Origin: Anolis carolinensis
Taxonomy: Eukaryota
Length of the DNA: 64,000 nt
Reading direction: 5' to 3'
Assembly: GCF_035594765.1 (NCBI RefSeq)
Contig: NC_085845.1
Location: forward strand, 77,742,024-77,806,023
The first letter of the stretch is position 1, and the number at the start of each line of letters is the position of its first letter. Of the stretch, positions 1 through 64,000 are shown piece after piece. The position numbers and the translations under genes are program-made. The notes beneath the pieces were generated by a model that saw only the letters and a program-made list of their open reading frames with translations, was not told the DNA's origin and did not search any database.

Positions 1-662
1 GTTCAGTAGTATTACAGTTACATTTATCTAAAAGAAGCTCTAAAAAGTACTTTCTCAGATGTAATAAGACTGGAAATTTCCAGTTGCTTAAAAAGTGCCA
101 CAAACCCCTTGCCTGTGTTAAAAATGCACTCTGCAGCATAAACCAGGCCTTGAACTATATGCCTACTCCACCACTTAGTATAGCTAAAAACCTGTAACTG
201 TAGAAATAACTGTGAAAGGGGTACAGTTATAGTTCATTGTGTTACAGTTACAATGTAAACTATATGCTATTTCCTATGCTATTGTAAAAATAAATAAATT
301 TCAAACAATGAATTGGTTATTACAAGTTACCTCTAAAGTATTACGTAGGAACTTAGCTTCAAAAAGACCAAAAAGATAAGCAGGGGAGGGGGCTCCCAAG
401 TGAGGCAGCGGTGTTTATTGGGGAAAAACTATGCTGAAAAACAGGAGAGATTGCTTAGTGGAATAAAAGAAAGCTTCAGGAGATGAGAAAATATGACATG
501 TGAGTCTCCTTTTTTAAAATAAATAAATAAAAAGTCACAATTCTGAGAATTATCTTCTGCTTCCCAGCACTAGCACAGATAGTTCTGCATACATACAACT
601 GAGTCACTGTTATAATAGCATTCCAGGGAATAAGGAAAGACAATATGCTTTGGTAAGTTTAA

Positions 663-690
663 CATCATCATCATCATCATCATCATCATC
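663..690. repeat. (CAT)n microsatellite (others: (GT)n 4182-4202, (CT)n 9015-9043, (GACT)n 9233-9252, (GGA)n 24186-24217, (GAT)n 51858-51907)
   Basis: Direct reading of the sequence. Confidence 0.95.
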
Positions 691-1174
691 TTGCTACACA
701 GTCCCAGAATTTGCCTTATTTTATTATGTTCTTCTGTCAAGATGCCCACTTCAGAAAGACAGCACTTTTTCATCTTATAGTTTCCCTTTCTTTGTCTATT
801 AACCAGGGTGCCATCTCCTGGATTTGTTTAATCCCTCCTAATCTTGCTTATCTTTAAAAAAAATACCAAAGCTTTTTATTATATTGTTTAAATTAGCTTT
901 TAACCATCATGAAGACATGTAATTATCCTGGCTCCTATTTTCAACTGTTCTCCTCATGTTAAAATTGTATCTCTTCCCTATTACTTTATTTTTCAAACTT
1001 TACAAAAAAGTATAACTTTTAATAATAATGCTGTAGTCTTTGGGAGATTTCTGCTTCCATATATATTGAACTTGATAGCACTGAAATCATTATTTCTTGG
1101 CAGCTCGGTAACACATTTTACTCTAGTTCTTGGACAGATTCAGATTAAGTCAAGACACTTTTGATGTCTGTGAG

Positions 1175-1922
1175 CAGAGCAGGTCCAGGGTAATTTTCAA
1201 GTATAGGCGAACAGAAATTTTTGTGCCCCCCCCCCCAAAAAAAACTAATCACTGAAAAATAAAAGCGTTGGATAAGCAAAAATGTTGAATAATAAGGTAG
1301 GATTAAGGAAAAGCCTAAATAAAGAACAACACTCAGGGGAAATCCAGACAGGAAGCAATTGGGGACAGCTAACACCTCCCAAAAAAAGATTCTCCCAAGC
1401 AAGAGGAAGCCAGGCCTTGAAGCCACAGGGCCATTAAATGCTAATCAATGTGATTAATTACAACATTCACACCTGCCTCCCAACAGACAAGAGCTCTTTC
1501 TCCCATCCTGGACATTATTCCACAGACAAATAAACCCCACTTGCCTTGCTTCCAACAGACGGCTTCCAGAAGGCCCGCCCGGCCCACCGGAAGGGCTGAT
1601 GCGGGCTCCGGAGCCTGCGCTGGGCCTTCTGGTGCCCGCATTGGGCACTCCGGAGCCCACGTTGGCCCTTCCAGTGGGCCGGGTAGGCCTTCTGGAGCCC
1701 GCGTTGGCCCTTCTGGTGGGCCGGGCGGGCCTTCTGGAGCCCATGTCAGCCCTTCCGGTGGGCCGGGCGGCCCAAAAAAGGCCCAAAGAAGGCCCACAAG
1801 GCCTGAAGAAGACCCACAAGGCCTGAAGAAGGAGGCGGGTGGTGGCACCATCTTCCCAGGGGCCTCACTGCGCCCCCAGAATGATTGCGCCACCAATGGT
1901 TGCTTAAATGGCCTCACCGGTG
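1175..1922 (+). mobile_element. Composite non-autonomous hAT element (Tigger-like fragment + Penelope fragment + GC-rich minisatellite)
   Basis: The left end CAGAGCAGGTCC matches the copies at 62921 and 47923 (rc). The 8-bp flanks tctgtgag (1167-1174) and tccatgag (1923-1930) both derive from tccgtgag by CpG decay. The right terminus is degenerate. Confidence 0.7.
1560..1830. repeat. GC-rich minisatellite (~21-bp subunits GGCCCTTCTGG..., ~42-bp higher order)
   Basis: Repeated ggcccttctggagcccgcgtt / ggcccttctggtgggccgggcg units; these explain the PEGP/GPSG-repeat ORFs. Confidence 0.8.
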
Positions 1923-2189
1923 TCCATGAGTACCTGTTGCAAGGCATATCCATTTTGCCAGTTCTAGAAATGTTGTCTCCATGCTACTCATATTAGTCAA
2001 ACATATTTATTCAAAGTATAGGTAACTGAACTTACGTTCCTCAAAAAATGAGAAGCTTTGAGGCAAATATAGTACACAAAAGTTGTGTCCTTAGTCGTTG
2101 AAGGCACAAACTTTTGTGTACCATATTTGGCCAACTTACTTGGATGCAGTCCACAAAAGCCTGTGCCCAATATACCAAGGTTGCCATCC

Positions 2190-3235
2190 TGATCCTGAAC
2201 CGGTGCCTGTCATCAGTAATGGACTGGATGAGTGCTAATAAATTGAAACTAAATCCTGACAAGACATAGGTACTCCTGGTCAGTCGGAAGGCAGATCAGG
2301 GTATAGTAATATAGCCTGTGCTGGATGGGGTCACACTCTCCTTGAAATCACAGGTTCGCAGCTTGGGAATGATCTTGGACCCATTGATGACTCTGGAGGC
2401 TCAGGTCTTGGCGGTGAGTGCCTTTGCACAATTAAAACTTGTGCCCCACCTGCGCCCATACCTTGAGATGCCAGATCTGGCCATGGTAGTCCACGGCTTA
2501 GTTACATCCTGTTTAGATTACTGCAACGTGCTCTATGTGGAGCTGCCTTTGAAGATAGTTCAGAAGCTTCAGCTGGTTCAGAGATCTGCAGCCAGATTAC
2601 TAACTGGGGCTACACACAGGGAGAAACCACTTCCATGTTGCAGCAGCTCCACTAGCTGCCAGTTTGCTTCCAGGCTGAATACAAATTTCTGGTTATTACC
2701 TTTAAAGCCCTAAATTGTTCAGCCCCAGACTATCTGGCTAACTGCATCTCTGCATACAATCCTGCCCAGGTGCTTCGATCGGCAGAGGAGGCCCTGCTCT
2801 CAGTCCCACCCCTGTCTCAAGGATGGCTGGTGGGAACGAGAGGGGGGGGCTTCTCAGTGGTCACCCCCAACCCCTGAAACTCCCTACCCAAGGAGATCAA
2901 AATGCCCCCCTCCTTACTCTCTTTTTAAAAGCAGCTAAAAACCTTTTTATGCTCTCAGGCATATAGAGAGGAAGATGTATAGAACTTTGAGCACAGATAC
3001 TAAGGAAGGGAAATGGCTTGCTATTCAGACTAGGTTGGCTTTTAAATTTTATATCAATGGTTTTAATCTAAGTTTTCATCTTTTTAATGTTTAGGTGTGG
3101 AAATTTAATTTTTGTAACATCATTGTTTAATTTTCATGGTCACGTCTTTATTATTATGGCATTAAATGTTTGCCGTTGTTTGTTGGAAGACGCTCTGAGT
3201 CTCCACGCGAGATAGGGTGGGATATAAATAAAGTT

Positions 3236-3280
<45 letters not shown>
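2190..3280 (+). mobile_element. L2 LINE 3' fragment with (TTA)n tail
   Basis: Encodes DWM..NKLKLNPDKT, LVTSCLDYCN and LQLVQRSAARLLTG (L2 ORF2 C-terminus); typical 3' end followed by (TTA)n at 3237-3280. Confidence 0.85.
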
Positions 3281-3281
<1 letters not shown>

Positions 3282-3831
3282 TTGTCTCAACTTACCTACA
3301 AATTCAACTTAAGAACAAACCTAAAGAACCAATCTTGTTCATAACTTGGGGACAGCCTGTTGCTTAAATCAGAAAATGGCAATGTTCCTTTGAAGGAATA
3401 CATTGTGCTTGTAAACTCAATACTCATATTTAATTGGGTGCCGGGGATATGAACATTAATGCATGCATATAGGCTATGAAAAAGACAGGAGCAGCGATGA
3501 TTAAGTTCTATTTTAGTATGCCACAGCGGGGGGAGAGAAGTAATAAAGACTCTTCTGCATCATATAAATGCTCATCTGTCTTTTTGCATCATGCACATAC
3601 ATGCTACCCAACAACTAGTAGGACACGATTTCCCATTGTTTGTATGCATCACCTGCAATAATAAAACAGTGATATCAAAGCAAGAAAAGAGGACAAGGTG
3701 GCACAGAGAAAGCACATGGATGTGACAAGCCAATGTCTAAATTAAGCCCTGACCCAGAAGCCCATGGTAGCAGCAATCAGATAGAGGGCCTCTCTCTTTC
3801 CCTCTCCCTCTCTTTGCTCCCTCCCCATTCC

Positions 3832-4965
3832 CAGGCCTGTAGCCAGGAAAAAAATTGGGAGGGGTTGAAACTCACCCCGCCCCCCAGATGACTTTTCAAG
3901 CCAGTGCCTCCTGATCTGGCAGATCGCAACAAGGCCCTGCAATTACCATCATTATGCAAAGGTTCTTCACAGGTAATAGGTCCTGAATCATTGCTCCTTC
4001 TTTAAATCAGTTCTTTTTGGCCACAAAGAACAATAGTTTCCATAATTTGCAAGAATTCCTTTCTGCTTTGTTCAGCTTTCTTCTTATTTCCTTTATCATA
4101 ATGATGGGTTACATCAAGACATTTTCCACTGTGTTTTCTGCCAAGCACAAATTATTCTTATGGTATTCTGGGGTTTTTTTTTGTGTGTGTGTGTGTGTGT
4201 GTCTCTTGTAGACTTCTGTTGCATTTTTCCATCACACAAATGGTTTAGCTACCAATGCACCAAAAGCTCTTGATGACCTACCAGAAAGCTTTTGATGACC
4301 ACCAAAAGCTTTTGATGACCACCTTTGCCCCCACCTTCTCCTCCAAACACCACACCGTGCTTATAGAGTGAACCTTGTAGATGAATTGAGTAAGTCAACC
4401 AGTGAGATCTGATTGAACCATTTGGGTTGAAAACTTAGGTGTCTCTTCTTATCCACAGAAAATGCGTACATATCCTGGCAAAGGAGTCTGTGGATTTTGC
4501 ACCAACTGAGCTTTCACTTAGTCATCAGAAATAGTCTTGTTCATATAAACTCCAATGACACAGATTTTTCTCTTTATTCCTGTTCCATTGTTTCTTTGGC
4601 AGGGCTTGGATTAGATGAACCAGTGGTAGACACCTCAGTTTCCACAGTTTTCATCTGCAATCCAAGTCAACCCCCCCCCCCCCCCCTTGGCCTTAGCCTG
4701 CCAGCTGCAGGTAGACTAACTTGGTCACTTCCACCATGCCAGCTATTGCTGCAATTTCAATGTAAATTGTTAGAAAGGTAGGTAATGACAGTGTAAATAA
4801 TCAAAATTTGATTGTGATAGTGCTTGCAGTTTTTGCTTCTTATATACTTGGCAGGGGGATTTGGTTAACAAGTTAAAATCCATGAGTAAACCAGTTTTTT
4901 TGTTTAACCTGAAAATTTTCAGAGGTGGTTAGAACCCCTAAACCACCCCCTTGGCTATAGGCTTG
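3832..4965. mobile_element. hAT-like non-autonomous element without a TSD
   Basis: Termini CAGGCCTGTAGCCAGG (3832) and CTTGGCTATAGGCTTG (to 4965) are inverted repeats. An internal 20-bp unit is repeated three times at ~4259-4323. Confidence 0.65.
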
Positions 4966-5159
4966 ATGTTGGGGATATGAACATTAATGCATGCATGTAG
5001 GCTATGATAAAGACTGGAGCAGTGATGATTAAGTTCTATTTTATTATACCACAACGGGGAGAGACAAGTAATAGAGACTCTTCTGCATCATGTAAATACA
5101 CATCTGTCTCTTTGCATCATGCACATACATGCTACCCAGCAACTAGTAGGACACAGTTT

Positions 5160-5565
5160 GGGTTGCTGTGAGTTTGCCAGGCTGTATGGCCATGTTCCAG
5201 AAGCATTCTCTCCTGATGTTTCACCCACATCTATGGCAGGCATTCTCAGAGGTTGTGAGGTCTGTTGGAAACTAGGCAAGTGAGGTTTATATATCTGTGG
5301 AATGTCCACGGTGGGAGAAGGAACTCTTGTCTGACTGAGGGAAGTGTGAATGTTGCAATTGATCACTTTGATTAGCATAGCCTTGCAGTTTCAAAGCTTG
5401 GCTGCTTCCTGCCTGGGATAATCCTTTGTTGGGAGGTGATTAGCTGGTCCTGATTATTTCTTGTCTGGAATTCCCCTGTTTTTGAGTGTTGTTCTTTATT
5501 TACTGTCCTGGTTTTAGAGTTTTTAATCCTTGTAGACAGATTTTATTCATTTTCATGGTTTCCTC
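5160..5565 (-). mobile_element. Penelope-like element fragment (followed by a short CR1 RT fragment 5566-5655)
   Basis: Same sequence as the other Penelope copies (gggttgctgtgag...). The following segment encodes a CR1 DWRKANVVPI motif on the minus strand. Confidence 0.8.
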
Positions 5566-5877
5566 TTTTTTCCCTTCTTGACAATAGGGACAACATTTGC
5601 TTTCCTCCAGTCTGCTTGTACTTTTCCTGTTCTCCAATAATTCTTTAATATTGTCGCAATTATAAACTCAATGCTTATATTTAATTGGGTGCTAGGTGTA
5701 TGCGCATTAATGCATGCATGTAAGCTATGATAAAGAGAGCAGCATTATTAAGTTCTATTTTAGTATGCCACTGCGGGGAGGGAGAAGTAACAGACTCTTC
5801 TGCATCATGTAAATGCACATCTGTCTCTTTGCATCATGCACATACATGCTACTCAGCAACTAGTAGGACACAGTTTT

Positions 5878-6263
5878 TAGGTTATTATTATTATTATTAT
5901 TATTAATAATAATTCATTTCTATCCCACTTTTCTCCCATGGGTGGGCTTAAAGTGGTGTACAAAATATAAAACTAATAAAAACACATCCACACAATTCAA
6001 TTGGGAAGGCCTGGCTCCACAGAAAGGTTTTGATTTGTGAATGAAAGGCCAGTAAGGAGGAGGCCGATCGTATCTCATTAGAGAGCAAGTTCCAGAGCCG
6101 CGGGACCACCACCAAAAAGGCCCTCTCTCTTGTTCCCACCAAACGTGCCTAAGATGATGGTGGGACCAAGAGAAGGGCCTCTCCTGAGATTCTCATGGCT
6201 CGAGTGGGTTGGTAAAAGGAGATAAGGTCACTCAAGTAGGCTGGGCCTGAAACGTCTAGGGCT
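5878..6263 (-). mobile_element. L2 3' fragment
   Basis: Encodes GTRERAFLVVVPRLWNLL; (TAA)n tail at 5882-5911. Confidence 0.8.
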
Positions 6264-6429
6264 TTCCTTTGTTTGTATGCATCACTTGTAATAATAAAAC
6301 TGTGAAATCCAAGCAAGGTAAAATAACAGGGTACTACAGAGTGGATGTGACAAGCCAGTGGCTAAATTAAGCCCTGGCCCCAGAAGCCCATGGTGGTTGC
6401 AGAGTCAAGTTGAGGGCCTCTCTCTATCT

Positions 6430-7193
6430 CAGTGATTCTCAATCTTCCTAATGCCATGACCCAATAATACAGTTCTTCATGTTGTGGTGACCCCCAACCA
6501 TAAAATGATTTTTGTTGCTACTTCATAACTGTAATTTTGCTACTGTTATGAATCATAATGTAAATATTTGATATTCAGATTGTATTTTCATTCACTGGAC
6601 CAAATTTGGCACAAATACCCAATATGCCCACATTTGAATACTGGTTGGTTTGGGGGGCGGGTGATTTTGTCATTTGGGATTTGTAATTGCTGGGATTTAT
6701 ACTTCACCTACAATCAAAGAGGATTCTGAACTTCACCAAAGATGGAATTGAACCAAACTTGGCACACAGAACTCCCATGACCAACAGAAAATACTGGAAG
6801 GGTCTGGTGGGCATTGACCTTGAGTTTTGGAGTTGTAGTTCACCTACATCCAGAGAGCACTGTGGACTCCAAACAATGATGGATTTGGACCAAACTTGGC
6901 ACAAATACTCAATATGCCCAAAATGTGAACACTAGTGAAGTTTGGAGGAAATAGACCTTGACATTTGAGAATTGTAGTTGCTGGGATTTATAGTTCACCT
7001 ACAATCACCTTGAGCCCCACCAACGATAGAATTGGGCTAAACACAGAACCCCTATGACCAACAGAAAATACTGGAGGGATTTGGGTTCTTAAGACCATCA
7101 GAAATATATGTTTTCCGATGGTCTTTGGCGACCCCTCTGAAACCCCCTTGCGACCCCCCCCAGGGGTCCCAACCCCTAAATTGAGAAATGCTG
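6430..7193 (+). mobile_element. SPIN/URR1-type hAT MITE with ~530 bp of internal cargo
   Basis: TIRs CAGTGATTCTCAA / TTGAGAAATGCTG; perfect 8-bp TSD ctctatct (6422-6429, 7194-7201). Both ends match the URR1/SPIN MITE consensus as I recall it (tacagttcctcatgttgtggtgacccccaaccataaaat...; ttttccgatggtct..ggcgacccct). Confidence 0.85.
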
Positions 7194-7201
7194 CTCTATC
7201 T

Positions 7202-7689
7202 GGGTTGCTGTGAGTCTTCCAGGTATGAGTATGGCCATGGTCCAGAAACTTTCTCTCCTGACGTTCTGCCCACATCTGTGGCAGGCATCCTTAGAGGTTG
7301 TGAGGTCTGTTGGAAACCAGGCAAGTGGGGTTTATATATCTGTGGAATGTCCAGGGTGTTTGTCTGTTTGAGGTAAGTGTCAATGTTGCAATTGGAAACC
7401 TTGATTAGCACTGAAAAGCTTTGCAGCTTCAAAGCCTGGCTGTTTCAAGGGTAATCAAGCTGGCCAATTGCAACCTTCAGACTGGCCTCAAACAGACAAG
7501 AGTTCTTTCTCCCACCCTGGACATTCCACAGATATAGAATCCCTTCTTGCCTAGTTTCCAACAGACCTCACAGCCTCTGAGGGTGCCTGCCACAGATGTA
7601 GGCAAAACGTCTGGAGAGAAAGCTTCTGGAACAGCCCGAAAGACTCACAGCAACCCAGTGATTCTGGCCATGAAAGCCTTCGACAATAC
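7202..7689. mobile_element. Inverted (hairpin) Penelope insertion
   Basis: Two Penelope arms in opposite orientation; 12-bp flanks gctgctctatct (7190-7201) and gctgctctattt (7690-7701). Confidence 0.85.
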
Positions 7690-8031
7690 GCTGCTCTATT
7701 TGTTTCTTCCTCCCTTTCCTCTCGTGCCAAGGCAAACTTCTGGACGCACGTTCCTCTGGTGTGTGAGAGCGGGTGGCAGGGATTGCAGCAACCTGTCTGG
7801 ATGGATTAGCAGAAGAGGCAGGGCGAGGGATGGAGGCGGCAAAAGCAAGGAGGGCGAGGGAAACCAGCTGCAGTTGGGTCGCAGCCAGGAAGTCCACTCC
7901 CACCGAGTCAGCCTCCTCTGCAGCCCTCAGGGCTGGAGTTGGACCTTCCCCGCCTTTCTCTCTCCTTCTGCACTTCGGGTGAAGCGGAGGGGACGCCTGT
8001 TCTTTGCCTCTGATCTCCCTTTTCAGCTCTT

Positions 8032-8670
8032 TCATAGAATCAAAGCACCCCCGACATATGGCCATCCAGCCTCTGCTTAAAGGCCTCCAAAGAAGGAGCC
8101 TCCACCACACTCCAGAGCAGAGTGTTCCACTGCCCAACAGCTCTCACAGTGAGGAAATTCTTCCAAATATTCAGGTGGAGTCTCCCTTCTTGTAGTTTGA
8201 AGCCATTGTTCCGCATCTTAGTCTCCAAGGCAGCAGAAAAAAAGCTTGCTCCCTCCTCCCTATGGCTTCCCCTCACATATTTATACATGGCTATGGTGAC
8301 TCCTATCAGCCATCTCTTCTGCAGGTTAAACATGTTTTTTCAGCTGCTCCTCATAGGGCTTGATCATTTTAATCTCCCTACTCTGGACACCTTCCAGCTT
8401 GTCAACATCTCCCTTCAATTGCGGCGCCCAGAATGGGACACAGTATTCCAGGTGTGGTCTGACCAAGGCAGAATAGAGAGGTAGCACGACTTCTCTGGAT
8501 TTAAACGTTATACTATTGATGCAGGCCAAAATCCCATTGGCTTTTTTTGCCGCCACATCACATTGCTGGCTCATGTTTAACTTGTTGTCCACGAGGACTC
8601 CAAAATCTTTTCCACATGTACCGCCGTCCCTGGATCTAGACACTATACTGCTATTTATGCAGGCCAAAAA
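8032..8670 (-). mobile_element. CR1 LINE 3' fragment
   Basis: Encodes [37 protein letters not shown] and RLDGHMSGVL; abuts the promoter CpG island. Confidence 0.9.
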
Positions 8671-8689
8671 TATCCTCTTCCAGCTTCCA

Positions 8690-9015
8690 CTTTCCGCGGC
8701 CAGCTGAGGCGTTTAGCGCCTGGAGAGGACTGACTTGACTCCAGAGAGGCTGTCAGAGGGAAGCTTGTCAGGCAAGAGAAAGGAAGGAAGAGAAAGAACC
8801 GCGCTAGGACCCGGCGGAGTATGGCTTGCCCGCCCGCGTGCCTTTAGGGGCAGCTTCGGCCTTGGGAAAGGGGCAGCTGTGGCAGCACGCGCCAGTGTTG
8901 TGGCAGCACGCGCCTGCGGTGAGGTATCCGCGCGGCTGTTTTTTTTAAATTATTATTATCCCGCCCTCTACATCTGTGGCCCCGCCCCTTATTTCGATGA
9001 CTCCTCCCCCGTTTG

Positions 9016-9046
<31 letters not shown>

Positions 9047-9560
9047 CCCCTTTTCTTTCTGGAGCCCCTGGGGCGCGTGCCAGCTGCAGCTGCTACTGCC
9101 TGCGCGCGCGCGCCGGCGCGCTCACACTCCCCCCCCCCTCCCCAGCACCACCTCTTCCCCGAGTCTTCCAGTCTCTCTCTTTCTCTTGCATGCAGACACA
9201 GTCAGTCACACAGAGAGACATCCCCATCCCTTGACTGACTGACTGACTGACTAGCTACCCTCGCCTCGCGCCGCTGCCTTCCCGCTTCTCGCGCGCGCGC
9301 GCGCACGCACACACAGCACAAGGCACAGGGAACCTCTCCTCCGGGTCCGCTCCTCTTCGCAGGGTCTCCGCAGTCGCCTCATATAAGCTCTCTCTCTCTC
9401 TCCCCCCCCCCCTCCCAGTTTTGAGCCTCGCGTGGGAGGACTGAGTGAGGACTCCCTCCTCCGCCTCATCACCAAGCCCTGTTTGTTTTTTGGCGCCTCC
9501 TGGTGCTCCCAAGGTAGGCTCCTCAGTTACCCCCCCCCCCGGCCGCCTCTCTTTTCCCTT
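8690..9560 (+). promoter_or_regulatory. GABRA2: CpG-island promoter of GABRA2
   Basis: Dense CpG/GC-rich non-TE block just upstream of the first coding exon. It has CCGCCC GC boxes (~8830, 8960, 8982), NRF1-like GCGCCTGCG (8908-8918), CATATAAG (~9380) and (CT)n and (CG)n tracts. Confidence 0.8.
9250..9513 (+). other. GABRA2: Probable non-coding first exon (start approximate); donor AAG|GTAGGC at 9513/9514; alternative donors GTGAGT at 9567/9571
   Basis: Good 5' splice site at the 3' edge of the CpG island, 853 bp upstream of the acceptor of the ATG exon. The TSS cannot be determined from sequence alone. Confidence 0.5.
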
Positions 9561-10385
9561 TCTCCTGTGAGTGAGTGCCTTGGAAGGAGGGGGTTTCGTC
9601 CCTCTGGACTAGGAAACGTGGGTGTCTTGTGTGTGGCAGGGGGTGGGGGAAGAAGAAGAGCAAGAAAGGGTCTTTGCTTTGGTCTGAATCTTTCTTCCCT
9701 TTCCCCTTAACCTCTTTCAGTGAAGCCCCTTCCCCTTTTAATTTGGGTCTTGCAACTTTGCCCTGCTCCCTGGCTGTTGTTGTGGATGATGTTTGTTTCC
9801 CCTATATCTGTCACCATGACTGTGGCAGGGATGGCTCTTTCGGAGCAGCTGTCAAACATGCTTAGCCTTGGGAAGGATATGAGCCACTTCGGTTCACAGA
9901 GATGTCAGAGAACCCCTCACCAGTCTCTTTTTCTCTCTCTGCCACCCAACTGGGTTTTAGAAAGAGGCTCTCTTTTTTTGGAGATGAAGTCAAAGCAAGC
10001 ACAAGCAGAAAAGCGGAGGCACCCATCTGATGAATCAATACCTAGGGGGGGAGAGTCTGGCATGCCTTTAGATGGCACGCATTACATGGGGACTGAGTTG
10101 GGGAAAGCAAAGCCACCTCTGATGCCTCTGTTCCTATGCCACTTCTGATTATGCGCCGCATGTGCAGACAACGCATGATTTGGGAGGATGACGGAGATCT
10201 AATAAGTTGTTGGTTTTGTGGGGAGGGGAAAGGCGTGCTTCAGAGACCCGAGGATTTGAAGGCTCCATGGAAATGACAGTTTCCCATGGCTTGCGTTGGA
10301 GAAGACATGGCTTGTTGGAAACAGAGCTGAGCTAAACGCTTCCCCCTCCTCTTCTTCTTTCCTTAGGATTTGCAAGGAAGCAAAG

Positions 10386-10456
10386 ATGAAGAGGAAACTG
10401 ATGTCCTACACCATGCAGCTGGTTCTTCTCCTTTTCTTGGCGTGCTTGTCTGCAAG
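10386..10456 (+). CDS. GABRA2: GABRA2 first coding exon (exon begins 10367); signal peptide MKRKLMSYTMQLVLLLFLACLSA(R)
   Basis: Polypyrimidine tract + ccttag acceptor at 10366, AAGATG start, 71 coding bp, donor AG|GTGAGA. It aligns with the mammalian GABRA2 N-terminus [24 protein letters not shown], and phase 2 joins the next exon in frame. Confidence 0.9.
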
Positions 10457-10627
10457 GTGAGAGGAGGTGCTGCTTCTTGATCAACAGCAAAATTACAGAG
10501 CTTGTCTTGTTTGCTAGCAGTAGTTAGTTCTTGTAACTGGCTTGTGCAACTTGCTCTATGCACAGAAATCTTCTCTATAATTACAAGACTGCCTAGTATT
10601 CAGAGCAGGTAAAGTAAATGGAAAAGT

Positions 10628-11705
10628 GTTGTTGAAGGCTTTCATGGCCAGAATCACTGGGTTGCTGTGAGTTTTCCAGGCTGTGTGGCCATGTTCCAGA
10701 AGAATTCTCTCCTGACGTTTCACCCTCATCTATGGCAGGCATCCTTAGAGGTTGTGAGGTCTGGGTTGTTGTATGTTTTCCGGGCTGTATGGCCATGTTC
10801 CAGAAGTATTCCTGGATCCAAGTATTCCTGGATTCTGAATACTTCTGGAACATGGCCATACAGCCTGGAAAACATACAACAACCCTGTGATCCTGGCCAT
10901 GAAAGCCTTCGACAACATGTTGTGAGGGCTGTTGGAAACTAAGCAAGTGGAGTTTATATATCTGTGGAATGTCCAGGGTGCGAAAAAAAAACTCTTGCCT
11001 GTTGGAGGCAAATGTTGCCATTGGCCAGCTTGATTAGCATTGAATAGCCTTGCAGCTTCACAGTCTGGCTGCTTCCTGCCTGGGGAATCCTTTGTTGGGA
11101 GGTGTTAGCTGGCCCTGATTATTTCCTGTCTGGGATTCCCTTGTTTTTTGAGTTTAAATACTGGTAGCCAGATTTTGTTCATTTTCATGGTTTCCTCCTT
11201 TCTGTTGAAATTGTCCACATGCTTGTGGATTTCAATGGCTTTTCTGTATAGTTTGGCATGATAGTTGTTCGAGTCATCCAGCATTTCTGGCTACCAGTAT
11301 TTTAAAAATTCTAGGATCAGGACAATTAATAAAGAACAACACTGAGAAAACAGGGAAATTCCAGACAGGAAACAATCAGGGTCAGTTAATACCTCCCAAC
11401 AAAGGATTCTCTCAGGCAGGAAGCAGCCAGGCTTTGAAGCTGAAAGGCCATTAAATGCTAATCAAGGTGGCCAATTGCAACATTCACACTGGCCTCAGGC
11501 AGACAAGGGTTCTTTCTCCCACCCTGGACATTCCACAGATATATAAACCTCACTTGCCTTGTTTCCAACCGACCTCACAACCTCTGAGGATGCCTGCCAT
11601 AGATGTGATTGAAATGTCAGGAGAGAATGCTTCTGGAACATGGCCATACACCCCGGAAAACTCACAGCAACCCAGTGATTCTGGCCATGAAAGCCTTCAA
11701 CAACA
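10628..11705. mobile_element. Palindromic Penelope insertion with a nested Penelope mini-hairpin (10763-10918)
   Basis: ~50-bp perfect terminal inverted repeat tgttgttgaaggctttcatggccagaatcactgggttgctgtgagttttcc. The nested copy has 12-bp flanks gttgtgaggtct / gttgtgagggct. Confidence 0.9.
11581..11621 (+). ncRNA. Degenerate minimal hammerhead ribozyme motif of a Penelope pLTR
   Basis: CCT-CTGAGGA-T-GCCTGC-CATAGAT-GTGATT-GAAA-TGTC-AGG: the core CUGANGA/GAAA/GUC is intact but stem II is damaged. Confidence 0.6.
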
Positions 11706-23041: not shown

Positions 23042-25429
23042 GTAACGAATAAAACACATGGTTTCAAAAAACAAAGCCTCATTAATATTATTAGAATTCT
23101 GCTGGTTAAATAAACTACTTAATTGTACACAAAACTGGAGACCTAGGGATTTTAAATAGTGGTTATATTTTAATTATGTTTCTCAAAAATTGGATTCTTA
23201 CATTCAAATATTTGAAATATATCTCTAATGTTGATGGTGTGAAGATTTTTGGAGGGGATACAGGATAATATTTCCTGTCTTGTTCATAATATACGTCATT
23301 TTGATTGGTTAATTTGGAAGTGGTTCTGTAGTTTGAGAGAATATGCTATACAAATAGTGATTTAGTATAATCATCCAAAGAGTCTGTACTCTTTCTTTCT
23401 GAGTTCAAGTCTATGATCATTAAATGAGCATAGAGATCATTGGAAAGATTACCAATATAATGAGTGGAAATTAACAGTCTCTCTTCCTTATAAAAAGGAT
23501 TTGTCAGGGGCAATATACGGCCTGTCTGTTACAGATAACCTTTGCCACAGCTCAGAGAAAAAGAAGTTGGGGATGACTCATACAAGCTACTTAAATGTCT
23601 GTTCCAACCTCCCCCCATGCGTTCCCAGATTTAAATCACCTTCCTTTTTGGGATGGATATGGGTCATTTGGGACTGAACATCCTCAATGCTGATCTTGCC
23701 CTGATTGTCTACTATTCTTGTTGCCATTTTGGGCAGGGAATCATTCACCTCCCTGCTTCATTTTTAAATGTGTTAACTTACTCTGCTGAGGATACTGCAT
23801 AGAACAAAATTAAAGCAACATTTTTGATCATAAAGGGGGAGGAGTAGGAGAGAGAGGATGGAAAGGGGTGGTATGAGAGTGGAGCAAAGTTTATAGAAGA
23901 GAATTACTATTTTATCATGCTTTTAATATCTGCCTTTGGAACACTCTTTTACTTAAGTTCTTTAATGTTAGATATGCAGTGGTTGATCGGTTATGTTATT
24001 ACTTAATTTTTGTTTATCTGTTATAATTGTAATTTTATTATAGTTGTGAATTTTCTTTTGGAATCTGGGAGGTTGTTTATTTCTTGTTGTTAGTGTATTC
24101 TGGCATTGAATGTTTGCTATTTTTTGTTGGAAACTGCTCGGAATCCCTTTGGGGAGATAGGGCGGTATATAAATAAAGTTGTATTAGGAGGAGGAGGAGG
24201 AGGAGGAAGAGGAGGAGAGTGAAGAATTCTTAAAGAAGTTTAAAACAGCAAAAATAAATACAACTAAGGAAAAAAATCGATGTGGTTGTGGGGGCTTATG
24301 TACTCTCTAATATGTGTTTATTATAGTTGTTAAGCTAGATTCTATATTTTGCTCATTAGTGCAATAAAAGTAATCAATTTAGAAAAGGCAGGAAGGGACT
24401 AATTTTACAATGATAATGTGCTGTTGGGATGTGGGGAGAATATGGATTCTCTTCACAAATAATTGTGCATTTTTCTCAGAAAACCAAATAATGCTTCAAA
24501 AACACAGTGAGGTCTTTTTCTCATTTGGTACATCTCTTCACTTTTTGTTTCTTTGGCTATTTCTGGCACTGGTTTATGAATAAATGATAGAAGTTTGCAA
24601 ATCTTCACTGCACTGGGAAATCCCAGATGATTCTGATTGTTAGGATACAGATCACTGGATGCTTGTCTGGAAATGTACATCAGGTGATAAAGGTAGTCCC
24701 TGTGGTGGCAACTTCATGACTGGAATAAAAATAAGACAGAGACTGATGCAGGTTTGACTGCCACCTCCTGCTCTGGAGACCTGGGAGGCAATTTATATTG
24801 ACCTCACTTGCAATTATTCTGTTCTACACTAGATGCTACATCTGATTCAGAACTGGATTTAATGGTTATGAAATCCAGCTATTTTGGTGCAGACTAACTT
24901 GGAAGCTGGCCAATTCAACACAGATCTTAATCCACATCTTGGATTCAAAACTCACATCTTTTTGTCTGCCACTGACTTGTCATTAAAATAAAATGATTTA
25001 CCTGTTTTGCTGTTTGTCAGAAATTTTTTGCATATATTTTTTATAGAAGGAGATTATCTCTACAAATTCTAGATAAATTCAGCAATTTGACGTGATGCGA
25101 CTAATTTTTTAAAAGGAAACTACTTATGGGACTTAATTTCTTAGCAGAACTGAATTACATTTTGAAAGCTGATAATTATCTCAGGGAATCAGGTTGCAGA
25201 AGAATATGTGCAGGGTGTTTTGTGTGAGAGTAGAGTTTACAATTTGGGATTTCTGAATAAGGATGCATTTATTCTCCTAAGGTTTTGGAGAGCTGTTGTT
25301 AAAATGACAAACAAGACAGAGGTGGCCATAGCCAACAGACCTGAAAAATTTCAGACATATTTTTCGGAGTTCTGTTGAGAGGGGGGAGTCAGACTGGAGT
25401 GAGCATGAGACAACTGTATTGCTGTAATG

Positions 25430-25562
25430 CAGTGGTTCTCAGCCTGGGGTCCCCAAGTGTTTTGGCTACAACTCCCAGAACTTCTAGCCAGTTTACCAGC
25501 TATTAGGATTTCTGGGAGTTGAAGGCCAAAAACATCTGGGGACTCCAGGTTGAGAACCACTA
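25430..25562. mobile_element. Palindromic hAT MITE with SPIN-type TIRs
   Basis: CAGTGGTTCTCA...TGAGAACCACTA; 8-bp TSD ctgtaatg. Confidence 0.9.
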
Positions 25563-26024
25563 CTGTAATGCATGAAGTAGCTCTAGAACTGTCCCACAGA
25601 TTATAGTTATTTTTCTAGAATAAATTGAAAAATGATAGGATGAAAATTAATAACCAAGAAATGTAAATATGGATAAAATAGTTTTAAACCTGATCATACT
25701 TAAAACAAGCAAGACTTCTCAGGGGAGTGTCTTGCAGAGGAATACAAGCCAGGGGACACTTTTTCATCCTCCATCTCAATAGTTTTCAAAGTGTTGACCC
25801 TTGTGGATTTTCAGATTAGTAGTAGAAGTTCCTCACTGAAAAGATAACATTTTACTGGAGAGCAATTTCCCGAACATATCTGTAAATGTCTCCTTTGTCA
25901 TGCCCATCCATTGAGGACTGATATATTTAGGGATTCCTGGACAGCATTTTATTTGACCAGATAAAATCCTTCTATAGCCCTGAGTCCCTCAGTAGTATAT
26001 TTTGGTGTGTATTATGAAAAGGGT

Positions 26025-26356
26025 GGAGCCCCTGGTGGCACAGTGGGTTATGCTGCTGAGCTGCTGAACTTGCTGACCAAAAGGTTGGTGGTTCAAATCT
26101 GGGGAGCAGAGTGAGCTCCTGCTGTCAGCTCCAGCTTCTGCCAACTTAGCAGTTCTAAAACATGTAAATGTGAGTAGATCAATAGCTACCACTCTGGTGG
26201 GATAGTAACAGCGCTCCATGCAGTCATGCCGGCCACATGACTTTGAAGGTGTCTATGGACAATGCAGGCTCTTCGGCTTAGAAATGGAGATGAGCATCAA
26301 CCCCCAGAGTCAGACACAGATAGAATTAATGTCAGTGGAAAGCCTTTACTTTTACC
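26025..26356 (+). mobile_element. Sauria SINE
   Basis: tRNA-like head, core aaatgtgagtagatcaatag, (ACCTTT)-like tail; 12-bp TSD tatgaaaagggt. Confidence 0.9.
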
Positions 26357-27528
26357 TATGAAAAGGGTCTTCTGAAAGCAGAAAGGTAGAAAACGTTTCT
26401 ACTGTTTCAAGATAAGACATCTATTACAGCTGCAATTGTGGTATTCTGTATAAGGGAATCAAATAATGGTGATTGCCTGGGGAAACTACCTTGTTAAAAT
26501 TATTAGTCAGAATGTAGCTCTGTGGAGACCACTGTATCTACATGCAGTATATGTAGGCGCTTTTTCCTGCTGTGCTGAAACAGAAGTCCAAATAAATGCT
26601 GAAGTCATAAGGCAAGCTTTTGTCACGATGCATTCCTATTCCTCTAATCTGACAAATGTGAGATGTGAAAAAATGAACAGATGGTACAATAATTTCATAT
26701 TTCATTTGGTTCATAGAGTTCATAGAGTGTTTTTAAAATAGATATTTAGATATTCTATTACTTCTGATGCATTGTCTTTTAAAATATGCAAATAGAAGGA
26801 AAAGGAAATATGGTTCAGAAACCTGGTATCATTCTGTGTGCTCTGCAGCATGTTTATAGTTTTGCTATATCATCTCAACAGCTTCCCACTCAGACTCAGT
26901 GGTGAACAGTGCTTACCATGTTTGTTATGCAAGAGTTCCTTTCCTCTTTGTTGTTCTGTTTTTGTTTTTTTGTTTTTTGTTTTTGTTTTTTTGGCTTGGG
27001 CAGCTATATTTTGGCTCATAGCCAGACTGCTCTGGAAGAAATGAAAATGCATCCTCTAAAATATATATTAGATGCATTTTAGTAGCAAGGTAAAAGAGCT
27101 TTGCTAATTTAGATTGGCAGTATGTTTACATGATTTCAAGGATTTGTGTTTTGGAAAAGCCCCTGAGAGGCATTCTTACTACCCATCGATGTGCCCAAGA
27201 TTCCATAATAATTTCATTTAAATAGAAGGTGGGATCATTTTTATACAATATAAACTAGCAGCAGATCCCAGTGGAACAAAGGAAGTCCTATTCTTGAGTT
27301 CAGATCCTCTGTGGCTGCCAGTTGAGCTGAATATCACACAACTTTCCAGTTCTCAGCCCTGAGACTGTATCAGTTCCTATCGAGATGGATAAGAGAAGGA
27401 GTGGTTGGTCAGAAAGAAAGGGAACTGGTAGAGTATAGGATACAATGAATGTATGGTAATCAAAGGGATTTCCTTCTATGGAGTATGGGCTAGCATAGCC
27501 AGGCACTGAGTTTTGAAGTATTTGATTA

Positions 27529-27836
27529 CAGTAGAGTCTCACTTATCCAAGCCTCTGGATTATCCAAGCCATTTTTGTAGTCAATGTTTTCAATATATCG
27601 TGATATTTTGGTGCTAAATTTGTAAATACAGTAATTACAATATAACATTACTGCGTATTGAACTACTTTTTCTGTCAAATTTGTTGTATAACATGAAGTT
27701 TTGGTGCTTAATTTGTAAAATCATAACCTAATTTGATGTTTAATAGGCTTTTCCTTAATCCCTCCTTATTATCCAAGATATTCGCTTATCCAAGCTTCTG
27801 CCGGCCCGTTTAGCTTGGATAAGTGAGACTCTACTG
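27529..27836. mobile_element. Tc1/mariner (Tigger-like) MITE
   Basis: Perfect 24-bp TIR CAGTAGAGTCTCACTTATCCAAGC; TA TSD. Confidence 0.92.
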
Positions 27837-28142
27837 TACTTGCATTTCTGGGCAAATCACTGGTTCCACTACTATTCAGATATGCATATCAAAAGCACAC
27901 TTTTCCTTTAAATTTACTAACTTTTTAATATTGATGAAGTTATTTTAGTTGTGAAGTGTATAACATGCGGTAGTAAACATAGCAAATACTTTCATATTTG
28001 AAGCATCTGTGCCAACAGTATGCTAGGCTACCCAGGTTTCACTGAAATAATTCAAAGCATAGATTGGTGTATTTGATGGCTTTCATTCTTGATTTTCATT
28101 GAATGATGAACTCAATAAAGTGTTTAATCTGAATTTTAATGA

Positions 28143-28163
28143 TTCAGCACTTTGGATAGTTTC
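28143..28163 (+). promoter_or_regulatory. RE1/NRSE-like motif TTCAGCACTTTGGATAGTTTC
   Basis: Canonical spacing against the consensus TTCAGCACCnnGGACAGnnCC; identical over 19 bp to 33418. Confidence 0.5.
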
Positions 28164-30647
28164 CTAAAAGTTTGGACCATCAGTGAAAGTGGATTTAGCA
28201 CTTTATTAGCAAGGAACCACTAGCTATCCCAAACATTTTCAGATTTTTTCTAGAAGTGTTTATGTTAGGAAAGAACAATCATGTCAACATATCTAATGTG
28301 AAAGAGGAAAAAAGAGTAGTGATCATCAAAACAAATATACAGTGAGGACTTAAACAAAAGTGAGTTACAGTGAATTGCTGGATACAGATGATTTGTTGTC
28401 CAGTTACATTAAGGAAATTCATTTGTTCTGCTTTATCCATGTTGTTAGTGTATTTGAATTTTTTCATTGGTTTTGAAAATGTGGAAATCTTGCAATGAGG
28501 ATCAATCAGAAAACAATCCTTTAGTCCCATTTGTTCATATTCAGTTACTATTGCAGCTTTGCTAAAACACATCTCAAACTGACAAGTGATATTTTAATAC
28601 AAGGATTGCATCCTAGTTTACAAATGCTAGAGATGCATTTAACTTAGCTCAGAGGTTTTAAATATTGGAACACACATTCAAAATAATTGATATTTTCTTA
28701 TTTGAGACTAAGTGAATACAGATATCAGAATAACTTTTGAATAATTTGAGGCAGTTTGCTCAATATAATATATGTGCAAAAGCATGGAGAAGTGCAGAAA
28801 AACATTACAGATGGTTGCTTGCTTACTTGTATTCTGTGGATGCTGTTGCTCCTCTCCTAGTTACTGACTAGTACTGTTGCTATGGAAAATGCCTCCATCA
28901 CTGCCACAGTTCTCCTTTGTTACTATTTCCTAGTTCTTTGTTTAGGGAAGTGGCCGTTAATATGTTCTAATAATCTAAAAGCAACTTATACTGATACTGA
29001 TTTTGTTACAAAGGAATCAGTAATTCTGCTCCAACTCAAAGGTATTTTCTCTCCCAGAGACACAACAATTTTAAAGGATTGCTTTCCTTTTAAGCCTTTT
29101 ATGCACTTGTTACTTCATGAAGCTATTTGTTTTGTGTTTTTTAAGATTACTTTTGAATTTTTCTTGCATTTCATATAACATCTATATATGCATGTACCTG
29201 GCATGTGTGTTTGAAGAATTAATATACAGTAATCATAATATCATAATAAATCCCAGAAACAAACAAACAAAAAAGAATATTCTATGAGCAAAATTAGCAT
29301 TAGCATTTAGGGCAGAAAAGAACAAGGTTTGAGCAGCTGGCACCAGAGTCAGGCAGAGTAATATGGAAGAAGAGGAATAACTAGAAAAGAAAATGTACAA
29401 GTTTTTCCATATTCTAGTGAAGGATCCATAGAATATCATCATGACCTGTAAATCCTTTTGTGACCTTCTTAACACAAATTATAGATTGTTGTTAAAAAAT
29501 TTAAATATTTAATAAACATAAACAGTAAATAGTTGTTCTCCTGTATATAAACTTTCCTTCACAGGATTTATAATTGCAAGAGTTGAATCCAGACTAAGTT
29601 AAAGTTGTTTTCTGTTGAAACCCATGCGATTTAAGTTACTAATGAGTCACTTGCCTCACAAACTTCAGTAGATTTAAGCATAACCATCTTCGGCTACACC
29701 CTATATCCAGGTATCTGGTAATGAACTCAACAGAACTCAGTGAGTTACTTATGAATAAACATAGATAGGGTTACATTATTAATCTAAATGAAATCCATTG
29801 CCTTAATTAAGTATTAACTTGAATGCCAATTTCAGGACCCTATTCATAGGTTGTGAAGTTGTGGGAGTAATAATCATTACAGCAACTTGGGAGGGAAGTA
29901 AAGCTGTATTTGACACGTTTTCTGCCAGCAGCTCTTAATTCTTCCCTCTGGAACAGTGCTACTTTCCTTGTCGATCTGTGATATGTGCAGATGTGACTTC
30001 CCAGTTGTTTTTTTTTTCTCCTCTAGGGTTGGAATGAAAGTTAGCTTTGAATAACAGAGAGTTACAAGGATTTTATGTACCCTCTACTATGTGACAGTGT
30101 ACCCAATGAAGAAAAAGGAAAAATATGTGTGTGTTTTTCTTATAAAACCATCCTCCTCTGCCGCATCTCCTAATATTTGCATGGTGGTACAAATTCATGT
30201 CTTCTGCTGCTGTTGCTGCTTCTCTCAACCAAGGAATGTCCACTGTTTGTTAAAGAGCAGCTGTTATGGCTGCTCTTTAATGACAATGGCTCCTTCTGCA
30301 AATGTGCCCTACTCTCACACACCTCTGCACTTTCCCTCCTATTGGAGGAGGAGGGAAAGATGGCAACAGCAGAAAGTCCTCTCTCACTTTGCCAGGGCTG
30401 CTGTTCCTTCCTGTTCTCTCTCTATATCTTGGCATCGGGTGGCCTTGACTGGCTGGTAGCCCAGGAGCTTTGCCATATTCAAATTGGCCTAACTATGCAA
30501 CTGGCTCTTAAATTTGGTTGGAAGATGTTGTCAGGAAAATTTTTTTGCTTGTCCCCATTTAATATTATACAACTGCTGGCATTGTTATAAACAAATAACA
30601 GTGATTACATTTTGTGTGAAATACACACATGCACACCTTGACTCCTT

Positions 30648-31763
30648 TAAAGCCATTGTTCCATGTCCTAGTCTGCAGGGCAGCAGAAAACAAGCTTGCT
30701 CCCTCCTCCCTATGACTTCCCCTCACATATTTCTACATAGCTATCATGTCTCCTCTCAGCCTTCTCTTTTGCAGGCCAAACATGCCTAGTTCTTTAAGCC
30801 ACTCCTCATAGGGCTTGTTCTCCAGACCCTTGATCATTTTAGTTGCCCTACTCTGGACACATTCCAGCTTGTCAACATCTCCCTTTAATTGTGGTGCCCA
30901 GAATTGGACACAGTATTCCAGGTGTGGTCTGACCAAGGCAGAATAGAGGGGTAGCATGACTTCCCTGGATCTAGAAGCTATAGAACTCTCTTCTAATGAG
31001 CCAACAATGTTATGCGGCTGCTAAAAAAGCCAATGGGATTTTGGCCTGCATCAATAGGATGCAGGCCAAAATCCCATTAGCTTTTTTAGCAGCCGCATAA
31101 CATTGTTGGCTCATGTTTAACTTGTTGTCCACAAGGACTCTAATATCTTTTTCACATGTACTGTTGTTGAGCCAGGCGTCCCCCATTCTGTATCTTTGCA
31201 TTCCATTTTTTTCTGCCGAAGTGAAGTATCTTGCATTTGTCCCTGTTTAACTTCATTTTATTAGTTTCGGCCCATCTCTCTAATCTGTCAAGATTGTTTT
31301 GAATTCTGCTCCTATCTTCTGGAGTGTTGGCTATCCCTCCCGGTTTGGTGTCGTCTGCAAACTTGATGATCATGCATTCTAACCCTTTGTCTAAGTCTTT
31401 AATAAAGATGTTGAACAGAACTGGGCCCAAGACAGAGCCCTGTGGCACTCCACTCGTGATTCCCTTCCAAGATGTAGAAGACACATTGGTGAGCACCCTT
31501 TGGGTTCGTTCGCTTAGCCAATTACAGATCCACCTAACTGTAGTTTTGTCTAGCCCACATTTTACTAGTTTGTTTGCCAGAAGGTTGTGGGGGACCTTGT
31601 CAAAGGCCTTACTGAAATCCAGGTACGCTACATCCACAGCGTTTCCTGTATCGACCCAACTCGTAACTCTCTCTCAAAAAAAAGAGATCAGATTAGTCTG
31701 GCATGACTTGTTTTTGGTGAATCTGTGTTGACTATTAGCAATGACCGCATTTGTTTCTAAGTT
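30648..31763 (-). mobile_element. CR1 LINE fragment (RT to near the 3' end) with an internal foldback
   Basis: Encodes DFSKAFDKVPH, GVPQGSVLGPVLFNIFI and KFADDTK. Confidence 0.93.
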
Positions 31764-32489
31764 GTTGTTTTTTTGTTTTGTTTTTTGCTTGTAACAATGA
31801 ATAACTGCTTTATGCCAAATTTTACTTCTTTCTGTATATTTTGTGATGATTCAGGAGTTGGCACAAAGAAGACCAAAGTCTGGCTTGATTTCTAATTGCA
31901 ATTTTCAAGTTGTGACAAGCATCAGCATAAGTAACTTGACAGGATCTGTTTTTGGTCTGTGGCACTAATGAAGCCTATGGCTTTAATCCTCAAAACTGCT
32001 TTCTATTGAAGCAAACTGAATTAGCATGACTACTTCAAGATATATTTCTTTACATTAAAATGCAACTGTGTAACGGAGAAATTGAAGAAAAAGTGGTGGA
32101 GGCTCACTCAACCTGATTAATCTAAGTGAGATAGCTATGGTGTAGTAACCCAGAGAATGCCACCATATTAACTATAAACTAGTTTATAATACATTCAGGA
32201 GCATGTATCTATATTTAATAAATCTGTATGCAATCTTTCTCCTAGAGTGGGAGTGAGGGCAGCTCACAAAACAACCAGTTAAAACCTAACATGCAAATAA
32301 CCTAACACTTAAACCCAACCTGAAATTTAAACATAATTTAAAAGCACACACTAAAATGATAGCTTATAAATTATGTAAATGTACAAGCTATCATAATTTA
32401 TACAATTTATAAATTGTATAAATTTAGAAGTGACTTGCATTATGTTTTCAAGTTGCTTCTGACATGATAAAAATTGTATAAAACATTTG

Positions 32490-32735
32490 TTGTTATTGTT
32501 GTTGTGTGTCTTCAGGTTATTTCTGACTTATGGAGACTCTAAGACAAATCTATCATGGGGTTTTCTTGGCATAGTTTGCCCAGAGGGAGTTCACTTTTGC
32601 TTTTCCTCTGATGCTGAGAGAATGTGATTTGTCCAAAGGTGATTGGTTACACATACGGTCTCCATGACTGAACTGAGATCCAAACTCTGGTCCCCAGAGT
32701 TATAGTCCAGTACACAAACACTACATCATACTCAT
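32490..32735 (-). mobile_element. Old tRNA-derived SINE (related copies ~43700-43895 and 52218-52420)
   Basis: tRNA-like head (gtgtagtg...gttcg/ggatc) and a shared body (atggggttttcttggca) with a (CAA)n tail. Confidence 0.6.
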
Positions 32736-33417
32736 AGAAAAGTATTAAAACATAAACATTAAAAATAAAGCACAGTGTCCCAGAAGATTTCCTGCATGGG
32801 AATATATATAGTAAAAACCTGTTTCAGTAAAAAAACACACCAAAAAAAAAACTTTGCCACCCTTTGAAAGGAGAACAGGGGAGCACCAGTGAATCCCAGG
32901 AAATTTTCACAGTCACTGAAAGGGATCTATCCCCTGTACTTACTTAGTCTGTGATGGTGGTAGGAGCAAGAGAAAGTCTTCCTGTGTAAAACTTAAGACA
33001 GGACCAGACTCATATGGGGAGAAAAAATGGTCTTTACAATTGTTGGAATTTAACCTCGTAAAATTGTATAGTTTTATAGCAGCCTTTTGACTTGCATCTA
33101 GAAATGATATAGTAATTAATGAAGCTGCTTTCACATTATGTGCTCCTTGAAGCTGTTATGACCATGCTGAAGTTTCCAAACAGTGCAATTGAACATAAAA
33201 ATATTAAAACATATTTAACACACCACTTAATCATATCCTTGGAACTCAGTTACATGGAAGTGTATGATTGATGTGTAAGTACATGGAAACTATTTCTTCT
33301 TTCTCAGGCAAAATATTACAATTTTGATGTAAGTTGTGGCTTCTGTGTCAATAGAACCTGTTCTAGGCTTTATTCTAAGCTGCAAAAGTGCTGCAAAACC
33401 CTATTTTGGAGATAGGG

Positions 33418-33438
33418 TTCAGCACTTTGGATAGTTCC
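33418..33438 (+). promoter_or_regulatory. RE1/NRSE-like motif TTCAGCACTTTGGATAGTTCC
   Basis: Same motif as 28143, here ending in the consensus CC. Confidence 0.55.
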
Positions 33439-33770
33439 TTTAAACCCCGGCCTAAATGTCAAAGCAGTTTCATGATCTCACTGGCATGGAAGCCACTGCT
33501 TCCACAAAGGTCAGTGGGCTTTAACTGTTCTTGAGCAGAATGAAGGATCTCATCTTCTGCCACCATAGTGGAAGAAGATCACACTGAGTTTTTCAGCTTG
33601 ACCGAACCGAGGATTTTCTTGGGAACTCTATCTTAGGGTTGATTGAGAAAAAATAGGAAAGACACAGAGTACCAAAGCAAACATGTTCTTGTCTGCTCTG
33701 AAATATAGTGTCTGTGGAAAGCAATGTGAGCTTTCTTTTTTTAGCTTTCTCTCTTCTCATTGCCCTAACC

Positions 33771-33904
33771 CTGGCATGGGCAAACTTCAGCCCTCCAGAT
33801 GTTTTGGACTTCAACTCTCACAATTCCTAACAGCCTACCAGCTGTTAGGAATTGTGGGAGTTGAAGTTCAGAACACCTAGAGGGCTGAAGTTTGCCCATG
33901 CCTG
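33771..33904. mobile_element. Palindromic hAT-Charlie-type MITE
   Basis: C(T)GGCATGGGCAAACTT...AAGTTTGCCCATGCCTG, a near-complete palindrome; 8-bp TSD ccctaacc. Confidence 0.9.
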
Positions 33905-36900
33905 CCCTAACCTCTCTACTATCCCATGTTTCATCAGTTTGAATGTGCACACATGGAAACTATAAATGATAGAGGTGGGGGGATTAAAAGACAAGGTACT
34001 GTTCCAAAGTTCATTGAACAGTTTTTTAAATACAGTATTAGAAATTGGAGAGAACTTTAATGGCCTCCTGCTTCTCAGTGGATATCTGAGTTTAATTTGT
34101 GTTTAGAAATATGTATGTTTAAAAATATGTTTCAAAAAAGGTGCATATATTAAAGTGCAAATGCATATATTTTGGCTGATATTCTGTGGATTAGTCCCAA
34201 CTAGAGTAGATTTATTCAATCAATTGTTGGGTGGAGATTTAATGCATAGGTACATATCATTGATTCAATGGCTGTACTACAGTCAGGAATATAGATAGCA
34301 TATTATAAGAATCATTTTACTGTACTGTTCACAGATGGTACAACCCACAGAGATTGCCTTCTTCTGGTGTGAGACTGCAGGAATTCAGGTGCAAAAAGTC
34401 ACTTATGGAGCAGGTCTAAATTAATCACCAAGCTGGAATTCTCCTGTAAGTTCCCACCAACTAGCTCCATAATTCTGACTATTAACTACTTAACTCTTAC
34501 TCTAAAATGACAGATTATTTCCACAGTATAAATATATCATAGGTTCTGAAGCATTCTTTTAAAAAATTATATAATAACAACCAGTAATCTGGAACTCACA
34601 TGATGAAGGAAATATGAAAGGAGTGGCTATTTCCACTCATGTGACCAATACATTTGGAATATTCATTGTGCTTCTTTCATTACTGTGGCATAGTCACCTT
34701 CTACATCCTTCCTCAAAAGTGAGTCCCATTGATTTCAAATACAAATTCCAGGGGTATATGTTTGGGATTTCTTGGAAGAAGTAATGGATTTTTAAAAAAA
34801 GTTTTAAAATATCTATTCCCTTTATTTCTCTTTCATCTTTTTTCCAAATTTCAAGTCAGATCACAAAAAAAACAGAAAATTATAGTAAAAACACATATAG
34901 TTAAAATAACATACAGACATGAAATGGTATTAAACAAAATAATTGAAACATTTCCAAAATCTTATTTTAAAGCAAGCATTAAAAACAGTACAAAACTATA
35001 AAATCTATTTTCTTGTTAAATCAATTCTTAAATGATTGCTAGAATACAAAAGGCAACAAAGGAAGAGCCATTCTGATATTTTATGGATTGAATTCCAAAG
35101 TGTGGGAGCAGCCACAGAGAAGGATTCCACTGTATTCCCACCAGCCAACCCTGTGGAGATCTCAGAGCTTGGGCAGGCTCATATGAGAACATACGGTTCT
35201 TCAAAAAGCCTGAATGATTTGGCATAAGCTGTGTTTTTTCAGTTTATGCACCATAATCACAACTCATCATAAGAGCAGTGAAATATGATCCAAAATCTTT
35301 TTCTCCTTGTTTGCGTAGATTTCTCTTATTCTTTATTTTTGGCAGATGGGAAGTGATCACATTTTGATTCAAATGACTGAAAATGTCAGATTGGAAGAGT
35401 TAAGAGATTTTTTTATTATAGGTACTGAATGTGCCTTAGTTTAAAAGCTTGCCATTACATTTCTTTCTGAAAAAAAGAAACTTAATTAATATCTGTGCAA
35501 TTATGAAAGACACATTGGCTGACTAGTTGGTGCCTTTGCAATGTGCTGTAACTATGTGCCTAAAAACCAGACATGATACAGTACTTTGAAATTTAGTTAC
35601 TAATAATTTGTAATTATACTTACTTGAATACTAGTATCTTGTCTTCTCTGTTTGTATTCTTAATACTTGTTTTCCCCATTGGTTATGATGGCTAGGGCTT
35701 TGGAAAGTACACTCCAACAATATCTGGAAGGCTTCTTCCTGTTTTCATACTTTCCATGTCTATCAAAGTCAGTTTTCTGAAAAGAACTGGTGATGTTAGA
35801 TCATTCACAGATCCATTTGATAGTGAACAAAACTGTTTATGTTAAAGATGATTAGTTACATTCATGAGAATTATGTATAACCATTTCAAACTACCTCCAT
35901 CTTTAGAAATAGTATACTTCTGACTAACATGTTAGGAATAAGTTTTTATGGGCTTCCCAGGGCAATTTGTGGTATCCTGAACAGGGTGCTGGATTCTTCA
36001 TGTGATTTAGGCACAAATAGGAAATGTTACTTTTTTGGTCTTCTGCTCCAGAATCTACCAGCTAACATGGCCAGTATATTAGTTAGTTGCCTACATACTA
36101 CTTTGCATGAACCTTCCCTTGTTCATAATTACAGTTTTGTAATGGCCAAATACTTGTATGGTGGGCTTAGCATCTAGACTTTGAGATCCTGCAGTCTTTA
36201 GTGGGTTAGCAGATCTGACACAAAAAGACAGAATCCATAGTTAGCCACACATATTACATGTATCTTTAACTATATAGAGTATTTTTTTTTTGGTGCAACC
36301 TATCCTCAGTCTCCTGTTGCTAGCTTCTAGTTTAGAGCAAACATGAAATCATTTTATTGTTGTTGATATTGACAAGAAGATACATTGTTAATACAGTCCG
36401 TATTTATTTTCTTCTAATTGATGAAATGTAAAAACAGCCATGGTTAATATTCCCAGGTATCTTTGTGCATTTTATCTTGGATAGAATATATACAACAAAA
36501 CATTTATTAGACAGAAAGACTATTCACTAATAGTGTGATAATTGTAGTGGATGGGTTATGTGTACTTGTAATATCCAGTTGTTCCTACATTTTGCTGAGT
36601 TGCCCTTCCTAGACTATCAGCTGCTGCTATTAAATCAATTTTTGTGGTCTAGCATATCAGTTTTTTTTCTGTAGATATGGATTATTTTAATATCTCAGAC
36701 AGGGTATGTGTATGAAGAGGTTCACCCATATGCCTCTTGTTGTTAAATGAAATTGGGGGAGGGGTGATCAGAACATCTTTTTAGACTAGAGGAAGAATGG
36801 CAAGGAAAACTAATGGTCCATCTAATGTTTCTAGATAGTTGGTATAGGCTGAGGATTAATAGAAAATTGATTTGGATCTACTGGCAGAGCTCTAGAGAGT

Positions 36901-50764: not shown

Positions 50765-51480
50765 TTTATTTTGTATCAAAAGCATTGCATAAATTAGTAT
50801 AAAACTGATAAAAAATAGAAGGAGCACAAGCAGCTAAATATCTTTTGACCAAAACCAGGTGACAGTGACCACATTGTCTGTAGCCTCAAACAATTCTTCC
50901 GCTGAGGCAGGACAAGCATACACATGCGGAGTTGTCTGTTCTGCTCCACATTCACACAAGTTGGAGGATTCTTTTAGGTAGTGCCATTTTGTCAGGTTGT
51001 CTTTTGCTCTGCCCACTCCATTTCTGAGTCTGTTCAGGGACTTCCACATTGCCCATTCTGTGTTTGCCCTTGGAAGCAGACCCTCGTGGGGGTGCTATCC
51101 AATTAGGATTTCCTGGTTTAGCTGCCCAAAGGGATATTCTTGCTGTTGCTGGAGGAACATTAAGAGGAGTGGTGGTTCTCATGAAGGTTTTCCTTGATTT
51201 GAGTCTACTGGGAGGAGGCTGATAGTCATGCAGTGAATGGCTTTCACAGTGTTAAACCTTATTTCTCTCACAGTTAGCAACAACTTCCTGTCACACATCG
51301 GGGGAGGGGGCAATGCCAGCTAACTTGTTGAGTTCATCAACAGGTGTAGGTTTGAAAATCTTGTGATTATTCAGCATGTTTTGTTCAATGCTATATCCAC
51401 CTGCTTTGCATGGGCAGACTTGTGCCAGACAGGGCAGGCATACTCAGCAGATGAGAAAGAAAACTGAGTAAATACAGTCA
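50765..51480 (-). mobile_element. Vingi (Ingi-related) LINE 3' fragment
   Basis: Encodes WKSLNRLR.GVGR.K..L.KW.Y...CECGAEQT..H...CP. Confidence 0.8.
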
Positions 51481-54006
51481 GGCATCCCCTGGGCAATGTT
51501 TCTTGTAAATGGCTAATCTTTCAAAACCCAAAAGCATCGCTTTTAAACATTTTAAATTGGAGGTGTGTTTCCCCCCCTCCACAAATGGATGAACACCAAA
51601 GGTCTTTATCAAGACCATTGCTAACTATTATGTCTCTTAATATAGAAGGTTTGTCACTTGCTAAGGAAGAGCTACTAGCCAAAATGTCTGAGGAAATTTC
51701 GTGTGACATCTTATGTTAAGTTAGTTTGTGTTATATTGTTGAATGTGTCCATTTCGATGTATTATCTGTATGGTTTCCTTCTGGCAATTGAATGTTTGCC
51801 TTATATGTTGGAAACCACCCTGAGTCCCTTTGGGGAGATAGGGCAGTATACAAATAAAGATGATGATGATGATGTTGATGTTGATGTTGATGATGATGAT
51901 GATGATGGTGATTTGTTCTTTGGAGATTGGTTTAAAGCCATAAAGGGAAAATATGAGGAAACATTTGGCATGTAGAAACAGCAGGCAGGGAAAGGTTAAA
52001 TTGAGTGTTTAAAGCAAATAATGCTATAGCTAAGTAGTCCTCCATGTCAAAAATGTCTTGTTCAAAAAGCTGGCATTCAACAAAGAATGATGTTAGTGTA
52101 GGCCAACTTACCATACAGAGAGAATGTTTGATACTAGTGAAAATTACATGGTGTTGAATTGGCAGTGTCCATAAAGGAATGTATCATATGGCAGTAGTGG
52201 AAGAGTATGAAGACTGAGAGCCAGTGTGGTGTAGTGGTTTGACCAAGGTTCGCATATAAACTCAGGCATGGAAACCTAAAGCGTGACCTTAGTTAACGAC
52301 AGTCTGTCAGCCTCAGAGAGGAAGGCAAGGGCAAATCTCTTCTGAATAAATTATGCCAAGAAAACCCCAGATAGTGTTACCATAAGTCAGAAATGACGAA
52401 GGTATACAAGACCAATAACATATGGCTTGGACATCGCACTCCAAGCCTAAAGGCAGATATCACTAATAATGTCAGAATTATGTTTTAATCATATTAATTA
52501 AATTTGTTGGGGTTTTTGAGGTCCATTAAGATAAAACATAGATGTCCCTTCTGTTTCAAAACATTAACAGTGGCCCAATAGTTTTATCAGGTATTTACTT
52601 CTGTACATTTTCCAAATTTTTGCAGGGAGAGATAGCAAGCTGAGAGGCAAAAGTAGGACAGAACTGCACTTCTGTAGAATGTGATTTTCAAAGGAGTTCA
52701 ATCGAACTGTGTCCAGATTGCATAACAGATTGTTAAAGCAATGAAAGAAGTACTGCAAGAAGTCTTTCTGGTTTGGGCATAGTTTGAAAAAAAATAATTA
52801 AAAAAACATCCATAGTACTCAAATGCAAAAAATCCTTCTGTTCATGTGTTTTGTACATATAATTCATATTCAGAAGGACCACATATCCAAAGTGGACATA
52901 CTGCCTTTATGATATTTTTAATAATTTTAAAACAAGGAAAACATTTTCATGCATCTCTCCTTTATAGCATCTGCAAGTCTTTCTTCTGTTCTTTAAAATG
53001 CAGAAATTTAATTTTAAATGGGTTCTTATGTGTTTTAACTAAAGAGACTGACATTTTAACAGCATTCCCCATATTGATAATTCATGACATATTTCTAATC
53101 CTCTTGTGTACCTTGTAAATATGCAAATTATCTCTGCAAGGTATTTTTGCTCTTTCACTCCTCATTTTTTGCTATAGTACACCATTTGGTGTTCTAGATG
53201 TAGGATGTCTCTCCCTCACATTTTACTTCCTTCCCTATACAAAAGTGTAACTGTCTGGCCTTTATTGGTACTCCAGTCAATTTCTAAAAAAGAATTTATG
53301 AAGAGAAGATGCATCTCTCTGTGGTTTCCTGGGGGATAATATGGTGCCCCCCTCCTCAGCCTTTGATATTTGTCCATTTCAGTTTAAAATATTTTAATGC
53401 TACAGTTGACCTAACCATTGTTGAACTATTATTTTTGTATGATTTTAATTTTTGTGTATTCATTTGTACTTGCTGTAAGCCACCTCGGGTTCCAGTTCTG
53501 GAAACAGTTTAGATATATTCTTCCTGTCTGACACAAAGGTCTTCTTCTTTCATGAAGAAGGGAGAAGCAGACCTTTCAGTGGACAGATTTTGAAATATTT
53601 ATTCTTTTTAAATTAATATTTATCAATCAAATGATTAGTCCCTAGATATAAATGCCCAGTCCCTAGGTCACCTAATCCATTTCCCCAACTGTATCGTACA
53701 TTGTTTTGCACTATCCCATGCCCGGCCCTTTTATAGCCTGGTCATACCCATTTTTATAATTATGGTCATTGGTTCTTGTTGAACACAGTCTGATGGAGCC
53801 TCGATGCTGCTGTTTTTCTCTTATATTCAATTGTGTTTTGTACTGATAATTTATTTTATGATGTTTTTATTTTATTTTACTGGTGGTTTTGTTTTAATGT
53901 ATTATTGCATTTATGTATATTGGACTTTCTGTCCCATATGTAAGCCACCCCGATTCCCTTTGGGGAGATGGTGGCAAGGTATAAAAATAAAGTTATTATT
54001 ATTATT

Positions 54007-55347
54007 GTATGACACAGCAAACAAGATAGATATGCTGGATTTTGTATCACAAAATCACAAGTCAAACACTTCCCAAGTGTCTAGGACTGTGTGATGTATT
54101 TTCGGATGATGCACGCAGATCCCAGTAGGGTGGCCTATTGCAGTTAGCAGATCGTAATTTTGTCAATGCCTATTGTTTCAAAATGCCGGCTGAGATCTTT
54201 TGGCATAGCACCCAATGTACCGATCACCATCGGGACACCTGCACTGGTTTCTGCCAGAGTCTTTGCAGTTCAATCTTGAGGTCCAGAATAGAGGTTGAGT
54301 TTTTCTTGTTGTTTTTCGTCAATGCAACTGTCACCTGGGATGGCAACATCAATGATCCAAACCTTTTCCTTTTCTACAACTGTGATGTCTGGTGTGTTGT
54401 GTTCCAGAACTTTGTCAGTCTGGATTCGGAAGTCCCACAGTATCTTTGCGTGCTCATTTTCCAATACTTTTACAGGTTTGTGATCCCACCAGTTCTTTAC
54501 TGCTGGGAGGTGGTACTTGAGGCATAAGTCCCAATGAATCATTTGGGCCACATAGTTGTGCCTCTGTTTGTAGTCTGTCTGTGCAATTTTCTTACAGCAG
54601 CTGAGGATATGATCAATGGTTTCGTCAGCTTCCTTGCACAGTCTGCATTTTGGGTCATCAGGTGATTTTTCTATCTTGGCCTTAATTGCCTTTATTCTGA
54701 TGGCTTGCTCCTGGCCTTCTGTCTCCTTCTTCAGTGTCCCATTCATGAGCCAGAGCCAGGTCTTCTCCTTATCAGCTTTTCCTTCAGTTTTGTCAAGGAA
54801 CTTTCCATGCAGTGTTTTGTTGTGCCAGCTGTCAGCTCTAGTTTGTAGTGTGGTTTTCTTGTACTGGTTTTTTGTCTGCTCTGCTTTGAGGAGTTTCTGA
54901 TTTTTGACTTCAATCAAAGCAGGTTCTTCACTTTGCTTTACATATTCTGCAAGGGCATGTTCTTCTTCTTTGACTGCTTGTTTTACTTGTAGGAGTCCTC
55001 TGCCACATGATCTTCTAGGCAGATGTAGCTGGTCAACATCACTGCGGGGTTGTAGTGAATGATGAATGGTCATGAGTTTTCTTGTTTTTCTGTCCAAATT
55101 GTACAGTTCCGCCTGTGTCCAATTTATAATGCCAGCAGTATATCTTATGACAGGTATGGCCCAGGTGTTTATGGCCTTGATGGTGTTGCCTCCATTGAGC
55201 TTGCTTTTGAGAATTTTTCTGACCCTTTGTGTGTATTCTTTGCTGACCACAATTTTCACATGTTCATGCTTGATGTTGTCCAGCTGTAATATGCCCAGAT
55301 ACTTACAGGCCTCTGGCTGGTGACACTTTATTGTTTGGTCATTAGGC
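54007..55347 (-). mobile_element. R4/Dong-clade RLE retrotransposon, 3' part
   Basis: Encodes KYLGI, AINTWAIPV, CRLCKEADETIDHILSCC, RHN and PD..IIDVAIPGD (restriction-like endonuclease). The 3' end abuts (TAA)n. Confidence 0.9.
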
Positions 55348-55657
55348 AAACTTAATTGGAGCTTAACTGCTCCAGTGATGACTGAGAGCTGTGCTGGTGG
55401 TAGTGTAACTACCGGTAGGTCCAACCAAGCCAGAGAGGTCTCAGCTGAGGAGTAGAACTAAGAGCACCTAGCCCATTAGCATTATGGGGAATCAAACCAA
55501 AACGAAGTCTATACTGGCTCGGTCATCGCCCAGGATAAAAAGGACCGCGGTGGATGCTGCTGATTCTGGACATCCATCAACAAGTGGGCTACGGAATCAA
55601 AATACAAATGAACAGTCACAGAAGCGACAGAAATATACAATGCCAGAAAACCGCAAA
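55348..55657 (+). mobile_element. Inverted extreme 5' end of the same Dong/R4 element (5' UTR + ORF start at 55484)
   Basis: ARSSP...SGHP...RQKYTMPENR resembles the N-terminus of vertebrate Dong/R4 ORFs as I recall them; followed by (GTT)n(ATT)n. Confidence 0.65.
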
Positions 55658-55673
55658 GTTGTTGTTGTTGTTG

Positions 55674-55720
<47 letters not shown>

Positions 55721-55751
55721 TTAATTCAATGCTGCTAGCTTTTAGGAGAGT

Positions 55752-56300
55752 TTTTTTTTTCGTGTCAAAAGTATTGGTACAGCAAATACATTTCAAATAA
55801 TGGAAATAAAATAGAAAAGAAAAGAAATCACAAGCAACTAAATAGTTTTGGACCAAAAGCGGGCATCAGCAACCGCATTGTCCGTAGCTTTAAGCAACTC
55901 CTCCTCCGTACATGAGGCAGGGCATTGTGGGCAAGCATACATATGCTGAGTTGTTTGTTCAGCTCCACAGTCACACAAGGTGGAGGATTCCTCCAGGTAG
56001 TGCCACCTTGCCAAGTTGTCTTTTGATCTGCCTACTCCACTTCTGAGTCTGTTCAGGGACTTCCAAGTTGCCCATTCCTGGTTTGCCCCTGGAGGAAGAC
56101 CCTCTTGGGGGGCCATCCAGTTAGAATTGCCAGGTTTAGCTGCCCAGAGAGACACCCTTGCTGTTGCTGGAGGAACATCAAGAGGAGTGGTGGTTCTCAT
56201 GAAGCCCTTCCTTGATTTGAGTCTGGTGGGAGGAGGGTGATAGCCATGCAGTGGGTGGCTTTCACAATGTTCAACCTTTTTTCTCTCACCGTTAGCACCG
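55752..56300 (-). mobile_element. Vingi LINE 3' fragment
   Basis: Same C-terminal motifs as 50765; 12-bp TSD ttttaggagagt (55740-55751, 56301-56312). Confidence 0.85.
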
Positions 56301-57552
56301 TTTTAGGAGAGTACCATGAGAATATCATTGCTAAGATGCTTAAACAATAAGATACATGTTCTGCATTTCAATTTTGCATCACTTACTATAATTTTGTAAC
56401 AAGCCACATAATTAAAGATACTCCTACCTAAACAGTCAACATCCTATCAATACAGCCAACTGGATCACTCTTTCATGACTTGCAATCATCGCCTGTCTTT
56501 TGGATTGGAGAGTACTGGTTATATTAGAGGTGGAAGTGAAAATTGCAATACCCCCATGACTTTCAGGGGTGTTTCACACTGTTATTATAACACAGCTACC
56601 TTTGTAGTACTATTCAGTACTACAGACTGACACAACTGTCCATCAGTTTTAGTACTTTCAAATTTCTTTCGCTGGCTTCCGATATGTGACAGCATCCCTT
56701 CTAAATCATTCTTCTTTGAAGCTTCAAGGCCTGCCTTTTACATATATGGTATATAACAGTTTGATATCCTCACAATGTAAAGTTGTGCTGCTTTCTTTCA
56801 TCACCTCCACATTTAAGATGGGCTGCTTGCTTTAGCAGGTATATATGGAAGAGCATATTCTCCAAGCTCCCCCCCCCCCCCATATTTTGTTTCCCAAATG
56901 ATTTTCTCATGACTAAAAGTTACAAAATAAATTTAGGGAAAGGTTCACCTACAACTCTGAGAAGATGGATAGCAATGCAGCAATCTAAGGAATGATCCTA
57001 TCTGCCTGCTTCATTCTCTAGCTAGCATTTCTTCGAAATCAAGAGACAAAGGAGTAGGTGATGACCACCCAGCATAATTTTGAACCAGTGGTACAGAAAG
57101 AAATAATCAGAAAGTCTGTCCTTTTCCTCTTTATTCCTCCCTTTACTTCACCCAATTTAGCTAATTAAAACCAAGCTGTGAATTAAGGATCAGTTACTTC
57201 CTTTGTACTACAAGCTGCAAGTTGTCAGTTCACCAGTGTCTATAAAATCTCCAGAGAGACTTTAAAATGAGAGGGGAAATTCCATTTTTGCCTGTCAGCT
57301 AAAGTGAAAAGAGGGGATTCAATTTCATTCCCATGGAAAATTTTGTCTCTTTTTATTATTGTTCAAAAGGGAACATGCAAGAGATGCGATTAATAGTGGA
57401 ACAGATTTTCCCATTACAGCAACCACATCCTTTCTCTATAATATTTATTGGACTATGCTTCCAATCATTATTCTTAGCTGGCTTCATGATATTGTCATGT
57501 AGCCAAATCTGATGGATTGGTTTTGTGGAATCATTATCAAGTTAGTTTAGAG

Positions 57553-59457
57553 TAGGAGTGTGCGAAATCTTGTTGGTCGATTCAGATTTTGGATAATTTA
57601 GGCAATTCATAAAAGCATAGAATCATAGAGTTGGAAGAGACCTCATGGGCCATCCAGTCCAACCCCTTGCCAAGAAGCAGAAAATCGCATTCAAAGCACC
57701 CCCAACAGATGGCCATCCAGCCTCTGCTTAAAAGCCTCCAAAGAAGGGGAGAGAGTTCCACAGCTAAACATCTCTCACTGTGAGGAAGTCCTGCCAGATG
57801 TTCAGGTGGAATCTCCTTTCCTGTAGTGTAAAGCCATTGTTCCATGTCCTAGCTTCCAGAGCAGCAGAAAACAAACTTTCTCCCTTCTCCCTATGACTTC
57901 CCCTCACATATTTATACATGGCTATCATGTCTCCTCTCAGCCATCTCTTCTGCAGGCTAAACATGCCCAGCTCTTTCAGCCGTTCCTCATGAGGCTTGTT
58001 CTCCAGACCCTTGATCATTTTAGTTGCCCTCCTCTGAACACATTCCAGCTTGTCAACATCTCCCTTCAACTATGGTGTCCAGAATTGGACACAGTATTCC
58101 AGGTGTGGTCTGACCAAGGCAGAATAGAGGGGGAGCATGACTTCCCTGGATCTAGATGCTATACCCCTATTGATGCAGGCCAGAATCCCGTTGGCTTTTT
58201 TAGCAGCCGCATCACATTGCTGGCTCATGTTTAACTTGTTGTCCACAAGGACTCCAATATCTTTTTCACATGTACTGCTGTCCAGCCAGGCATCCCCTAT
58301 TCTGTATTTTTGCATTTCATTTTTTCTTCCTAAGTGGAGTATCTTGCATTTGTCCCTGTTGAACTTCATTTTGTTAGTTTCGGTCCATCTCTCTAATCTG
58401 TTAAGATCGTTTTGGATTCTGCTCCTGTCATCTGGTGTATTAGCTATCCCTCTCCGTTTGGTGTCATCTACAAACATGATGATCATGCCTTCTAGCCCTT
58501 CATCTGAGTCATTAATAAAGATGTTAAACAGAACTGGGCCCAGGACGGAACCTTGCGCTACTCCACTCGTCACTTCTTTCCAGGATGTAGAAGACGCATT
58601 GGTGACCACTCTTTGGGTTCATTCGCTTAGCCAATTACCTAACTCTAGTTTTGTCTAGCCCACATTTTACTAGTTTATTTGCCAGAAGGTCATGGGGGAC
58701 CTTGTCAAAGGCCTTACTGAAATCCAGGTACGCTACATCCACAGTGTTCCCTGTATCGACTCAGCTTGTAACTCTATTCAGCAGCCAAACTGTTGAATAT
58801 GAACTGGGAAGGACCTCTTTGAAGCCTTACCAGAATGAAACATGGGCTGCTAAATATTTTGGCTAAATTCAGGAAAAATTCATTGATTCTGGCTTATTTT
58901 TCATCATTAGTATTCTGAGTGTTTATTTGTTTTGTATGCGTAAGCAGCAATCTCTCCATGGTGGGATGACAGGGTTTAGCAGTGAGTGCAGCTACATTTG
59001 CTGCATCACATTTCTCAGCCAATCACAGGCCTGGCTCTGTCCATTCACTTCCCCTCTTGTGACATGTGCTAATTTGGACTTCAAATATCAGAAACCCCTC
59101 TTGCAAGTTTTTTTTAAAATATATATATTATTGATAAAAACTTAAAAATTCCCAAAAATTAATGGATTAGTGAAATGATTTGAAACTTGGCAGGTTTGCA
59201 GTTGTAAATGTGTTCTGCTAGTATGGCAAGTTTAATCATGATAGCCATAGAGATGACAGAAAGATGAGCCTTGCATGTTCCCCTATTGGCACCAATGGAC
59301 TGAATGTTATCAAGATGAAAATAGAACTCAGAATTCTGAATTACGGATCGGAATGTCTCCTAATATCCTGGAATCTTCTAGAAAACAAAATTGGCAGGGG
59401 AAAATCTAGAAATGGAACAAAAAACGGAACAGATTTATGCCATTTCACACACCCCTA
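57553..59457. mobile_element. hAT (TAGGG/Ac-type) non-autonomous element hosting a CR1
   Basis: TIRs TAGGAGTGTGCGAAAT / ATTTCACACACCCCTA; perfect 8-bp TSD gtttagag (57545-57552, 59458-59465). Confidence 0.8.
57608..58774 (-). mobile_element. CR1 LINE 3' fragment with intact 3' end
   Basis: RT motifs GV.QGSVLGP and FVDDTK; (GATTCTAT)n-type tail catagaatcatag. Confidence 0.93.
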
Positions 59458-60828
59458 GTTTAGAGTTGCGGACTTTAGGTATTGACCTTGTTGGACTTAA
59501 ATGACTATCTTTGAGCAATCTTGCTAACAGCTGCATTGACAGACATCGATGAACTAGTATTTTTGGTTGTTGGTCCTAAACCTTTGGGGTCAAATTCAGT
59601 GTAACAGATCTGGGCACTCATATCGTCTAAACAAGCATTTCCTTTTAGAAAGGCTTTTTGTGATTAGTTGTGTTCTGTTGCTGTTTTAATGCTCTGTCTT
59701 ATCCAATTTTTTCTAGTTTATCACCTGCATAGCACCTAGCCAAGGCTAAACTAATTAAATTTTGAGAGCAATTCCTGAAATTCATTTTAAGACTGCTTCA
59801 TCCAACTGACAGTGTGGTTTTGACATGCTGTCAGCTCCCCCTCCCTTTTTTATTTTTGTTTTGTTTTGTTCTGCTTAACATCTATTTTAGTGAAAGCTTT
59901 CAGAGCACTGGAAAGCACTATTTTCCAATAATTGGTTTGATCTTAATAAAAAAACTGCCCTGGTGTGGATTTTGGATTTTTCATTCTGCAGAAAAATAAA
60001 CTATGGGGACTTTTTCAGTTTGTAAAATAAATTAACACTAAGCAGTTGTGAATAATATAGTACCCAGTACATTAATAACTACAGAAGAAATGAGAAAGGC
60101 AGTAATTTGGCTGTCTGTGTAAGGAGATAACACTGAAGCCAAAGCTTCCAAGTGTCATTGTCATAATGCCAAAGCATAGCTTAGCACTATGAGGGACTCT
60201 CAGTGATTCTTGGACTTTTCCTCCCTCTCCTCTCTCTCATCTGGTTCCTTTAATCACTTACTAACCTGTCCCACCCTCAATCACTTCCCCTCAATTTCAA
60301 CCCAGTCCTCTGGGGGCATGGGTCTCATGTGTAAAAAAAAACTGTTTTCCCTAAAACTGCAAAGTAAAATGGGAGCTTTTAAAATAAATCACACTAAACC
60401 CTAAAAGAAGCACTTTAACTTTGAAAATGGAGGAACATCATGTATTTCAACAGCAGTGGGATTGAAGTACATGTAGACCTTTTTGCAGATGTGATTCCAG
60501 CCTAATTTCTATGATTATGTGGAAATGGTTCACATTTCTGAAAATCTCAGTGTAGGAAGAAAACACACTTTTGTAATCTGATGCAAAACTAGATGGGGAA
60601 TAAAATGCAGGAAGGGAAAGATGAACAAAATAGAAACTTACAGTACTTGTTCTTAATTGAAACGAGTAAAGTTAACCAACTTTTCTGTGTTTGGATGAAA
60701 GAGCAAGCTGTGACTAATTTAAAATAGAAGTCAACATCTTGTGGCTGAATCAGAGGGCAAGAAGAAGTGCATGAGGGCGAAACATACTGACTGAATGGAT
60801 AAAACTTCATAATGCTAAACCATGGATT

Positions 60829-61569
60829 GCTACTCAGTCATTTAGTCATTTCTGACTCTTTGTGACCTCATGGACCAGTCCACGCCAGAGCTCCCTGTCA
60901 GCTGTCGCCACCCCCAGTTCCTTCAAGGTCAAGCCAGTCACTTCAAGGATACTGTCCATCCATCTTGCCCTTGGTCGGCCTCTCTTCCTTTTTCCTTCAA
61001 TTTTCCCCAGCATTGTGATCTTTTCCAAGCTTTCTTGTCTCCTCATGATGTGGCCAAAATACTTCAACTTTGCCTCTAATATCCTTCCCTCCAGTGAGCA
61101 GCCGGGCATTATTTCCTGGAGGATGGACTGGTTGGATCTTCTTGCGGTCCAAGGCACTCTCAGGATTTTCCTCCAGCACCAAAGTTCAAAAGCGTCTATC
61201 TTCCTTCGCTCAGCCTTCCTTATGGTCCAGCTCTCGCATCCATAGGTTACTATGGGGAATACCATTGCTTTGACTATGCGGACCTTCGTTGCCAGTGTGC
61301 TGTTTCTGCTCTTCACTATTTTGTCAAGGTTGGCCATTGCTCTCCTCCCAAGAAGTAAACGTCTTCTGATTTCCTGGCTGCAGTCTGCATCTGCAGTGAT
61401 CTTTGCACCTAGAAATATAAAACTGCCTCCACGTTTTTTCCTTCTATTTGCCAGTTATGAATAGGTGTCGTTGCCATGATCTTGGTTTTCTTGACATTTA
61501 ACTACAACCCAGCTTTTGCACTTTCTTCTTTCACCTCCTCAGCTCTTCCTCACTTTCGGCCATCAGATC
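60829..61569 (-). mobile_element. BovB/RTE LINE 3' fragment
   Basis: Encodes TKVRIVKAMVFPIVTYGCESWT...IDAFELWCWR..LRVPWTARRSNQSIL; 11-bp TSD aaccatggatt. Confidence 0.9.
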
Positions 61570-61583
61570 AACCATGGATTAAG

Positions 61584-61637
<54 letters not shown>

Positions 61638-61801
61638 TTATGACACAGCAAACAAGATAGATATGCTGGATTTCGTATCACAAAATCACAAGTCGAACAC
61701 TTCCCAAGCGTTTAGGACTGTGTGATGTATTTTTGGATGATGTGTGCAGATCCCAGCAGAGTGGCCTTTTTCAGTTGGCAGATCGTAATTTTGTCAATTT
61801 C
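61638..61801 (-). mobile_element. Short Dong/R4 3' end inside (TTA)n
   Basis: Nearly identical to 54007-54170; flanked by (TTA)n at 61585-61637 and 61802-61858. Confidence 0.9.
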
Positions 61802-61859
<58 letters not shown>

Positions 61860-62194
61860 TGTAGACCACTCTATCTCCTGGAGGGACTATAATATACTGT
61901 ATTATGTTACATTTAAACCAGCCCACTTCTGTCTTTTTGAAAATATGGTTTTCTGCACAGAGGGCTACACACCCAAAAAGTTGGTGTCCAATGTTTAGGT
62001 TCTCACAGTTACCGCAATTGCTATAATTATAAATGACACCTGAAGCAATGTGCTGAATTTACTTGTTTGAGAAAAAGTTCTCCCAGACACTACCTTTCTG
62101 TAGGATCTTTTTCATTCCTTCATTCCTACCTCTATGCGGATACCCTTACTGTTGACTTTGCAGCTTCATGGCTACTAAATGTGACTTAAAGCTT

Positions 62195-62415
62195 GTTAAT
62201 TAAAACATTCACACTTGCTTTAAACAGACAAGGCTTCTTTCTCCCATCCTGGACATTCCACAGATATCCACTTGCTTCACTATTAACAGAACCTCTGAAG
62301 ATGTCAGCCACAGATACAGGCAAAACATCAGAAGAGAATGCTGCTAGAACATGGCCATACAGCCCAAAAAACTCACAGCAACCTAGTGATTCTGGCCATG
62401 AAAGCCTTCAACAAA
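62195..62415 (+). mobile_element. Penelope fragment
   Basis: Ends in gtgattctggccatgaaagccttcaacaa like the other copies. Confidence 0.8.
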
Positions 62416-62920
62416 ATATTTGGATTCATATTAGTAATGGTTTATCATTCAGTAAGTGATTTTGTAATCTAATTGGGACCAGCTGGTACATTAGGGCAGT
62501 GTTTCCTGAAGGATGGACAGTTGTATTGGTGTACCTTAAAAGAACTTCCTTCTTTCTAAACTATTTTCCCAATGGAGGGGTTAGTATTGTGACTGTCATT
62601 TCCACGGAACTTTGTTTTGAGGTCAGTGACCCTAGGTATTTAAACTGACTGACCTCCTTTAATGCTTGTCCATGAATTTGAATTGTTTTTCCAGTTTGAA
62701 GCCCACATTCCAGATACTCTATTTTGGGTATGTTCAATTGAAGTCAATTTTCACTATTACTCCATGTCTGCAGCTGTTGTTGGGGGGCTGCATGTTTTAG
62801 TTGGCCAAGTGCTATGTCATCTACATATAGGAGTGTCCAGGGGTGCATAGTTTGCCAATCTACTGTAGCAGTGTACCTTTAAAGAACAAAATTACTTATC
62901 CAAAATGGAACATGTGAGAG

Positions 62921-63207
62921 CAGAGCCGGCCCTAGGTATTTTTCAAGTGTAGGCAAACAGAATTTTGCCCCCCCCCCCCAAACCAATCACTGAAAAATAA
63001 AAGCGTTGGATACGCAAAAATGTTAGATAATAAGGAGGGATTAAGGAAAAGCCTATTAAACATCAAATTACATTAAGAGTTTACAAATTAAGCACCAAAA
63101 CATCATGTTTTACAACAAATCAACAAAAAATGCAGTCTCGACTGCATCCCTGTATGTTTTGCGCCTGAAGTGACCGCTTAATTCGCCTCATTGTTGGACC
63201 GGCCCTC
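62921..63207 (+). mobile_element. Short member of the composite hAT family
   Basis: TIRs CAGAGCCGGCCC / GGACCGGCCCTC; perfect TSD tgtgagag; carries a Tigger-like fragment. Confidence 0.88.
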
Positions 63208-63689
63208 TGTGAGAGCAAGAAAAAGACTGGAATTAGGCTCACATGATTTGATGTGCAGAAAAATACTTGGTTCATAAGCAAAGCTTGGAAGGGCTGTGTT
63301 TTTGGGAAATGCTTTCAGAATTTGGTCTCCAGCTCTCACTGGTGGGATCCTGACATTGTAATTGACAGCACAATATCTTTTATAAGTTCTGTTCATGAGC
63401 CACCTTATGCTTCTATAATTCTATATTAGACTTTAAAAGCATATTTTTTAATTTTTAGTGTTCTGTATACAAACCTATATCCAATGTATTATTCAAAAGT
63501 GCCAATGATATACACACAAAATTAAGGATATACCAAATTCTCACAGATGTTCTTATCCTAGATACAACAAGACAACCCACTGAAAGAAATGATCAGCTCT
63601 TTGTTTATTGGAAGAATTTTAGAGGCTTTACTGGGTTTCCTTTAGAAACTAGTTTTTTACAGTGGTCATAAATAGTTTCTTTTTTTTAA

Positions 63690-63974
<285 letters not shown>

Positions 63975-64000
63975 TAGCGTATAGCGGTAGTGTTAAGAGC

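Follow-up and report, generated by a model that had tools for sequence, protein, structure and literature searches.

The window analysed here is a stretch of 64,000 nt of Anolis carolinensis DNA whose + strand carries GABA-A receptor alpha-2 exons near 23000 and 63900, and the retrotransposon piece examined in it (the window copy) consists of two parts in opposite orientations (Table 1). The 3' piece, on the - strand, matches full-length copy L038 at 93% and its nearest named protein, from Anolis carolinensis, at 92%. The element has a single ORF in which a reverse transcriptase (RT) is followed by a CCHC knuckle and a restriction-like nuclease with a PD..D..K motif, and it has no APE; its target is (TAA)n, and full-length copies of ~3.6 kb (about 3.6-3.8 kb) carry TAA repeats on their flanks. 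This is the anatomy of the R4 clade and of Dong, and with the TAA tail it bears out the element type originally proposed. The nearest solved proteins to the ORF are R2 ORFs, and no named Dong/R4 protein occurs among its protein matches; from its anatomy, we take the lizard element to be Dong/R4. An R4-clade element of 3.8 kb is recorded for Anolis (PMC5389967).

The piece at 55348..55470 lies in the sense strand of a GABRA2 intron, as had been claimed, the alpha-2 exons likewise being on the + strand. The same intron holds other retrotransposon ORF fragments on the - strand, at 55838-56302, 57764-58618 (presumably CR1-like) and 60846-61454 (presumably RTE-like), and a covariance model found no second credible copy of the piece in the window (second match, E 0.14).

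Comparison was made with an own-family sample, the best 30 of 40 scored matches from 1,996 candidates in a genome search. These copies run about 30 bases further 5' than the window copy, through P1, P2, P3 and L3. P3/L3 is kept in 28/30, and the window copy is one of the two without it (a P3 match in L008 is spurious). Ribozyme positions 1 to about 36 are missing from the window copy, and with them the cleavage site, the 5' strands of P1 and P2, P3 and L3. The stretch had been described as the element's 5' end; it does belong to the 5' processing RNA, but it is 5'-truncated and does not hold the whole 5' end. At loose ends of contigs, which served for the junction breakpoints only and none of which spanned the inversion junction, homology to the 3' piece stops at 55348 and 5' homology begins at 55361.

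Table 1. Features of the window copy, in window coordinates
Feature	Positions	Strand	Basis or remark
(TAA)n tail / target microsatellite, element 3' end	53993..54006	-	same 3' end in full-length L031 and L034
Dong/R4 3' piece: RT end, CCHC knuckle, restriction-like nuclease motif, 3' UTR	54007..55348	-	
Inversion-junction filler	55349..55360	.	includes part of fold-back 55355-55362 copying 55369-55376
Ribozyme core remnant: last P1 base G37, predicted P1.1 partner C38 (55362), linker into P4	55361..55366	+	
Enlarged P4 arm; basal stem 55367-73/55449-55	55367..55455	+	pairing and covariation
K-turn bulged strand, box C-like: 3-nt bulge 55374-76, G 55377, A 55378	55374..55381	+	
Distal P4	55382..55444	+	pair counts and cross-family comparison
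K-turn non-bulged strand, box D-like CUGA	55445..55448	+	family pair counts
J4/2, predicted catalytic cytosine 55458	55458..55461	+	invariant in 28/28 copies
P2 3' strand, bulged base 55463, partner missing in window copy	55462..55470	+	
Element ORF start, first ~57 codons, stops at inversion hotspot	55484..55655	+	
(GTT)n(ATT)n target microsatellite beside inverted 5' piece	55656..55717	+	

The intact 5' end and its relatives

Intact copies have, in order, a C-run, the 5' strand of P2, a 3-bp P3 with a 7-nt L3, P3', a G-rich 7-mer, a C, a P4 of 95 nt, CUAA and the 3' strand of P2 with one bulged base. The HDV order P1-P2-P3-L3-P1.1-P4-J4/2 can be threaded through the own-family copies L020, L021, L025 and L026, and since intact copies follow this order with covariation, the unclear or uncatalogued class of the original prediction is superseded. 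That prediction could not thread the HDV order because the window copy is an inverted, 5'-clipped piece with P4, J4/2 and the 3' strand of P2 only. Hammerhead and twister threadings made by eye were dropped once the HDV order fitted. The Rfam comparison suggested at the outset was run, and gave no match to its ribozyme families (HDV, twister, pistol, hatchet, hammerhead) for the window stretch or for seven loci including intact copies. Because Rfam is blank even for intact copies, an Rfam match used as the criterion would miss an HDV-like identity.

Relatives were found with a 21-base pattern for P3/L3/P1', which occurs at 1,090 places in the lizard genome against 0 for a reversed control. The 30 of these places that were examined belong to two other families, which encode an APE-type endonuclease and are therefore assigned to the RTE clade. 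The likeness to RTE 5' ends noted earlier is thereby substantiated: these two families of the same genome share with Dong both the core and a P4 k-turn. Both RTE families (L043-L072, L205-L231) start with the same ribozyme type, and family C, which we take to be BovB-like, has two 5' variants. The pattern also matched eight viral-contig loci; a search of viral contigs for Dong relatives found none. L074 and L076-L080 are minimal 55-62 nt versions of the C1/G22-C38 core with almost no P4; three minimal versions lie within one contig (L078, L079). ARAGORN found no tRNA beside the viral-contig versions (8/8 loci). Together with the k-turn half, the pattern recovered at least 121 metagenome loci (L081-L201), mostly non-coding SINE-like repeats from other organisms, and the core-plus-k-turn pattern had 0 matches in prokaryote genomes. 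One high-copy non-coding SINE-like repeat of the metagenomes begins exactly with the ribozyme and a short k-turn P4.

A descriptor of the HDV order, post hoc in that it was written after the own family was seen, matches 4/30 own-family copies, 20/30 RTE, 6/8 viral-contig and 85 of the 121 listed metagenome loci, L031-L042 being left out of the run as duplicates. Neither the window nor 640,000 shuffled bases contain a match to it, and there is one stray off-target match, in L004. In 16/28 own-family copies (among L002-L030) the P3-P1 segment is lengthened by G-run and GGT-repeat expansions, and the 5' C-runs are 1 to 18 long. Expansions in the P3-P1 segment and the C-run may reflect slippage of RT at the pseudoknot or assembly errors in homopolymers, and a longer C-run could rebuild P1 where the 3' strand of P1 is all G.

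Because the descriptor is post hoc, 148 unfiltered pattern matches whose flanks were long enough were put through swap tests. Of 12 types, eight had their own P1 3' strand as the best partner for the upstream strand, one gave a tie and in three the own strand did worse, and at least six of seven P2 pairs formed in 21/28 own comparisons as against 93/646 swapped ones. With eight rows from four families, 91.5% of the cells are paired and 17/25 pairs are changed on both sides (8/8 in P2 and 9/13 in P4); 0/500 shuffles reached the observed level, and slid controls gave 34-44%. Cross-family counts such as these represent three to four independent lineages, and kin rows inflate the numbers of cells. 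P3, L3, P1.1 and part of P1, fixed by the search patterns, never vary and show no covariation, and the same holds for U20, C24 and G25 of L3, which are present together with the 3-bp P3 and the P1.1 pair; the predicted P1.1 pairing, G22-C38, rests on analogy. In J4/2 the predicted catalytic C stands first and is followed by N-R-A (CUAA or CCAA), where the textbook CRRA has a purine at the second place, and the C and the two A residues are invariant in a 12-row cross-family alignment.

Textbook descriptors call for G1-Y37 and C-G P1.1 pairs (PMC6326823) and a 5' purine (PMC11331408). The lizard core, with C1-G37 and G22-C38, departs from the G1-Y37 and C-G P1.1 of the G1 subtype (HDV, R2, theta) and has the features of the L1Tc type: a C at position 1, an element that begins at the predicted cut (in lizard Dong itself the length of the C-run at this start varies) and a short predicted P1.1. 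The base ahead of P1 is random flank in 97 SINE-like copies (A31 T29 G19 C18), which puts the start of those elements exactly at the predicted cut. An alternative register, in which a G before the C-run pairs with C38, was rejected, as that base is random in the 97 copies and T or A in 7/7 viral-contig matches.

In R2, R4, Dong, RTE and L1Tc elements, HDV-like ribozymes free the RNA from a co-transcript (PMC6765202, PMC3774820, PMC5786205). L1TcRz of Trypanosoma cruzi L1Tc/NARTc likewise lies at the retrotransposon's first base, with the cut before C1 (PMC3185411, PMC3383444, PMC4035085); it is active with C1, has a P1.1 of 1-2 bp and stops RT at G37/C38 (PMC3185411), the point where the window copy begins. 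It shares with the fold predicted for lizard Dong the 3-bp P3, the P3-P1 layout and, as read from primers, a CUAA J4/2 followed by a bulged P2 strand (PMC3185411). L1TcRz is 77 nt long with a short P4, whereas the lizard ribozyme is about 145 nt, with a 95-nt P4, a k-turn and a three-way junction; furthermore, the host element is of another clade, and activity is demonstrated for L1TcRz and predicted for lizard Dong. The 5' HDV-like ribozyme of Bombyx mori Dong cleaves in vitro (PMC3774820), and this and the nematode R4 ribozymes resemble the lizard case in clade, in the TAA target of Dong and in a cut at the 5' end, predicted in the lizard case. The primer given for B. mori Dong has a G after the TAA repeats, unlike the C-run of the lizard element (PMC3774820). 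RTE-clade HDV-like ribozymes are cited in the same literature (PMC6765202, PMC5786205, PMC3774820), and the lizard RTE families share core and k-turn with Dong. As for the minimal and theta ribozymes of phages (PMC10879173), six of the eight viral-contig matches have an identical core and a P4 of 5-10 nt; theta ribozymes, as described there, have G1 and often lie beside a tRNA, in contrast to the viral-contig versions with C1 and no tRNA. By its structure the intact lizard Dong 5' end would belong with the L1Tc-type HDV-like ribozymes, and in no ribozyme class does the window copy count as a complete member.

Judged from its sequence, the stretch very probably holds three parts of a likely HDV-like ribozyme that starts the lizard Dong/R4 element, namely its P4 arm, its predicted catalytic C and the 3' strand of its P2, and is truncated such that it would not cleave. 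In intact copies, the C-rich 7-mer at the first bases would pair with the G-rich 7-mer after P3 to make P1 (C1-G37), P2 would close the long-range pseudoknot, and L3 would contribute one P1.1 pair, G22-C38. The C equivalent to 55458 would serve as general acid, with the predicted cut directly before the first base, and by analogy with Dong, R2 and L1Tc the cut would release the RNA of the element from a read-through transcript of the host. Lacking a scissile bond, P1, P3 and L3, the window copy should be inert in the GABRA2 pre-mRNA and should not cut it, and the loss of positions 1 to about 36 overturns the earlier expectation of a cleavage-competent RNA there.

A real HDV-like fold could also have lost catalysis in lizard Dong and serve only to shield the 5' end or to aid translation, with a promoter or another nuclease setting the RNA end. 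The match of only 4/30 copies to the descriptor and the pyrimidine first base, against the 5' purine rule (PMC11331408), speak for such a role, as do reports that the HDV fold aids R2 templates partly apart from cleavage (PMC11331408) and that some correctly folded trypanosome SIDER ribozymes are inactive (PMC4035085). Yet the J4/2 C is invariant, the elements start at the predicted cut, L1TcRz is active with C1, and for any retrotransposon decayed copies make up most of those in a genome; we consider this explanation improbable.

The P4 arm and its k-turn

The complementary segments originally listed are all present in the window at the positions given, as is the ATG at 55484, although the fold of 55340-55485 taken alone is not beyond chance (z -1.59; 11/200 shuffles as good). 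Family pair counts, made on 28 ungapped copies with two gapped copies left out, separate the proposed helices. The long helix 55382-87/55439-44 stands (165/168 cells paired, with five of six pairs changing on both sides across families), and 55399-403/55409-13 has the support of both family and cross-family comparison. Of the CTGGT/GCCAG helix, the same comparisons support 55394-96/55431-33. The last hairpin had been drawn as 55414-16/55424-26, which pairs in 53/84 cells; the right partner of 55424-26 is 55418-20 (83/84, U-A changing to G-C between families). A pseudoknot between 55420-22 and 55449-51 pairs within the family (82/84), but two of its three pairs break in 3/7 cross-family rows, and 55449-51 is taken by a covarying P4 stem; the pseudoknot was rejected. 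The basal stem 55367-73/55449-55 is paired in 194/196 cells, one of its pairs being G-C in 11 copies, G-U in 10 and A-U in 7.

Above the k-turn, distal P4 consists of the long helix, the pairs 55389-90/55436-37, a conserved internal loop and the stem 55394-96/55431-33, and then a three-way junction, tentative in its pairing at 55397, 55415 and 55430, formed by a hairpin (55398-403/55409-14) and a 3-bp hairpin (55418-20/55424-26) with a CCA loop. This revised model has 95.7% of cells paired over seven rows, with 12/28 pairs changed on both sides, compared with 90.3% and 9/27 for the P4 model as first drawn (68% in its last hairpin and 71% in its pseudoknot); the two models have most helices in common, and the P4 sample represents three lineages.

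Between the basal and long stems lie a 3-nt bulge and tandem G.A/A.G pairs flanked by canonical and non-canonical stems, the elements that define a k-turn (PMC5579392). The 3-nt bulge is followed in the own family by G.A in 27/28 copies, A.G in 28/28, U.U in 28/28 and G-C in 27/28. RTE family C has the 3' GA in 17/19 parsed copies (4/23 were unparsed), with different stems. For RTE family B the automated parse is ambiguous (11 GA and 11 off-register, of 25), and the k-turn is kept in both family-B rows of alignment A4. SINE-like copies, in which the 5' half of the k-turn is forced by the pattern, have the 3' GA in 72/109, and the automated parse found no k-turn in the eight viral-contig loci. 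An R4 variant, L202 (~1350-1530, - strand), keeps the k-turn on a short P4 with fully changed stems, and the three-way junction is missing. L179, a metagenome locus from another organism, retains the k-turn and has the lizard Dong layout over 96 nt with changed pairs; it and RTE family C have the distal P4 motif in common with lizard Dong. These comparisons point to a P4 k-turn conserved across R4 and RTE families, and after it the three-way junction.

In the original view, the ~110-nt window fold is complete in itself, a self-cleaving RNA whose class is uncatalogued; this view draws on helices several of which are real and covary, and on the blank in Rfam. It is nevertheless very hard to sustain, because in relatives this fold sits as P4 within a complete HDV-order fold; because RTE family B, the SINE-like repeats, the viral contigs and L202 keep the HDV core and either have no distal part or have another in its place; and because the first hairpin arose at the junction and the pseudoknot does not hold across families. 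A captured or mimicked box C/D snoRNA at 55367-55455, processed from the GABRA2 intron and guiding methylation, is as remote a prospect, for although the arm, in the sense strand of an intron, has box C-like and box D-like words and a terminal stem, a covarying stem ties up the bases ahead of box D and leaves no free guide, the Rfam snoRNA match is a 17-nt chance one, and other families keep a generic k-turn without the C/D words, which occur only in the lizard Dong family.

The resemblance to the box C/D snoRNA k-turn (PMC5579392) consists of the 3-nt bulge, the tandem G.A/A.G, the U.U and G-C pairs and the flanking stems; the lizard k-turn differs in lying inside a ribozyme P4, with no free guide. 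As part of the HDV-like ribozyme, it would bend the distal three-way junction back, and an L7Ae-family host protein would likely bind it. More tentatively, and with the odds somewhat against it, the k-turn may be a conserved P4 docking module in the HDV-like ribozymes of RTE and R4/Dong elements that recruits a host protein of the L7Ae family, for instance 15.5K/SNU13, to fold, protect or translate the uncapped RNA, lizard Dong having obtained its ribozyme from RTE by a 5' module swap. A literature search found no natural k-turn in an HDV-like P4, though RTE ribozyme papers and their supplements may show one, and nothing on the structure of a lizard Dong or BovB ribozyme; PMC9521606 and PMC13648714 deal with engineered tags.

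Inversion at the 5' piece and significance of the family

The hairpin 55357-62/55369-74 of the original prediction falls outside the family fold: family homology begins at 55361, and 55367-73 pairs with 55449-55 in the family. Read in reverse complement, 55355-62 is identical to the commonest own-family state at 55369-76 (20/29 copies), and the hairpin is best read as a fold-back formed at the inversion junction. The opposite boundary of the 5' piece is a recurrent one. The 5' piece breaks off at element base 338-346, ahead of a TTA microsatellite, in 23/30 own-family loci, and in 22 of those 23 an inverted 3' piece adjoins it, a rate that is provisional since the query ended at the hotspot and best-scoring matches only were counted. 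The element word at the hotspot (55650-55660 in the window) is TTAT, complementary to the TAA target, and the flank goes on as TTA repeats; the start of the inverted 3' piece varies from element base ~1100 to ~2960 (L001-L030). In twin priming, a concept from work on L1, insertions have this geometry, and the hotspot points to twin-priming-like insertion in an element with a restriction-like endonuclease. No report of inverted Dong copies was found in the literature.

For the window copy, the second (TAA)n target strand would have primed at TTAT near base 340, and copying from it would have run toward the element 5' end. Reverse transcription may then have stalled at G37/C38, folded back over six bases and joined the inverted 3' cDNA. 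At L008, near 1440-1500, a P4 arm is fused with a tRNA-like SINE head, and the joint lies at or close to G37/C38, where the window copy starts.

Neither the HDV-like class nor the part it plays in Dong and RTE elements is new, and the window copy would be a dead fragment; the interest lies in the family, with its inversion hotspot and a k-turn arm that R4 and RTE have in common. Ribozymes with a C1/G22-C38 core are probably undercounted in vertebrates, because Rfam and G1 descriptors miss a core that has 1,090 pattern matches in one genome. P4 has usually been held to be a dispensable stem, and here its k-turn is kept by compensatory change in an R4 element, two RTE families and SINE-like repeats. 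The P4 k-turn opens a direct and inexpensive way to ask what stabilises uncapped retrotransposon RNAs cut by a ribozyme, or allows their translation, a question that bears also on R2-type gene-insertion templates.
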